Made by a program: the position numbers and the translations under genes. A model generated the notes under the pieces. That model did no database searches and had not been told where the DNA came from. It worked only from the letters and a program-made list of their open reading frames with translations. Positions 1-64,000 of a stretch of DNA of 64,000 nucleotides are shown one piece after another. This DNA comes from Candidatus Obscuribacteraceae bacterium (GTDB lineage: Bacteria; Cyanobacteriota; Vampirovibrionia; Obscuribacterales; Obscuribacteraceae), in the NCBI GenBank assembly GCA_044229845.1, contig JBGASG010000012.1, positions 1-64,000 of the forward strand, written 5' to 3'. How positions within the stretch are numbered: the first letter of the stretch is position 1; the number at the start of each line of letters is the position of its first letter.

Positions 1-243
1 TCCTGCTCGCAAGACCGCACTGAGAGGCAATTTAACAGGTGATTGCTCACTGGCACAGGTGACGTCCGCGAGCATCACACCGAATCCGTCGACCGCCGAA
101 TTGTCGAAGCGCGGGAAGTCGAAAGGCGCGATTACATCAACGGCGAGCACGCGTCCATGCAATTTATCGAGCGCCACCTGTTCGGTGCCGAGCGGCAGGC
201 AGTTATCCAAAATCTTCGCAACCGCTTCTTCGTAGCCGAGCAT
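1..243 (-). CDS. moeA: Molybdopterin molybdenumtransferase MoeA, N-terminal part (runs off window start)
   Basis: Manual translation from ATG at 243: MLGYEEAVAKILDNCLPLGTEQVALDKLHGRVLAVDVIAPFDFPRFDNSAVDGFGV, containing the MoeA GRVLA and P.FDNSA.DG motifs; directly follows the moaA stop. Confidence 0.92.
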   Translation of the reverse strand, partial: MLGYEEAVAKILDNCLPLGTEQVALDKLHGRVLAVDVIAPFDFPRFDNSAVDGFGVMLADVTCASEQSPVKLPLSAVLRAG

Positions 244-244
244 A

Positions 245-1228
245 TTAGCCGCCGATTTCCACCATGGCACGATTGTCGACTGCCGCCAGTTCTTCAACCG
301 GCGGATGTGCCTCCGGTTTCTGCTGCACTGCAAACTGGATCATGTCCGCCAGTTGCCGATCAGTGGCGCCGGCTCGCAGTGGATCACGTAAGTTGATCTC
401 GGGATTACTGAACAAGCATGATTTCACCGACCCATCGGCAAGTATCCGCAGTCGATTGCAGGTGCCGCAAAATGAGTCAGTCATCGAGGTGATGAAACTT
501 ACGGTGCCCTCATGCCCTCTGATGGCGAAGTCTTTGGCCACATCGCCATGGTGCGCGGGAAGCGGCTCGAGATCGAAGAATTCTTCGATGCGCGCCTTCA
601 TCTGCTGGAATGAGAATACGTCTTCCAGCGCCCAGCGGTTGTCTTTGAACGGCATGTATTCGATGAAGCGAACGTTGACCGGCGCATCTTTGTAGCGCTG
701 CACGAAGTCCATAATCTCGTCTTCGTTACGGTTGCGCATGACGACGACGTTTACCTTCAGTGATCTGAACCGCGTTGCGATTGCCTCGTCGATGGCGGAA
801 ACTACTTCGTCCCAGTTGTCGCGCAGCGTTAGTTCACGAAAGCGCTCTGAGCGCAGCGTGTCCAAGCTGATATTGAGTGCGCTCAACCCAGCGTCTTTCA
901 GCAGTTGGCACTTGCCTTTCAAGAGCACACCATTGGTGGTCATGGCGACGGTTTTGAGCGCAGGAATCGCCGCCAGTTTGCCAATCAAAACTTCCAGATC
1001 CTTGCGCACAAGGGGCTCTCCGCCTGTCACCCGCACCTTGTTGATGCCCATTTCCGCAAAAACAAGGGCGATGCGATAGATTTCCTCGAAGGTGAGGATT
1101 TCCGCCTTCGGCTTGACGTTAATACCCTCGGCCGGCATGCAATACATACAACGCAGATTGCAGCGATCCGTAACGGAGATACGCAGATAGGTGTGTTCCC
1201 GCGCGAAGCGGTCAACGAGCATGTTCAT
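245..1228 (-). CDS. moaA: GTP 3',8-cyclase MoaA (radical SAM)
   Basis: YLRISVTDRCNLRCMYCMP (CxxxCxxC), TGGEP, FCGTCNRLR, C-terminal IGG; start reassigned to MNMLVDRF at 1228. Confidence 0.97.
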   Translation of the reverse strand: MNMLVDRFAREHTYLRISVTDRCNLRCMYCMPAEGINVKPKAEILTFEEIYRIALVFAEMGINKVRVTGGEPLVRKDLEVLIGKLAAIPALKTVAMTTNGVLLKGKCQLLKDAGLSALNISLDTLRSERFRELTLRDNWDEVVSAIDEAIATRFRSLKVNVVVMRNRNEDEIMDFVQRYKDAPVNVRFIEYMPFKDNRWALEDVFSFQQMKARIEEFFDLEPLPAHHGDVAKDFAIRGHEGTVSFITSMTDSFCGTCNRLRILADGSVKSCLFSNPEINLRDPLRAGATDRQLADMIQFAVQQKPEAHPPVEELAAVDNRAMVEIGG

Positions 1229-1709
1229 GTTGTCGCCCGCCTGTCTGAGTTGCCGCTGCGCAGCCGCCACCATGTACGGTGCCGCCTTGATGGGCGCAGT
1301 TAACCCATTCCACCTGACCATCGGTATATTCCTCGCGCTTCCAGATTGGCACGCGTTGCTTGATTTCATCGATAATGAACTGACAGGCTGCGAATGCCTC
1401 TCCGCGGTGAGCAGACGAAACACCCACCCAAACAGCGATGTCGCCGATCTGCAATGAACCGGTGCGGTGCACACAACTTGCAGAGTGGACGTCGAATATA
1501 GCAAGGGCTTCCTGCAGGATGCGCTTGCCTTCCTTTATCGCCAGTTCACCATAAGCTTCGTATCCCAGCGCTTTGACCTGACGTCCTTCGTTGTGATCGC
1601 GCACCCAACCTTCGAAAGTGACGATTGCGCCGCTGCGTCTGTCTGCCAGTGCGGTGCGCAGCGCAACATGATCGATTGGTTGTTCGGTCAACTCAAACAT
1701 CTCAGCCAC
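1212..1709 (-). CDS. moaE: Molybdopterin synthase catalytic subunit MoaE
   Basis: GAIVTFEGWVRDHN, LGYEAY, HRTGSL, SSAHR, VPIWKRE motifs. Confidence 0.95.
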   Translation of the reverse strand: MAEMFELTEQPIDHVALRTALADRRSGAIVTFEGWVRDHNEGRQVKALGYEAYGELAIKEGKRILQEALAIFDVHSASCVHRTGSLQIGDIAVWVGVSSAHRGEAFAACQFIIDEIKQRVPIWKREEYTDGQVEWVNCAHQGGTVHGGGCAAATQTGGRQHEHAR

Positions 1710-1959
1710 CCGCTACCGGAGTGAGGAAAACAACTTTGTCGCCGTCTTTGAGTGGCGCGTCCCAGCCGGCAAATTCGTCATTGACAGCCACCTTCAGCAT
1801 CTTTTGGTTCAATGTGAAACCATGCTTGCGCCGCAGCTCTTCGTAGAGTTCACCGGCGGTTGCGGCTGCGGTGGACACACGTTCGCTGCCCACGCCTCGC
1901 TGATCGCGAAGCACGGCGAAATATTGCACTGTGACTTGGGCGCCATTTCTTTCGGCCAT
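1702..1959 (-). CDS. moaD: Molybdopterin synthase sulfur carrier MoaD/ThiS family
   Basis: VQYFAVLRD...VAVNDEFA...DGDKVVFLTPVAGG with C-terminal GG; start MAERNG at 1959. Confidence 0.93.
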   Translation of the reverse strand: MAERNGAQVTVQYFAVLRDQRGVGSERVSTAAATAGELYEELRRKHGFTLNQKMLKVAVNDEFAGWDAPLKDGDKVVFLTPVAGG

Positions 1960-2024
1960 CTGTGCCTTGTACCAACTTTCCAAGGTTACGTCAAGCCGAC
2001 CACCCTCATGAGAAGCCCACTTCG

Positions 2025-2455
2025 TCAAGAGGAGCTGGTTTCTGAGAGCGCCTTATTGCTGTGCGGTCCTTGTTTCTTCAAATCGACCATCAAGTGCGTG
2101 CTGCGCATCAGAGCGGCAGTTTCTCCCTGAGAAGTCTTGACTGTCGTGTCGACAACGGTCATGCGTCCGCGTCGCACGACGTTAGCCTCAGCTGTGAGCG
2201 GGCCGACGGCGTCGTTGGTGAGCAGATTGGTGCTAATTTGGACAGAGTAAGGAAACGGCTTGTTCATCATCTCTTCGACAGTTGCCGCTCCGCCGTGGAT
2301 GGCTGCTGAAGCCACCTCATCCGCGAGAGTGACAATGGCACCGGCATGGAAGACCCGTGTCGGCTGCATTACCTTGTCGCTGAGAGGCAGCGTGCCGCGT
2401 GCGTAACCATCGCGCCAAGCGCCCGCAACATTGTCCATTCGTAGGGGTTACCCAT
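2025..2455 (-). pseudogene. PaaI/hotdog-fold thioesterase with an apparent frameshift/deletion near the 5' end
   Basis: ORF 2025-2438 has hotdog motifs (QPTRVFHAGAIVTLAD, VRRGRMTVV). The RBS-supported ATG (CAGGAG then ATG at 2455, MGNPYEWTMLRALG) is 17 nt upstream and out of frame. Confidence 0.6.
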
Positions 2456-2502
2456 CGTCTCGCTCCTGAAATTTTCGTCTGGGGCGGATTATAACCCCGT
2501 TT

Positions 2503-3105
2503 TCACTCGACCAATATTGGACTTCTGCCGGTGTTAACGAGGGGCAGCATGGAAGACAGCCAGTATGGCAGCAGCTTGAAGCGTGGGTCGCTTTCTTGGC
2601 GGCTGTTTTCGGACCACTGCGCAGCGTTCTGTATGAATGGAGCCGGATCAGAGCGCCTGCCAAAGTGCCACATGGTGCGCAATTCAATACCTGTGTCCGA
2701 GTCCTGCAGCGCAATTTTGCGCAAAGACACACCCACAAATTGGATCGGTCCATGGCAGGATTTAATCGTATAGCTGCGCCCACTCGTAGCAAAAATTGCC
2801 TGTGACTTAATCTCGATTTCGATCCCGATGCGACGCGCGAACGCAAGTCCGATCTCTGTGACCGTCTTGCAGAACGCGCGCGCCTTAGCGTGCGCAATTT
2901 CGGACACAGTCGGCTTCGGCGAATTTTCACTACCTTTTATGTAGAGTCCTTGTGCAACTCGAGTGATCTCACCAAGCTTGTTGAGTCGATATAGTGCACC
3001 ATATACGGTGGGTCGTCGGCGGGAGAAATTCAACACGTCGCGCGCGGCGAACATCTCACCGACTTGCATGTTTTTGAGAAACTTTCGTAGCCTTGCAGTA
3101 GCCAC
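2503..3105 (-). CDS. DUF6088 / AbiEi-like (type IV TA antitoxin-like) winged-helix protein
   Basis: N-terminal FAARDVL...VYGALYRLNKLGEITRVAQGLY resembles the AbiEi N-terminal wHTH; strong RBS AGGAGGT before the GTG. Confidence 0.7.
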   Translation of the reverse strand: MATARLRKFLKNMQVGEMFAARDVLNFSRRRPTVYGALYRLNKLGEITRVAQGLYIKGSENSPKPTVSEIAHAKARAFCKTVTEIGLAFARRIGIEIEIKSQAIFATSGRSYTIKSCHGPIQFVGVSLRKIALQDSDTGIELRTMWHFGRRSDPAPFIQNAAQWSENSRQESDPRFKLLPYWLSSMLPLVNTGRSPILVE

Positions 3106-3281
3106 AAGTTCACCTCCTGTTTGAAGAAGGAAGCGCCCTTAAAATTGATAACTGCGGTGGGAGGAAACATATTACTGGCTGGGCATCGCGATTAAGCAAG
3201 TCTGTCGCACACCAACTTGCGCGGCTCCCAAAACAACGATACCAATTTTTTTGCCGACGCCGCCACTTTCGCCACCTCGCC

Positions 3282-3670
3282 CAGGGCAGGTGATTTTCTA
3301 GCGCCAAAAAATCACCTGCCCTGCTCTCGATTTTTCCGCCAGGCGCCATGATTTTCTAGCGCCAAAAAATCACCTGCCCTGCTCTCGATTTTTCCGCCAG
3401 GGCAGGTGATTTTTAGCGCCAAAAGTCACCTGCCCTGCTCTCGATTTTTCCGCCAAGCGCCGTGATTTTCTAGCGCCAAAAAATCACCTGCCCTGCTCTC
3501 GATTTTTCCGCCAAGCGCCGTGATTTTCTAGCGCCAAAAAATCACCTGCCCTGCTCGCGATTTTTTCCGCCAAGCGCCGTGATTTTCTAGCGCCAAAAAA
3601 TCACCTGCCCTGCTCGCGATTTTTCCGCCAGGCGCCATGATTTTTTGGCGCCCAAAAGTCACCTGCCTGC
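3282..3670. repeat. Tandem array of 7 palindromic ~58 bp units
   Basis: Units start at 3282, 3340, 3398, 3454, 3512, 3571, 3629; consensus core TGATTTTCTAGCGCCAAAAAATCACCTGCCCTGCTCTCGATTTTTCCGC. Unit 1 has perfect arms CAGGGCAGGTGATTTT/AAAATCACCTGCCCTG. Confidence 0.95.
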
Positions 3671-3716
3671 ACGCGAACGCTCCCCAAGCGCCGAGCGCAA
3701 TGGCGGCAAGCTGCCA

Positions 3717-3770
3717 AGGGTTGCGATAACCCATCTTTTTGCCTTGAAAATGATGGGTTATCGCAACCCT
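3717..3770. repeat. Perfect 19 bp inverted repeat (terminator/REP-like hairpin)
   Basis: AGGGTTGCGATAACCCATC (3717-3735) / GATGGGTTATCGCAACCCT (3752-3770), downstream of the esterase gene. Confidence 0.85.
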
Positions 3771-3825
3771 GTGTGAATGCAGACATGCATGAGTGGAGTT
3801 GCTGCGCCGCGCGCGGCGAGACCAA

Positions 3826-4866
3826 TCAATGCTGCTGCGAACCAGTGCTCAATTTGTTAGCCGAGTCATACGCGGCGGTCGATTCTTCGACAATCTTCCG
3901 CTCGTGCCCTTTGAAAAAATCCCAGCAAGTGTCGGTAGCGGACAGCTCAGTGAACGGCTTGTCGGCGCGCACCCACGCGCGGTTGCCGCCCGCCCACTGA
4001 TGCCTGGCCCCTTCCAGAATGTAGAGCACCACTTCCGAATTTTCCTTCCCGCCCGAGTAGCGCACCCGCTCAACGGTTTTGCCTGCCTGCGTTTTCTCCG
4101 GCACGGACGAACACCCATTCGCCTTCACCCAGAAATCGATGGCATACGACACAGGCTCCTTATTCACAGGAAATCCCCATTTTGCAAGCTTACCGGTGCC
4201 ACCCTCAAACGGCACGTGTTTGTCCGCATTACCATGAATGATGAGCATCGGGACCGGGTGATTAGGCATCGGTTCCTTGCCGCTCATCGAGCCGCCCACC
4301 GAAGCCACCGCAGCTATCTTGCCGGATAGTTCCGCTGCCACCACATGCACAAGCATGGCACCATTGGAGAAACCCATCACGTACACGCGATGCTGATCTA
4401 CGTTGAAGTCTTTGTGCATACGATCGATCAACTCGCTGATGAAGCGAACATCGTCGATTCGACGCGCCTTCGCATAGCCGCAGCAATCGATAGCATTCCA
4501 GGTCAGGATGTTGGCCTTGAGCCGTCCAGTTCCATCCGGATAGACGACGATGAAGCCCTCTTTATCCGCCTTCTGACTGAGGTTGGTCATCCGCTCGGCA
4601 AAGTAATGGTTGCCCCCGCCACCATGCAGCATCACCACCAGCGGCAGGGCTGTTTTGCCATCGTACTGGGGCGGCACGTGGACGTAGTAGTGACGGGTCA
4701 GGTCGCCTATGTTCAAAGTTCCCGGTATGTCCGCCGACACCGCCGGCAGCTTCTCAGTCTGCCCCGGTTGACAGGCGACCGCGCACGAAAGCAGCAAGGC
4801 AGACAGCGAAGCGGTAACGCTTTTCAGTAGTCTTTTGCTTCCGGAGATGCCCACAACAGATTCCAA
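3826..4866 (-). CDS. Exported alpha/beta hydrolase, PHB depolymerase/LpqC-type esterase
   Basis: PLVVMLHGGGG, GFIVVYPDG, WNA.DCCG, DDVRFI, nucleophile GFSNGA, IHGNADKHVP, HQWAGG; N-terminal hydrophobic/lipobox-like segment. Confidence 0.88.
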   Translation of the reverse strand: MESVVGISGSKRLLKSVTASLSALLLSCAVACQPGQTEKLPAVSADIPGTLNIGDLTRHYYVHVPPQYDGKTALPLVVMLHGGGGNHYFAERMTNLSQKADKEGFIVVYPDGTGRLKANILTWNAIDCCGYAKARRIDDVRFISELIDRMHKDFNVDQHRVYVMGFSNGAMLVHVVAAELSGKIAAVASVGGSMSGKEPMPNHPVPMLIIHGNADKHVPFEGGTGKLAKWGFPVNKEPVSYAIDFWVKANGCSSVPEKTQAGKTVERVRYSGGKENSEVVLYILEGARHQWAGGNRAWVRADKPFTELSATDTCWDFFKGHERKIVEESTAAYDSANKLSTGSQQH

Positions 4867-5040
4867 TCAACGAAGTAGGAGATACTTGCATTATTCCCTG
4901 GCCAGGCGGTTTTGCGCCACTGGTGCCCGGGTTGAGTCGGGCAGGCGGACGCATGCGCTTCACAGTCGGTTGATAGTTAAGCCAGGTTCAGCTCAGAATG
5001 CGGCTTTCAGGCTACTCTATTGGATATTCGGAGGTGTCAA

Positions 5041-6138
5041 GTGGAACTTCTGTTCGAACAGCTCAATCCCGGCTCCTGCCTGACTTATCTAGTTGGCGAC
5101 CTGGATGCCAAACAAGCCGCACTCGTCGATCCGGTCATCGACTACATCGATGCTTATCTCTCGCTGATCAAGAATCAGGGCTTGGAATTGACGCATGTCA
5201 TCGACACCCACACACATGCCGACCACATCTCCGGCTGCCCCAAGCTGGTGGACGAAACCGGCTGCGCCTACGTCATGTACGAAAAAGCCCTGCCCAAGTG
5301 CGTCACGCTGCGCATGAAGGACGGCGAGGTATTGAAAGTCGGCGACCTGGCAATCACATTCCTTTTCACTCCCGGACACACCACCGACTCCGTCACCCTG
5401 GTCATGGAAGATCGCATAATCTCCGGCGATACCTTGTTTCTCGATGATGCCGGCGGCGGGCGCAGCGACCTGCCTGGTGGCGATGCTGCCGATCACTGGG
5501 AGAGCCTGCAAAAAATCGCCAGGCTGCCCGATAATCTCATGGTCTTCCCCGGTCACGAGTATCGCGGCAGAAAGCCTTCCACCATCGCCGAACAACGCGA
5601 ACGCAATCACTTCCTGAAGTTCGACACCAGAGAAACGTTCACATCACACCTATCTGCGCTTCACCTGGGCGCCGCCGATTGGATGAAACCAGTACTGCAG
5701 GCAAACGCCGAATGCACGCGCGACCCCAAGGCGGTGCACATACCATCAGGTGTATCGGCTTGCGAGGTGATGGGCACCGCCCCGACCCCGGCTTGCTCCG
5801 GCGGAGTCTACGGGCACATAGAACCGGTTGATGTGAAGAAACGCCTGGATCACGGCGACGACTTGCTGCTTCTCGATGTGCGCGAAAAGCATGAACTGCT
5901 AAGCGAACTTGGACACATGGCTAACATCGTCCACATTCCGCTGGGTGACTTGCAGGATCGCATTGAAGAAATCGCTGACTGCAAGGACAAGGTCCTCATT
6001 TCGATTTGTCGGTCCGGAAAGCGCGCCGTCACCGCCGCTAACTTCCTTCAAGAAGTCGGCTTCAAAAACATTCTGGTGATGGAAGGTGGCATGATCCGCT
6101 GGAATGAGCACGGGTTACCGCTGGCCGAAAAGAACTAA
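5041..6138 (+). CDS. MBL-fold persulfide dioxygenase-like domain fused to a rhodanese domain
   Basis: DTHTHADH, TPGHT, GDTLF, GRSD, FPGHEY; C-terminal LLLDVRE...CRSGKRA...EGGMIRW; GGAGG RBS before GTG 5041. Confidence 0.9.
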   Translation: MELLFEQLNPGSCLTYLVGDLDAKQAALVDPVIDYIDAYLSLIKNQGLELTHVIDTHTHADHISGCPKLVDETGCAYVMYEKALPKCVTLRMKDGEVLKVGDLAITFLFTPGHTTDSVTLVMEDRIISGDTLFLDDAGGGRSDLPGGDAADHWESLQKIARLPDNLMVFPGHEYRGRKPSTIAEQRERNHFLKFDTRETFTSHLSALHLGAADWMKPVLQANAECTRDPKAVHIPSGVSACEVMGTAPTPACSGGVYGHIEPVDVKKRLDHGDDLLLLDVREKHELLSELGHMANIVHIPLGDLQDRIEEIADCKDKVLISICRSGKRAVTAANFLQEVGFKNILVMEGGMIRWNEHGLPLAEKN

Positions 6139-6157
6139 CTGCCTGTTTCGAAATAGT

Positions 6158-6865
6158 ATGCCTTTGACCTACCAGGACAAACAGCTGCAAGCAATAAGAA
6201 ACCTGGAAGCGGCAGCCGCAACGGGCAATGGGCAGAGCACTATCGTTCCGATGCTGAGCGATGCCGGTTCGTACGCAGCGGATGATCGCCTGTGTCTAGC
6301 CGCTGTGTGTTTTCTTGGTGACCGGCTGGGCTCACTGATAGCCGACTCCTTCGCCTCACAACTGCGCGCGGTTGAGCCTCACCATTACTTCTATCCGCCG
6401 CAATCGTTGCATGTCACCATTCAGAATTTGCGCACCATCAGCACACCACCGACGTTCGATGATGCGCATATAGAAACAGCACGTCAGGTCTTCGGGCGAG
6501 TTGTCGCCGCACACAGATCATTCGATTTGCAACTGGCGGGAGCACTCAAATTGCCCACCAGCTTGTCCATCTGTGGAATTTCTGATGAAGCGCTTCCCGA
6601 GCTGGTTCTGGACCTGCGAAACGGACTTGCCGAAGCCGGCATTCCCGACGATAAGAAGTACAACGGCGACGTCATCTTTGCCAACGTGACTTTCTGCCGG
6701 TACACATGCGCGCCCAGCTCTGCTTTCCTGGACGTTGCACAACAAGCGGCCGCCAGTTTCTCAGCGACTCTACCCGTGCGCGTCATCGACTTGATCATCA
6801 CCAATGCCGCATGCCATCCTGAGAAGACAAGACTCCTGCATCGCTTCGAACTGCAGCCTCAGTGA
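6158..6865 (+). CDS. 2H phosphoesterase (2'-5' RNA ligase superfamily)-like protein
   Basis: First HxT motif SLHVTI; second motif position reads ANVTF; overall pattern fits the 2H fold. Confidence 0.6.
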   Translation: MPLTYQDKQLQAIRNLEAAAATGNGQSTIVPMLSDAGSYAADDRLCLAAVCFLGDRLGSLIADSFASQLRAVEPHHYFYPPQSLHVTIQNLRTISTPPTFDDAHIETARQVFGRVVAAHRSFDLQLAGALKLPTSLSICGISDEALPELVLDLRNGLAEAGIPDDKKYNGDVIFANVTFCRYTCAPSSAFLDVAQQAAASFSATLPVRVIDLIITNAACHPEKTRLLHRFELQPQ

Positions 6866-7953
6866 ACGCGAAAGACTTGAATAAAGTTGCAGAACTGACT
6901 GCGGTCGGTATTCTCCGCGCGCCTGCTCAGTTCTTCATCGAAGACGAGCGTCGAGCCGAACAGTGTCGTTTGCGATTTAAATGTATGGCCCGAGCGCGGA
7001 AAGATCGAACGAGTGACGACCACAGCACCAGGTCGAGCACAGCGCAGCAGCTCGGGAAGCACCTTTTCGGCATAGTCCTCGGGCAACAGTTCCAGCACAT
7101 TGGATAATCCAAAAAAGTCACAAGACTGCGACTCTTGCTCCTGAAACCATCCCAATAAATCCCGACAATACAAAACCAATTTCGGCAGGTTCGCGATCAG
7201 AGATTTCGCGGCCGAGGTTTGCAGATACAGCGGCAGTCCATCATCCCGCGAAGGGTAGCATTGCAGAAACGTCTGCCAGATGTAGGGATTTGTTGCGTTT
7301 GGAAATGCCGTCAGCGAGCGCTCCAGCCGGGCACGCATCACTTGAGGAAAGTCGGACGAAACAAACTGACTGGCGCCGCTGAAACCACTCACGGAAAGAA
7401 ACCACTTGCTGAAAGCAACGCGCAAAGCCAGCTTCCACTGCCAGTTGTTCCAACTGCGATGGTAATACCGCTCCTGCTCTTCTGTTTCTTCAAGGCAAAG
7501 AAACCGTTCGGTCTGCGCTCTCGAATGAATAGAGTGCTGAAACAAGTCAGCCATGTATGCCAGTTGTCGATCGACACTGCCCACATTGTTGAGGCCGCGC
7601 CGCATCTGCGACACCTCAGTCTCCATGAGCTGTCGCGCCGACTCCGAAAGGTTCGGCTCTACCATCTGATAGGCAGTTCGGGCATCCTCACAGCAAGCTT
7701 TCTTGCCTTGCTCGAAACCGAGCTGCTGAAACATTCTCGCTTTCAATTCCACCAGTGCAATCTGGGCACCGCTGATGTCGACGGCTTCGATCCGGCAGTT
7801 GCTGTACGCCAAAAGCGAAAATGCGGTGCAGCCTCCGGACGCGATGATCATGGCGCGCTCTGGACTGGACACCTCACGCAAAAGCATTAATTCGACAGTC
7901 GCATCTTCGCGCACCTGTCCAAACATTAGCTGTCCGGACTCAGTAAACTTCAT
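6859..7953 (-). CDS. DUF3419/BtaA-like SAM-dependent transferase
   Basis: FGQVRED, IASGGCTAFSLL, AVDISGAQIALVELK, NPYIW, LSNVLE, DRS motifs; start MKFTESG overlaps the upstream stop (TGATG). Confidence 0.8.
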   Translation of the reverse strand: MKFTESGQLMFGQVREDATVELMLLREVSSPERAMIIASGGCTAFSLLAYSNCRIEAVDISGAQIALVELKARMFQQLGFEQGKKACCEDARTAYQMVEPNLSESARQLMETEVSQMRRGLNNVGSVDRQLAYMADLFQHSIHSRAQTERFLCLEETEEQERYYHRSWNNWQWKLALRVAFSKWFLSVSGFSGASQFVSSDFPQVMRARLERSLTAFPNATNPYIWQTFLQCYPSRDDGLPLYLQTSAAKSLIANLPKLVLYCRDLLGWFQEQESQSCDFFGLSNVLELLPEDYAEKVLPELLRCARPGAVVVTRSIFPRSGHTFKSQTTLFGSTLVFDEELSRRAENTDRSQFCNFIQVFRVH

Positions 7954-8378
7954 CAGGAGTCCCCTCCGCCGGCACGTGCGAGGGACTTCGGCAACTGCAG
8001 GGCGCAGGCGCCCGGTCCATACAACGCCACGGCGAGGGCACACAGAACCGTCGGCACATTAGACAGCAACAGTCCAATCGGGTGCTCGATGGCACCGCCA
8101 CCAAATGTGATGCCAATCAAGTTCATCAAAACAATTACGCCAATCTGAAAGTAATTGACGAACCGGTGAAAGAACCCTGATAGAATGCCGACCGCCAGGA
8201 GAGTCTCGCAAGCACCAATTGAGCGGAGCAACACGGCGGCATCGATGTGTCCGCTCGCCACCGCCGAGACAATCTGCAAGTGATGCGCATCCAGCACAAT
8301 CACTTTCATCCACAAGCCGTTGTACAGCCAAATTGCCGCCAGTGCGATGCGCATAGCCAGTATCAACTTGGGGCTCAT
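7953..8378 (-). CDS. DoxX-like membrane protein
   Basis: AAIWLYNGLWMK...IGACETLLAVGILSG...QIGVIVLMN, about 4 TM segments. Confidence 0.75.
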   Translation of the reverse strand: MSPKLILAMRIALAAIWLYNGLWMKVIVLDAHHLQIVSAVASGHIDAAVLLRSIGACETLLAVGILSGFFHRFVNYFQIGVIVLMNLIGITFGGGAIEHPIGLLLSNVPTVLCALAVALYGPGACALQLPKSLARAGGGDS

Positions 8379-8830
8379 TTGAGCGGCTCGCCGAGAACGC
8401 CACATTGATAGGCAAACAGAGCACCGAATACGATGTTGTAAAAGATCCAGAGCATCGTTCCAGAAACACGCATCCACTTGTCGATGCGCAGATCTGAGGT
8501 GATGTCCGACGTAAATATCACAAACTGGCAGATCAGCCTGGACAGCCAACACATGAAGAAACAGCCACTGCCGACCAGCCCCAACGGTGTTTTCGCCACC
8601 AGGATATCGGGAGCGAGCAAACATACCAATCCGAACAGGAAAATTCCTACAACCAGAAACGCCGTGTGCACATAAAAGATCTGCCTGTTGATGGCGCGCA
8701 GTTTCGCCAGATCCTCCGGCCACCCCAGTAACTTCGGCAGGACGAAATGTGCAAGCGCCAGCGCCACCAGCGAAAGTCCGGCGAGCCGAAGCAACACGCT
8801 CAGCATTGTGGTCAAACCGGCGATCAGCAT
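8375..8830 (-). CDS. Hypothetical 4-TM membrane protein
   Basis: LAHFVLPKLLGWPEDLAKL..INRQIFYVHTAF...WLSRLICQF; hydrophobic, coupled to neighbours; start uncertain. Confidence 0.7.
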   Translation of the reverse strand: MLIAGLTTMLSVLLRLAGLSLVALALAHFVLPKLLGWPEDLAKLRAINRQIFYVHTAFLVVGIFLFGLVCLLAPDILVAKTPLGLVGSGCFFMCWLSRLICQFVIFTSDITSDLRIDKWMRVSGTMLWIFYNIVFGALFAYQCGVLGEPLK

Positions 8831-8840
8831 GACGCCCACT

Positions 8841-9590
8841 TCACTTGCATAGAACGAAGACTCCAACGAATGGCGTGATGCGGAAATGATTCTCCAGTCT
8901 CAAGTGTGCAACCGCGGGACAGCGCAGCCACTCGCTCTCGGCAATGAAGTGCATGAACCCGGGACCAAAAGCCGCAAAGTTTGCGAAGTCACGCAGATGT
9001 TCGACCAATACGACTTTTCCATGCGGCGCCAGTACGCGTGCGGCTTCCCTGAAGATTGCCTCCCGTCCAGCTGCTTCGCGCAGTTCATGCGCTGCGAACG
9101 CCAGCACGATCAGATCGGCGCTCTCCTCAGACACCGGCCAGCCAGATATGCTGCGACTGATGGGATCGTACTTCCCGGGAAACAGTTTTTGCGCCTTCTC
9201 AATCGATGGCTCCCGCTTCGGCAAAGCCTCGTAGAAATCGACTACCTGCAGCCTCGCATCCGGATATGCTCGGGCGAGCGACTCGCTGGTTTCGTCGTAA
9301 CCGGCATGCACATTGATGATGCTCGAGGCAGCTGGGACATGTTTCTTCAGCCATGACCAGGAGTGCAGCGGCGAGGCGTCATACACCCAATAGGACGCAG
9401 CCAGCGAGGCAGCCGCTTGCCAGATAGCTCCACCGGCAGCGCAAAACGCCAGGACTCGCACCCACATGGGCAAAGAAGAAACCGATCCGACGGCGACAAG
9501 ACCAACGGCGAAGACGAATGCCAATGCGTACATCGGCCAATTGAACAAGACGACGCGGCGCACGCCTTCGAAGGGGGACTTGCCAATCAC
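8841..9590 (-). CDS. Class I SAM-dependent methyltransferase with N-terminal TM segments
   Basis: FNWPMY, NVHAGYDE, DLIVLAFAAHELR, EAARVLAPHGKVVLVEHLRD, FGPGFMHF. Confidence 0.82.
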   Translation of the reverse strand: MIGKSPFEGVRRVVLFNWPMYALAFVFAVGLVAVGSVSSLPMWVRVLAFCAAGGAIWQAAASLAASYWVYDASPLHSWSWLKKHVPAASSIINVHAGYDETSESLARAYPDARLQVVDFYEALPKREPSIEKAQKLFPGKYDPISRSISGWPVSEESADLIVLAFAAHELREAAGREAIFREAARVLAPHGKVVLVEHLRDFANFAAFGPGFMHFIAESEWLRCPAVAHLRLENHFRITPFVGVFVLCK

Positions 9591-10420
9591 GTCGACTCCT
9601 CGTCCTCGACGGCTTCGCCGTCGCTAGTTTCGCCGTGCGGCTCACTAGTACCTTCGACAAGCTTCTCGGTGATGCCGGTCTTCCAGTAGTACGGAATGTC
9701 TTGTATGAAGAATGCACTGCACAAAATTGGTGTTGCGGCAGCAAACGGTGGTTGGCTGAAAAACGCAGGGGGTTCTGCCAGCTCGACGGCAACCGAGCGC
9801 GGATGCCAATTCTGCCGGACGCCTTCGACTCTGATAATTGAATTGGTCTCGCGTTCGTAGTCAAAAGTGAAGGGCATGGGACCGGCGAATTTAAGCGCAT
9901 CGCGAACCGTGGCAAATGGCGTCCCCGGCGGCAAGTAATCCGCGCCGACTCTGGTGTCTGCGGTCAAGGTCAGGTTGCCCAGTCCATCCTGGCTGACTAC
10001 GCCCAATCTCACTTCGCCGTTCGCAACGCTGGCCGTCACTTTCGACTTATGGTACTTGTAATGCGTCAGCAGATTGCCGAACGCCACCATGTGATCTTTG
10101 TCGGCGTCCGACCGCAAAATGTACAGCCCCCGCAGGCGACGACCAGCGTGAGTTTTGTAGCGGACGAAAATACGATAGCCGGCGAGAAAGAACTCCTGCG
10201 AAATAAACTCGGGCAAGCCGCGCGGGCGCATGTGGTTCGTTTGCACCAGCGCGACAGCTACGAAGGCTAATTCATCGCCGTCGCGTATAAAGGTGTCGAG
10301 CTCCAAACCCGGCGCAAGAAGCGGCTTCAGCAGTTTCTTCTCAAAAGCATAGGTGAGGACCAATACGAAATCGAAGTGCGCCTCGATCGATACAGGATGC
10401 CGTTTTAGAAGATGCAGCAC
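9587..10420 (-). CDS. DUF2071 (YqjF-like) family protein
   Basis: LKRHP, VLTYA...LLAPGLELD, GYRIFVRY, RGLYILRSD, GNLLTHYKY, AGPMPFTF. Confidence 0.75.
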   Translation of the reverse strand: MLHLLKRHPVSIEAHFDFVLVLTYAFEKKLLKPLLAPGLELDTFIRDGDELAFVAVALVQTNHMRPRGLPEFISQEFFLAGYRIFVRYKTHAGRRLRGLYILRSDADKDHMVAFGNLLTHYKYHKSKVTASVANGEVRLGVVSQDGLGNLTLTADTRVGADYLPPGTPFATVRDALKFAGPMPFTFDYERETNSIIRVEGVRQNWHPRSVAVELAEPPAFFSQPPFAAATPILCSAFFIQDIPYYWKTGITEKLVEGTSEPHGETSDGEAVEDEEST

Positions 10421-10421
10421 T

Positions 10422-12302
10422 TCAGGCGCCGGCCGTTACCGTCTGTCGCCGCCGCATCTCAAGCCAGACAAGCAAAACCGAGACATCTGCAGGACTGACT
10501 CCGCCGATGCGGGAGGCCTGACCTACCGTTGCCGGCTTGATGCGATTCAATTTTTCGCGCGCTTCTTTAGATAAATTCTCCAGCTTCGAATAATCGGCAT
10601 CACCAGGCAGTTTCACCGTTTCAAGCTTGTCCGCTTGCGACACCTGAGCCATCTGGCGTTCGATGTAGCCGGCATATTTAGTTTCAGTCTCTACTTCCAG
10701 AGCCCACGGGAAAGCACTGCCGGCGGTGGCAGGCGCCATCTTCTCTATGCATGCATACGGAACCTTAGGACGCCGCAAAAGCTCTTCCAGACTGACGTTT
10801 TGCTTGAGTTCTTCCTCGTACTCAGAAAGAGTTTCTTGCCAGTCGGCGCTGGGTGCAATGCGCGTCGATCTGAGGCGTTGCACTTCGGTTTTGATCTCGT
10901 TTTGCTTGCCGGTGAAAAGCGCCCAGCGATAGTCATCGACCAGCCCGATATCGCGCCCGATCGGAGTCAGCCGCACATCGGCATTATCCTGACGGAGCAG
11001 CAAGCGGTACTCAGACCGCGACGTCATCATACGATACGGCTCGCCCAGCTCTTTGCTGACCAGGTCATCAACTAGAGTTCCCACATAGCTGGAAGAGCGC
11101 GGCAATTCCATGAAATCGCGACCCAGCGCATACAAAGCGGCATTGATACCGGCCACCAGTCCCTGCGCCGCAGCTTCTTCATAGCCGCTTGTGCCGAGAA
11201 TCTGCCCGCCGGCAAAAAATCCTTCCAACTCCTTCGCCATCAGCGCATGCGTGAATTGCGTCGCCGGCAAGTAGTCGTACTCGACCGCGTAAGCGGGGCG
11301 AATAACCGATGCATTCTCTAGCCCTGGCAGCGAATGCACAATCAGGTTTTGCACGTGCACAGGCAGGCTCGTCGAACAACCTTGCAGGTAGACTTCGTAG
11401 GTGTTGCGACCTTCCGGTTCCAAAAACAGCGAGTGGCTTTCCTTGTCGGCAAACCGCACTACTTTGTCTTCAATAGATGGGCAGTAGCGTGGACCGACAC
11501 CATGAATCATGCCCGAGTACATGGGCGATTCATGCAAATTGGCGCGAATCACTTCGTGCGTCGCTTCTGTCGTCCGCGTCTGGTGGCACGGCAATTGCTC
11601 GCGCACCGGGCGATTGTCTAGAAACGAGAAGAATGCCGGGTTTTCGTCGCCGGGCACAACCGGCAGATTGGTGTAATCGATGGTCCGTCCATCGATGCGC
11701 GGCGGCGTGCCAGTCTTGAGACGACCCAGGGTGAAACCGAGCGACTTCAAATACCCGGACAAACCAACGGCAGGAAACTCGCCGGCGCGGCCGGCGGGTT
11801 GCGTTTCACGACCGATCCAGATTGTGCCTTCGAGAAACGTTCCCGCAGTCAGAACCACCGCGCGAGCGGACATGCGCTCTCCAAAGCCGAGTTCGACGCC
11901 ACCGACACGTCGGCCCTCGGTCAAAAACGCTTTCACCATGCCCTGACGCAGAGTCAAATTGGGAATCGATTCACAGAAAGCCTTCATCCACGCACTGTAC
12001 TCGCGCTTGTCGGACTGAGCGCGCAGCGACTGCACTGCCGGTCCGCGACTGGAATTGAGCATGCGTAATTGCAGGTAAGTGGCGTCGGCCGCCAACCCCA
12101 TCACGCCACCCAGGGCATCGACTTCCTTGGTGAGCTGCGACTTGCCTGGTCCGCCCACGGCAGGGTTGCACGGCATGGCTCCGATTGTGTCGATGTTGAC
12201 GGCGAGCATGAGCGTTTTACAGCCGAGCTTAGCCGCCGCGTGTGCTGCCTCGCAGCCCGCGTGACCTCCGCCCACTACGATTACGTCGTAATCAAAGCCC
12301 AT
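10422..12302 (-). CDS. mnmG: tRNA uridine-5-carboxymethylaminomethyl modification enzyme MnmG/GidA
   Basis: DVIVVGGGHAGCEAA, MPCNPAVGG, RLKTGTPPR, GPRYCPSIEDK, GTSGYEEAAAQG, YRMMTSRSEYRL. Confidence 0.98.
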   Translation of the reverse strand: MGFDYDVIVVGGGHAGCEAAHAAAKLGCKTLMLAVNIDTIGAMPCNPAVGGPGKSQLTKEVDALGGVMGLAADATYLQLRMLNSSRGPAVQSLRAQSDKREYSAWMKAFCESIPNLTLRQGMVKAFLTEGRRVGGVELGFGERMSARAVVLTAGTFLEGTIWIGRETQPAGRAGEFPAVGLSGYLKSLGFTLGRLKTGTPPRIDGRTIDYTNLPVVPGDENPAFFSFLDNRPVREQLPCHQTRTTEATHEVIRANLHESPMYSGMIHGVGPRYCPSIEDKVVRFADKESHSLFLEPEGRNTYEVYLQGCSTSLPVHVQNLIVHSLPGLENASVIRPAYAVEYDYLPATQFTHALMAKELEGFFAGGQILGTSGYEEAAAQGLVAGINAALYALGRDFMELPRSSSYVGTLVDDLVSKELGEPYRMMTSRSEYRLLLRQDNADVRLTPIGRDIGLVDDYRWALFTGKQNEIKTEVQRLRSTRIAPSADWQETLSEYEEELKQNVSLEELLRRPKVPYACIEKMAPATAGSAFPWALEVETETKYAGYIERQMAQVSQADKLETVKLPGDADYSKLENLSKEAREKLNRIKPATVGQASRIGGVSPADVSVLLVWLEMRRRQTVTAGA

Positions 12303-12447
12303 AAAACGCGCCGTAAACAGAGTACCGAGCCCTATTGCCCGGTTTGGAAGATAATAGCAAAAAGCGCCGCCAGGAAGCAAAGCGGCGTTTGACGGTCACA
12401 CTTTGCCTTTGTTACAACCTAAAGGTAGACGCTCTTGCAAGGTATCA

Positions 12448-13191
12448 ATGACGACTTCTAAGTTTTCCCTGTCTCTGACCATCGCTGGTCTGACCGTCCA
12501 GCTGATTACTTCGAGTTGCGCCGCCGCAGAAACGTCGCCGGCCAGCCCGCCTCCGCCACCGCCACCCCGCAAGTCGCCGGCGAAATCGGGAGCAAAGCCC
12601 GCTCCTGCGGCTGCTTCCGCCAAGCCCAGCAGTTCGCCCAGCGCGCCGCCGCAGTCCTCAAGCCCGACAGCCTCTGCTGCCACAGGGAAAAAACCTCGCT
12701 CCGAGGTGCTCAATCCCGATCAGTTTTTCGGCATGGCAATGATCGGCTATGCAGCCGCAAAAGCCGCACCGGAAGTCATGGAAAACCTTTTTTGTTACTG
12801 CGGCTGCGATCTCACCGACAGCCACACCTCGCTTCTCGACTGTTTCACCAGCATTCACGGCGTCGATTGCCACATCTGCCAGGACGAGGCACAGATTGCG
12901 CTGAAGCTGCATAAGCAGGGTCTGCCGATGCTGAAAATTCAGCAGCAAATCGATGAGGAATTTTCCAAGCAGTATCCCTTCGAAGAAGACACGCCGACTT
13001 ACAAAAATTACAAGGCGCACCGTCTCTGGGTCAAAGGCGGCGCTGTGGACACAAAGCCCGATGCGGCTGCGTCCGGCAGCAACAGCGCTACCGGCAGCAC
13101 CGGTCCCGATCCGAAAAATCCGAAGCTAAAACCAGGCGCAAAAGCCGGCAATTGCTGCGGAGCGAAACACACTTCCGACAAGGCGAAGTGA
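12448..13191 (+). CDS. PCYCGC-motif exported protein
   Basis: Signal peptide, Pro/Ala/Ser linker, LFCYCGCD...HTSLLDCF...HGVDCHICQDEA. Confidence 0.75.
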   Translation: MTTSKFSLSLTIAGLTVQLITSSCAAAETSPASPPPPPPPRKSPAKSGAKPAPAAASAKPSSSPSAPPQSSSPTASAATGKKPRSEVLNPDQFFGMAMIGYAAAKAAPEVMENLFCYCGCDLTDSHTSLLDCFTSIHGVDCHICQDEAQIALKLHKQGLPMLKIQQQIDEEFSKQYPFEEDTPTYKNYKAHRLWVKGGAVDTKPDAAASGSNSATGSTGPDPKNPKLKPGAKAGNCCGAKHTSDKAK

Positions 13192-13427
13192 CACCGTATT
13201 TGGCACCGCGTTGTCAAGCATTGTCGGTTGATACAGCTTTTATCGAAAGCCAGCCTGGCTGCGGGTCTCGCAAATATATCCAGCAGATTATCAGTGGTTG
13301 GAAAACGCGAAATTTAGATATCGGGCTTAAAGATCGTGTCTATATGTTTTCCCCACTTCCTAACTGTAAATTTAGTCGCTACAATTACTGGAGTGTTAGA
13401 CGAAACACCTTGAAGGGGTGCGACCGA

Positions 13428-13820
13428 GTGACTTCAGTAGCCGCTGACAACCTGGCGCCTTGGATCATCATCTCCGATGACAGATGTCCTGTTGTGCGCA
13501 AACTGAGCTGGTTGGTTCGCCAATGGGACAACGCCGGCAACTTCAAGTTCGTCAGCAAACATCATCACTCGGAAGGCGAAGCGACCCTCGTGCAAGAGCT
13601 TGATGCCTGCCCGTGGAGCCTGATTTTGATCCACGACGGCGACATGCGTTCCGCCGGTCCGGAAGCCATTCCTTTTATATTGCGCAATCTGCCGGGCGGC
13701 AAAATCGCCACGGTGGCTTATGTGGTGCCCGGCACCATGTGGTTGACTCGCCAGCTGTACAATCTAGTCTCGCGCAACCGTCGCTTGCTGTCGGTACAAC
13801 ACGCCGCTTCCGCTCGCTAA
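13428..13820 (+). CDS. DCC1-like (DUF393) thiol-disulfide oxidoreductase family protein
   Basis: IIISDDRCPVV, WDNAGNFKFVS, SLILI, GPEAI, YNLVSRNR match the DCC family layout; the second Cys of DxxCxxC is absent. Confidence 0.65.
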   Translation: MTSVAADNLAPWIIISDDRCPVVRKLSWLVRQWDNAGNFKFVSKHHHSEGEATLVQELDACPWSLILIHDGDMRSAGPEAIPFILRNLPGGKIATVAYVVPGTMWLTRQLYNLVSRNRRLLSVQHAASAR

Positions 13821-13835
13821 GCCGCTCCCCGCGCT

Positions 13836-15224
13836 CTAATGCTCTTTCTCTACCGGTTTGCTGGTAGCGATACGTGCCACTAATTTGTCGAGCGCCGCGC
13901 GACGTGAACCCTTGATCAAAATACAGGCATCGCTATCGAGTCGACGCACTAGTTCGGTCTCGGCTTCGTTTTGATCGGCGCAGGGTATCACGTCAAAACC
14001 GGCTCCCTGAGCGCCTTCGGCAATGTTTCTCGCCAGATGACCAACCGTGATCAAAGCGTGCAGAGACTTGTCCTTCAGCCACTGCCCCAGCTCGCGATGC
14101 AATTCAGGTCCTTGCGGTCCCAACTCAGCCAGCTCGCCGACCACAACTATGCGCTTCTTCTGAGGGCAGGCCGTGTCCGCCAGGATGCCCGCCACCGACG
14201 CCTTGACCGAGTCGGGATTACCGTTGTACGACTCATCTATTAGTAGAGAGCCCTCGCGCCCCACCATGCGATTGCCGCGTCCGCCAACCACTTCGAACTG
14301 ACGCAGCCCGCGAACAATCAATTGCTCCTCGATGCCCAGTTCGTGCGCCGCCATGACCACACACCAGGCATCCTGCAATAGCGGCTCGCCATGCGCCCGC
14401 ACTTCAAAGGTCGGTTCCAGTCCTTTCACTTTAAATTGCGTGCCGATGTCAGTGATACCAACGACGGTGACTGATGAATCATCGAACAAACGAGTGCGTC
14501 CCTGCCAGAACTCCGGCAAGACCGTCATCAATTCAGGCGTCTGCCGTCCGATAATAGCCACTCCTCCGCCTCGCAAATGCATGAGCAATTCGCACTTGGC
14601 ACGGGCGATGTTCTCCAACGAACCGAGCAGTTCTAAATGCGCGCTGCCGGCATTGGTGATGATGCCGACATCCGGCGCGGCACAACGTGCCAATTGATCT
14701 ATCTGGCCCAGCCCCCGCATAGCCATTTCGATAATCGCTACTTGGGTGTCATCCGGCATATTGAGCAGAGTCTTGGGGACGCCGAACTCGTTGTTTTCGT
14801 TGGCCTTTGATTTATGGCACCGCAAGGCGGCACCAAATACGGAGGCACACATTTCCTTCGTAGTGGTCTTGCCTGACGAGCCAGTAATACCGATCACTTT
14901 TGGATTTATACGGCGGCGCCAGTTTCGCGCCAGGTCATGAAAGGCATCGAGACTGTCTTGCACAGCCATGAGCGGAAACGTCGAGTTGCCAATCGGATAG
15001 CTGGAGCGCTCGCCGACAATCGCTCCCAGCGCTCCCGCGGCAAAGGCATCACCCAGGAAGTCGTGCCCGTCGAACGTTTCTCCCGAGAGGGCCAGGTACC
15101 ACTGCCCGTCCTGCAACGCGCGCGTATCCGTGCAAATCTGCCCCGCGCCATCCGGCATCAATCCTTGCGCCAGGCGCGCGCCGCAAATGTCGATGATGTC
15201 CTCGGCGTTAAATTCGGCTGTCAT
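13836..15224 (-). CDS. murF: UDP-N-acetylmuramoyl-tripeptide--D-Ala-D-Ala ligase MurF
   Basis: TDTR, GETFDGHDF, GITGSSGKTTTKE, NNEFGVP, IDESYNGNP, GELAELG, KGSR. Confidence 0.96.
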   Translation of the reverse strand: MTAEFNAEDIIDICGARLAQGLMPDGAGQICTDTRALQDGQWYLALSGETFDGHDFLGDAFAAGALGAIVGERSSYPIGNSTFPLMAVQDSLDAFHDLARNWRRRINPKVIGITGSSGKTTTKEMCASVFGAALRCHKSKANENNEFGVPKTLLNMPDDTQVAIIEMAMRGLGQIDQLARCAAPDVGIITNAGSAHLELLGSLENIARAKCELLMHLRGGGVAIIGRQTPELMTVLPEFWQGRTRLFDDSSVTVVGITDIGTQFKVKGLEPTFEVRAHGEPLLQDAWCVVMAAHELGIEEQLIVRGLRQFEVVGGRGNRMVGREGSLLIDESYNGNPDSVKASVAGILADTACPQKKRIVVVGELAELGPQGPELHRELGQWLKDKSLHALITVGHLARNIAEGAQGAGFDVIPCADQNEAETELVRRLDSDACILIKGSRRAALDKLVARIATSKPVEKEH

Positions 15225-15308
15225 TTATTTGCATCCGCGTGTTCAGGTGCCATCCGGCAGTTAGTATCCCACGGCGCGCGCCGCGAAATCCACCTCCGAT
15301 TGTGTAAA

Positions 15309-16208
15309 TCAGGCGTCGACCGCCGCACCCACGAACAGGGAGCAGAGAAACACCGAGAAATCCTGCACGACCTTCGGACTGGGCGCCAGATCGGGATTGA
15401 GAATCGCCACATCCATACCCACGACCTTGCCTGATTTCAGGTGTTCGCGCAGAACTTGCTTGAGTTCAGAGTAGGTCAGCCCGCCGGCGAGCGGAAAGTC
15501 CACTGCCGGCATTTCGTCAAAATCAAGAACGTCGACATCGAGATGAATCCACGTGCCTTTCGTCGGCAAGCCATCCAGATGCTTCGCCGACTGACGAGCC
15601 GCTTCCAGCGCCGTCAATTTGCGGACTTCTTCCAGATCATAGACCTTCATGCCGGTGGACTTAACGCTGACCGCACCCTCGGCGGCCGATTCGTCCTCAT
15701 CGCGATAACCGAGGACGACAACGTTTTTGTCAGCTATGTATGATCTCTTGCCGTCGATGGCAGAAAGCACATCGGGACCGCGTCCGGTGATGATCGCCAA
15801 CTCGGCAGCCGAAAGCTCGCCATCAGGGATGGTATCACCCTGATAGAAATCGCTGTGCCCGTCAAGAAACAGCAGCCCGTACTCGCCGAGCCTGGAAAGC
15901 CCAAGGGCGATGCCAATCAAAATGCTGCAGTCGCCGCCGACGATCAGCGGAAACTTGCCTTCGCTGAGAAACTTGACGATCTTGTCCGCCAGCGCCAGAG
16001 AATAATCGCGCGCCAGCGCTGCGTTACGCAACCCCGTATCCGGGTCGATCTCGTCCGTCCCACCCATTGAAGGCATCCAGCCATGCCAGCTGGCGCCCAG
16101 GCAATCGAGCAGACCGGCGTCTTCGAGAGCTTCCGGCAAATTCTCCACCCCGGTCTCACCTAGACCAAGGCAGGATGGAGCAGCAAATGGCGCGATGTCT
16201 CTTTTCAT
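15309..16208 (-). CDS. Arginase/ureohydrolase family protein
   Basis: GGDCS, FLDGHSDF, WIHLDVDVLD, MPAVD, GGL, NPDL. Confidence 0.9.
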   Translation of the reverse strand: MKRDIAPFAAPSCLGLGETGVENLPEALEDAGLLDCLGASWHGWMPSMGGTDEIDPDTGLRNAALARDYSLALADKIVKFLSEGKFPLIVGGDCSILIGIALGLSRLGEYGLLFLDGHSDFYQGDTIPDGELSAAELAIITGRGPDVLSAIDGKRSYIADKNVVVLGYRDEDESAAEGAVSVKSTGMKVYDLEEVRKLTALEAARQSAKHLDGLPTKGTWIHLDVDVLDFDEMPAVDFPLAGGLTYSELKQVLREHLKSGKVVGMDVAILNPDLAPSPKVVQDFSVFLCSLFVGAAVDA

Positions 16209-16278
16209 AGGCTTGCAGCGAGCAAGTCTATCATCGTGGCATCGTACCGAGTGCCTGCAGGCGCTTGAGCGGAATGAG

Positions 16279-16455
16279 TTACGCCTCGACGGCGACTTTT
16301 TCTTCGCCCACGCTTTCAGTCACAGCAAACTTAGCAGCATCAGCCGGGTTCACTTCACGAGGGAAGGGACCCTTCTTGATGCGATCGTTAATTGCCTTTG
16401 AAAGAAGGCGGCTGGCGAAGTTGTTCCTGGTTGTAGTGGTTGTGCAATCAGACAT
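16279..16455 (-). CDS. Small hypothetical protein (58 aa)
   Basis: GGAGG RBS then ATG at 16455: MSDCTTTTTRNNFASRLLSKAINDRIKKGPFPREV... Confidence 0.55.
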   Translation of the reverse strand: MSDCTTTTTRNNFASRLLSKAINDRIKKGPFPREVNPADAAKFAVTESVGEEKVAVEA

Positions 16456-16708
16456 AATTCGTCCTCCACCCGGCGAAGGTGTAGATACACGGCTGGGTCG
16501 CAATCTTGTTTGATAGATTCGCGACCCGCCAACGCCTTCACTGATAGTAGTTGAGAACCGAATTGTTGGCAACCCGGTATTGATGCGGGTTAGACACATC
16601 TTATTGTTGGGGAGCCGCTCTCCTTCGTGTTCTTACGCTTATGGTTTGTGAGAAACCGCTCCAGATGCCGCCCACAGCGCACCACATCAGTATCAGCCCT
16701 TCGCCCAA

Positions 16709-17512
16709 TCAGTGTTTGACGGCGGCAGCAAATAGCTTCTCCTCGAACAAACCCGAGTCATACAGGCTTTGCGGAGTAACGGTCTGCACAGCTCCGAACG
16801 TCGGCAGTTCGTCTTTGCGCACGTTCTTCTTGCGCTTCACGACCGCCTTCTCGATGAAGTTCATATGCAGCCGTCCGGGTTTGAATCCCGAGTGGATCGT
16901 CGCCAGCACATGCTGCGGGTCGTAATCGTCAGTGCGGGCAGCAGCAAGCGCCATCAGGATCCACTTATTGCAGTTGAGGCTGTCGGCGCTGTCGTATTGA
17001 GAGAGCAAGTTGTACTTGGTGGTGAAGGCCAGCTTGCGCAGCTTACCAGTCAAAACCGCGTCGTAGACTCGGTCTTGCGTCTCGTGATCGGGAATCAATA
17101 CAAGCGCGTTTTCTTCATATCCTGTCTGCCCATAAAAGAAATCCACTGGTGCCAAGCGCCACAAGTCACAACTAGGTGGCATGGACTGACCAGTATTGAG
17201 AAGTTGATAGAGAATCCACGTCTGAGCGCGCGGGTCATACACCGCCAGCCCCGAGTGGGCCATTCCAGTCCAATCGCGTCCTTTCACATCATTTCCACCC
17301 TTGCGCGAAACTACAGCGACTATCGCCTTCTTCTCGTAAAGCGTCTTCTGCAGCCAATCGGTGAGATGTTTCGCAACCGTCAGTTTCTTCTCATCGATAA
17401 GTGCTGGTCCGTCGGTAGGGTTAGCGGCCACGCACGGCATCCCCTGAACAGGCAACACAATTGCTGCCACCACCAGCACTTGCGTCCATAGATCAAGGAT
17501 GACTTGTCGCAT
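16709..17512 (-). CDS. DUF2145-like exported protein (permuted papain-like fold suspected)
   Basis: Signal peptide; AVVSRKG, AHSGLAV (His), YQLLN, PVDFF, YNLLS, NCNKWI (Cys). Confidence 0.65.
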   Translation of the reverse strand: MRQVILDLWTQVLVVAAIVLPVQGMPCVAANPTDGPALIDEKKLTVAKHLTDWLQKTLYEKKAIVAVVSRKGGNDVKGRDWTGMAHSGLAVYDPRAQTWILYQLLNTGQSMPPSCDLWRLAPVDFFYGQTGYEENALVLIPDHETQDRVYDAVLTGKLRKLAFTTKYNLLSQYDSADSLNCNKWILMALAAARTDDYDPQHVLATIHSGFKPGRLHMNFIEKAVVKRKKNVRKDELPTFGAVQTVTPQSLYDSGLFEEKLFAAAVKH

Positions 17513-17927
17513 CGCCCGCTCCCTTCGGCTGCGGCCGCTGCTCATCCGCCAGCGCCTGGTTTAGTTCCAGATAATCGTTGCGCACCACTAGCGGTATCGT
17601 CTTTCCCTGCTTGCCGGTATGCACGACAACCGTACTCTCATTGCCTGAGGATGACTCCGTCGCTTCGACAGTTTCGATCACGTCGACAGTAAGGTCGGTC
17701 AATCCGCGACCGGCAGCACCAACAATGCGAACCACCTGCTTACCGCCGGCAATCGTCAGTGCTGCTGTCGCCGCGGATGCCAGTACAGGTGTGGCGATAC
17801 CGGCAAGTCCGGCATATGCGGTGAGACCGCTGGCGTCGCCACTGGGCTCATCCGCCGCCTCCGCAGGCGTCAAGGCAAAAAGCGCAGCCGCAGCCAGAAG
17901 CGCCGCCACAGTTCGATTCATGTGCAT
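17493..17927 (-). CDS. Hypothetical exported protein, operonic with the DUF2145-like gene
   Basis: Signal peptide ending AEA; overlaps the downstream gene start. Confidence 0.7.
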   Translation of the reverse strand: MHMNRTVAALLAAAALFALTPAEAADEPSGDASGLTAYAGLAGIATPVLASAATAALTIAGGKQVVRIVGAAGRGLTDLTVDVIETVEATESSSGNESTVVVHTGKQGKTIPLVVRNDYLELNQALADEQRPQPKGAGDATSHP

Positions 17928-18038
17928 CTCCTCACTCTTGTTGCAATGAGCGCTAACGCCGCTCTATCCAATTAGACCGTGCAGCGGCGGCGCACTAAGT
18001 TGAAGCCTTCACACTTAATCAACTGTTCGGGTGTGCAA

Positions 18039-20009
18039 TTAAATGCCGATGCGGTCGCGGTATCGCTTGATCAAAATCTGAGCTTCTTCGTAGTAGCCGG
18101 ATGCGGGCGGAATCTGCTGCAGCGACTGAATGGCAGCGGGCAGGCGATTGGCGCGCACATATTCGCGAGCGAGCGCCATGGACAGCTGATCCAGCTGTTC
18201 GTTGTCGGCAGCTCGATTGTCGTTGCGCAACAGTGCCAACACATGCCCGGCATCGTCCAGCTTGCCTTCAGAAAGTAACGTCTGACAATACTTTGGACTG
18301 GCCTGCGGCTGCGTCATAGCGATGCCCATAATGGCGCCGCCTGCGATGATCACGCCCACCACGAGCAGCGTAATCAACATGCCGTGGCTGCTGGAAGCAT
18401 CGCCGCCTTTGTTGCCGCTTGGCGCGAACGTCGTCGGCGCAAAACGTCCACTAGGAGTTGTGTCGTACTCCTCACTATCTCTATAAGTCTTAGTCCTGGC
18501 TCCAGAATCTCGCCAGCTGTAAGACTGATTGTTGGGGGTCGAAGTCTGGCTGGCTGGAGCAGCGGGCTGGCTCGGCGCAGCATCGGATAGATTGGACGGA
18601 ACGGTGTCCGGCGTGGTCGCCGGGGTGTTTAGATAAGGACGCGGCGGTGCGGCACCGGCAGTGGGACGCAATGCGGGTTCTGGCGGCGGTGCGGGAGGTG
18701 CTGGTGCGGCTGGTGTCGGCTGCGCAGGCGGTTCGGCTGCCGGAGCGGCTGACGCAGACGGCACCCCCGGTGCAACGACCGGATTACCAGAGGGCTCCGC
18801 TGCAACGGGCACCGGTGCTGGAGTCGAAGACGAGGTCCACATGCCTGCATGGCTGGAGCCAATGTCAGCAGCTGGGGTCGGCGCGAGGTTTGGACTGTCA
18901 GCCACGGCTGCCGCACCTTCTATGACAGCTGCGGCACCCAGATTAGCCGGACCGGGGGGCGTGTCCGAAAGCAGTCCTTCCAGGCGTTTGAAAACATCGT
19001 GCGTCGAGGCATTACCGGTGGGATCAATGGGGCGCGCCGAGTCCGTCACCGCAGTTGGTGCCGAGCGGGGCTTACAGGCCCGGTGGATCTCTTCCCAGAA
19101 CTCCATCATCGACTGCGGGCGGTCGCTGGGGCTCTTAGATAGTGCGCGTTGCAACACCTGTTCCATCGCCGCCGGAATGGTCGCCTCGCATGTCACGCTT
19201 GCCACCGAGGGCGGTGCAGCAATCACGTGCGAAGAAATCAGATTGATCAGGTCAGTCGACTTGAAGGGGACCACACCCGACAGCATCTGAAAAATCACCA
19301 CTGCCAACGAATAGACATCTGACCGCACATCACCTGATTGTCCGAGAAAACGCTCCGGACTCATATAGACCGGACTGCCGAAGACCACGCCGGGAGCTGT
19401 CGAATCCGGATCGTTCATGCGCTCGGTACCCTTAGCAATACCGAAGTCGAGGATGATCACGTGGTTTTTGCGTCCCGCCCGCTCCACTAGAGCTATGTTT
19501 GCCGGTTTGATGTCCCGGTGAATCAAGCCCTGGTTGTGTGCTTCGCCAATCGCTTCGCACATCTGTTGAATGATCGGCAACGCTTCGAACAGCTCGAGCC
19601 GCTTGCGTTCGAGCAAATACTTATCCATGGTTGTGCCGTCCAGCAACTCCATGGCAATGAAGGGTTGTCCGCCGGCGGCGATACCGAAGTCGTAAACGGT
19701 GATGATGTGGGGATGATTGAGCCGGCTGGCTGCCTTGGCTTCATGATGAAACCGCTTGACCGCCTGCCGATTGGATGCCAGCTCTTTCGGCAAGACCTTG
19801 ATCGCCACTTCCCGCGATACGGCCTCCTGCACTGCCCGATAAACCACCCCCATCGAGCCCACACCGATAACATCGGTAATGCGGTAACGGTCCTCGATTA
19901 CGCTGCCAATCAGCGGGTCGGTAATGAGCGGCATGAGGTCGGCGAAGTCATCAGGGCAATTCTGAATCTCATCGCCGAATTCCTTTTCGCACAGTGGACA
20001 AATCTTCAT
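18039..20009 (-). CDS. Hanks-type Ser/Thr protein kinase with Pro/Ala linker, TM helix and C-terminal TPR-like domain
   Basis: N-terminal CxxC...CPDD, IGVGSMGVVY, VAIK, HRDIKPAN, DFG, YMSPE, DVYSL; TM LITLLVVGVIIAGGAIMGIAM. Confidence 0.93.
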   Translation of the reverse strand: MKICPLCEKEFGDEIQNCPDDFADLMPLITDPLIGSVIEDRYRITDVIGVGSMGVVYRAVQEAVSREVAIKVLPKELASNRQAVKRFHHEAKAASRLNHPHIITVYDFGIAAGGQPFIAMELLDGTTMDKYLLERKRLELFEALPIIQQMCEAIGEAHNQGLIHRDIKPANIALVERAGRKNHVIILDFGIAKGTERMNDPDSTAPGVVFGSPVYMSPERFLGQSGDVRSDVYSLAVVIFQMLSGVVPFKSTDLINLISSHVIAAPPSVASVTCEATIPAAMEQVLQRALSKSPSDRPQSMMEFWEEIHRACKPRSAPTAVTDSARPIDPTGNASTHDVFKRLEGLLSDTPPGPANLGAAAVIEGAAAVADSPNLAPTPAADIGSSHAGMWTSSSTPAPVPVAAEPSGNPVVAPGVPSASAAPAAEPPAQPTPAAPAPPAPPPEPALRPTAGAAPPRPYLNTPATTPDTVPSNLSDAAPSQPAAPASQTSTPNNQSYSWRDSGARTKTYRDSEEYDTTPSGRFAPTTFAPSGNKGGDASSSHGMLITLLVVGVIIAGGAIMGIAMTQPQASPKYCQTLLSEGKLDDAGHVLALLRNDNRAADNEQLDQLSMALAREYVRANRLPAAIQSLQQIPPASGYYEEAQILIKRYRDRIGI

Positions 20010-20100
20010 CGATTGAGCCTTACGCTCTCCTAATAGCTTCGCCCTCTAATCCGCCTTATAATCTGCGGAGCCCCAAAATTCAGGCAGGAGCATCAATTAC

Positions 20101-21129
20101 ATGCCCGAACTTTCGTCCCGGTCAAACGTTTCGGCAAACAAGGGCGGAGCTTTTACAGATGTCTCAAAACTGCCGGGCTGGCACCTCTGGCGTAGTCGCC
20201 GCCACCTCCTTGATGTTGACGATATCCAGGCCGAAGAGCTAAAAGCCCTGATGGCGCTGGCTGCCCATTGCAAAGAATCTTATGTAGACCGGGACTCTGA
20301 ACCACTTCCCATTCTGGCACGAAAGACCATCGCCAATGTTTTCTACGAAAATTCGACAAGAACGCGCAGCAGCTTCGAATTAGCGGCACGCAAGCTCGGT
20401 GCCACCATCCTCAATTTCGAGCCCAAGATGTCGTCAGTGTCCAAGGGAGAAACGATATCGGACACTGCCAATATCCTCATCCAGCTGGGCGCCAGCGCCA
20501 TCGTCCAGCGCCACAGTGCATCGGGCAGCGCTCACCAGATAGCGGCGGAACTTGGCGACCGCGTCCAGATTATCAACGCCGGAGATGGCTGGCATGCCCA
20601 TCCTACTCAGGCTTTGCTCGACTATTTCACTATCACCGAAGTACGTCCGCAGGTGTCCGGCGCCAAGATTGCCATTGTCGGTGACATCAAACACAGTCGC
20701 GTGGCGCGTTCGAACATCGCACTCTTGACGCGTATGGGAGCGCACGTGCACGCAGTCGGTCCGCCTACCTTGCTACCGCTTCAACTGGACAAGCTGGGTG
20801 TCACCGTCCACACCCACCTGGAACCGGCGTTGGAAGGCGCCGACTTCGTCATCTGCCTGCGCCTGCAAACTGAACGCATGGAACAGGGCCTCATCCCCAG
20901 CATCGGCGAGTATAAGCGCCTCTACAGGATCGATCATCAAAAACTGAAGCTCTCCAGCAAAGCCGTGCGGCTTCTACACCCGGGTCCGGTCAACCGCAAC
21001 ATCGAAATCACCGACGCGCTCGTCAACGACGAAAACATCTCGCTCATATTCACACAGGTCCACAACGGAATCGCCGTCCGCATGGCGGCGCTCTACTTGC
21101 TGCTTGCCGACGACGAAGAGGAACGCTAA
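20101..21129 (+). CDS. pyrB: Aspartate carbamoyltransferase catalytic subunit
   Basis: FYENSTRT, INAGDG, HPTQALLD, GDIKHSRVARS, RLQTER, HPGPVNR. Confidence 0.97.
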   Translation: MPELSSRSNVSANKGGAFTDVSKLPGWHLWRSRRHLLDVDDIQAEELKALMALAAHCKESYVDRDSEPLPILARKTIANVFYENSTRTRSSFELAARKLGATILNFEPKMSSVSKGETISDTANILIQLGASAIVQRHSASGSAHQIAAELGDRVQIINAGDGWHAHPTQALLDYFTITEVRPQVSGAKIAIVGDIKHSRVARSNIALLTRMGAHVHAVGPPTLLPLQLDKLGVTVHTHLEPALEGADFVICLRLQTERMEQGLIPSIGEYKRLYRIDHQKLKLSSKAVRLLHPGPVNRNIEITDALVNDENISLIFTQVHNGIAVRMAALYLLLADDEEER

Positions 21130-21133
21130 TCCG

Positions 21134-22423
21134 ATGACCGCTCCTGCGATTTTGATACAAGGCGGACTGGTGCTGGATCCAGCCTCCAGCAGCGAACGCG
21201 TCGCCGACATACGAATCAGCGACCAGCAGATAGCGGCGGTCGGAGAGAAACTGGAAAAACGCGACGGAGACACGGTTATCGATGCCAAAGGCATGTGGGT
21301 TTGTCCGGGGTTCATCGACCTGCACACCCACATGCGCGACCTCGGACAAAAAGACAAAGAAGACGTAGTCAGCGCCACGAAAGCCGCAGCCGCAGGCGGA
21401 TTCACCACTATCGTCGCCATGGCCAACACTGAACCGCCCGTCGACAACACGGCGACACTACAGGTGGTGCTATCCCGCATCGCCGCCCACGCTCAGATAG
21501 AAGTCTTGCCGGTCGCTTGTGTCACTAAGGGTCTGCAGGGTGCCGAACTCACCAATATGGTAGACCTGGCGGATGCCGGCGCTATCGCCTTCTCCGACGA
21601 CGGCATGTGCATCATGAACATGGCAGTGCTACGCCGCGCCCTGGAATATTCCCGCCTGGCAGAGCGCGTGATCATCAGTCATTGCGAGGACAAAGATCTC
21701 GCGCTCGGTGGCGTCATACACGAAGGCGCCACGGCTACCAGACTGGGCTTGCCGGGCATCCCAACGACGTCTGAAACCGTGGCCGTGGCCCGCGAAATCG
21801 AAATGGTTCGCCAGTTCGATGCGCCGTATCACTTCACGCACATCTCGTGCGCCGACTCCGTCAATTTGATACGTCGCGCCAAGGAAGACGGGCTTCCTAT
21901 CACAGCCGACGTCACTCCACACCACCTGACGTTGAGCGTCGACGAAATCGAACCGTATCATACGTGTTATAAGATGAAACCACCCTTGCGCACCGCCCGC
22001 GATATCGAAGCGCTGATCAAGGGTCTAAAAGATCGCACCATCGACGCCATCGCCACCGACCACGCACCGCATACCAGACTGGAGAAGGCCGGTACAATGG
22101 CTGAGGCAAATGTCGGCATTATCGGATTGGAGTCGGCACTTTCAGTGACGCTCGAGACGCTGGTTTCTTCAAAAGCTCTCAGTCCGCTCAAGTTTGTAGA
22201 ACTGCTGACCACGGCTCCAGCTGCAGTTCTAGACCTGCCACAGCCATCGCTGAGCGAAGGCGCAGTCGCCAACGTGACCGTCATCGATCCCAACACTAAG
22301 TGGACTTACGATGCCCACGCAGGTCATAGCAAATCAACCAATACCCCGTATCAAGGTCGCCAGCTCATCGGCCGGGTGATCACCACTATCTACCGCGGCA
22401 AGCAGGTCTACAAGCCCGCCTAG
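21134..22423 (+). CDS. pyrC: Dihydroorotase (long type)
   Basis: PGFIDLHTHMR, GGFTT, FSDDG, HCED, VTPHHL, KMKPPLR, ATDHAPH. Confidence 0.95.
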   Translation: MTAPAILIQGGLVLDPASSSERVADIRISDQQIAAVGEKLEKRDGDTVIDAKGMWVCPGFIDLHTHMRDLGQKDKEDVVSATKAAAAGGFTTIVAMANTEPPVDNTATLQVVLSRIAAHAQIEVLPVACVTKGLQGAELTNMVDLADAGAIAFSDDGMCIMNMAVLRRALEYSRLAERVIISHCEDKDLALGGVIHEGATATRLGLPGIPTTSETVAVAREIEMVRQFDAPYHFTHISCADSVNLIRRAKEDGLPITADVTPHHLTLSVDEIEPYHTCYKMKPPLRTARDIEALIKGLKDRTIDAIATDHAPHTRLEKAGTMAEANVGIIGLESALSVTLETLVSSKALSPLKFVELLTTAPAAVLDLPQPSLSEGAVANVTVIDPNTKWTYDAHAGHSKSTNTPYQGRQLIGRVITTIYRGKQVYKPA

Positions 22424-22452
22424 GTTTGCGGAAGTCTATATAAAAGCAGCCT

Positions 22453-23148
22453 TTACAGGGCGATGAATTGGGACAGGTCACGCTTGAAATCTTCTGGCGT
22501 TTTGTACCAGCTTCTTTCAAGCAACACCTTGCCGTTGCCGTCAACGTAGATAACGCGCGGAAAACGTGTAACGTTGAAGCGCTTAGCCGTGGATTCATCC
22601 GCTTCAGCATCGATGCTGCGAAAATCAGCTTTGTTTCTCAGTTGGGATGCAACCTGCTCCCACACGGGTTTGAACTCCGTGCAGTACTTTCACCAACTAG
22701 TCCAAAATTCGTACACTTTCAACCGCCCGGCAATCTGCGGACCAGTCGCTCCACCAGGCTGACCAGCAGCTTGTTGAGCCTGCTGCCCCGGCGACTGCTG
22801 TCCCGCAGGCGCTGGGTGAGTCTTCTCTAGCTGGGCGAGAGCCTGTTGCGCCTGCAGTCCAATTGCTGAATTGCCTGCCGCTCCAGCGACCCACTGAAAG
22901 TTTTGGCGCGCCATGGTGTACTGATGCATGCTCTGATAAGTCAAACCAAGGTAGTAATAGACCTCGGGATTCGATGGCGTTTGCCGGCCCGCCTGACCGA
23001 AATAGTTGAGCGCTTCGCTATATCGTTTGGCGGCGTAAGCTTTTTTGCCTTCATCTATTGGTCCGGCAAGTACAGCTTGGGTGCCGACGATCAGAGTTAG
23101 CGAAAGCCCCATGCTTAATTTCTTCCAGTGATGCGATCGTTCAACCAT
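22453..23148 (-). CDS. Exported TPR-thioredoxin fusion with in-frame TGA at 22692-22690 (putative selenocysteine, UxxC motif); 231 aa if read through
   Basis: ORFs 22690-23148 and 22453-22665 are in the same frame. The joined sequence KVYEFWTSW-[TGA]-KYCTEFKPVWEQVA...SIDAE...AKRFNVTRFPRVIYVDGNGK is a complete thioredoxin fold. The N-terminus has a signal peptide and TPR (PEVYYYLGLTYQSM). Confidence 0.8.
22644..22682 (-). promoter_or_regulatory. Candidate SECIS-like hairpin(s) 3' of the in-frame UGA
   Basis: mRNA: UGA-AAGUACU-GCACGG-AGUUCAAAC-CCGUGU, then GGGAGCA-GGU-UGCAUCCC. Confidence 0.45.
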
Positions 23149-23213
23149 TCGAAGAACCTCCAGGGAAGAAACGGCAGTGTATCACGCGGCGAGCTTGTAT
23201 CTATATTTTACGG

Positions 23214-24662
23214 CTACAGCAACCGGGCATACCAGGCATAACGGGCCAATCCAAGACCACCGCCCACCGCAACACCGGTCCTGGCGCTCCGCAACGATGA
23301 TTGCCAGAGATCTTCGTACGAGTTGATCTTGCCGTCCAGAAAGTCATTAGTGGGGACCGCAATCATCATCGCCACGTTACCCGCAATCATGTCACCGGCC
23401 GCGAATTTTCCCGCGCGCGCGATCGGACCGCCCCCTTCGTACAAGCTAAATCCCAAGCGGGTTGCCGTGGCGCGGTTGGTGGCCTCAGCCGCTCGAACGC
23501 CGATACCCATGCTCACTCCAATCATGGCTCCTGATCGCAGATCATCGAGCACCTGCCCCGCGTTCACCGGCCATACGCGAGACAGCAGCCTTGGACACTG
23601 CTCCCACGGCAGCCAGAGCCAGTAAGTTTTTGCTGCGGAACGCCATTAAAGCGACCGCCATCCCGCCCGCCACAATGTTACCGGCAGTGTCAGCTGTCGG
23701 CATCCAGGACGACAATTGGCCTGAGCCGGGCTCCACCAGCGGTGACACAATTGGGGCAGGCGGCTCAGTCGGTGGAGCAATCGGAGCAGGCGTGGGTGTT
23801 GAGGTTGATTTGCGCTTCTCCAGGATGATCGTCGTTTCTACTTCGGTTGAACCGACAGCATACAAGACCGTCACATTCGGCTTGTTTTCTGAAGTGGTAC
23901 CGTTGGTGACCGTGACGGTACGACCTACTTCTTTGGAAATCTCCGCGGCAATCTGGTCGGACGAGGCATTGTTCGCCATCCACTCCGAAACACGGCGAGC
24001 AACCAGACTGTCTAGCTTGCCGTCCCGCTGCATCTGCCTTTGTTGCGCCATCATGTCAAAGCCGGCAGAATCTGTCAGCGATGCGGTGCTCACTTTGCCG
24101 ACAATGGAATAGTCGGGATGGCTGGCTAGATCAAACTCTCTGTGCAAGCCGATGCCCAGTTGCGGCGCAGTCATTGCTGAAGCGGTGGCGAACAAATTGT
24201 TTTCCAGCCTGAGATTGAACTCGACTTTCAATGCATTGCGTTCAGTCGCGATGTACAGTTCCGGCTGCGCTTCGCTGTTTAAGCCTTTCGTTGACGATCT
24301 TGGCAACCTTTGCCCAGTCTCCCTTTCGTATATTGGTAGTCAGCTCACCCATGCGACTTCTCAGTCTGCGGGCAGATTCCGGCACCGCCTCGAGAGCGGC
24401 ACTCAACCGATTAACATCCATACCAATCACCGTCGCCTTTGGCATTGTCTTGCCCAAAACAAAATTCGCGATGCGAACCCAGTTTGTATTCGACCGCAGG
24501 CGGCGCACATCCCAAGCCGAACGGCTCCGGGTCACCCTCGCCGCGCCATCTCATATCGCGGGCTACGGCTACCATCGAATCCGAGAGCATACGCAGTGAA
24601 GCGGTTTCACTGGCATCACTGTTGGGTTCAAGACCTGGTTTCGAAATCAAGTCAAACGACAT
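23214..24662 (-). pseudogene. Hypothetical protein with Gly/Ala-rich hydrophobic C-terminus, apparently split into four overlapping ORFs
   Basis: Overlapping minus-strand ORFs 24411-24671, 24242-24535, 23542-24306 and 23214-23567 read as a plausible continuous protein across three frame changes. Confidence 0.45.
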
Positions 24663-24959
24663 CGGCGGCACCGTCCGTAGTGAAAGGGGTGTCGAGAGCG
24701 AAGCGCGGGGCTCAGCTCAATACATGCGGGATGTGCAGCCAAGTTTGTCAAACGCGCAGTGTCAGGTCTGCACGGTTTTTACTAATGAAGACCAGGCGAG
24801 TTAAATGAAACAGCTCTCAGGCTCGGAGATGGGAATGCCACCACATGCGGTGCGCTAATAGAGACGTAGATTTGCCCGGGATGACGAACGCCTAAAGGCG
24901 GTTGGAGGTTCCTTCAACACTTTCCTGTCAAGCCGCTAAAATGAGCCACTGTGTCACCC

Positions 24960-25373
24960 ATGCAATGGCTGCGCTTCAAGTTCCGACACCAGGGCGTTAT
25001 TCTCATCTCCCTGGTGTTTGCCCTCATTGTCTTCAACGTTCCGCTACAGCATTTCATCACCCTGGCGCGCTGGCAGCATTACGCGCTGTGCCTGGTTCCA
25101 GTTTCCGCCGGATACCTCATCCAGTTAGCGATTTCCTGGCGCCGCTTGCGTTTTTGGGGTAGAACGTGCCTCACCCTCTCGGCGGCATACCTGGCAGCGT
25201 TCGCCATCGTCATTTACACTAATCCCTGGCTCGATCCTGGAAGCCAACTGGAGACGACGTATCAAAGTTCACTCCAGCGAGCGTTCGGTCTAGGGTTTCT
25301 TGCATTCGGCTTGATTCTAACCATCGCCCTGCTGGCCTGGAACTGGGAAGAGAAGGAGAAGCGCGACACGTGA
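24960..25373 (+). CDS. Hypothetical 4-TM membrane protein
   Basis: Four hydrophobic segments; GTGA overlap with the next gene. Confidence 0.7.
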   Translation: MQWLRFKFRHQGVILISLVFALIVFNVPLQHFITLARWQHYALCLVPVSAGYLIQLAISWRRLRFWGRTCLTLSAAYLAAFAIVIYTNPWLDPGSQLETTYQSSLQRAFGLGFLAFGLILTIALLAWNWEEKEKRDT

Positions 25374-25897
25374 AGCGAATAGTGCTGCTTGTGGGCATTC
25401 CCGGCTCGGGAAAGACGACCCTCTCCAAACGTCTGACGGAACGCGGATTTATCCGATTCTGCGCCGACGATATACGGCAGGAGCTCTGGGGCGATGCCGG
25501 CGATCAGAAAGACCCAGAGACCGTTTTCAACATTTTTTTCAAGAAACTGGAAGAGGCGCTGATTCAGGGCGCCGATGTGGTGATCGACAACACCAATATC
25601 AACACGAAACACCGTCAGCCCATTCTGCAACGAGCTATTACTGCCGGCTACGAAGACATTCAGCTATGGGTCCTGGACACGCCTCTCAATATCTGCCTGG
25701 AACGCAACCGCTCACGCGCCCGCGCCGTACCCGACGATATCGTCACCAACATGTACAACAGCGTCACCGGTGCCGGCAGACCGCGGTCTCACGAAGGCAG
25801 AATTATTATTGTCCGCCCAGGAGTGGGCGATAACGACTTCCGGTTTTTCCCGCTTAAAGCTCCAGGACCACGTCCTACGCGAACATCTCCACACTGA
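25370..25897 (+). CDS. P-loop kinase (AAA_33 / polynucleotide kinase-like)
   Basis: VLLVGIPGSGKTT, CADDIRQEL, VVIDNTN, CLERNRSR, VPDD. Confidence 0.85.
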   Translation: MKRIVLLVGIPGSGKTTLSKRLTERGFIRFCADDIRQELWGDAGDQKDPETVFNIFFKKLEEALIQGADVVIDNTNINTKHRQPILQRAITAGYEDIQLWVLDTPLNICLERNRSRARAVPDDIVTNMYNSVTGAGRPRSHEGRIIIVRPGVGDNDFRFFPLKAPGPRPTRTSPH

Positions 25898-26261
25898 GAT
25901 TGCGGTTGGAGGCTGCCGGCTGTTCGGTCTGGAAGAAGCCAGCCATGCTGTGACCTTCTTCGGTCGCCACTGCCATCGGAGCTTCTTGTACATGCTCGGC
26001 GACCGGCTCGGCTGCCGCGGTGCTGACCGGCTCGGCTGCTGCTTTGGTTTCGACTTTGGCTACTTGAGGAGCTGATTTGACGGTAGTAAGGGTTTCCATG
26101 CCGAGGATGTCGAAAGCGCCATCCCCGAGCATTGCGTCATACTCGGTTTGGTTCATCGACGCTGCTTGCTTGCCGCCGGCGTTCAGACTTGCGAACTCTT
26201 TGTGCAGGTCTGCCGCTTCATTTACGAACTTCGATCGGATGGTTTCTGCCTTCGATGACAT
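25875..26261 (-). CDS. Hypothetical protein (128 aa)
   Basis: ATG-started ORF with natural Ala/Glu-rich composition filling the gap. Confidence 0.65.
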   Translation of the reverse strand: MSSKAETIRSKFVNEAADLHKEFASLNAGGKQAASMNQTEYDAMLGDGAFDILGMETLTTVKSAPQVAKVETKAAAEPVSTAAAEPVAEHVQEAPMAVATEEGHSMAGFFQTEQPAASNRNLSVEMFA

Positions 26262-26387
26262 TGCTTATCTCGCCCTAGATAGTAATGTGCCTTTCCTGAG
26301 CTGCAGTTTAGGCAACTAGCGTGACAAAGAAATGTCAGGGTTGTGGAAGATTCGTGAAATGCCATTTTCTATAGAAGGCGGCAGGAA

Positions 26388-28181
26388 TCAGGGCTTATAT
26401 TCGAGCACCAGTGAGCCGTAAGGCGGCAAAGACACCTTATCTGGATTGGCAGGGGCGGCAGCGTTCGGCCAGCTGGCCTGCAACACCGAGCTATGCCCAC
26501 GCCCGTGGCGCTGTTGCGGCTTCAGTTCGACCACCTGTTCTTCGGGACTCATATTTACGGCAATCAGCAATAGCTGGTCGGGCGCCTGGCGCAGGTAAGA
26601 AACAACCTTAGGGTTGCCCTCTACTGCTTCATAGGTACCGTCGCGCAAAGCCGACGACTTTCGTCTCAATTGAATAAGGCTCTGGTAGTACCTGTATATG
26701 GACTGTTCGTCGGCCGTCTCGGACGCCACGTTATGGGTCTTGAAGTTGTCTGCCACGGGCACCCAGGTCTTTTTAGCTGTGGAGAAACCGGCGTTAGCTT
26801 CCGCGTTCCACTGCATGGGAGTCCTTTCGCCGTCGCGACCCTTTTCCTTGGGCCAACCGATTTTGCCAATCGGATCCTGGACCTCGTCCTTACTTACGGG
26901 ATCGCGATTGGTCATACCAATCTCTTCTCCGTAATAGAGAATCGGCGTGCCCCGCAACGTAAGCAGCATCGTCGCCATCAGTTTGGCAATCTGGTCGTTG
27001 TGCTTGCCGTCTCCGTATCGAACGTAAGCACGCTGCTGATCGTGATTGCTGAACAGGTAAACCGGACATCCCTGCACCGGGTTGCCGTCCACCTCTTTGA
27101 TAATCTTCTGGAACTGCTGCGCATCAAGTTTGTTGACGTCGGCAAAGAAGAAGTTCATGGGCAGCTGGATTTCATCGAGTTTCTTTCCATACATGTCCCA
27201 CAAACCGCTGATGTCTGCAGTGAAGGTTTCGCCTATGACGACGCGGTCGCCATCGTACTTGCCCATCACGGTGCGCAACTCGCGCAACACATCATGAATC
27301 TGCGGCAGGCGGTCATTGAATTTGTGATCCATATTGGGATCGCCGAAATTGTTGACGCCCGGCTTCGTCGGGTTATCTGTGAGCTTCTCGTCTTCATATA
27401 GGGTGCTGATTGCATCCAGGCGGAACCCCGCTACGCCTTTGTCGAGCCAGAAGCGCGTCACGTCGTACATCGCTTCTTTGACAGCAGGATTGCGCCAGTT
27501 GAGATCGGGTTGTTCCGGATAGAAGAAGTGATAGTAGTACTGACCGGTCGTCTTATCCAGCTGCCACGCCGAATGCCCGAAAACCGACTGCCAGTTGTTC
27601 GGGGGTCCACCGTTCTTGCCGTCGCGCCATACATAGAAATCTCTTTTGGAATCCTTGGCTGAAGACTTCGAAGCCACAAACCACGGATGCTTGTCGGAGG
27701 TATGGTTCATAACCAGGTCCATGATTATGCGGATATCGCGCTTCTTCGCCTCTCTCACCAGATTGTCGAAGTCGGCGAGCGTGCCGAATTCCGGTGCGAT
27801 GTTGCAGTAGTCGGAGATGTCGTATCCGAAGTCTACTTGCGGCGACGGATAGCACGGCGTGATCCAGAGCGCGTCCACTCCCAGATCCTTCAAGTAATCG
27901 AGCTTGCTGGTAATGCCGTTGATGTCGCCGACGCCATCGCCATTTGAGTCCGCAAAACTACGCGGATATATTTCATAGAACACCGCGCGCTGCCACCAGG
28001 GCTTGGCTGTTCCTGCTCCCTCTTTCGGGAGCGGTTGCGGATCCATGGACGCCTCAGCGGGCACCTCTGCTGGTGCCGCGCCTGGCAACGCAAACGCGGA
28101 GGGCATTGCCGACCATGTCGATAAAGGCAGCAAAACAGAAAGACATGCAGCCGTCTGGCTGAATCTGCGCCAAAGCCCCAT
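26388..28181 (-). CDS. GH13 alpha-glucosidase (oligo-1,6-glucosidase-like) with signal peptide
   Basis: WWQRAVFYEIYPRSFADSNGDG, DFGYDISDY, DLVMNHTSD, QPDLN, GFRLDA, NHDQ, YYGEEIGM, RDGERTPMQW. Confidence 0.95.
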   Translation of the reverse strand: MGLWRRFSQTAACLSVLLPLSTWSAMPSAFALPGAAPAEVPAEASMDPQPLPKEGAGTAKPWWQRAVFYEIYPRSFADSNGDGVGDINGITSKLDYLKDLGVDALWITPCYPSPQVDFGYDISDYCNIAPEFGTLADFDNLVREAKKRDIRIIMDLVMNHTSDKHPWFVASKSSAKDSKRDFYVWRDGKNGGPPNNWQSVFGHSAWQLDKTTGQYYYHFFYPEQPDLNWRNPAVKEAMYDVTRFWLDKGVAGFRLDAISTLYEDEKLTDNPTKPGVNNFGDPNMDHKFNDRLPQIHDVLRELRTVMGKYDGDRVVIGETFTADISGLWDMYGKKLDEIQLPMNFFFADVNKLDAQQFQKIIKEVDGNPVQGCPVYLFSNHDQQRAYVRYGDGKHNDQIAKLMATMLLTLRGTPILYYGEEIGMTNRDPVSKDEVQDPIGKIGWPKEKGRDGERTPMQWNAEANAGFSTAKKTWVPVADNFKTHNVASETADEQSIYRYYQSLIQLRRKSSALRDGTYEAVEGNPKVVSYLRQAPDQLLLIAVNMSPEEQVVELKPQQRHGRGHSSVLQASWPNAAAPANPDKVSLPPYGSLVLEYKP

Positions 28182-28534
28182 TACATCACCCCTGCCGGAA
28201 CGGACAGAAGTATATCGCCACTTGCGCAGTGCTTACGTCAATCTGGCAATCTCTTGTCCGCACCGTTCAACTGGCACCGGCCCGCAGGAAAACGTGACCG
28301 CACTGGATGCGTCACCATCAGTAGTGGCAACCTGCATCGCCAGACAAACGTCGCATAAATCAGAGAGTCAACTTTCATGGCATTCCGCGCATCCGGGACT
28401 TAACCGGTGATTTAACAAACCTCCAACCGTTATCGAAACGCTCCTCTTGAATATAGAAAAGAGATCCAAAATCCGCACCTCCGGCATGTCGGATATGCAT
28501 ACCGCGCATCCATCGGATATGGAATTAATGTAAC

Positions 28535-28633
28535 AAGAACCCCGCCAGTGGCGGTATTGGGTAAGATTGGTAGTGTCATCCCCCATGGTTCGCCCTGGGG
28601 CCCCCCCGGTCGCAGGATCGGGGTCTTTTTTTT
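28535..28633 (+). ncRNA. Candidate structured RNA/leader ending in an intrinsic terminator, upstream of the NYN gene
   Basis: Hairpins CCGCC-AGT-GGCGG (28542-28554), CCCCA.GG-TTCG-CC.TGGGG (28581-28600) and CCCCGGTC-GCAG-GATCGGGG (28604-28623) followed by T8 (28626-28633). Confidence 0.5.
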
Positions 28634-28646
28634 GCGAGCCTTACCT

Positions 28647-29227
28647 ATGAGCGGTTCCGTATCTTTCTTTATCGATGGCTTCAGAGGAAAGTGGCTGGAT
28701 TACGAGGCTCTCTGCAAGCATTACCTTTCATTTTTCGGCGCACAAGTAGCCAACCTGCACTATTTTCCGCTTATGCGACTCATTTGCACACCAAAGGAGT
28801 CCCTCAGCGCCATAGGGCGCTAGTTGATGTCCTCCTCGATAAAGGTGTCGACGTGCAGCTCGGCAATTTCAAAGAAAAGTCGAGATGGTGCCCCAACTGT
28901 TCCACCAAAACTGCAGGTCACGAGGAAAAGGAAACTGACGTCAATATTGCAATCGCCCTAATGGAAGCTTTTTTGAAGGATGAGTGTGACACAGCGGTCA
29001 TCGTAACGGGCGACACCGATCTGGTCACTGCTGTCCGCAGCGCAAAGCGGATTTTCAATTCAAAACGAGTCGGAATACTCTTTCCTTATGGCAGGCAGAA
29101 CAACAGCTTCAAGGGAGTAGCCGACATCTCGGTCAGAATCAATCCGGCTCGTTACGAGCAGTATCAGCTACCCGATCCCTATGTCTGTAAGAATGGCTCA
29201 GCGATCAACAAGCCCACAACCTGGTAG
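28647..29227 (+). pseudogene. NYN/LabA-DUF88 (PIN-like) nuclease, frameshifted
   Basis: MSGSVSFFIDGF..KWLDY..HYF in one frame, continuing SAYATH...EEKETDVNIA...IVTGDTDL in another. The shift is in the T-run at 28763-28766; the usual N after DGF is also missing. Confidence 0.82.
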
Positions 29228-29333
29228 TTGGCTCCCTTCGACTTCTATGAATTTTTGCACTATGCTGGTCACCAGCTACGCCTATGCCACCGCGATCTCA
29301 ATAGCCTAATTTCAAGCTCACTTCCTACTGAAT

Positions 29334-30140
29334 TTAGCGCGATTTCGCAGCGGGTTTCTTCGCGGCGGTTTTGTTCGCAGCGGGTTTCTTCGCGGCCGGC
29401 TTCTTCGCGGCCGGCTTCTTCGCGGCTGGTTTCTTCGCAGCTGGTTTCTTCGCAGCTGGTTTCTTCGCAGCTGGTTTCTTCGCAGCTGGTTTCTTCGCAG
29501 CTGGTTTCTTCGCAGCTGGTTTCTTCGCAGCTGGTTTCTTCGCAGCTGGTTTCTTCGCGGCTGGTTTCTTCGCCACCGGCTTGGGGGCTGGCTTTGGCTG
29601 CGGCTTCTTCACCACGGCGGGCACAGATTTGACGGCCGGGATTGTCGCTGCCCCGACAGCAGCAGCGCTACCGTCGACACCGTCAGTAGTGGCAGGTGCA
29701 GGTGGCGGTGGCGGTTTTGGTGTTCCCTTCACCATGGTTTGCGAGAGCCGGCGGTTGAACTCGTTGAACCGCTGTTCCATGTCGTCGAGGTCTTCTTTCG
29801 GATAGCCCTTCTCCGAAACCTGGTTTTCCAAATAAGTGAGCGCCACTACTTGATTCCTGAACATCTCGGATTCTTCGCCGGTCAACCAGCCTTTGGCAAT
29901 TGCACTCTCTATCTGCGAACGGAAGTTGTTCAGGCGCTCTTTATATCTCGCCGCAATCAACGCCGTCTTGTTGCCGCTCAAGCTCTTGAAATATGCGGCG
30001 GCTGAGCCGCTAGAAGTATTTGCACCGGCGGTGGAATCCGTGACGGCGGACACGTCGGCGGAGGCTTCCTCGTCGGCAAAACAAGGCGCCTGCGCTAATA
30101 GACACAGCACCGCCAGCCACGCGCCCACGCCCCTTCTCAT
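29334..30140 (-). CDS. Exported protein with C-terminal histone H1-like (KKPAA)n tail
   Basis: Signal peptide, helical core, then about 15 KKPAA-type pentapeptides. Confidence 0.8.
   Translation of the reverse strand: MRRGVGAWLAVLCLLAQAPCFADEEASADVSAVTDSTAGANTSSGSAAAYFKSLSGNKTALIAARYKERLNNFRSQIESAIAKGWLTGEESEMFRNQVVALTYLENQVSEKGYPKEDLDDMEQRFNEFNRRLSQTMVKGTPKPPPPPAPATTDGVDGSAAAVGAATIPAVKSVPAVVKKPQPKPAPKPVAKKPAAKKPAAKKPAAKKPAAKKPAAKKPAAKKPAAKKPAAKKPAAKKPAAKKPAAKKPAAKKPAANKTAAKKPAAKSR
29344..29574. repeat. Coding 15 bp tandem repeat (GGTTTCTTCGCAGCT)n, about 15 units
   Basis: TTCTTC recurs every 15 bp from about 29386 to 29566, plus two degenerate units. Confidence 0.95.
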
Positions 30141-30237
30141 CTTCCCCTCCGCAGGTTAGACATTCACGTACAAAGTTGGTACTTTCCTTCTGTCGATCCT
30201 AGCAGGGTTGCAGTCTCTAGTCCGTGTTCGCAACATC

Positions 30238-31404
30238 ATGCACGTAACTCAACTTCGCGTCAGCGGGTACCGATCAATTAAAGACGTCTGGCTCAAGCTC
30301 AAGCGAGTCAACGTCATTGTCGGCCCGAACGGCTGCGGCAAGAGCAATCTCTATCGCTCGATGTATTTGCTGTGGACCGCCGCTACCGGTCAGCTCGCCC
30401 GCGCCCTCGCCGAGGAAGGCGGCATGCCGTCAGTCTGCTGGGCGGGCGCTCGCAAAAAGGGACCGGTGCGGGTCAAGTTCGCAGTCCGCTTTGATTCCCT
30501 GCACTACGAACTGGTTTGCGGCTTGCCACGCGCTGCCAGCAAAGACCGCGAGACGCCAAGTGCGTTCAATCTAGATCCGGAAGTGAAGAGCGAAGTGGTT
30601 TCGTACCGCCAGAACGGCCGCGAGACGAAGCTGCTGACGCGCGATGCCGGCACCGTTTCGGCGCGCGATGCCAGCGGCAAGCCGCTCGTTTTTCCGATGA
30701 TCGCGGACAAAAATGAATCTGTGCTTTCTGAACTGCGCGAGCCACATCGATTTCCTGAATTATCGATGCTCAGGCAAAACATCTTGCGCTGGCGCTTCTA
30801 TCATCATTTTCGAACCGACGCGGCTGCGCCGGTTCGCCAACCACAAGTGGCAGTGCGCACGCCAGTGCTCAGTCACGATGGCAGCGATCTGGCGGCGGCA
30901 TTGGAGACCATCGAAGAAATCGGTGATGGGCAGGCGCTGCACAACTTGCTGGAGGCGGCATTTCCCGGCAGTCGCATGTCAGTGCAGCGTGACGGCGGGA
31001 GGCTGGCGGTGTCCATGGAGATGCCCGAGTTTCATCGACCTTTTTTAGCACACGAACTGTCTGACGGCACTCTGCAGTATATCTGCCTGGTGGCAGCGCT
31101 ACTCAGCCCGCGGCCGCCGCTCCTGCTGGCGTTGAATGAACCGGAAAACAGCATTCACCCCAACCTCTATGAACCGCTCGCGATGTTGATTGCCAAAGCT
31201 TCGGAAGAATCGCAGTTGTGGATCACAACCCACTCGCAAGAGTTGGCGGACCACATCCTGGAATACACCGGTGTCTCGCAGATCGAACTGGAAAAGGTCG
31301 AAGGAGAAACGCGCATAGTCGGGCAAAAGCTGGGGGACGAGGAAGAAACCGAAGATAGCGACGACGATCAGGAAGCCGAAGCGGAGGCGCATGCCGCGCG
31401 ATGA
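30238..31404 (+). CDS. ABC/SMC-like AAA ATPase (AAA_21, COG4637-like)
   Basis: GYRSI, IVGPNGCGKSN, EGG, WRFYHHFRTD, ELSDGTL, LNEPENSIHP, ITTHS. Confidence 0.88.
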   Translation: MHVTQLRVSGYRSIKDVWLKLKRVNVIVGPNGCGKSNLYRSMYLLWTAATGQLARALAEEGGMPSVCWAGARKKGPVRVKFAVRFDSLHYELVCGLPRAASKDRETPSAFNLDPEVKSEVVSYRQNGRETKLLTRDAGTVSARDASGKPLVFPMIADKNESVLSELREPHRFPELSMLRQNILRWRFYHHFRTDAAAPVRQPQVAVRTPVLSHDGSDLAAALETIEEIGDGQALHNLLEAAFPGSRMSVQRDGGRLAVSMEMPEFHRPFLAHELSDGTLQYICLVAALLSPRPPLLLALNEPENSIHPNLYEPLAMLIAKASEESQLWITTHSQELADHILEYTGVSQIELEKVEGETRIVGQKLGDEEETEDSDDDQEAEAEAHAAR

Positions 31405-32774
31405 GTGAGCGTTCTGAAGCACCACTGCAACTGAAACACCTCTGGCAGGCAGCAGTCATCGGTATCGCCGCCGGCGGCAGCGCTCTGGCCTTCGAACACT
31501 CGGTCGATTTGCTGGGAACACTGCGCGTCGAGGCGGCCGCCCATTATCCCGCCTATATACTGTTGCCAGCGTTCGGGCTGATCGGTGGACTGATCTCCGG
31601 TGCCATCGTCCAGTTTTGCGCGCCGGAGATCTCCGGCAGCGGCATCCCTCAGGTGAAAGCGGCTCTCGAGGGGCTGAAGATGCCTCTGACAATCCGTATC
31701 GCGCTCTGGAAACTGGTAGCAGGAGTAGTGGCACTCGGTTCCGGCTTGTTTATGGGTCGCGAAGGCCCGACCGTGCACATAGGCGCCGTAATCGGCGCGC
31801 AGCTCGGCAAAAAGTCCCAACACGACCGTCACCTGGCAGCGGCCGGCGCCGCGGCCGGATTGGCGGCCGCGTTCAACGCGCCACTGGCTGGCGTCTTGTT
31901 CGTGATCGAAGAACTGTTCAGAAACCTGTCCGTCGGCGCGATTACCACGGCTGCCTTCGCGTGCTTTCTGGCATCAGTCGTCACCAATATGTTGCACTCA
32001 CCACATACGGTGACAAAGCTTTGGGTAGAACACACACCTGTGACCGTGGACGATCTGCTCTTCTGGCCTTTGATAGGCATTGTCGGCGGCGTACTGGGTG
32101 CGGGTTTCAATGCTTCCGTCATGGCTGCTTTACGCATAAACAAGGCTATGAAAATCCCCACCACATTGAAAGTCGGACTCGCCGGTTTGCTCTCCGGGAT
32201 AGTTGTGGCGCTGTTGCCCCACAACGCCATCGACTATGCACACCTGCGTGAATTGGTCATCGCCGGCTCAACTCCGGCACCGCTGCTGGCGATGATGTCG
32301 GTCGCGTTTCTGTTTCTCACTGCCTCGGCTTACGGCTCCGGCGCGCCGGGTGGATTATTTGCGCCCGCGCTTACCATCGGATCATTCGGCGGCGCTGCGG
32401 TCGCCTGGCTGCAAAGCATGACCACCGGCGCCGACTCGATGCAGGCATTCGCGGTGCTCGGCATGGGCGCAGTCTTCGCCGGCGTCGCCCGTGTCCCACT
32501 CACCGCCATCGTCATCATTTGCGAGATGACCGCGCAATTCGAATTGATGCTGCCTCTGATGATCACGTGTATCATCGCCACACTGGTCGCCGAAAAACTG
32601 TATCCCCGCTCCATCTACGATCGCCTCGTCGACTGGGGAGGCTACACAAAGGAAGAGACTTCTAAAGCTCAGGAAGAAACTTCGACAGCTGCGGAAGAGA
32701 CCCAGGCAGAGCCAACAGAAACGCCCGATGCAGAGCCAGTTACCTCCCCACTGCCCGCGGAAGAAAAGTCGTGA
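31401..32774 (+). CDS. clcA: ClC-family H+/Cl- exchange transporter
   Basis: GSGIP, GREGP, AAFNAPLAG, GGLFAP, SIY motifs. Confidence 0.92.
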   Translation: MSERSEAPLQLKHLWQAAVIGIAAGGSALAFEHSVDLLGTLRVEAAAHYPAYILLPAFGLIGGLISGAIVQFCAPEISGSGIPQVKAALEGLKMPLTIRIALWKLVAGVVALGSGLFMGREGPTVHIGAVIGAQLGKKSQHDRHLAAAGAAAGLAAAFNAPLAGVLFVIEELFRNLSVGAITTAAFACFLASVVTNMLHSPHTVTKLWVEHTPVTVDDLLFWPLIGIVGGVLGAGFNASVMAALRINKAMKIPTTLKVGLAGLLSGIVVALLPHNAIDYAHLRELVIAGSTPAPLLAMMSVAFLFLTASAYGSGAPGGLFAPALTIGSFGGAAVAWLQSMTTGADSMQAFAVLGMGAVFAGVARVPLTAIVIICEMTAQFELMLPLMITCIIATLVAEKLYPRSIYDRLVDWGGYTKEETSKAQEETSTAAEETQAEPTETPDAEPVTSPLPAEEKS

Positions 32775-33265
32775 AACCTATAAAACTATCGCGTCAGGCA
32801 TACGAACGCTATGGCACCGTAATTGGTGCCGATGAAACCTTGCCGTTCAAGCCGGCGAATATGGGTACTGCAAAGCGTTTCAACTATCTCGCCGACATCC
32901 AGAATCGACGCCCGGACGCACGTCTCAACATGTGTGTGTTTCGTTGCAGCGCCGCTCAATTGCCCCTCGAAATCAGATTGCTGGAGAAACATGAACACTC
33001 CACGCAGATTTTCCTGCCCATGAATGCCACCGCCAAATATCTGGCCATCGTTTGCCTGGGCGGCGACGCGCCAGATCTGGAGACGCTCTCGGCGTTTCTC
33101 GTCGAAGGCCCGCAAGGCATAAGTTATTACCCGGGAGTGTGGCACTACCCGATGACGGCGCTTAGCGAACCAATCGACTTCGCCTGCCTGGTCGCCGAGA
33201 ACGACTCCGTCGACGACTGCACCATTCACACTTTCGAGCACCCGCTCACTATCGAGACGGAGTGA
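32771..33265 (+). CDS. allA: Ureidoglycolate lyase family protein
   Basis: ANMGTAKRF, LLEKHEHSTQIFLPM, QGISYYPGVWHYPM. Confidence 0.82.
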   Translation: MKPIKLSRQAYERYGTVIGADETLPFKPANMGTAKRFNYLADIQNRRPDARLNMCVFRCSAAQLPLEIRLLEKHEHSTQIFLPMNATAKYLAIVCLGGDAPDLETLSAFLVEGPQGISYYPGVWHYPMTALSEPIDFACLVAENDSVDDCTIHTFEHPLTIETE

Positions 33266-33275
33266 GATGGGATGC

Positions 33276-36200
33276 TCAGGCGAATTTCGGGTTGAGGACC
33301 GGAGTCTGGCTTTCGTCGGCTACGGTGGCGACAGCCGTCGGGTCCTTCGGTCCACGCAGTTGCGCCTTGGCCTTCAGCTTCGCCAGCACGGGCAATGCAA
33401 TTAGCGGTCCCACAGGATTGTCGGGAGCACCTGTATCAACATTGACGACAACAGCTGCCAATGCTGGTTGCAAGCCCCCTTGTAGCGCCGGCTGCATGGC
33501 GGGTATAACTGCAGTCGTTGCAGGCGCCGCCGCCACTCCCATCACACTTGCCAATGCGGTCTGCATCAACTCATTCTGCACTGCGGATTCAGTCACTACA
33601 GTCACCAGGTTTTCGATATCAAATTCGATCTTCCGTTCATGGAAGTCGACGATGTCCTGCCAGACTGGCAATTCAATCTTCTGGCGCACTCGCAGTTCGA
33701 CAATTCGTTTGCCGCCTTCATAGATTTCATTCGTGAAGGGCGCGTTGAGGTCGGCAATCAGCCAACCCAATTTGGCATCGCGAAACAGGTGTTCGGCCAG
33801 CGCAGCCAAGTCTTCGTTTGCACGCACCAGCCACGTCGGGCGCACGAGAGCGCGATAGCGACCTATTTGTTTCGCCTGCTGGGCAGTGGTGCGCGCCAGT
33901 TCTTGCGCCTTTGTCGCAGGCACATCGGCAGCGACTTCGGGAGTATTGCCTTTCTGTCCGCGCGCCCTGGCAATGCCGGCACTGATGAACAGGGCAGCCA
34001 GAGCCAGCTCCGGACCGATGAGCAGAAGGTCTTTCTTCTTGCCGCGCAGCGCTCTGGCATTCGCAAAATACAGTGTCCCTGTTAGAGGACCGATTTCTCC
34101 TGCCGCGCCACGCACCGGGAAGCGACGTGCAATCGGCACGACCAAGCCGTTGTCCAGCCTGATTTGCCCGACGCCGCCGGGTCCGACCAATGGCAACTGC
34201 GCACGCGTCACCGATTGAGCCAGTGGTCGGTCGGATGCAGCTGCTACATATCGGCCGTTGAACGAACTGCCGTCCCAACGATGTCCGACGGCTTCGAAGA
34301 ACTTGGTGCCGCCACCGAAGTGACTGAGGTGGACGTTGGCAGAGCCAGTGACGTTGGCACCGGCAGAACGGATATCTGATACTTTCAACGCGCCGAAAGC
34401 GGCATTAGCGATGGTGATTGACGAGCGCGCGGCATCCGATGCGCTCAATGCGCCACTGAGCGTGCGCCTGAAGGAAGGATCTTGAAGAATGTCGGCAACG
34501 TTGAGAACAGCTCCTGCCATCCGCCGGAAGATTTCTTTCTCGGTTTCGGTTTGCTCGAAAGCGCGGTATCTGCCGCCCCGAGCACCGGCGATGCCGCCTT
34601 CGGCGGCTGCCCAGGTAGCAGCCATCAAAATCGCATGCGTGCGATTGCTGTCGCGCCAGAGGATGGCGCTGTCGTCCTTGCCCGGCACTATGCGAGCGAA
34701 CTTCAGCAGTGCATCGGTTCCGGCGGCGCGTTCGTCACCCGCACTCTTCACGTATTTCTTGACCGCGTTTTCCACCCGGCGAATCTCTTCTTCCGCAGCT
34801 CTTGCTGCTTCCACCAGGTTCTGCTTGATGCGTTGCAACTCAGCTGCCGCTAACGCAGCCTTGTCGCCAGGCTTGAGCGGGTCTGTCCCCGCCGGTGTCT
34901 CGCCGGTCCGACGCGCGTCTCCCGGTGTGGCCGATCCGCCTGAACGCGTGACGGCTGAAGGATCGGGCATCATGAAGCTGCCGGAGAAATCATTGACGCG
35001 CCAACCAATCATCTCGCCTGGAGGAAACTTGACGGACGCGACCGACTCTCCCGGAAGCGCCCCGGCGCTCGGCGCTGCCGGCTTGCCATCGAGGCGCACA
35101 GGCTGTCCAGAGGTTGCATGCTCGGTCGTCGAGTCGGCGGTAGCCTTAACATCGGTCGCGGGAATGGCTGGCTTGAAGCCCAGTTCAGCCGACGTGGCGC
35201 GCATTGATGCCAGCGCTGTTTCTTGTTGCGCAATCGGCATTGCCTGCAATCTGTCCAGCGCCTGTCTGACGTTGCCGTCTTGATTGCTGGCAGACAGCCG
35301 AGCCAACCCGGCATTGAGGTTGCCATTGCCGGCGGTGGCGACCATGGCTACGTCGGTTTCATTCAACTTGCCGTCCGGCGGTGCAATAGCCGCCTTCAAA
35401 ACGCGAGCGCCGTCAACAAAGGTGCCGTTCTGCCCGCTGTTGATCACCGCCTGGGCGCCCACTCTGCCGTCGCCGCCTCCGGCTGCCACGACCACGCGGC
35501 CAAGCTGCTCTACGTTGCCGCCTGTGGTGGCACGCGCCGCACGCTGAACTTGATCGATACCATTGACGAGATTGTCCTGTCCCTGGTTGTTGCGACCGAT
35601 GACATCGCGCACGACGGCGGCGCCTTCGTTGAATTGCTGCGTGGCGCTGAAGCTTTGCGTGGCGCGCACACCGGCATCGTACGAATCACGCTTGTCGGAC
35701 ATGCCCGCGACATAGCCCGCGCCGGTCAGGAAATTCTGTGTGCGCCCTTCAGGCACGAAACTCGCCGTATTGGTGATGCCGTCTTCGATGGTGCGATACT
35801 GCGGCGGTCCGTTGCCGGCGTTTTGCACCGAGAGCAGCGACCTCTCGACCGACCGCGGATAGCCGCTGGGTCCGATTGTGTACTCCCCGTATGGACCTTC
35901 ATGCGTCTGCAGAAGAATTGCCGGCGCATCGCTGGCCAGTCCTGGCTTCTTCCCATCCGGACTGGCAATGCGTTCGAGATTAGTGGTGGCACGGTCGGTG
36001 AAATTGTATGTTCCGGGCGGCAACACCCCATCGCGCACCATGGCCTCGATGGCGGCGCGGTCGCCCGCGACATCGATGACACGTTGCATATTGCGCGCAT
36101 CCGTGGTTTTCTGACCGGACGCATCTATCGAAGCCGTCAGTTCAAGAGAGGTCTGCACGCCCACTTCCAGGGGCTCGGCGCCATTGTTGTTTCTTCCCAG

Positions 36201-38759
36201 CCGCTCGATGGCAGCATTAGCGCGCCGCATGTCGTAAGAGCTGGTGACGTTGCCTTGCGCATCTATTGAATAGACCCGTCCCATGTAAGTCCAGTTGTCG
36301 AAGCCGAGACTGGAGTCGCGCACCACTTTGCCCGAGGCATCCGTGTATTCGCCTAAATGAGTAGCGCGATCTTCCCCGACGGCGGCACTGTAGACCACTT
36401 CGCCTTTGTCATTCTTGGTGCGACCGAGTTCAGTGACAAACGTCTGTCCGGCCCAGCCATTGCCCTGCCCAGCCTTGTCGGCTACGTTGTGAGCACCAAT
36501 CACCGGGTCGTAAGTGCCGTCCGGCTGAATGCCGGCTTGCGCGACAGTGTCCAGAACCTGACCGATGTTCTTGCGTGCTTCTGCGAGTTGTTCGGGGGTG
36601 AGCTTTCCGGCTTCGTCTGTGGCTTTCAGCTCATCGGCAGACTGCACCAGCCCGCCGCGCAACATACATTCGCTACCGGTGCAGGCGCTGGGCGGCTCCC
36701 CGGGCTTAGAACCATAGACCAGGGCTGTCTCGATGAAACGCCCAAAACTGCCGGCACCCGCTGATTGTATGTTGTCTATAGCTTCTTCGAGGGTTTCCCC
36801 CCACTTCTTCGTTTCAACGGCGCCGCGATCGACGTCGTTGTCGCCCAACGCTTCGTAGAAATCGATGCCATCAGCGCCGCAACCAAAGCCTATTCGGCAG
36901 GTGTTTCGCAGAAAGTCGCGTTTGTTGCCGCCGGCCAGCAGTTCGGCCAGTTCGTGCGCGTGGTCGGCATCGCCTTTTTTATAACGCTCTGCAGCATCGC
37001 CCATGTCAGAGGCCAGCGCTTTTTCCAACTCTTTGGTGGCGCCCTTCCAGTCGCCCAAGAAACTGAGTGCAGCCGCGCTCACCCACGCTTTCGTGCCCTC
37101 GTCCATGCGCTTTTTCGCATCACCGCGCCCGCCGCGAATGAAGTCGGCAATGCCTCGAGCCAGATCACCACCACCGAAGTCTTTGAATTCTTCGGCACCA
37201 GATACGGCACTGTTACCGAGTCCGTATTCACCCAGGTTTTTGACGGCGTGTTCGAACTTGGCAGCGATATCGATGGTTTTCTTGCCGCCTAATTTGCTGA
37301 TGGTGTGGAAGCCTTCCAGCAGGTCACCATGGCCCGCATCGGCTAAAAGAGCCACAGCTCGGTCGACGGAGCCGTCACCGAGTCGTTTCACCACATCGCC
37401 GCTAATCTTCTTGGGTTTTGAGGCTCTTCGTTCGCCATCGACATATTTGGCGGTCTCGATCGTCAGAGCGCCTTTGTCGACTGTTAAGACTATCTCGCCA
37501 TTCTTCTTGTCGCCGTTGATAAAGGACTCGCGAGTGGTTTTGGACTCGCCACCCATTTTTACGTCGCTGGTGGTTTTCTCAAGCAGCTTGCCCTTCGAAT
37601 CCCGCTTGAAATGAACGTCGTGAGATGTACCGGCAACGAAGTCCGCATCATGCGTGCGCACCAGGTTTTTCTTTTCGGCATCGCTGTATGTTTGCGTATG
37701 AGAGGCAATCAGTTTGCCGGTCGCAGGGTCGTACTGGTTCTGAACGTCCTTGTATTCAGGCTTTCCTTTCAGTCCATCTTGGCGCATGATGCTCTGGGTG
37801 GCGACTTGTTTCTTGCCGTTCACCTCTATGTAGGTGTAGTTGAGCCGCTCTTCATGCAGTGTCTCGCCTTTGGCATTCTTCCTCAGATTGTGGACGCTGG
37901 CGCGATCTGAGCTGTCGCCGTCATACGCAATTGTGGTGGTATCAGTGCCAAGCGGCTTGCCGAGGGCGTCTTTGAGTTCACTGGTGCTGCTGACCAACCG
38001 ACCCTTCTCGTCATACTTATAGTCGGTGGTCTCTTTCGTCAGCTCTGCCCGCTTCTTGCAGCGCTCATTGAAAGTAGTGGTTTCAGATTTGGTTATCCGG
38101 TCTTTGTCGCCAAAGTGCTCATAACTATTGTGAGTTTCGCTTACACGCAGACCCTGCGAATCGAAACGACGCTTGAACTTCTCTTGCAGTTGCTGTTTGC
38201 CATCGACAATGTTGTAGAGGCGGAGCGTTTCAATCTCTACTTGATCTGGCTTGCCGTCAGCGTATTCGAGAAACTTCTCGGCAATGATGTTGCCTTTGTC
38301 GTCGTACTTCGCATAGTCGGTTTCGGTGCGCACGCCACTTTCATCAAACACGTGCGTGCGCTGGGCTTCGAGTTTGCCCTTCGCATCGTACTTGAAGGCA
38401 TGATCTTCGACCAGGTCACCGGCTGTCGAATAAAGTCGCTGTGCGACCTTGACGCCATTGATGTAGATGGTGCGGACTTCGTGCTCGCCTTCATATGTGA
38501 CCTCTGTGCGATCAGGACCCGTGCCCTGGGGCGGCTCGTCGCCTTCGAAGAAACCCTTATCGTCGAAACTCGCGGAGGCTGCCTGCGCCTGTGACAGAGT
38601 CTCGTGATCGTGGTCGTGATGGCATACGCCGGCTTCGTCGTCATCATCCTCATAGGCGGATGCCTGAAGGCTATCCGAACTGCCTTCGCTGACCTCCTCA
38701 TCTTCGTCGACGGGCGGCTCTTCTTCTAAATGCTCGTGTTTGTTCTTATCGTCGACCAC
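33276..38759 (-). CDS. Giant hypothetical protein (1827 aa): acidic N-terminus, YD-like beta repeats, Gly-rich helical repeats, C-terminal LysM-like module
   Basis: Uninterrupted ORF; FKYDAKGKL, KYDDKGNI, YKYDEKGRL, QYDPATGKL repeats; PTWLVRANEDLAALAEHLFRDAKLGWLIADLN near the C-terminus. Confidence 0.8.
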   Translation of the reverse strand: MVDDKNKHEHLEEEPPVDEDEEVSEGSSDSLQASAYEDDDDEAGVCHHDHDHETLSQAQAASASFDDKGFFEGDEPPQGTGPDRTEVTYEGEHEVRTIYINGVKVAQRLYSTAGDLVEDHAFKYDAKGKLEAQRTHVFDESGVRTETDYAKYDDKGNIIAEKFLEYADGKPDQVEIETLRLYNIVDGKQQLQEKFKRRFDSQGLRVSETHNSYEHFGDKDRITKSETTTFNERCKKRAELTKETTDYKYDEKGRLVSSTSELKDALGKPLGTDTTTIAYDGDSSDRASVHNLRKNAKGETLHEERLNYTYIEVNGKKQVATQSIMRQDGLKGKPEYKDVQNQYDPATGKLIASHTQTYSDAEKKNLVRTHDADFVAGTSHDVHFKRDSKGKLLEKTTSDVKMGGESKTTRESFINGDKKNGEIVLTVDKGALTIETAKYVDGERRASKPKKISGDVVKRLGDGSVDRAVALLADAGHGDLLEGFHTISKLGGKKTIDIAAKFEHAVKNLGEYGLGNSAVSGAEEFKDFGGGDLARGIADFIRGGRGDAKKRMDEGTKAWVSAAALSFLGDWKGATKELEKALASDMGDAAERYKKGDADHAHELAELLAGGNKRDFLRNTCRIGFGCGADGIDFYEALGDNDVDRGAVETKKWGETLEEAIDNIQSAGAGSFGRFIETALVYGSKPGEPPSACTGSECMLRGGLVQSADELKATDEAGKLTPEQLAEARKNIGQVLDTVAQAGIQPDGTYDPVIGAHNVADKAGQGNGWAGQTFVTELGRTKNDKGEVVYSAAVGEDRATHLGEYTDASGKVVRDSSLGFDNWTYMGRVYSIDAQGNVTSSYDMRRANAAIERLGRNNNGAEPLEVGVQTSLELTASIDASGQKTTDARNMQRVIDVAGDRAAIEAMVRDGVLPPGTYNFTDRATTNLERIASPDGKKPGLASDAPAILLQTHEGPYGEYTIGPSGYPRSVERSLLSVQNAGNGPPQYRTIEDGITNTASFVPEGRTQNFLTGAGYVAGMSDKRDSYDAGVRATQSFSATQQFNEGAAVVRDVIGRNNQGQDNLVNGIDQVQRAARATTGGNVEQLGRVVVAAGGGDGRVGAQAVINSGQNGTFVDGARVLKAAIAPPDGKLNETDVAMVATAGNGNLNAGLARLSASNQDGNVRQALDRLQAMPIAQQETALASMRATSAELGFKPAIPATDVKATADSTTEHATSGQPVRLDGKPAAPSAGALPGESVASVKFPPGEMIGWRVNDFSGSFMMPDPSAVTRSGGSATPGDARRTGETPAGTDPLKPGDKAALAAAELQRIKQNLVEAARAAEEEIRRVENAVKKYVKSAGDERAAGTDALLKFARIVPGKDDSAILWRDSNRTHAILMAATWAAAEGGIAGARGGRYRAFEQTETEKEIFRRMAGAVLNVADILQDPSFRRTLSGALSASDAARSSITIANAAFGALKVSDIRSAGANVTGSANVHLSHFGGGTKFFEAVGHRWDGSSFNGRYVAAASDRPLAQSVTRAQLPLVGPGGVGQIRLDNGLVVPIARRFPVRGAAGEIGPLTGTLYFANARALRGKKKDLLLIGPELALAALFISAGIARARGQKGNTPEVAADVPATKAQELARTTAQQAKQIGRYRALVRPTWLVRANEDLAALAEHLFRDAKLGWLIADLNAPFTNEIYEGGKRIVELRVRQKIELPVWQDIVDFHERKIEFDIENLVTVVTESAVQNELMQTALASVMGVAAAPATTAVIPAMQPALQGGLQPALAAVVVNVDTGAPDNPVGPLIALPVLAKLKAKAQLRGPKDPTAVATVADESQTPVLNPKFA

Positions 38760-38876
38760 AACCGAAATTACCTGGCCAGGTACAAGGGGTAGAGGAGTTC
38801 CCTCGGGTGCGCATTGACACTATTCCTCGATTCCGTGCAAATGTCGTGAAATCGAAGTGGCAAATTTGTGAAACGC

Positions 38877-39950
38877 CTAGTTCGAGCCAGGACTGAGTTT
38901 GCGCCGCTCGTTGCGGTCGATTGCCATCTGTAGCGAGTCAATGACCGCTCGGTTGATCTCCCAACGGTCGTTCAGCTCTGCGGCTATGTCTTGCGCCTCG
39001 TCCAGTTTTCGGTCTACCTCGGCGCCTTGCTGACCTTGCAAGACTGGAATGATTGCCAGCACGATAGCTGCCTTCTTATGATAACGGGAATCTAGACTGA
39101 CATCGCCATTTCTCTCAGACGGGTTCGCTCCGGTCATACGCGCAAGCTTGCTGCACGCTTTATCGATGTCGCCCGCTATTACTTGATGCAAGGCTTCATC
39201 AAATTCCCTACCAATCCCATACCCTTCATACACTCTTCGGTGAAAGAAGCTCCAACGATCCGCTTTGTCGCGGTACTTTCTAACTGCCCCAGTATCCCCC
39301 AGTTTGGAGTTAACTGCGATTGCTGTGGCATAGAAGTCGTCCATCGGACCGGTTAACACATCAATGGTTTTCACGCGATCGTCCATTTCCCTGATGAGAT
39401 CGGCTGCCTCTCTGTATTCATTGCGCCTTTGATAGTAGTCGAACAATTTCTTGCATCGTGGATCCCACGGCAACACATGCACGTCGTCCATCATAACTTG
39501 ATGCAACACGGCCAGAGCACGGTCGTCCTGACCAGTAAAGAACAAGGCCTCCGACAGGTTGTTACGGGCCATCTTCAGCCGGCGGTTATCCATCAAGAGC
39601 TCGGCGCGGCGCAACCGCAGCTCCAGTTTTGTCAGCCATTCTTTTTGCCTGGCTGGTTCCTCGTTTGCAAACTGACTCTGCCGAAAAACTTCATCCGGAC
39701 CAATCCAGGTATTCACAAAGGCGACTGCCATGGCAAATACCACCATTGTCAGAAAGAATGAATGGCTGAACCATCCTTTTTTGTTCTTGGAAGAGTCCGG
39801 CGGATTTTGAACCGCACTGGCGCCTGGAAGAGAAACGCCTTCGGCGTCCCCGCTGGTGAGAACGTTGGTATTCGGCGCGGTTTCGGCCGCGTCTGCGATG
39901 AAGCTGGTGTCGTCCTGCAGTCGCGGCGATGTCGGCTCTTCAGTCGGCAA
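38877..39950 (-). CDS. Single-TM protein with TPR-like helical domain (paralog A)
   Basis: Start set at TTG 39950 by similarity to paralog B; KKGWFSHSFFLTMVVFAM TM segment. Confidence 0.72.
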   Translation of the reverse strand: MPTEEPTSPRLQDDTSFIADAAETAPNTNVLTSGDAEGVSLPGASAVQNPPDSSKNKKGWFSHSFFLTMVVFAMAVAFVNTWIGPDEVFRQSQFANEEPARQKEWLTKLELRLRRAELLMDNRRLKMARNNLSEALFFTGQDDRALAVLHQVMMDDVHVLPWDPRCKKLFDYYQRRNEYREAADLIREMDDRVKTIDVLTGPMDDFYATAIAVNSKLGDTGAVRKYRDKADRWSFFHRRVYEGYGIGREFDEALHQVIAGDIDKACSKLARMTGANPSERNGDVSLDSRYHKKAAIVLAIIPVLQGQQGAEVDRKLDEAQDIAAELNDRWEINRAVIDSLQMAIDRNERRKLSPGSN

Positions 39951-39996
39951 TTCATCACCCCCTAAAATGTAGAGAGAGTGGGCAATTTCAGATTGA

Positions 39997-41082
39997 TTAT
40001 TGCAGTTTCTGCACCTCGTTTCTCTCCATAGCAGCATATAGCGCTTCGAGAGTCGCTCGAATGGCGCCGTCTGACTGTCCGAGAAGCTCGAGTTGCTCCT
40101 TCGCGTCATTTAGTCCTTTATCCACGTCAGGTGAATGCTTGTGCTCTAGAACGGGCAATATTGCCAACATCGCTTTCGCTCTGATCGAGTGATCGTGATC
40201 GAACCGCTGGTCCCAGCGCCGTTGCGCTCCATCCGCATGGTCCGACAGGGGATTGGCGAGTCGCTCAAGCTCTTTCTGGGCTTTGCCATAATTTCCATCC
40301 AAGAGGTCCCGGCAGGCTTGGTTGAAATCCAACCCGTTTCCCCATTGCGTCACCTGATGCGGCACCAGATCCCAGCGGTCGACCTTGTCCCGGTATCTTT
40401 GTGCCTCCGCCTCATCGCCCAGTTTTCTATTGACTGCGGCGGCATGCTTGTAGAACTCGTCCGTCGGGCCGATCAGAACAGCTGAACTGATCATCTCGGC
40501 GTCAATGTCCTTCATCAGGTTAGCTTCTTGACGATACATTTGACTTTGCTCGTACATATTGAGCAGCGCCTTGTACTTGGGATTCCATGGGGTCTTGAAG
40601 TCGCTGTTCTCCACATCTGACGCAATCAACGGCAAAACCCGGTTGTTCTCTTTCATGAAAAGCAGTGCTTCGGCAAGGCTTTCACGAGCAGTGCTGATGC
40701 GTTTGCGATCCATTAAAAGCTCGGCGCGGCGCAGACGGAGCACCAGCTTTGTAATCAGTTCTTGCTGCCGCGCGGGCTCTTCGCCCGCCAGTTCATGGGA
40801 GACAAATCGGTTGTCTGGTCCAATCCACGTGTTGACGGCTGACATGCACATGGCGAAGGTGACCATGACGAGAAAAAAGGTGTGGCTGAACCAGCCCTTC
40901 TTGGGAGGTGCCGGCGCGGAGAAAGACTCAGATGCGCACGACTCCTGGGCAGGCGGCGCGGCGATACCGGACGGACCACCTTCCGCTTCCTCACACGGTC
41001 CCGAGCCATCGAGGGAAGCCGATTCGTCGCGGCTGGCGGCATCTTGTAATTGCGGGGTGGTTATGGGCTCTTCAGTCGACAC
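39997..41082 (-). CDS. Single-TM protein with TPR-like helical domain (paralog B)
   Basis: Shares TEEP, KKGWFSH.FFL, VNTWIGPD, EEPARQ, LRLRRAELLMD, YRDK.DRW with paralog A. Confidence 0.72.
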   Translation of the reverse strand: MSTEEPITTPQLQDAASRDESASLDGSGPCEEAEGGPSGIAAPPAQESCASESFSAPAPPKKGWFSHTFFLVMVTFAMCMSAVNTWIGPDNRFVSHELAGEEPARQQELITKLVLRLRRAELLMDRKRISTARESLAEALLFMKENNRVLPLIASDVENSDFKTPWNPKYKALLNMYEQSQMYRQEANLMKDIDAEMISSAVLIGPTDEFYKHAAAVNRKLGDEAEAQRYRDKVDRWDLVPHQVTQWGNGLDFNQACRDLLDGNYGKAQKELERLANPLSDHADGAQRRWDQRFDHDHSIRAKAMLAILPVLEHKHSPDVDKGLNDAKEQLELLGQSDGAIRATLEALYAAMERNEVQKLQ

Positions 41083-41170
41083 ATCTTTGTTCCGGATTCG
41101 GTGTGGACGAAGCGACACTCTGATTATGCCATGAGGGGCATATAACAAATGACAGCGATTTCTGGCACTT

Positions 41171-42196
41171 ATGAGCACCGACAAACCCACCTTGAAGACT
41201 GCAGCGCCAGCCCATCCCGAAAAGGATGCAGTGGCTGGGAAATTGCTGGCTGGCGCCGGCCCATCGGTGTTTCAAATTCAGACCGAAACCGAAAATGGTA
41301 CCGGCTGGATGGTAAAACCCGGAGTGATCGTCACTGACTACCATGTCATCAAAGGCAATCAGGAAATTAAAGCTGTCGCCAGCGACGGCACAATCTTGCG
41401 CACGGCTTCCAGCAGTCTAATGAACCCGAGCGACAAGACCTTTTCGGTCGGCTGGAAAAGCGGACTCGGTCTGGATATCTACCCCGGCACATATGTCGGC
41501 TACACCGATAAGCCCTATTACTCGCCCTTCGGGCGCCAAAGCGGCTCTGCCGGCAATCTCCTCGGCGGGGCACGCCAGTGGGTGCACTTGCAAAACAACG
41601 CGGGGCGAGGCATGTCGGGTGGTCCCGATTTGAATGCGGCTGGCGAAGTGGTGAGCGTCGTGGACCGGGCTTATGGTGACCAGGAAGGGCAGGCACTGTC
41701 GAACCCGATTGAGTATGTGAAGGAGATGTCTGACCATCCAGAACGATTTCGCATGACTGAGGGTGCTTATGAAAATGGCTTTCAGGCGCTGCCTCACTTT
41801 GTGACATCGCGTCCCTTGCACGCCGGTGTGTATGGCACCGCGTACGGGTTGGGCATCACCGGTGGTGCGCGATTTGGATTGACCGAGGGCCCTCTTTCAA
41901 TCAAGCGAGGGCTGGGGGGCGCGCTGGCGGCGACCGTGCTCGGGGTGCGCACCTGGCAGGACGTGAACGGCCTGGTCAATTCCGCCAATGCAGGGGACCA
42001 GTGGAAGTATGGAGTTGCCACCGGATTTGATGCCACCATGGCTGTGGGATTAGTCACATCTGCACTTAGCCGCCGCGTACCGGGACTGGCGCTGGCATCG
42101 CGCATACTGATCGGCACCGGCCTGGCAGGCCGCATCGGAGCCGAGTTGATTCCAAATCGCTTTGTAGTAGATACCGGCGACGACAAGATCGGCTAG
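41171..42196 (+). CDS. Trypsin-like serine protease domain with hydrophobic Gly-rich C-terminus; catalytic Asp segment appears deleted
   Basis: GTGW, VTDYHV (His58), GMSGGP (Ser149), LNAAGEVV; no DLA-type motif between His and Ser. Confidence 0.7.
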   Translation: MSTDKPTLKTAAPAHPEKDAVAGKLLAGAGPSVFQIQTETENGTGWMVKPGVIVTDYHVIKGNQEIKAVASDGTILRTASSSLMNPSDKTFSVGWKSGLGLDIYPGTYVGYTDKPYYSPFGRQSGSAGNLLGGARQWVHLQNNAGRGMSGGPDLNAAGEVVSVVDRAYGDQEGQALSNPIEYVKEMSDHPERFRMTEGAYENGFQALPHFVTSRPLHAGVYGTAYGLGITGGARFGLTEGPLSIKRGLGGALAATVLGVRTWQDVNGLVNSANAGDQWKYGVATGFDATMAVGLVTSALSRRVPGLALASRILIGTGLAGRIGAELIPNRFVVDTGDDKIG

Positions 42197-42213
42197 GAGA
42201 GGACGCCGTATTG

Positions 42214-42376
42214 CGACTGCGGTTTTGTCAAGGAAACCGCACAGAAACTTGTCAAAACTGCCTTTCCACTGCGGTTCTGTCAACAGATCGGCTCAGAAAC
42301 TTGACAAAACCCTGCTCCGACTGCCGCTCTGTCAAGACACCGGCTCGATAAATTGACAAAAACGCGTCCGACAGCA
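42214..42376. repeat. Three degenerate ~52 bp tandem units with internal TGTCAA/TTGACA inverted arms
   Basis: CGACTGCGGTTTTGTCAA...AAACTTGTCAAAAC; CACTGCGGTTCTGTCAA...AAACTTGACAAAAC; CGACTGCCGCTCTGTCAA...AAATTGACAAAAAC. Confidence 0.75.
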
Positions 42377-42464
42377 GAACCGGTGATGCGTTGCGCCACA
42401 TACTGGTTTTTATAGTAGCTCAGGGGAAAGCGATAAGGACGGGGGCGCGCGTTTGTTAGAACGC

Positions 42465-42885
42465 CAATCTTCTCGAAGCCGCGCGGCGCCAGGTGGCCGG
42501 AGTTCCAGAGACTGGCCCCCAGCTGCTCGCCGTTCACTTCTTCGTCGATGCGCGATAAGAGAACCCGCCGACCAGTCGGTGGGCTCAAAGCCGCCACCAA
42601 CAGCCCATGATACTTGCGCGTGTTGGCACCGAAAATGGTGCCGGACGCGTAAGAACCCAGGCCGTTGGTGATCAGCCACTCGCGCTCATCACTTCCGTCC
42701 AGCCTCGACACATCCGCAAGCGGAAGATCGAGGGCTTCGTTGCTGTTGCCCAGCTGGTTTGCCAACCAGGCGGCCAGGTTTAAAGCGATGTCAGAGGACT
42801 CCAGGAAGTATTCTAGGCGAACCTGCACCACCCTGGTGGGCGGTGCAGGTTCACTGTGAGCAGTTGACTGCGAGGGCGACGCCAA
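42465..42885 (-). pseudogene. Glycogen debranching enzyme N-terminal domain fragment
   Basis: REWLITNGLGSYASGT...TRKYHGLLVAALSPP.GRRVLLSRIDE. Homology stops at about GFEKI and the frame runs into the repeat region; there is no C-terminal catalytic domain. Confidence 0.75.
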
Positions 42886-42927
42886 CGCAGCAGAAGTTGT
42901 CTGCGTGCGCCGCCCTCGTCAGGGACG

Positions 42928-43596
42928 TCAGGCAGCGCGACGGGACAGCATCATGCCGAGCAGCTGTCCGACTGCGAAGGCGCAGCAGACACCGGGCACG
43001 ATGGTCACGAAGGTGAACGTCTGGAACGTGGCGTACGCGCAGATCGTGCACAGCACCGTCATGATGCCGAACCCGATGTAGGTGCCGCTGCCGAAGCCCC
43101 AGCCCTTGAGCGTCGAACCGGGCAGCACGACGTTGCCCATGAAGAAACCGCTGATGGCGAGCGCCACAGCGGCAGTCCACAGGAACGGCGAGGCCATCAG
43201 GTACAAGCCGCCGAGCAGGTAGAGCGCGGCAAGCGTGACGCCGCTGAAGTCCTTGTCGCCGGCCTGGTCGCGGTCTTCCTGCTTGCCGAACGACCAGGTG
43301 AGGTGAGTCACTCGTTCGCTCTGCAGCGGGCGCTTGCGCACCACGACATCGGCATCGACGAGTGCCTTGGTCTGGAACTCGGCGACGCGATCGACCGGCA
43401 GAGCCACGACCAGCATGCGGCCGTCGTGTCCAACCAGGTTCATGTAGGCGTTGCGCCCGGTCGGACCGACGTAGGCAGTGACACCGGGACCGGTGGCCTT
43501 GCCCTTGTAGACGACGCGGTCGGACAACGACCAGATGAGGAAGAGCACCGCGGGCAGAGCCAGTGCCGCGATGATCAGGGGCAGTGTGAGAGTCAT
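42928..43596 (-). CDS. Hypothetical membrane protein
   Basis: N-terminal TM, small soluble domain, about 4 C-terminal TMs; AAGGG RBS. Confidence 0.75.
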   Translation of the reverse strand: MTLTLPLIIAALALPAVLFLIWSLSDRVVYKGKATGPGVTAYVGPTGRNAYMNLVGHDGRMLVVALPVDRVAEFQTKALVDADVVVRKRPLQSERVTHLTWSFGKQEDRDQAGDKDFSGVTLAALYLLGGLYLMASPFLWTAAVALAISGFFMGNVVLPGSTLKGWGFGSGTYIGFGIMTVLCTICAYATFQTFTFVTIVPGVCCAFAVGQLLGMMLSRRAA

Positions 43597-43709
43597 TGTA
43601 GTATGTCCCTTCTTGGTTTCAACACGCCATGCCTCGGCAGCGCACGCACGCAGCTCACCGAACAGACGGTGCGGCGGCGTACGGGCGCTGGGTTCGGCAC
43701 GAGCGCAGG

Positions 43710-44825
43710 CTATGTCGAGCGGTGGTGCAGCGGATACTTGCCGAGTCGATCGCGCACCAGCTGAACTCCGAGACCAGGCTCGGCTTCCAGCATGGTGGCG
43801 ACGAGAGCGGCAAGCTCCGGCGCCCGGAAGCTGATCGGACCGTCACCCGGCACCAGTACATCGGGCTTTTGCCCGACTTCCGCTTGACGCGGATTGTAAG
43901 TGCCGTGCTGCAGTCCGACCGCAATCACATCGGGAAACACTGCCGGCTCGACGACGAGCAGTGGGTCGACGTGACTGAGGAAGTAGGCGTGTTCGCTGTC
44001 TTGCGACCAGCAATGCCAGGCGATCGGTTCAGCGTCCTCACCACCTGTGGTGCTGCGGTTGCGTACCACGAGCGTGAATTCGCCGTCGCCTGCAATCTGA
44101 AACCGCAGCTGTTGCTTGCCGTTCCAGATGTTGGACACCAGTTGCCGCGAGTCGGACTCGTGCACCATGTGTCCCTGCTGGTTGTAGACCTCGAGCGACC
44201 ACTGGCGATCGTCTCCCGATTCGCGACGCACGTCGGCCCACAGATTGTAGGTCGCCGTTTGCCGCTGGAAGATTTTCACCTGGGTCTGTCCGCCGAAAGG
44301 CACACGCCAGGAGGCGTGAGCTGAGCGTCCATCACCAGCGCCGGCTGCAGCCACGATGATGTGGCCGCCGCCGGCGATGGCTTCAGACAGGCGACTGGCT
44401 TCCCAACCAGTGCCGTCCGCCGCGTGGCGGAAACCGCCAAACGAGCAGTTGGTGACGCTTTGCAGTGAACGAGCCCGGCAGATGCCGGTCGCCCACAGCA
44501 AAGCCTCAGTCCATCCGGGACGGACGATATTGCCACCGCAGAAAGTGGCATCGTATCCGCCCCATTGCGTGGTGATCAGCCCGTCGTCACCGAAGGCGCG
44601 CACGAGAATCACCGGGGCATCGGGAATGCGGTCGAGAAACTTCTCCAGCACGATGGTTCCGTGCCGGCCGGGGTCTCCCGCAAACGCATTGAGGACGTCG
44701 TCTGCAACCAGGGGCGCACCCTCCACTTGCAGTCCGGTTCGCAAATCGTACACGCCGATGACGTTGGCGCGACGAATGACGTCCCTCTCAAAACCGGAAT
44801 CTATGACGATGAAAGCAGTCTTCAT
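43710..44825 (-). CDS. Divergent cytoplasmic subtilase (S8-like)
   Basis: IVIDSG (Asp), RHGT (His), NCSFG, VAAAG, VIAVG, KPDVLVPG, ISFRAP (Ser); AGGAGGAG RBS. Confidence 0.75.
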   Translation of the reverse strand: MKTAFIVIDSGFERDVIRRANVIGVYDLRTGLQVEGAPLVADDVLNAFAGDPGRHGTIVLEKFLDRIPDAPVILVRAFGDDGLITTQWGGYDATFCGGNIVRPGWTEALLWATGICRARSLQSVTNCSFGGFRHAADGTGWEASRLSEAIAGGGHIIVAAAGAGDGRSAHASWRVPFGGQTQVKIFQRQTATYNLWADVRRESGDDRQWSLEVYNQQGHMVHESDSRQLVSNIWNGKQQLRFQIAGDGEFTLVVRNRSTTGGEDAEPIAWHCWSQDSEHAYFLSHVDPLLVVEPAVFPDVIAVGLQHGTYNPRQAEVGQKPDVLVPGDGPISFRAPELAALVATMLEAEPGLGVQLVRDRLGKYPLHHRST

Positions 44826-44920
44826 GTCACTCCTCCTTTTGTTGTTTCTCAAAAGAACAGTCGCGTCGCGCCTGGAGGCGAGACGGAGCAGTTTGTTGTG
44901 CGAGTTTCTTGCTTGCCTAG

Positions 44921-45892
44921 TTATGCCGCCAGAAGCTTTTCAGCGCGCTCGGCGATTTCTTTGACCAGATTGGCGATTACGCCGTCTACCGGTCCGACTG
45001 TTGTGCCCATGATGCCGCGGCGGCGCCGTTCCACGAGCCAGTCGAGGAAGAGCAGGCGCGACAGGGTGTACGAAGCCGGCAGCAGTTTCTTCACTTCTTG
45101 ATAGTCGCGTCCCGCTTCATCGCAATAAGCTTCCAGGACGACCGGCTGCCAGCTCTTGTCCTCGCCATTCTTAAAATGGTCGGAGGTGAGCGTTGCCAGG
45201 TCCAGAAGCGGCATGCCGATGGTGGTGAACCACGACCAGTCGATGATGTAGAACTTGCCGCCACGCAGAATGATGTTTTCCGCGTAGAGATCGCCGTGCA
45301 CCAGCGAGAGGCGCTCGGAAGACAGCTGGTCATCCAGGTGTCTTCCCAACGTCTCCAGCTGCTGTCCATCGGCGCTGCTAGCCAATTGCCAGTCGTCTAT
45401 CGATGCGCGCAGACCTTGCGCCAGCTTGCCGTACTGCCCGGGTCGCAACGTGCGCAGGATGCCCAGCGGCTCCAGCTCTTCGATGCGATAGGAATAGGCG
45501 CGGTGCATCTTGGCCAGCTCGGTACCAATCAAATTTGCTGTGCGGTGATCGGTGCCGCCGATCAAAGACTGCGTGCCCAGGTCTTCCATGAACAGCGCGA
45601 TCATTTGGCCGCAGGTTCCGGAAAGAAACAGCCGCGCCGAATTCGAGATAGACGGGATGAGCACGCGCTCATGCAGGTCTTGCTCGACATCCCAGGGCGG
45701 CAGCACCACTTTGTAAATCAGCGTCTCCGGAAGCGCATCGCGCATGTGCAGCCGTTCTACCAGCGACAGGTCGCGATGGCGCAACAAATTTCTCTCCGCT
45801 ACTTCCACCTCTTTGCCGTAGAACTCATGCAGCCAACCCATCAACCTCTCTTGAGAGGGCGGGTCGAGCAACTTGAGCGATTCGTTTTCCAC
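44921..45892 (-). CDS. APH/choline kinase-like phosphotransferase
   Basis: LFMEDLG, LAKMH, LVHGDLYAENI, IIDWS, LDLA. Confidence 0.82.
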   Translation of the reverse strand: MENESLKLLDPPSQERLMGWLHEFYGKEVEVAERNLLRHRDLSLVERLHMRDALPETLIYKVVLPPWDVEQDLHERVLIPSISNSARLFLSGTCGQMIALFMEDLGTQSLIGGTDHRTANLIGTELAKMHRAYSYRIEELEPLGILRTLRPGQYGKLAQGLRASIDDWQLASSADGQQLETLGRHLDDQLSSERLSLVHGDLYAENIILRGGKFYIIDWSWFTTIGMPLLDLATLTSDHFKNGEDKSWQPVVLEAYCDEAGRDYQEVKKLLPASYTLSRLLFLDWLVERRRRGIMGTTVGPVDGVIANLVKEIAERAEKLLAA

Positions 45893-45909
45893 GGTGTTTG
45901 GCGAGTGGG

Positions 45910-46995
45910 TCAGAACTTCCAGTAAGGCGCGGTGGTCAGGCGCTCGGCACCATCGGTGGTGACGACCAGGTCGTCTTCGATGCGCACGCCGCCGAAGCCG
46001 TCGATGTAGATGCCGGGCTCGTCGGTGACAACCATGCCGACCTTGAAAGGGTCATGCTCGTAGTCGTACGGGTCGTGCGCCACCAGTCCCAGACTGTGTC
46101 CGAGACCGTGAGTGAAGTACTTGCCGTAACCGAGTCGGGTGATGTAATCGCGCGCCACCTTGTCGTAAGCCTTGTATTTGATGCCAGGCTTCAACGCCTT
46201 GAAAGCAGTTTTGTTGGCCGCCAGCACGATGTTGTAAATCTCGACCATCTTGGGGTCGGGTTTCTTGCCGGGCACAAAGGCTGTGCGCGTGATATCGCTG
46301 CAGTAGCCGCCGGTGTACAGCCCGCCGAAATCCATGATCACCGGCTCGCCGGCTTTCACCTTGCGGTCTGAGGTCGCATGGTGCGGAATCGCGGAATTGG
46401 GGCCGCTGGCGACAATCGATGTGAAACTGTTGCAGATGGCACCATGCTTGCGCAGGCGCACATCTATCTCGAAAGATATGTCCAGTTCGGTCATGCCGGG
46501 ACGAATGAGTGCCGCCACTTCGTTGTAGACCTTGCTGGTGGCACGGCAGCCGCGGCGCAAGACCTCCACCTCATCTGCATCTTTATACTGTCGGAAGCGT
46601 TCCACTAGATGCTGAGTCGGCACCAGTTTCGCGGTGATCTCTTTCTTCCAGCGCTCAAGTACGGCGACGGCGATGTGCTCGGCTTCAAAACCGACTTTCG
46701 CGGTTTTGGTCAGTCCGGCCAGCGCCAGCGCTTCATTGACGAATTCAGAGACTTTCTTGCCACGCTGCACCTTCACCAGCTTGTAGTCAGGTGCTTCGGC
46801 AGCGGCGCGCAGGAAATAGCGGGCATCAGTGACGATGAACGCTTTCTTGCGCGTGATCACCAGCACCGCGGTGGTGCCGGCGAAGCCGCTCAGATAGAGA
46901 ACGTTCTGGTTGTCGCCCTCGAAGACACGCACAATCAATGCGTCGAGGTTTTGCTTGACCAGGGCTTGTTGTAGTTTTTTCAGACGTGCATTCAT
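45910..46995 (-). CDS. Xaa-Pro aminopeptidase (M24 family)
   Basis: YLSGF, TDARY, SAIPH, MDFGG, YCSDITRT, HGLGHSLGL, TDEPGIY, GVRIEDD. Confidence 0.94.
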   Translation of the reverse strand: MNARLKKLQQALVKQNLDALIVRVFEGDNQNVLYLSGFAGTTAVLVITRKKAFIVTDARYFLRAAAEAPDYKLVKVQRGKKVSEFVNEALALAGLTKTAKVGFEAEHIAVAVLERWKKEITAKLVPTQHLVERFRQYKDADEVEVLRRGCRATSKVYNEVAALIRPGMTELDISFEIDVRLRKHGAICNSFTSIVASGPNSAIPHHATSDRKVKAGEPVIMDFGGLYTGGYCSDITRTAFVPGKKPDPKMVEIYNIVLAANKTAFKALKPGIKYKAYDKVARDYITRLGYGKYFTHGLGHSLGLVAHDPYDYEHDPFKVGMVVTDEPGIYIDGFGGVRIEDDLVVTTDGAERLTTAPYWKF

Positions 46996-47154
46996 GACGT
47001 CCTATTGTAACCACTTGAATTTCCAGCCACTGCCGCCGGACACCGTTCGCTTACAAAGCGAGAAGTGCCCGGCGGCATATGGAGGAAACCGCCGATTGTC
47101 GTTAGGAGACGACGGGTGCGCGAGGCGCCCGTCGTTTCTTCCCGACCTTCGACG

Positions 47155-48678
47155 TCACACGGCGCTGCGCTGAGCGAAGTGCTCGGCAACCGCCACCAGA
47201 GTGCGCGTGGCGAACCCGGTGCCACCCTTGGGGCGGACGCCGTCTTCGGCACCGAGAGATGCAGATCCCGCGATGTCCAGGTGCACCCACGGGGTTTCGC
47301 CGACGAACTTGCGGATAAACCAAGCAGCCGTGATCGAGCCGGCACCGAAGTCGGCGCCGCCGGAGTTCTTCAAGTCAGCCATGGGCGTTTCATTCGCCTT
47401 GGCGTACTCGGGGAACATCGGCATCTGCCAGAGGCGCTCGCCAGCGTTTTTGCCGCAGGCGACCACCAGCTGGGTGAACTCGTCGTGATTGCCGAACGCA
47501 CCGGCAGCAACGCTGCCCAGCGCGACGACCATCGCACCGGTGAGGGTAGCGACATCAATGATGCGCGTCACGCCGCAGCGCTTCGCCCACTCGATGGCGT
47601 CGACCAGGGTCAGGCGACCCTCGGCGTCGGTGTTGTCGACCTCGATGGTGAGCCCCCGCAGCGACGTCAGCACATTGCCCGGCAGGTTCATCAGCCCGTT
47701 CACCACGTTGTCCGTCGCCGGTAAGAACGCTTTCACGCGCACCGGCAGCTTGTAGGACACGATGGTGGCAAATGCACCAAGCACTGCCGCGCCGCCTGCC
47801 ATGTCGCACTTCATCGTCCGCATACCGGCTGCGGGCTTCAGGTCGGCGCCGCCGGTGTCGAACGTGATGGACTTGCCGACGAAACCGAGCACCTCGTCGT
47901 TGACCGGGTTTTCCGGTTCATACGAAAGCTCGATGAACACGGGCTCGTTAGTGGAGGCGAGCGCCACTGCCATGTAGGCGCCGAACCCTCGTTTCGTCAG
48001 CTCGCGCCTGTACATGAGGCGGATTTTGACGCGTCCTTTGCCCGTGGCCGCGATCTTCTTCGCCACGTTAGCGAGGTACAGCGGGGTGCAGATATTGGCG
48101 GGCAGGTTGCACAGGTTGCGGGCGAGATTGGTGTTCTCGGCCAGCGTCCGTCCATCCACGAGTCCGCGCCGCAGTGCGCGCGCGTCCTTGCTCGCCACCG
48201 ACACGACGTTGACCTGCTCGAGGTGCACGACCGGCTTGTAGCCGCCCGCAGCGGTGCGGAAGTGGTTGATCTCGTAGTCGACGAGACCGGCGTACTCCGC
48301 AATCGCGCGACCGAACTGGTAGGCGGTGATGCCCAGCCCGTCCAGCGGCGGCAGCTCGAATGCGATCACCTTGGCGCGCACCCGCTTCGCCTCTTTGAAG
48401 GCGGCGGTCAGCGAGTCACGCAGGGTCTCGAGGGTGAAATCGGCTCGCGAACCCAATCCGAAGCTGACGATGCGAGCAACGCCGCGCTCTGGGTTGGGCA
48501 CATGGTGGGACGTCTGCCCCACTGAGCCGGTGAACTCGTCGAGGTGCGCCTTGTGCAGGAGCGTGCCTGTCTGCCCGCGGTTCTCGAGGGAGAAGGCGCC
48601 GCTATCGAGTTCGGAAGTGAATACGCCGAGAAGCAGAACGTCGGCACCGACGTCCGTCTTCGAGATTTGAAATTTCAT
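47155..48678 (-). CDS. pepA: Leucyl aminopeptidase (M17)
   Basis: NLPAN, GKSITFDTGG, MKCDMAG, NTDAEGRL, ATLTGA, WVHLDIAG. Confidence 0.95.
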   Translation of the reverse strand: MKFQISKTDVGADVLLLGVFTSELDSGAFSLENRGQTGTLLHKAHLDEFTGSVGQTSHHVPNPERGVARIVSFGLGSRADFTLETLRDSLTAAFKEAKRVRAKVIAFELPPLDGLGITAYQFGRAIAEYAGLVDYEINHFRTAAGGYKPVVHLEQVNVVSVASKDARALRRGLVDGRTLAENTNLARNLCNLPANICTPLYLANVAKKIAATGKGRVKIRLMYRRELTKRGFGAYMAVALASTNEPVFIELSYEPENPVNDEVLGFVGKSITFDTGGADLKPAAGMRTMKCDMAGGAAVLGAFATIVSYKLPVRVKAFLPATDNVVNGLMNLPGNVLTSLRGLTIEVDNTDAEGRLTLVDAIEWAKRCGVTRIIDVATLTGAMVVALGSVAAGAFGNHDEFTQLVVACGKNAGERLWQMPMFPEYAKANETPMADLKNSGGADFGAGSITAAWFIRKFVGETPWVHLDIAGSASLGAEDGVRPKGGTGFATRTLVAVAEHFAQRSAV

Positions 48679-48804
48679 TGGTGAGGTCTCCTTGTCACCA
48701 CAGGTGGTGACGCTTAGCGATAGAGCGGCAGCCGGCGAGGTGACGCGGGCGCAATTGCCTGCGTCGGAGCCTCGCCGTGCTGCTGCACTACCTTCCGGGA
48801 TGGC

Positions 48805-49473
48805 TCAGGACGCGGGCGTTGCGTCCTGGGTGACCGGCTCTTTCAGATGACGGACGCCCTTGGCTTGCAGATCGCGGTTGGCGATGCTGTCGATGCCGTT
48901 GGGGCCCTCGATGCGGGTCTGGAAGTAATCTACCTCGATCACGCGGCCTTTGACGTCCGCAAGACCGAGAACCTGGATGTTGTCGCCGACTTTGACGTTC
49001 TGCCAGTACCCCATGCGCCCGTAGGCGATGATGTCGGCGAACGTGTCCTTGAGCACAACCGCGATGGCGGCGCCGAAAAGACCGATGCCGACGGTCAACT
49101 TGCCCATGACGTCGGGAGCGAACAGCGTCAGGACGACGTACAGGGTGACCAGCCAGTAGAGCGGCTTGAACACCTTGAACGTGATCTCCTTGCTGCGTGC
49201 CTCCATTTTCGACTTGCCGAGCCACTTCTGGAGGTAGTGGCAGGCAGGGTGATAGAGCACGTAGGCGATGTTGATGGCGACTACCAGGATGATGAAGTTC
49301 ACGACGTAGGGCGTCAGGCTCGAGGTGAATTGCTCGATGCCGCGACGCACAGTTTCGCGAACAGTCTCGCCGAGGGTGTTGGTGAAGCCCGCGAGGGCTC
49401 CCACTCCCAGCACAAGAAACGAAGGCCAGAGCTTCTTGAGCGTGGCCTTGATACCGTGATGTTCACATTCCAT
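48805..49473 (-). CDS. MscS-family mechanosensitive channel-like protein (short)
   Basis: TMs followed by GIGLFGAAIAVVLKDTFADII...KVGDNIQV...KGRVIEVDYFQTRI...IANR; GGAG RBS. Confidence 0.8.
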   Translation of the reverse strand: MECEHHGIKATLKKLWPSFLVLGVGALAGFTNTLGETVRETVRRGIEQFTSSLTPYVVNFIILVVAINIAYVLYHPACHYLQKWLGKSKMEARSKEITFKVFKPLYWLVTLYVVLTLFAPDVMGKLTVGIGLFGAAIAVVLKDTFADIIAYGRMGYWQNVKVGDNIQVLGLADVKGRVIEVDYFQTRIEGPNGIDSIANRDLQAKGVRHLKEPVTQDATPAS

Positions 49474-50516
49474 GATGTGTCTCCGGAAGAAACCGGTCAG
49501 CATGCACACAGACGGGTGTCTGCGCGCGACCGGGTTGACGTGGTTGATAGCGAATCTGCGGGAGAGCAAATCCGCCACGATATAGCGACTGCGAGAACAG
49601 CCGCCGACGAGAGTGATGCAACGCCGTTCTGCGGTGTTGCCAGGTGCGAGCACTGCGTCGCTTTCGCAACGTTGCCAGTGGAAGAAACGCTCAAAGAGCC
49701 GCTCTTGTGGAGCGGGGGAGGTTCGTTAGAAAGCTCAGAACTTGTGGGTTTGGAACTAAGCGGCTGGTACTATCAACCTCAGGGGCTAAAAAGAGAAAAA
49801 GTGAGCGGGTTCTGAAACTACTTGGAATTCATTCACGGGCGCAATTTGTGTTAAAGACTATTTGCGCGAGCCTTCTCGCGCAATCAGGCCGGACGGCAAT
49901 ATTGCAACTCGCACAGATCAGCGAGCGACTTGTTTGTGAGACAGCGATAAGCTTGCACCACGAGTGGTGTCATGTGGCGCGAGGCTGCCAACAAGCACCA
50001 GTGCGTTCGTGCTGCAATTAGCGCAGCGGCACGAACGCAAAACATCAGGTGAAACAAGGGAGGGAACGCGAGCGGCAGGCACAGGTCGGGGAACGAGCGC
50101 GAGTGGTCAGGGTGGGAACGGAACGTGGTGTGTGTGGAAAAGAATGGTGGTGGTGGGTCGTTCGTTCTATGTCGGACTGGTGTGGACTGAGGACGGATGG
50201 TGCGCGAGCGGGGACAGTCAGTAGAACGGCAGCGGGGAACGCAGACCTGCGGGGAGCGGATCCATCGAGAGTTAGAGGCCTGAACAGCTAAGGCGAATGT
50301 TGCGGGTAAAAAGGTCAACGGAAAAGAGGGGACTAAAAGGAGGAGAAACGGTGGGTCGTTGCCTTTGCTGCTCAGTTTTGACCGATTTGGTACCTCTTTC
50401 TTGAACGCCAGCACTACTGCTTGACATTCTTATTCCCGACTGTCCGAATCTCTAATCAGATTTATCACCGAATTACCGCCAAAACCCAAAAAACCTCACG
50501 GGGCGGCTCGAACTGG

Positions 50517-50561
50517 AGGCGGTGCACTCCTCGGGTAGGCGGTGCACTCCTCGGGTAGGCG
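50517..50561. repeat. Direct duplication of 20 bp AGGCGGTGCACTCCTCGGGT
   Basis: Two exact adjacent copies plus AGGCG. Confidence 0.9.
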
Positions 50562-50702
50562 ATTCACCGTTGGTGCCACCTCGTATCAATGCACCGGCAC
50601 CATATTTGATGGCAGCAGAAGACTTTCTTAAAATGGGCTCATACGCACCAACAAACCTCGACAATTGTTATTGACAACCTCGTCAATTCAAGGATTGCAT
50701 GC

Positions 50703-51053
50703 ATGGACATCTTCAGAAAAGCAGCGGCAGTAGCGGACTCGATTTTTGAAACTGTCACCAGCCTCGTGCAGAGAGCAGAAACTCCCGGGAACACCTACAG
50801 GTCAGGCGATGCCGTCGGCTCGACCGCTGAAGTTGCGGTGTCGATTCCGGCGGGCGGCACCGGAGAGGTACTGGTGAAGCTCGGTCGCGGGCTCCATAAT
50901 TACCCGGCGCGAGCCGTTCGCGATGGAGAAACCTTCAGCCGCGGCACGAAAGTGCGCATTGCCGATGTTGGTGGACAGACCATCTTCGTCGAAGCTCTGC
51001 AGCCGGAAAGTACGCCCACAGAGGGTCCAAAGGAAGGCGACATTATCGCTTGA
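50703..51053 (+). CDS. NfeD-like C-terminal OB-fold protein
   Basis: VGSTAEVAVSIPAGGTGEV...YPARA...GTKVRIADV...IFVE. Confidence 0.72.
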   Translation: MDIFRKAAAVADSIFETVTSLVQRAETPGNTYRSGDAVGSTAEVAVSIPAGGTGEVLVKLGRGLHNYPARAVRDGETFSRGTKVRIADVGGQTIFVEALQPESTPTEGPKEGDIIA

Positions 51054-51166
51054 GCGACCGCAGCGTTTCTTGCAAGAGTGGCTCAGCAAGCCAGGCTCGG
51101 CTGTAGAAACATCCCCCGATAGCAGGCGTCGAAATGCCTGGAACGAGAGTTCGGGGGACCTGAATT

Positions 51167-51439
51167 ATGAAAGCACAAACGATACTTGCCTCGGCACTGG
51201 TCGCAATCGCGGCTTTGGGTTCGGTGTCGGTGGGCTCCGCGCAAGCGGACAACTGGCGTGACTGGCGAAGACACGAATTCAACCAGCAGCAGAGATACTT
51301 CAATCGTTTCGTCCGGAACCAGCGAAGAGACTATCGACAATTCCGCAACCACCACAACAACTGGTACGGCAACCATCCGCGCGTCTACGGACAGAATCGC
51401 TGGTACGGCTATAACCGCTACTACAACCCGTACTGGTAA
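51167..51439 (+). CDS. Small exported Arg/Asn/Tyr-rich protein
   Basis: Signal peptide ending AQA, low-complexity mature part; GGGGG RBS. Confidence 0.72.
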   Translation: MKAQTILASALVAIAALGSVSVGSAQADNWRDWRRHEFNQQQRYFNRFVRNQRRDYRQFRNHHNNWYGNHPRVYGQNRWYGYNRYYNPYW

Positions 51440-51465
51440 ACCGGCGCTACAGGACAGGCTCGATT

Positions 51466-51505
51466 GAGACGCGGGTGGTGATGCAATGATCACCACCCGT
51501 GTTTC
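51466..51505 (+). terminator. Stem-loop, probable terminator
   Basis: GCGGGTGGTGAT-GCAATG-ATCACCACCCGT followed by GTTTCC. Confidence 0.55.
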
Positions 51506-51530
51506 CACGGTGCCGAAATGGAAGGCATCC

Positions 51531-51649
51531 TCAAGAATTGCCAGATTGGCAATTTTCTGGGTCCTGCGCATGCCAGTTCAGATTAAGCGGGAGGTCTCTT
51601 GCCAGATTGGCAATTCTTGACTGCTGGAAATTGCCAGATTGGCAATTTC
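51531..51649. repeat. Three copies of palindrome (AA)TTGCCA-GAT-TGGCAATT
   Basis: Copies at 51536-51554, 51599-51615 and 51627-51649. Confidence 0.9.
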
Positions 51650-51892
51650 TCTCTGGCTTTTTACTAGCTCATATCGTATCTAGAAGAACAAGAAGAGGGC
51701 TCGGGGTTCCAGTCAGACCTTGCGGTCATCATGGCGCTCCCCGAGCCCTTCGCACGCAGCCCTTTTGCACTCTTGCCGGTGCGGAGTCCAGAGGACAGCC
51801 GGCATTGACCATGTGATGTGTCAATGCCGGTCCGTCCCGAACCCCACACAAGCAGCCTTGCCTGCGACAGTCGCGTGTCTTGTAGTGATGGA

Positions 51893-53416
51893 TCACTTCG
51901 CGATCTCCCCCTTGTGTTGGCGGATCTCGACGTTGGGGCTGTCGGCGGGGTCGCGCCCGTAGACAGCTTTCAGCTCGGTCATCTGCTCGTTGGTGCACTC
52001 GACGATGAACACCGCCGCCCACGGAGCGCGGAACTGCGTCGAAACCGACACCAGCTCCATCCCGTAGACCTCGGTCGCGTCATGCACGAACTGACCAGAC
52101 TGCTTGGTGAGCGAAGCCTTGGACTTCGCGTGCAGGATGACATCGAACGCGATCAGGTTGCCGTTGGTCTGTGCACCCTGGGCAGCGCGATTGATGCGCC
52201 GCTGGATGGCCTGACCTTCGACCCGATCCTCGTCCTCGTCCTCCACCTCAGCCGCCAGTCCACGGTTTGCACCGCGGGGGTCAGCAGCGTCGGCGTCGTC
52301 GCCGGTTCCGCCCGCCACCTTCTCGCCTTCGGCGATGAAGAAGGACAGAGCGTCGCCTTCGACGTGCTGCACGATCACCTTGGCGCATCCCGGAATCGCA
52401 CCAGTCTTCAGCGCCTTGCCGAGCGGGTCGGACAGGTGCATCTGGATGGCACGACGGAGGTTGCTGACGTCGCCGCTGTTGGCGAGCGCCTTGCCGAGGA
52501 TGAACTCCTTCGCGGAAGCCTCGAGTTCGATACCGAAGTACTTGCCCTTCGGCAGCTTGTCGATGCGCTCCACGACGAAGCGGTCCAGCTCCACATCGAG
52601 GATCGAGCGGATCTGGTCTTCGGTCAGCGACCCGAAGATGATGGTGTCGTCGAGGCGGTTCAGCCACTGGGGCTCATACCGCTCCTTGAGCGCCTCATCC
52701 ACCGAGTCCTTGATCTCGTCGACCGTCACCGGCTCGTCACGCTTGTCGGCGCCGGCGTGGAAGCCGATCTTGTGACGCTTCTTCTGCTCGGCCTGCTTCA
52801 TGCCCAGGTTGGTGGTCATGAACAGGATGACGTTGCGGAAGTCGGCGACCTCGTTGTTGCCCATGTCCAGCTCGCCCTTGTCCATGATGGACAGGATGAG
52901 GTTGTCCAGGCTCCGGTGCAGTTCGTCCACCTCGTCGAGGAGGGCGACCGTTACCGGAATCTTGGTGCCGCGATGGGCGATGATGTTGGCGTTGTTGAGC
53001 TTCGCAGCGGTGCTCTTGCCCGGCTTCTTCGCTTCCGCGGGGTCGTCCCAGCCGTAGTAGCCGGTCGGAGAACCGATGAAACGAGAAGCGTGATGCCGCT
53101 CTTTGTAGTTCGAGCAGTTGATCTTCAGGAGTTCCGCACCGACGATCTCCGCCACCAGTTCGGCGAGACGGGTCTTACCGGTACGGCTCTTGCCGACGAG
53201 CAGCACGCACGCGATCGGGCGCGTCATGTCACGAAGCGGGTTCGTGGCACGGGCGACGATCTCGAGCGCCACGCGCCGAGCTTCCTTCTGACCGACGAAG
53301 CGGGTATCGAGGACGATAGCCGCGTTGTCTTCTGCCGGAGTCGTTCCCGTCACACTGATCGGGACCAACTTCCTTTCCAGGCCCTTATCGGGCTTCTTGA
53401 TTCGTTTGGTAGTCAT
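51893..53416 (-). CDS. Stand-alone ClpA/ClpB D2-type AAA+ ATPase with extra C-terminal domain
   Basis: FVGQ, RPIACVLLVGKSRTGKT, FIGSPTGYYG, LLDEVD, DFRNVILFMTTN, PQWLNRLD, LRRAIQ; no N-domain or D1. Confidence 0.88.
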   Translation of the reverse strand: MTTKRIKKPDKGLERKLVPISVTGTTPAEDNAAIVLDTRFVGQKEARRVALEIVARATNPLRDMTRPIACVLLVGKSRTGKTRLAELVAEIVGAELLKINCSNYKERHHASRFIGSPTGYYGWDDPAEAKKPGKSTAAKLNNANIIAHRGTKIPVTVALLDEVDELHRSLDNLILSIMDKGELDMGNNEVADFRNVILFMTTNLGMKQAEQKKRHKIGFHAGADKRDEPVTVDEIKDSVDEALKERYEPQWLNRLDDTIIFGSLTEDQIRSILDVELDRFVVERIDKLPKGKYFGIELEASAKEFILGKALANSGDVSNLRRAIQMHLSDPLGKALKTGAIPGCAKVIVQHVEGDALSFFIAEGEKVAGGTGDDADAADPRGANRGLAAEVEDEDEDRVEGQAIQRRINRAAQGAQTNGNLIAFDVILHAKSKASLTKQSGQFVHDATEVYGMELVSVSTQFRAPWAAVFIVECTNEQMTELKAVYGRDPADSPNVEIRQHKGEIAK

Positions 53417-53657
53417 GACTGTAACCTTCCTTCTGCGCATTAGCGCGCTGATAGATGACTACAGCGGCGCGTGAGCGTCGCTGCAGATGTCGTGCCGTGG
53501 TGGCGGCAGACGTGATTTGCACGGTTTGTTCCGCCACCAGCGGAACGTCTTCTGGCACGGCGACTACTGATCGCCATGTGTTGCTATGCGCGTCGTTTTT
53601 GACACGACACGTCGCAGCCGCTTGCTAGCCGGCTGCTCTTCAGTTTGTAACCGCGTG

Positions 53658-54347
53658 CTAGGCGGCTACTGTTTCGTGTTCAGCTCGCGCGGCGATCAGC
53701 ATGTCGAGGTACGACTGCTTCACGTCTTCGCGAGCCTCGCCGAAGATCTTCTCTGCCACTTCGTATATGGCAGACTTGGCTGCTTTCAGATTGGATTCCC
53801 TGTCAGCGTGCGGAACCATGATCTCGATCTCGACGTAATGTCCTGAGAAACGTCCCAGCCCGACCACCTGGTCGATGCCGACGACTACCTCGCCCGGACC
53901 ATACGCGCCGCGATAGAGCGAGCGTTCCTTGCTGAAACCGAGGAGTGGTCCACCCTGGACCAACCTGCCGAGAACGATGAGCAACGAGGCAATCAGCGGA
54001 CGCGTGGGATGCTCCGCTTCTTGTCGCTCCTTGCCACCATCCGGAGTGGCGACCCATGTCTTGTAGGTGAGCAGCACGTCCTTGTGACCATTCAAGGTCT
54101 CGCGACGAACGCGCATCATCTCGCCTTTGACAGGACTGGGCAGAAACGTGTCCGCCAGAGTCGCATCACCGAAGTGCTCGAACAGGAGTGCGCTCAAACG
54201 CGTCCTGATGGCGGCGACTTCGGCTTCTGCGATGCGGAACTTGCGTTCGACCTCAAGGTGAGTATCCTCGGGCGCGAACCGCATCAGAGATTGGAAGAAA
54301 CCGCGCAATGCCTTTTGCATCAGGTTGCGCGCGAGCTGGGTGAACAT
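53658..54347 (-). CDS. CYTH domain protein (class IV adenylate cyclase-like)
   Basis: EVERKF (ExExK), MRVRRE, LTYK, KER, ID.V.GLG, YVEIE, SYLDML; AAGGAG RBS. Confidence 0.85.
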   Translation of the reverse strand: MFTQLARNLMQKALRGFFQSLMRFAPEDTHLEVERKFRIAEAEVAAIRTRLSALLFEHFGDATLADTFLPSPVKGEMMRVRRETLNGHKDVLLTYKTWVATPDGGKERQEAEHPTRPLIASLLIVLGRLVQGGPLLGFSKERSLYRGAYGPGEVVVGIDQVVGLGRFSGHYVEIEIMVPHADRESNLKAAKSAIYEVAEKIFGEAREDVKQSYLDMLIAARAEHETVAA

Positions 54348-55194
54348 GCTTTTTGTTCTCCTTCAGGAAACAGGAGCACCCAAGTATGCCCCATACGAAA
54401 ACGAACCGTTCGAGACAGTCAAAAGCGCCTGCACATTTCTCCCAACTTGCGATACCGCATGACAACTAGCCGTGGAGAAACGTTGGTTTCTACAGCCTGA
54501 GGTCAAACAGGTGCGCGGAAGCGGAAGAACGGATAGGGTGAACGGTTGGTGTTCTGGTGGCTTGGGATTCCTAACGAAGCTTGATGAAAAGCTAAAGACA
54601 ATATGAACCTACCTTTTACGTCTCTTGAAAAGCCAGATCCAGATCGTGCCCGTGCCTGACATCGCGAATTCTGTCTTTTCAGCTCATTCCAGGTGCTTCT
54701 CACATAGTCGATCTTGCGCAAGCTCATTGAAACCCGCATGGAATGAGGGGATTTTTGGGGCGTCGCAGAGAGACATCGACACTAGTCGAAGAACCAGTGC
54801 CCATCAAACATTCGGCTCGCTGACGGAAATGACCAATGGCGGGGTTAGCGCAGGCCTTTATTTCGCGAGTTTCTATTTGTTATGAAAGAGGCACCTTTTC
54901 TTGACCCACCCAAAAAAACAAGTCGTTCCTCCGAACAACAATTCTCTCTTAGTCTGTCTGCGGCTTTGAACCTGCAACTGCGCACAATGACGTGTGTGGA
55001 TGTGGACCATCTCTCTAACAGGACGTAGCTAAGCTGCGCTCTCTGTGGCCTCAGGCAATCGATAAACCAACTTGAGCTGGCGTCTCGCACATATCACCAG
55101 CTCACACTTGGCGGCAGTGCATCTCAGCAGGGCTTTCTGACTGCTGTGACACACACATTGCTGCCTCAACTCTCGCCAGAGAAGGCGTCGTGTC

Positions 55195-56016
55195 ATGACC
55201 AAATATCTGAACTTACGCCGCATTGCGGCGCGAGTTAGACTGCAGATCCGTCAGTGGCGTGCGGCTTTTGACGCTTACGCGCAGAAATGCGTGACGAGCG
55301 GCTTCATCCCGTACACCTTCTGGCCGGTCCAGCTTCTCGCAAGATTCTTGGCGAATCTTATCGTCTTCATCCAGTTGGGTCGCCTGCGCATCATCGGCGC
55401 GGAAAACCTGCGACTGCCCGGAAGATTCATCTTCTGCCCCAACCACAGCTCCATGTTCGACGCTGTCATCATGTACGCCATCATGCGGCGTAACGATGGC
55501 CCGCGTTACATGACCGCACTCGAAGAGATGCGCGGTCTCTGGGGCTTGAAGGCAATCGCGATGGGAGCCATGGGTTGCTTCCCGGTTGATCGTTCCAAGG
55601 GAAAGAGTGTCATCGAGCCGGCCATCAACATGGTGGTCAATGGTGGCTCGCTGGTCATCTTCCCCGAAGGCAAGATCAGCCCCACTGGAGAATGCCTGCC
55701 CTTCAAAATGGGCCCCGCAATCATCGGCCTCACGGCGATGGAGCGTCTCGGCGGTCTCGGCGGCACCGAAAGGGTTGCCATCGTGCCCATCAACCTCCAT
55801 TACCACAAGCGCGATGTTGCCACTGCCACTAAGTTCTTCACCGAGTGCGGTTTGAAGTGGCGTGGGGGCGTGACGGTCACCGTCGGTGAACCGATCTACC
55901 TCAACGACCTCAACACCACACATCCCGAAGACGTGATGGCGGTTGCGCACCGTTTCGTTTGCCGTGCCCAGGCCCGTGCCAACGCGATGGGGTGCCCGTG
56001 TGATGGGAATCGATAA
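55195..56016 (+). CDS. Lysophospholipid acyltransferase (PlsC-like)
   Basis: NHSSMFD (HX4D), FPVDR, IFPEG, PFKMG, IVPI, VGEPI. Confidence 0.9.
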   Translation: MTKYLNLRRIAARVRLQIRQWRAAFDAYAQKCVTSGFIPYTFWPVQLLARFLANLIVFIQLGRLRIIGAENLRLPGRFIFCPNHSSMFDAVIMYAIMRRNDGPRYMTALEEMRGLWGLKAIAMGAMGCFPVDRSKGKSVIEPAINMVVNGGSLVIFPEGKISPTGECLPFKMGPAIIGLTAMERLGGLGGTERVAIVPINLHYHKRDVATATKFFTECGLKWRGGVTVTVGEPIYLNDLNTTHPEDVMAVAHRFVCRAQARANAMGCPCDGNR

Positions 56017-56594
56017 CCTTCGCCAGACTACGCGAAGCATCTGCTCCGTGCAGTGTTCTCGCATCCACCTGGAGAATCAGCCGTTCCTCGAATCCTCGAG
56101 GATTCTGCGTCTCCTCAACCGCAGGACTACACATCCTGTGCAATGCAGGACTTTGCTTTCCGCTCAGCTCAGGACCTTGAGTCCGGTGCTCCGCAGAAAA
56201 CGTCGCCCTGTTAACTATGGGACTGAGTGTCCCGGTCCGCCACCAATACGACAGGGTAGGGGTATGGATTCACACTGGCGGCCTGGTAGCGGGTGGTGTT
56301 CATGAGTGCAGCAATGCTGTATCCATGGGCGCCCCCGCTACTGGCCGCTGTTGTGAGGACGTGCTCTTACCCCGTCGGTGGACCTTCCCCCCGACTCACC
56401 CCCCCACCCCAATTTTTAAAAACCTGTTCTACTATTTTTTTTAGTATTCTATTGCGTCAGTTCTGACGCAGAAGGAGCCAATTTTGCTTGCCAACCCACG
56501 TACGCAGGCAAACTGACAAGCAAAATCGACGCTGGCTGCATCAAAACTGACGCAACCAGCTTTCGCTTTCGCGTTCGCGGTTCGACTCCCCCGG

Positions 56595-57719
56595 TTAGCC
56601 GGAGTTGGCGTTTTTCGCGCGTCGGCGATTGTCCATCGCGACTCGTTTCCAACGCTTGCGCTCCTCTACCGCCAGCCGCTGATCGGTTTTGCGCTGGTTG
56701 TATGCTAGCTCGCGACTCAGTTGCCGGTACGTCTCGAAGTCGCTCTCGCTGAGCGCCCCACTTTGCAGCGCCTCCAGCACGGCGCATCCGGGTTCGCTGG
56801 TGTGGATGCAGTCGATGAAACGACAAGACTCCGCTAGCTCCGAAACAGTTGGCATCAGCGAGTCCAGCGTTTCCTCATCGCAGATCAGTCCGACCTGGCG
56901 CAGCCCGGCCGTGTCGATGATCATGCCTCCGCCATCCGGCACGAAGAACAGTTCGCTCCCCGATGTCGTATGGCGACCGCGTTGATCGACCCCCCGAATG
57001 TCGCCGGTTTTCTGCACATCGGCATCAAGCAGCGCGTTCACGAGAGTCGATTTGCCGACTCCGGACGACCCCAGAAAGACAGCTGTCTTTCCCGCCGGCA
57101 GCATGCTGCGAATCTCGCCCAGTCCCCGACCGGACACAGTGCTGGCGAAGATGCGACGCACTTCTGGAAAAGTCGCCTCGACATCATTCAGCGCCGCGCT
57201 CAACTCGGCATAGTCGTCGCTGTCCACATCGCACGCGTCGAACAGGTCCATCTTCGAAAAGACGAACACCAACTCGACTCCGCCCTGCATCGCCAGCAAA
57301 ACATAACGGCGCAGCCGGTTGACGTTGAGATCGCGGTTGACTGAAGTGACCACGAACATCACGTCAACGTTGGCGGCCAACGTCTGGTGATCGCTGGTTA
57401 ATCCGGCTGCTGCGCGCGTTATGAAAGTGCGGCGAGGGAGCACAGTTTCGATGACAGCAGCAGCTTCGTTGCTTTCGTCCACGAAACGCTCACCCATCAC
57501 ACACCAATCGCCGACAACGACGTCTAGCGGCGCCTCCGAGTAACCATGCCGCAGCCGGGCAGGCAGGTACAGATTGACCCGCTCGCCGCCCACAGCCGTC
57601 AGCGCCGGTGCAGTTTGCCTGTGTCGCGCCACGACTCTGCATAAGTTTTTCAATTCGTACTGTTGTTGATCCAGAGCTGATGCCCATTCCGAGGGCCAGC
57701 CCAAAGCAAAATGATCCAC
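56595..57719 (-). CDS. rsgA: Ribosome small subunit-dependent GTPase A (RsgA/YjeQ family; long type)
   Basis: VVGDW, AANVD, SKMDL, LGSSGVGKSTL, RGRHTT, IDTAGLR, CRFIDCIHTSEPGC zinc finger; AAGGAG RBS. Confidence 0.93.
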   Translation of the reverse strand: MDHFALGWPSEWASALDQQQYELKNLCRVVARHRQTAPALTAVGGERVNLYLPARLRHGYSEAPLDVVVGDWCVMGERFVDESNEAAAVIETVLPRRTFITRAAAGLTSDHQTLAANVDVMFVVTSVNRDLNVNRLRRYVLLAMQGGVELVFVFSKMDLFDACDVDSDDYAELSAALNDVEATFPEVRRIFASTVSGRGLGEIRSMLPAGKTAVFLGSSGVGKSTLVNALLDADVQKTGDIRGVDQRGRHTTSGSELFFVPDGGGMIIDTAGLRQVGLICDEETLDSLMPTVSELAESCRFIDCIHTSEPGCAVLEALQSGALSESDFETYRQLSRELAYNQRKTDQRLAVEERKRWKRVAMDNRRRAKNANSG

Positions 57720-57797
57720 TCTGACACTCCTTCAAGTGACATCGCTTTCAAATATTTAGCGTTAAAGAGTGGTCGACGAGGAAGCCGCGCTCAAGCG

Positions 57798-57848
57798 TCA
57801 GCTGCGGGTGCGCACGAAGACCACTGCCATTACTTTTTCATTTTTCAT
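57798..57848 (-). promoter_or_regulatory. Leader peptide ORF MKNEKVMAVVFVRTRS upstream of rsgA
   Basis: AAGGAGG RBS, ATG at 57848, TGA at 57800-57798; 78 nt before the rsgA start. Confidence 0.72.
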
Positions 57849-57930
57849 GGTGGCCTCCTTCCATTAATGCGGCACATTCTCTGCGCCGCGATTTGTCGTA
57901 AGCGAGCATTGTAACCCATTTTGCAATTGC

Positions 57931-57939
57931 TGCTATACT
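57931..57939 (+). promoter_or_regulatory. Extended -10 element (TGnTATACT) for the ABC-F leader
   Basis: TGCTATACT at 57931-57939, with TTGTAA at 57909-57914. Confidence 0.45.
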
Positions 57940-57989
57940 CGTTCTGCTGTGCGCAGCAAAAAAAGTTTGCACCATAAGGATTTTCATTA

Positions 57990-58061
57990 ATGATCGACAT
58001 GACACAAGGCTAAATCGGCTCAGGCATTAACTCCTGAGCGTTTCTCTTCCTGCTCATGGAG
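57990..58061 (+). promoter_or_regulatory. Leader ORF MIDMTQG (57990-58013) plus alternative hairpins overlapping the ABC-F RBS
   Basis: TAAGGA RBS 9 nt before the ATG; GCTCAGG/CCTGAGC (58018-58039) competes with CTCCTGAGC/GCTCATGGAG (58031-58061). Confidence 0.68.
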
Positions 58062-58068
58062 GTAGCTT

Positions 58069-59718
58069 ATGCTGCGTGTCATAGATCTGCGTAAAGACTA
58101 CGGCGATCGAATATTGTTCGAGGGCGCCGCTTTCAGCGTTTCCCCCGGCGAAAAAATCGGTATCGTCGGTCCCAACGGCTGCGGAAAAACAACGCTCCTG
58201 AAAATGATCCAGAACGCCGCAACAATCGATGGCGGCGTCGTTTCGTTCGTCGGCAATCCTAGCGTTGCGTTTCTTCCACAACACATACTCGACTTCGGCG
58301 GCGAAACCACTGTCGGCGACCTGCTGTCCCCGGCGTTCGTCCGAGCATCGGCTCAGTTGTCTTTGATCGAGAAGAAACTGCAACACGACGCCGCCGACGA
58401 AGTCGCCATGGCGGCTTACAATCGCGCGTACGAGACATTCGAAGCCGCCGGCGGATACGCATTCGCGGGCAAACTCGATGCTTTGATGCGCGACCTGGGC
58501 TTGTCCGCGGCGATTGACCTGTCGCGAAACCTGGCCACTTTGAGCGGCGGACAACTGACGAAACTGGCGCTTGCCCGCGTTCTGCTTCAAGACGCGGACC
58601 TCCTGCTGCTGGATGAACCGACCAACAACCTGGACTTAGCTTCACTGCAGTGGCTGGAAAAATCGCTTGCGGCCTGCCCTTCGGCGTGCCTGATCGTTTC
58701 CCACGACCGACACTTCCTCGATCAGATCACCACACGCACACTGGTTATCGACCCGCAAACCGCGACTGTGGCTGATTACGGCGGCAACTACTCCTTTTAC
58801 AGGATGCGGCGGCAACAAGACGTCGAACGCCAGTGGCGCGAATTCGAAGTGCAGCAGCGCAAGATTCGTCGCCTCACCGAGGATGTGCGCGCGGTCAAAC
58901 AACAAGCTGAGGCTACCGAAAACACGACCGTCAACGACTACTTGCGCGGGCGTTCGAAGAAAGTCGCGGCTAAAGCGAAGGCACGAGAGAATCGTCTCAA
59001 TCGCATCATCGAACAGGAGAAGATCGAGAAGCCACGCGACCCCGAACAAATGCACATGCGGTTGCGTTTGCACGGGCGCCGACAATATGATTCGCCGCTG
59101 CTCGTGGCGCGGGACATCGATTTCACATACGAGCAGCCCATTTTGACTAAAGCCAGTTTCGAAATCGTGGGATCGGCGCGCATACTGCTTTCCGGCGACA
59201 ACGGTTGCGGCAAATCCACGCTCCTCAAAATAATCACGGGCGAGCTCGCACCAGCGTCCGGTTTCCTGACCCGCAAGCCGACTGCCAAAATCTGCTACCT
59301 GCCGCAACAACAAGAAACACTAGACGCCGGCGACGGCACGCAGAACGCGCTGGAGTTTCTGCGCGCCCAAGCCGGCACCCGCAAATGGGCATCCGACGCC
59401 GAGCTGCGCACGTTTCTTCACCGGTTTCAGTTCGGCGGCGAGCAGGTGTTTGAGCCAGTGAGAAACCTCAGTCGCGGCGAACGCACCAAACTAATGCTGG
59501 CAGCATTCATGGCCCTGGAGCCCGATTTACTGATCATGGATGAACCGACAAACCACCTCGACCTGTCCACTGCAGAATTGCTGGAGGAGGCACTGGATCA
59601 GTTTCAGGGCGCTCTGCTGGTCGTCAGTCACGATCGCTATTTCATCGAGAGAATTGCGCCGCACTACATATGGTGCCTGGCGCAAGCACAGCTGGTGCCC
59701 ACAGTCACATGGAGGTAA
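58069..59718 (+). CDS. ABC-F family ATPase (ribosome-associated; possible antibiotic-resistance type)
   Basis: Two ABC domains (GPNGCGKTT, LSGGQ, LLLDEPTNNLD, VSHDR; GDNGCGKST, LSRGE, DEPTNHLD, VSHDR), no TMs, long interdomain linker. Confidence 0.95.
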   Translation: MLRVIDLRKDYGDRILFEGAAFSVSPGEKIGIVGPNGCGKTTLLKMIQNAATIDGGVVSFVGNPSVAFLPQHILDFGGETTVGDLLSPAFVRASAQLSLIEKKLQHDAADEVAMAAYNRAYETFEAAGGYAFAGKLDALMRDLGLSAAIDLSRNLATLSGGQLTKLALARVLLQDADLLLLDEPTNNLDLASLQWLEKSLAACPSACLIVSHDRHFLDQITTRTLVIDPQTATVADYGGNYSFYRMRRQQDVERQWREFEVQQRKIRRLTEDVRAVKQQAEATENTTVNDYLRGRSKKVAAKAKARENRLNRIIEQEKIEKPRDPEQMHMRLRLHGRRQYDSPLLVARDIDFTYEQPILTKASFEIVGSARILLSGDNGCGKSTLLKIITGELAPASGFLTRKPTAKICYLPQQQETLDAGDGTQNALEFLRAQAGTRKWASDAELRTFLHRFQFGGEQVFEPVRNLSRGERTKLMLAAFMALEPDLLIMDEPTNHLDLSTAELLEEALDQFQGALLVVSHDRYFIERIAPHYIWCLAQAQLVPTVTWR

Positions 59719-59835
59719 CCAGGTAACCGTCTGCAGAAAACCGCGCGATCACATTCAGTACGAATTCGACAAATCTTTTGGATAGCTCGCTAAAGTAGTG
59801 AGTTCAATTCGAACGCGCAATCAGCGGGGTGAACC

Positions 59836-60864
59836 ATGGAATACAGACAGTTTGGCAATTCGGGATTGAAAGTGCCGGTGCTCAGTTTCGGCGCCGGAAC
59901 GTTCGGCGGCGGCAACGATTTTTTCAAAGCCTGGGGCGCCACAGATGATGTCAACGCAGCCAAGCGCATGGTGGACATTTGTCTTGATGCCGGCATCAAC
60001 TTCTTCGATACTGCCGACATCTATTCCATCGGCACATCCGAAGAAATCCTCGGCAAAGCCATCGGCAAACGCCGCGACAAGTGCCTGATTTCGACGAAAG
60101 CCACCTTCAAGATGAGCGATGATCCCAACGACATCGGCTCCTCGCGTTTCCACCTTATCAAGTCCTGCGATGCCAGCTTGAAGCGCCTGGGCACTGACTA
60201 CATCGACGTTTATTTCATGCACGGCTTCGACGCCCTGACGCCCGTTGACGAAGTGGTCAGCACACTCGACGGACTGGTCAAATCGGGCAAGGTGCGCTAC
60301 ATCGGCTGCTCCAACTTCTCAGGTTGGCACCTGATGAAGTCGCTGGATGTCGCCGAGCGCTACGGCTGGTCGCGTTATGTGTCGCATCAGGCGTACTACT
60401 CTTTGATAGGCAGAGAATACGAGTGGGAGTTGATGCCGCTGGCACTTGATCAGAAAGTCGCCACCATGGTCTGGAGCCCGCTTGGCTGGGGTCGCCTGAC
60501 CGGTAAAATCCGCCGCGGACAGCCGCTGCCCAAAGACAGCCGCCTGCACGGCACCGCCGACTACGGCCCGCCCGTCGACGACGAGTACCTGTACCGCGTT
60601 GTAGACGCTCTCGACGAAATCGCCAAGGAAACCGGCAAGTCGGTGGCGCAAATTTCGCTCAACTGGCTTCTGCAGCGCCCGACCGTGGCTAACATCATTG
60701 TCGGAGCAAGAAACGAAGAACAGCTGAAACAGAACCTGGGCGCCATCGGTTGGAATCTGAGCGCAGAGCAAATCGCCAAACTGGACGAAGCCAGCGCCAT
60801 AACGCCGGCTTATCCTTACTGGCACCAGCACCAGTTCAAAGAGCGCAATCCGTTGCCGGTTTGA
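59836..60864 (+). CDS. Aldo/keto reductase
   Basis: GINFFDTADIY, STK, SLKRLGTDYID, GKVRYIGCSN, WSPLGWG, IVGAR. Confidence 0.95.
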   Translation: MEYRQFGNSGLKVPVLSFGAGTFGGGNDFFKAWGATDDVNAAKRMVDICLDAGINFFDTADIYSIGTSEEILGKAIGKRRDKCLISTKATFKMSDDPNDIGSSRFHLIKSCDASLKRLGTDYIDVYFMHGFDALTPVDEVVSTLDGLVKSGKVRYIGCSNFSGWHLMKSLDVAERYGWSRYVSHQAYYSLIGREYEWELMPLALDQKVATMVWSPLGWGRLTGKIRRGQPLPKDSRLHGTADYGPPVDDEYLYRVVDALDEIAKETGKSVAQISLNWLLQRPTVANIIVGARNEEQLKQNLGAIGWNLSAEQIAKLDEASAITPAYPYWHQHQFKERNPLPV

Positions 60865-60954
60865 TGAAGAAACGGCAGAGTCCTGCCTCTGCCTGACAGC
60901 GCAACCGGTGCTAAGCGGATAGAATGAGACCTCTACAAAAGGAGAGGTCGATCA

Positions 60955-61644
60955 ATGCCGCCCCGGCTCAGAAACGGAATTCCAGTCGCGCTGCTGGCAC
61001 TCTTGACAGTCGGTGCCGCGTGCGAACCAGCCGTCGCGGCTGACACGAAGGCGCCCGCCAAGGCTGCCGTTCCGGCGGCGGCGAAACCTGTGGACGCCAA
61101 GGCTGGCGCAGCTCCGGCGGCGGCACCGGCGACGAAGCCTCATACCCCCAGCCCGATCGACAAGACGTTTCTTCAATTGGCAGATTTTCCCGCCGGCTAT
61201 AAGCTCGTGGAAGAACACTACGGCAGCCTGGGCGACCAGCCCAAAGCGTTTACAGCCAATAAGGGCGTTGAATCGGGCATCAAGGTCTACGAAGGTCCGC
61301 TAGAAGCACCACTCAACAGAATCGTCGACATTCGTTGGACTTTTCCAACCGACAAGCAGGCCAAGCAGTTTCTCCAGGATTGCGGCAAACAGCTAGGCGA
61401 AGGCGCAGATGAGGCGACCGCCTGGGCAAAGCCGCGCGGTTCGGAAGGCAGAATATTTGGTGGCGCAAACCCGCTGATGTTGCGCAAGAAAGCACTGATC
61501 TATCACTGGTACTACATCTTTCGAGAAGGTCGCGTGGTTGTGAAGCTGTACGGCTCGGAGGGGCTAATCTCCAAACGGCACCCGCACCCCGACGATATGA
61601 TTCCCTTCGCAGAAGCCGCAATCAAGCGGTGCAAAGGCTTTTGA
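60955..61644 (+). CDS. Hypothetical exported protein
   Basis: Signal peptide, Ala/Pro linker, globular C-terminus; AGGAGAGG RBS. Confidence 0.75.
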   Translation: MPPRLRNGIPVALLALLTVGAACEPAVAADTKAPAKAAVPAAAKPVDAKAGAAPAAAPATKPHTPSPIDKTFLQLADFPAGYKLVEEHYGSLGDQPKAFTANKGVESGIKVYEGPLEAPLNRIVDIRWTFPTDKQAKQFLQDCGKQLGEGADEATAWAKPRGSEGRIFGGANPLMLRKKALIYHWYYIFREGRVVVKLYGSEGLISKRHPHPDDMIPFAEAAIKRCKGF

Positions 61645-61653
61645 CGTATCTAT

Positions 61654-62850
61654 ATGAATCCGCACCTCGCTCAGTTGCAGCCCTATCCGTTTGAAAAACT
61701 GGCTCGCCTTAAAGAAGGCGTGCAGCCACCTGCCGACTTGCCATCCGTCCTCCTCTCAGTCGGCGAGCCGAAACACGAAACTCCAGAATTCATCAAAGAA
61801 ACGCTTGCCTCATCACTCAGCGGCTTATCGAACTATCCGCTGACGGTCGGTTCCGTCGAACTCCGGGAGGCAATTGCCAAATGGCTGACAGTGCGCTTCT
61901 CACTCACATACGTTGATGCAGAGACAAACATTTTGCCGGTCAACGGCACGAGAGAGGCGCTTTTCGCGTTTGCTCAGTGTCTGGTGGAACCAGGTCCAGA
62001 TGCGCTCGTTGCCATGCCCAATCCCTTCTATCAGATTTATGAGGGTGCGGTGTTGCTGGCCGGCGCCCAGCCATATTTTGTCAACGCCTCGCCCAAGACG
62101 GGCTATTTGCCGGACTTTGATGCGGTTCCGGTTGAAATCTGGAAACGCTGTCAGATGGTATACATCTGCAGTCCATATAATCCGACCGGTGCGGTAATGA
62201 GCACGGAACAGCTTCAGAGGCTGATTTTGCTTGCCGACAAACACAATTTCGTGATTGCTTCCGATGAGTGTTATTCGGAAATTTATTTCGATGTCGCTCC
62301 GCCCGGTCTTCTAGAAGTCGCTGCCGGTCTCGGTCGCCACGATTACAAAAACTGTGTCGTCTTCCACAGCCTGTCGAAACGATCAAATGTGCCCGGCATG
62401 CGTTCGGGTTTCGTCGCCGGCGATGCGCAGCTGCTCGACAAATTTCGTCTCTATAGAACCTATCACGGATGCGCGATGTCGCCGCCGGTGCAGGCAGCCA
62501 GTGCGAAAGCCTGGTCCGACGAAAAGCACGTGGAAGAAAATCGGCGCCTCTACAAAGAAAAATTTGATGCGGTACTGGCGATTCTACAGCCGATCATGGA
62601 AGTAGAACGCCCAGCCGGTGCCTTCTATCTCTGGCCGAAAACACCGGGCGACGATGCCGATTTCACTCGCGATCTGTTTGCCCAGACCAACATCACCGTT
62701 CTCCCTGGTTCTTACCTCTCGCGGTCGGCGCACGGTGCCAACCCCGGACAGGGACGAATCAGGATGGCGCTGGTTGCCCCGTACGACCAGTGCGTCGCAG
62801 CTGCCCAGCGCATGGCAGCGTTTCTCAGCAAAGTGAAGGAGACTGTATGA
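61654..62850 (+). CDS. dapC: Succinyldiaminopimelate transaminase DapC
   Basis: [70 protein letters not shown]; adjacent to dapD/dapE. Confidence 0.94.
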
Positions 62851-63680
62851 CACAGACCGCCGAGCGTCTGCGCGACTTAATCGAGGCTTCATTCGAGAAG
62901 CGCGCCGATATCACGCCACTGTCAGCCGGTAAAGAGCTGAAGCAAGCCGTGGATGAAACCATCGACGGGCTCGACAACGGTTCATTGCGCGTGGCAGAAA
63001 AGCAGGGCAACGAGTGGGTGGTCAACGAATGGGTGAAGAAAGCGGTGCTGCTCTCTTTTCGCATCTACGACAACCGCATCATGCCGGGCGGTTATACAGA
63101 GTACTGGGACAAAGTGCCGGCCAAATACGCCGGTTACAGCGAAGCCATGTTCCGGGCCGGCGGGGCGCGCATAGTGCCACCGGCAGCGGTGCGCCGCGGT
63201 TCGTACGTGGCGCCTGATGTGATCGTCATGCCTTCCTTCATAAATATCGGTGCCTACGTGGACACCGGCACCATGGTCGATACGTGGGCTACGGTAGGCT
63301 CGTGCGCTCAGGTCGGCAAGAACGTTCACCTCTCCGGCGGCGCGGGAATCGGCGGAGTCCTGGAACCGCTGCAGGCCAAACCGACCATCATCGAAGACAA
63401 CTGTTTCATCGGAGCCCGCTCCGAGATTGTCGAAGGCGTGATTGTAGAGACCGGCTCGGTCATCTCTATGGGCGTTTTCATCGGGCAGAGCACGCGCATT
63501 TACAATCGCATGACGGGCGAAGTCACGTACGGACGCATTCCGGCGGGCTCCGTGGTGGTCTCCGGCAACCTGCCCTCGGAAGACGGCAAATACAGCTTGT
63601 ATTGCGCCGTTATCGTCAAGCAAGTAGACGAGAAAACACGCGGCAAGGTGAGCTTGAACGAGCTGCTGCGCGATATATGA
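62847..63680 (+). CDS. dapD: Tetrahydrodipicolinate N-succinyltransferase DapD
   Basis: [51 protein letters not shown]. Confidence 0.97.
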
Positions 63681-64000
63681 GTTCCACGCCTTCTACGACT
63701 TCCACAACCTCCTCGCCGACCGCTCGGCTGGCAGTAGCGCTGATTGAGAAACAGTCGGTGACGCCGGAAGATGCCGGCTGCCAGTCCTTGATTGCCGAGC
63801 GTTTGCAGCAGGTCGGGTTTCGCATCGAGCACATAGACCTCGCCGATACGAAAAACCTGTGGGCAACGCACGGCGAGGGTGCACCGCTGATGGTGCTGGT
63901 CGGGCACACCGATGTGGTGCCTACCGGTCCCACCAATCTCTGGGGAACGCCGCCATTCGAGCCGACTGTGCGCGACGGCGTCCTCTACGGACGTGGCGCC
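63677..64000 (+). CDS. dapE: Succinyl-diaminopimelate desuccinylase DapE, N-terminal part (runs off window end)
   Basis: Manual translation: ...[10 protein letters not shown]...NLWATHG...[10 protein letters not shown]...WGTPPFEP...LYGRGA; ATGA overlap with dapD. Confidence 0.95.

Follow-up and report, generated by a model that had tools for sequence, protein, structure and literature searches.

We describe a gene of a Candidatus Obscuribacteraceae bacterium (genome G000 below) whose single in-frame TGA appears to be decoded as selenocysteine (Sec), in a probably exported TPR-linker-thioredoxin enzyme that is predicted to act as a disulfide reductase or isomerase of the cell envelope. We put the probability of this reading as a whole at about 0.9. 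As for its parts, the comparative sequence data make us highly confident in the predicted incorporation of Sec at codon 153, export is very probable as judged from the N-terminal residues, and we lean toward the predicted role as a reductase or isomerase in the envelope.

The gene was first noticed in a preliminary description of a 64,000-nucleotide stretch of contig JBGASG010000012.1, the whole of which is called the window here. That description had proposed a signal-peptide/TPR/thioredoxin selenoprotein, and the proposal gains support from the TGA in homologs, the SelABCD set, the conservation of the domains and a SECIS-like hairpin. Since thioredoxin selenoproteins with a UxxC motif are already a verified class, the novelty lies in the architecture, the export and the lineage. 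With high probability, this is an unannotated selenoprotein gene of new architecture and in a new lineage, and it involves no new mechanism.

Reading frame and domain architecture

The gene is a single frame of 231 codons followed by TAA, in which codon 153 is the sole internal TGA (Table 1). As stated in the preliminary description, the list of open reading frames (ORFs) splits it though both parts lie in the same frame, and the TGA falls on the first Cys of the WCxxC motif. The two pieces have 152 and 70 amino acids, and the read-through sequence is EFWTSW-TGA-KYCTEFKP, with TRFP and DGNGK further downstream. The expectation that standard annotation would miss the gene also proved correct: public collections store the same 152- and 70-residue pieces, on 18 and 27 contigs, respectively. 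Two RNA runs yielded short contigs over the 5' part of the gene alone, and such contigs cannot show transcription. Rfam gave one chance match and nothing else over positions 22300-23700, and a promoter and terminator scan at the gene remained at chance level.

Table 1. Positions of the gene, its features and two TGA-containing genes of a second family (positions refer to the window unless a G000 contig is named).
Feature	Position	Strand	Basis
Whole gene, 231 codons with one in-frame TGA and a TAA end	22453..23148	-	
Shine-Dalgarno-like GGAGG, 8 nt 5' of the ATG	23157..23161	-	sequence reading
Probable signal peptide, residues 1-28	23065..23148	-	basic N-region and hydrophobic core; V-L-A ahead of the predicted cleavage site
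TPR-like helical module, residues 30-110	22819..23061	-	Pfam TPR_11 and TPR_2; AlphaFold helices with pLDDT 94-98
Low-complexity Q/G/P/A linker, about residues 111-140	22729..22818	-	pLDDT <50 at 117-134; variable in alignment
Thioredoxin domain, residues 141-231	22456..22728	-	PF00085; Foldseek
TGA, residue 153, first (nucleophilic) position of W-U-K-Y-C; inferred Sec	22690..22692	-	homolog alignment
Cys156, second position of UxxC	22681..22683	-	invariant in 38/38 aligned homologs
Second predicted hairpin, between UGA and SECIS, with CGUGU where other clades have the loop	22662..22682	-	folding
Predicted SECIS hairpin, 8 pairs and one bulge, GGU loop at 22654-22652, 35 nt after UGA	22643..22662	-	-8.5 kcal/mol
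Pro197, conserved thioredoxin-fold proline	22558..22560	-	invariant in 38/38 aligned homologs
Second-family paralog	G000:C1:426025-427353 = L207:1526-2854	+	TGA and hairpin
Second-family paralog	G000:C1:848070-849062 = L208:1571-2563	-	TGA and hairpin

The read-through protein matches the Pfam family Thioredoxin (PF00085) with 46.3 bits over residues 144-205 (cut-off 23.5), in agreement with the earlier statement that the fold continues intact past the TGA, and TPR_11 and TPR_2 are matched at residues 36-85. An AlphaFold model based on a 38-sequence alignment (mean pLDDT 85.8) predicts a helical module at residues 30-110, a disordered linker and a thioredoxin domain; the pTM is just 0.46, so that the TPR and thioredoxin domains are not fixed relative to each other in the model. 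The top matches in Foldseek are ordinary thioredoxins (E 7e-7, rmsd about 2.2 Å over 89 columns). Hydropathy profiles place a hydrophobic 11-residue window inside the first 60 residues in all 38 aligned homologs, and the alignment shows a complete CxxC/UxxC motif without variation (consensus WCGPC). We take Pro197 to be the cis-Pro of the thioredoxin fold.

The same TPR module stands at the head of 13 ORFs in G000. These include two Cys-thioredoxin paralogs, four ORFs with D-T-G-A motifs that are presumably aspartic-protease-like, and some stand-alone ORFs; those that consist of signal, TPR and linker are 155-194 codons long.

Conservation of the TGA codon

The read-through protein has matches in 88 of the 251 genomes of the class and in 69 of the 72 genomes of its own family, the matches outside the family being weak (E 5e-10 or worse). 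Among the 150 matches listed (of 285, in 251 genomes), at least 45 contain a TGA. It occupies the first position of the CxxC motif in 43 of these 45, which excludes chance; the other two have Cys there and the TGA elsewhere. With five copies added by other searches, the TGA is found at this column in at least 48 genes, spread over 42 genomes in 14 genera of the family; two of these genes carry a longer TPR array. No TAA or TAG stands in its place in any copy fetched. A comparison of homologs for TGA or TGC/TGT at this column had been proposed earlier, and both states were found.

The occurrence of the codon follows that of the Sec genes, in counts that we treat as patterns and not as statistics because related genomes are non-independent samples. 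Both selA and tRNA-Sec were identified in 32 of the 39 TGA carriers assessed and one of the two in the other seven; selA is present in the carriers G267 and G269. Among homologs from genomes that have neither gene, no TGA was seen in 135 matches (profile search, five of the seven such genomes). A degenerate DNA pattern for counting the genes of the family was too noisy to be of use, the 20 matches fetched comprising three TPR-thioredoxin genes, six TlpA-like genes and otherwise chance-like sequences.

The selenocysteine machinery

The preliminary description had named selA, selB, selC, selD or a tRNA with anticodon UCA as the genes to look for, and all four were identified in G000. The tRNA-Sec has the anticodon TCA (66.9 bits, gathering threshold 47) and is the sole G000 tRNA with this anticodon at default settings. 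SelB scores above its cut-off and has a C-terminal TRKY/TRR stretch in common with the SelB proteins of 33 relatives. SelD has Cys at its catalytic motif; an internal TGA is absent from 88 of 89 SelD matches. Of the 72 family genomes, 57 yielded selA and 60 yielded tRNA-Sec, and the anticodon is TCA in all 30 tRNA-Sec genes fetched from relatives.

An apparent loss of selB from the TGA-carrying genera g10, g13 and g14 turned out to be a threshold artefact: at a looser E-value, SelB over the cut-off, with insertions, was recovered from all five genomes tested. The SelB frames with long insertions are 694-813 amino acids long (L119-L121, L128/L133 and L127/L137, from G222, G190, G224, G193 and G172). 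Such insertions bring the scores below the usual search thresholds, so that surveys could miss these proteins.

In G000, selA adjoins a tRNA-Thr/Tyr/Thr cluster and a gene for an elongation-factor GTPase, probably tuf (G000:C18:251238-255879), and it likewise lies near a GTPase gene in G193, G222, G190, G172 and G224. Elsewhere in the phylum, selA was found in 23 of 300 other genomes, all of them outside the class (families f12, f18, f24, f26 and f38). Sec use within the phylum is thus probably wider than this class.

Hairpins downstream of the UGA codon

In the bSECIS model, as given in the accessible text of a 2026 catalogue (PMC13188914), a loop of 3-9 nt with G in the first two places lies 16-37 nt from the UGA, the upper stem has 4-16 bp and the MFE is -7.5 or lower. 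The predicted hairpin of our gene fits this model by its GGU loop, its distance of 35 nt and its energy of -8.5 kcal/mol, and is borderline in having just three pairs above the bulge. The energy as such is unremarkable (z = -0.58 to -2.15, depending on the segment), and equal stability was reached by 110 of 3000 synonymous recodings.

Across the clades of the family, the hairpin downstream of the UGA takes three forms. The most frequent form (type A; 34 TGA copies, nine genera) contains the codons CCC and GTG in 34 of 34 copies and TTT in 33, and the combination CCC-GTG is found in none of 30 Cys copies. Two pairs of its stem, which surrounds a CGUGUUU loop, change on both sides (11 cells, 30 sequences), a covariation that was reached in 0 of 500 shuffles and in none of the slid controls; one of the seven stem positions is mostly a C-A mismatch. 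Type B, in six copies of genus g9, places a GUC/GGUC loop at about 18-19 nt from the UGA. In type C, the loop is GGU(C) and its distance from the UGA is 35 nt; this form is found in our gene, G208, G144 and G267, the only four of 104 family genomes that match its pattern, which was built from them. The G267 protein is just 41% identical to ours, yet 23 consecutive hairpin nucleotides (seven codons) are the same in both genes; at the other identical residues, the codon is the same in just 24 of 78 cases. G144 has a variant of this hairpin with a perfect stem.

The E. coli fdhF SECIS likewise has a small G-G-U apical loop and a short stem within the coding region, and its apical sequence presumably resembles that of our hairpin. 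The present element differs in the placement of its loop, at 35 nt close to the 37-nt limit of the model and behind another predicted hairpin; loops in the sister clades lie about 18-19 and 23 nt away. The type A register was rejected as the SECIS of our gene, where it fits only three of seven pairs. No clear hairpin could be seen in the TGA copy of G269, and by eye we saw no link between the C-terminal sequence of SelB and the type of hairpin.

Several variants were also observed among the TGA copies. The Trp before the UGA is replaced by Arg or Thr, with the type A hairpin kept, in L054 (G136), L060 (G224) and L064 (G120). Tandem TGA-TGA pairs occur in genus g2 (L051, L057, L058 and L073). 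Longer forms of 431-435 amino acids, L078 (G108) and L176 (G230), combine an extended helical repeat array with the same UxxC domain and a type B hairpin.

Cys orthologs and the origin of the in-frame TGA

A profile search of 1.84 billion representatives identified a protein that is 81% identical to ours and has Cys at the site (P0063), in a cluster of five. All five carry the substitutions A167S and Q169E, both of which lie inside the hairpin codons shared with G267. A pattern scan of metagenome contigs for a close ortholog gave three matches, all of them distant and with Cys. In a tree of 73 rows, 30 of which are Cys copies, the label changes between TGA and Cys six times, and at least three of these changes are forced by well-supported branches. 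Five Cys paralogs from genus g7 are placed among TGA copies and have lost the type A codons. The tree is a quick version with rows cut to the last 215 residues and with our protein on a long branch, and we therefore draw no order of events from it. In genus g7, TGA copies also stand in tandem with Cys paralogs that have lost the hairpin codons (L041, L059, L065 and L178).

Several explanations other than Sec have to be weighed for the codon itself. A sequencing or assembly error comes to mind because G000 is a metagenome-assembled genome; it is practically excluded. G208, the single congeneric relative of G000, has the same TGA in a gene that differs at seven of 696 nt, always synonymously; the TGA is also reflected in the products of many contigs, and contigs from two more DNA runs span the site with no variant letter. 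These contigs show none of the TGC or TGT that had been named earlier as the sign of a sequencing error. A recent nonsense mutation of TGC or TGT to TGA could have left a pseudogene or a TPR-only protein, and the existence of five Cys orthologs at about 81% identity and of stand-alone signal-TPR-linker ORFs in G000 would fit such a history. We nevertheless consider it very improbable. The domain past the TGA shares 70-74 of 78 residues (90-95%) with the Cys orthologs, as compared with 115-117 of 150 (77-78%) before it, which is the opposite of the relaxed downstream selection that the preliminary description had associated with a nonsense mutation. Furthermore, the 48 genes with a TGA at the same column never have TAA or TAG there, and the hairpin is shared with the 41% identical TGA relative and is lacking at the residue level in the Cys orthologs. 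Because these orthologs keep the downstream domain better and differ at the hairpin residues, the argument for a recent nonsense mutation fails, and the distribution of the hairpin points to Sec as the older state. The simplest reading of this residue-level comparison is that Sec and the hairpin would be older and would have been lost together in the Cys orthologs.

Slightly less probable still is a genome-wide reassignment of UGA to Trp, Gly or Cys, or its reading by a suppressor tRNA, so that the residue would not be Sec. What speaks for this is that RF2 (prfB), which terminates translation at UGA, was not found in the assemblies of G000 and G208. However, TGA terminates 192 of the 571 G000 ORFs of at least 600 amino acids and is thus an ordinary stop elsewhere, and at 43 places aligned to relatives it occurs in none of the Trp columns (TGG 102) and in none of the Cys columns (TGC 111, TGT 18). 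The only tRNA with anticodon TCA at default settings is the tRNA-Sec. RF2 was identified in 22 of the 30 relatives searched, including both single-contig genomes and G267, and since most relatives have it and G000 is 88% complete, we read its absence as probably an assembly gap. Its absence from eight of the 30 relatives, G208 and seven more, is a high rate for assembly gaps.

Other candidate selenoproteins in the family

A screen of G000 for a TGA between two coding-like stretches, followed by a hairpin that fits the model, retained 14 of 87 candidates. Besides our gene, two of these are paralogs (Table 1) that share the motif DGxT-U-SA, a stem and a CG(U/G)GUC loop 23 nt after the UGA. The family occurs in 88 of 104 family genomes and is absent from all seven genomes that have neither selA nor tRNA-Sec. 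A TGA is present in 149 of the 150 matches listed (of 209), and the single match without it starts past the site; in the loci checked, the TGA codon and six stem pairs are kept in 31 of 31. Neither an NCBIfam match nor a Pfam match over the cut-off was obtained. A Cys homolog exists (P0191), the predicted structure resembles thioredoxin-fold proteins weakly (best E 0.008), and a signal peptide is probable. The in-frame TGA and hairpin of this second family argue for active UGA recoding in G000; the family is arguably more novel than the TPR-thioredoxin gene.

The preliminary description had further suggested that other redoxins be scanned for the same TGA. In G000 none was seen in the 14 other PF00085 matches, 11 AhpC-TSA matches and three molybdopterin matches; relatives have TlpA/ResA-like genes with W-U-x-x-C (L170-L175 and L177, from G136, G210, G184, G234, G204 and G230) that were not seen in G000. 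In six of these seven genes, a shared and perfectly paired hairpin presents a GGUC loop about 31 nt downstream of the UGA, and the genes are a candidate third selenoprotein group of the family. A self-BLAST screen of 2179 candidates with a TGA and a GGT hairpin yielded only our gene as a sensible pair with a Cys homolog and missed the second family.

A broader proposal, to which we give even odds, is that the Obscuribacterales keep a complete Sec system only for exported thioredoxin-fold proteins, namely the TPR-thioredoxins, the DGxT-U-SA family and some TlpA-like proteins, SelD itself remaining a Cys protein; these would make up an envelope selenoproteome. Within the TPR-thioredoxin family, the SECIS would have been remade at three different spacings from the UGA, and repeated replacement of Sec by Cys would have been accompanied in every case by loss of the hairpin.

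Predicted mechanism and function

In the SelABCD pathway, SelB binds the hairpin and inserts Sec, according to the accessible text of PMC13188914. Here, SelB would bind the GGU-loop hairpin 35 nt downstream and deliver Sec-tRNA to the UGA. After cleavage of the signal peptide at about residue 28, Sec153 would attack a substrate disulfide, Cys156 would resolve the intermediate, and the enzyme could be recharged by a DsbD-type membrane protein of G000, where a DsbD transmembrane domain is present (G000:C8). The TPR module may dock the enzyme to partners or hold substrates, a role suggested by its position at the head of 13 ORFs in G000. Under selenium shortage, termination at the UGA would leave a 152-residue TPR-only by-product.

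The main functional rival to a reductase or isomerase, and one that is compatible with the selenoprotein call, is that Sec is inserted into a protein that mainly acts as a CnoX-like envelope chaperedoxin, in which the TPR part holds unfolding proteins and the selenol shields cysteines with little turnover. The naming of members of a homologous Cys cluster as 'thioredoxin-like negative regulator of GroEL' in one source hints in this direction, as does the joining of thioredoxin to TPR in CnoX and YbbN, which act as holdases according to the accessible text of PMC10998233 and PMC8129009. We think this unlikely: the TPR part is short, at about 80 residues; its occurrence in G000 on aspartic-protease-like ORFs and as a stand-alone unit fits a generic docking tag better; and no aligned homolog departs from the complete CxxC/UxxC motif, with its WCGPC consensus. 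A distinctly smaller chance is given to a selenium-sensing switch with two functional products, TPR-only and full-length. The stop does fall just past a complete signal-TPR-linker unit, and such stand-alone proteins exist in G000, but catalysis fully explains the position of the UGA and stop-free Cys copies are common (30 of 73 tree rows). The preliminary description had likewise allowed for another kind of read-through with a functional TPR-only form, for which we found no support beyond its being possible. We favor a catalytic role for the predicted selenoprotein in the envelope.

Comparison with known systems

The domain order also separates our protein from CnoX and YbbN, although thioredoxin is joined to TPR in all of them. 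CnoX and YbbN have an N-terminal thioredoxin domain, a C-terminal TPR part and no known signal peptide, and CnoX cooperates with GroEL in the cytoplasm. The order is reversed in the present protein, which has a short TPR part, a hydrophobic N-terminus and predicted Sec.

The closest known class is the Sec-thioredoxin (PF00085, UxxC), which is experimentally verified in the 119-entry table of the 2026 catalogue, as far as its accessible text goes (PMC13188914); the earlier statement that UxxC is a known Sec arrangement in redoxins holds to the same extent. Our protein shares the thioredoxin fold, predicted Sec at the first UxxC position, an in-frame SECIS after the UGA and SelABCD, and a thioredoxin domain with W-U-x-x-C and the conserved Pro is present, its activity being predicted. 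It differs by the N-terminal signal peptide, the TPR module and the linker. With 140 extra N-terminal residues, it reaches just 41.7 bits in the TrxA equivalog model TIGR01068 (cut-off 96.8). None of the NCBIfam models, those for selenoproteins included, scored over the cut-off for our protein (P0001) or five TGA homologs, seleno_TsoB giving 26-32 bits against a cut-off of 805. The predicted thiol:disulfide interchange, DsbG-like and TlpA/ResA-like selenoproteins of bacteria (PF13098, NF041057 and NF041054) also have a thioredoxin fold with UxxC, and some are of the envelope type; our protein differs in having a plain thioredoxin domain without the TlpA insertion.

The preliminary description knew of no characterized example with this architecture, and the accessible text of PMC13188914 agrees: no table row has a TPR-thioredoxin build, and there is no mention of TPR, tetratricopeptide, signal peptide or cyanobacteri-. 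Cyanobacteria appeared to lack Sec use in the accessible text of a 2022 review (PMC9312934) and are mentioned only for orphan SelD in that of PMC5029168; the lineage names are absent from PMC5330540. For BSepDB (PMC13326102), none of the 18 Vampirovibrionia rows in the accessible part of the supplement names Obscuribacter; its family table and web database may bear on the novelty. A search mostly outside subscription papers found no published selenoprotein for Obscuribacter or for Melainabacteria, the non-photosynthetic relatives of cyanobacteria, and nothing on the TPR-thioredoxin family.

Our findings correct a systematic annotation error, by which one protein is stored as 152- and 70-residue fragments, and assign Sec decoding, as judged from selA, to the majority of genomes in a family whose phylum was named in the 2022 review as apparently without it. 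The use of selenium that they suggest in this lineage is redox control of the envelope, as opposed to anaerobic respiration. The 81% identical Sec and Cys orthologs and the three hairpins within one family also represent a natural experiment, which can be used to test the benefit of Sec to an exported thioredoxin and the limit of the distance between SECIS and UGA.

Genomic surroundings

Around the gene, no neighbor is kept between genera, only inside single clades, and the adjoining pyrB/pyrC are common to G208 alone among the relatives. Upstream on the same strand (window 23214-24306, reverse strand) are two ORFs of 117 and 254 amino acids without a Pfam match, in a stretch that G208 does not share. 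Further away (window 29334-30140, reverse strand), an ORF ends in more than 12 tandem PAAKK repeats; we take its composition to be histone-H1-like.
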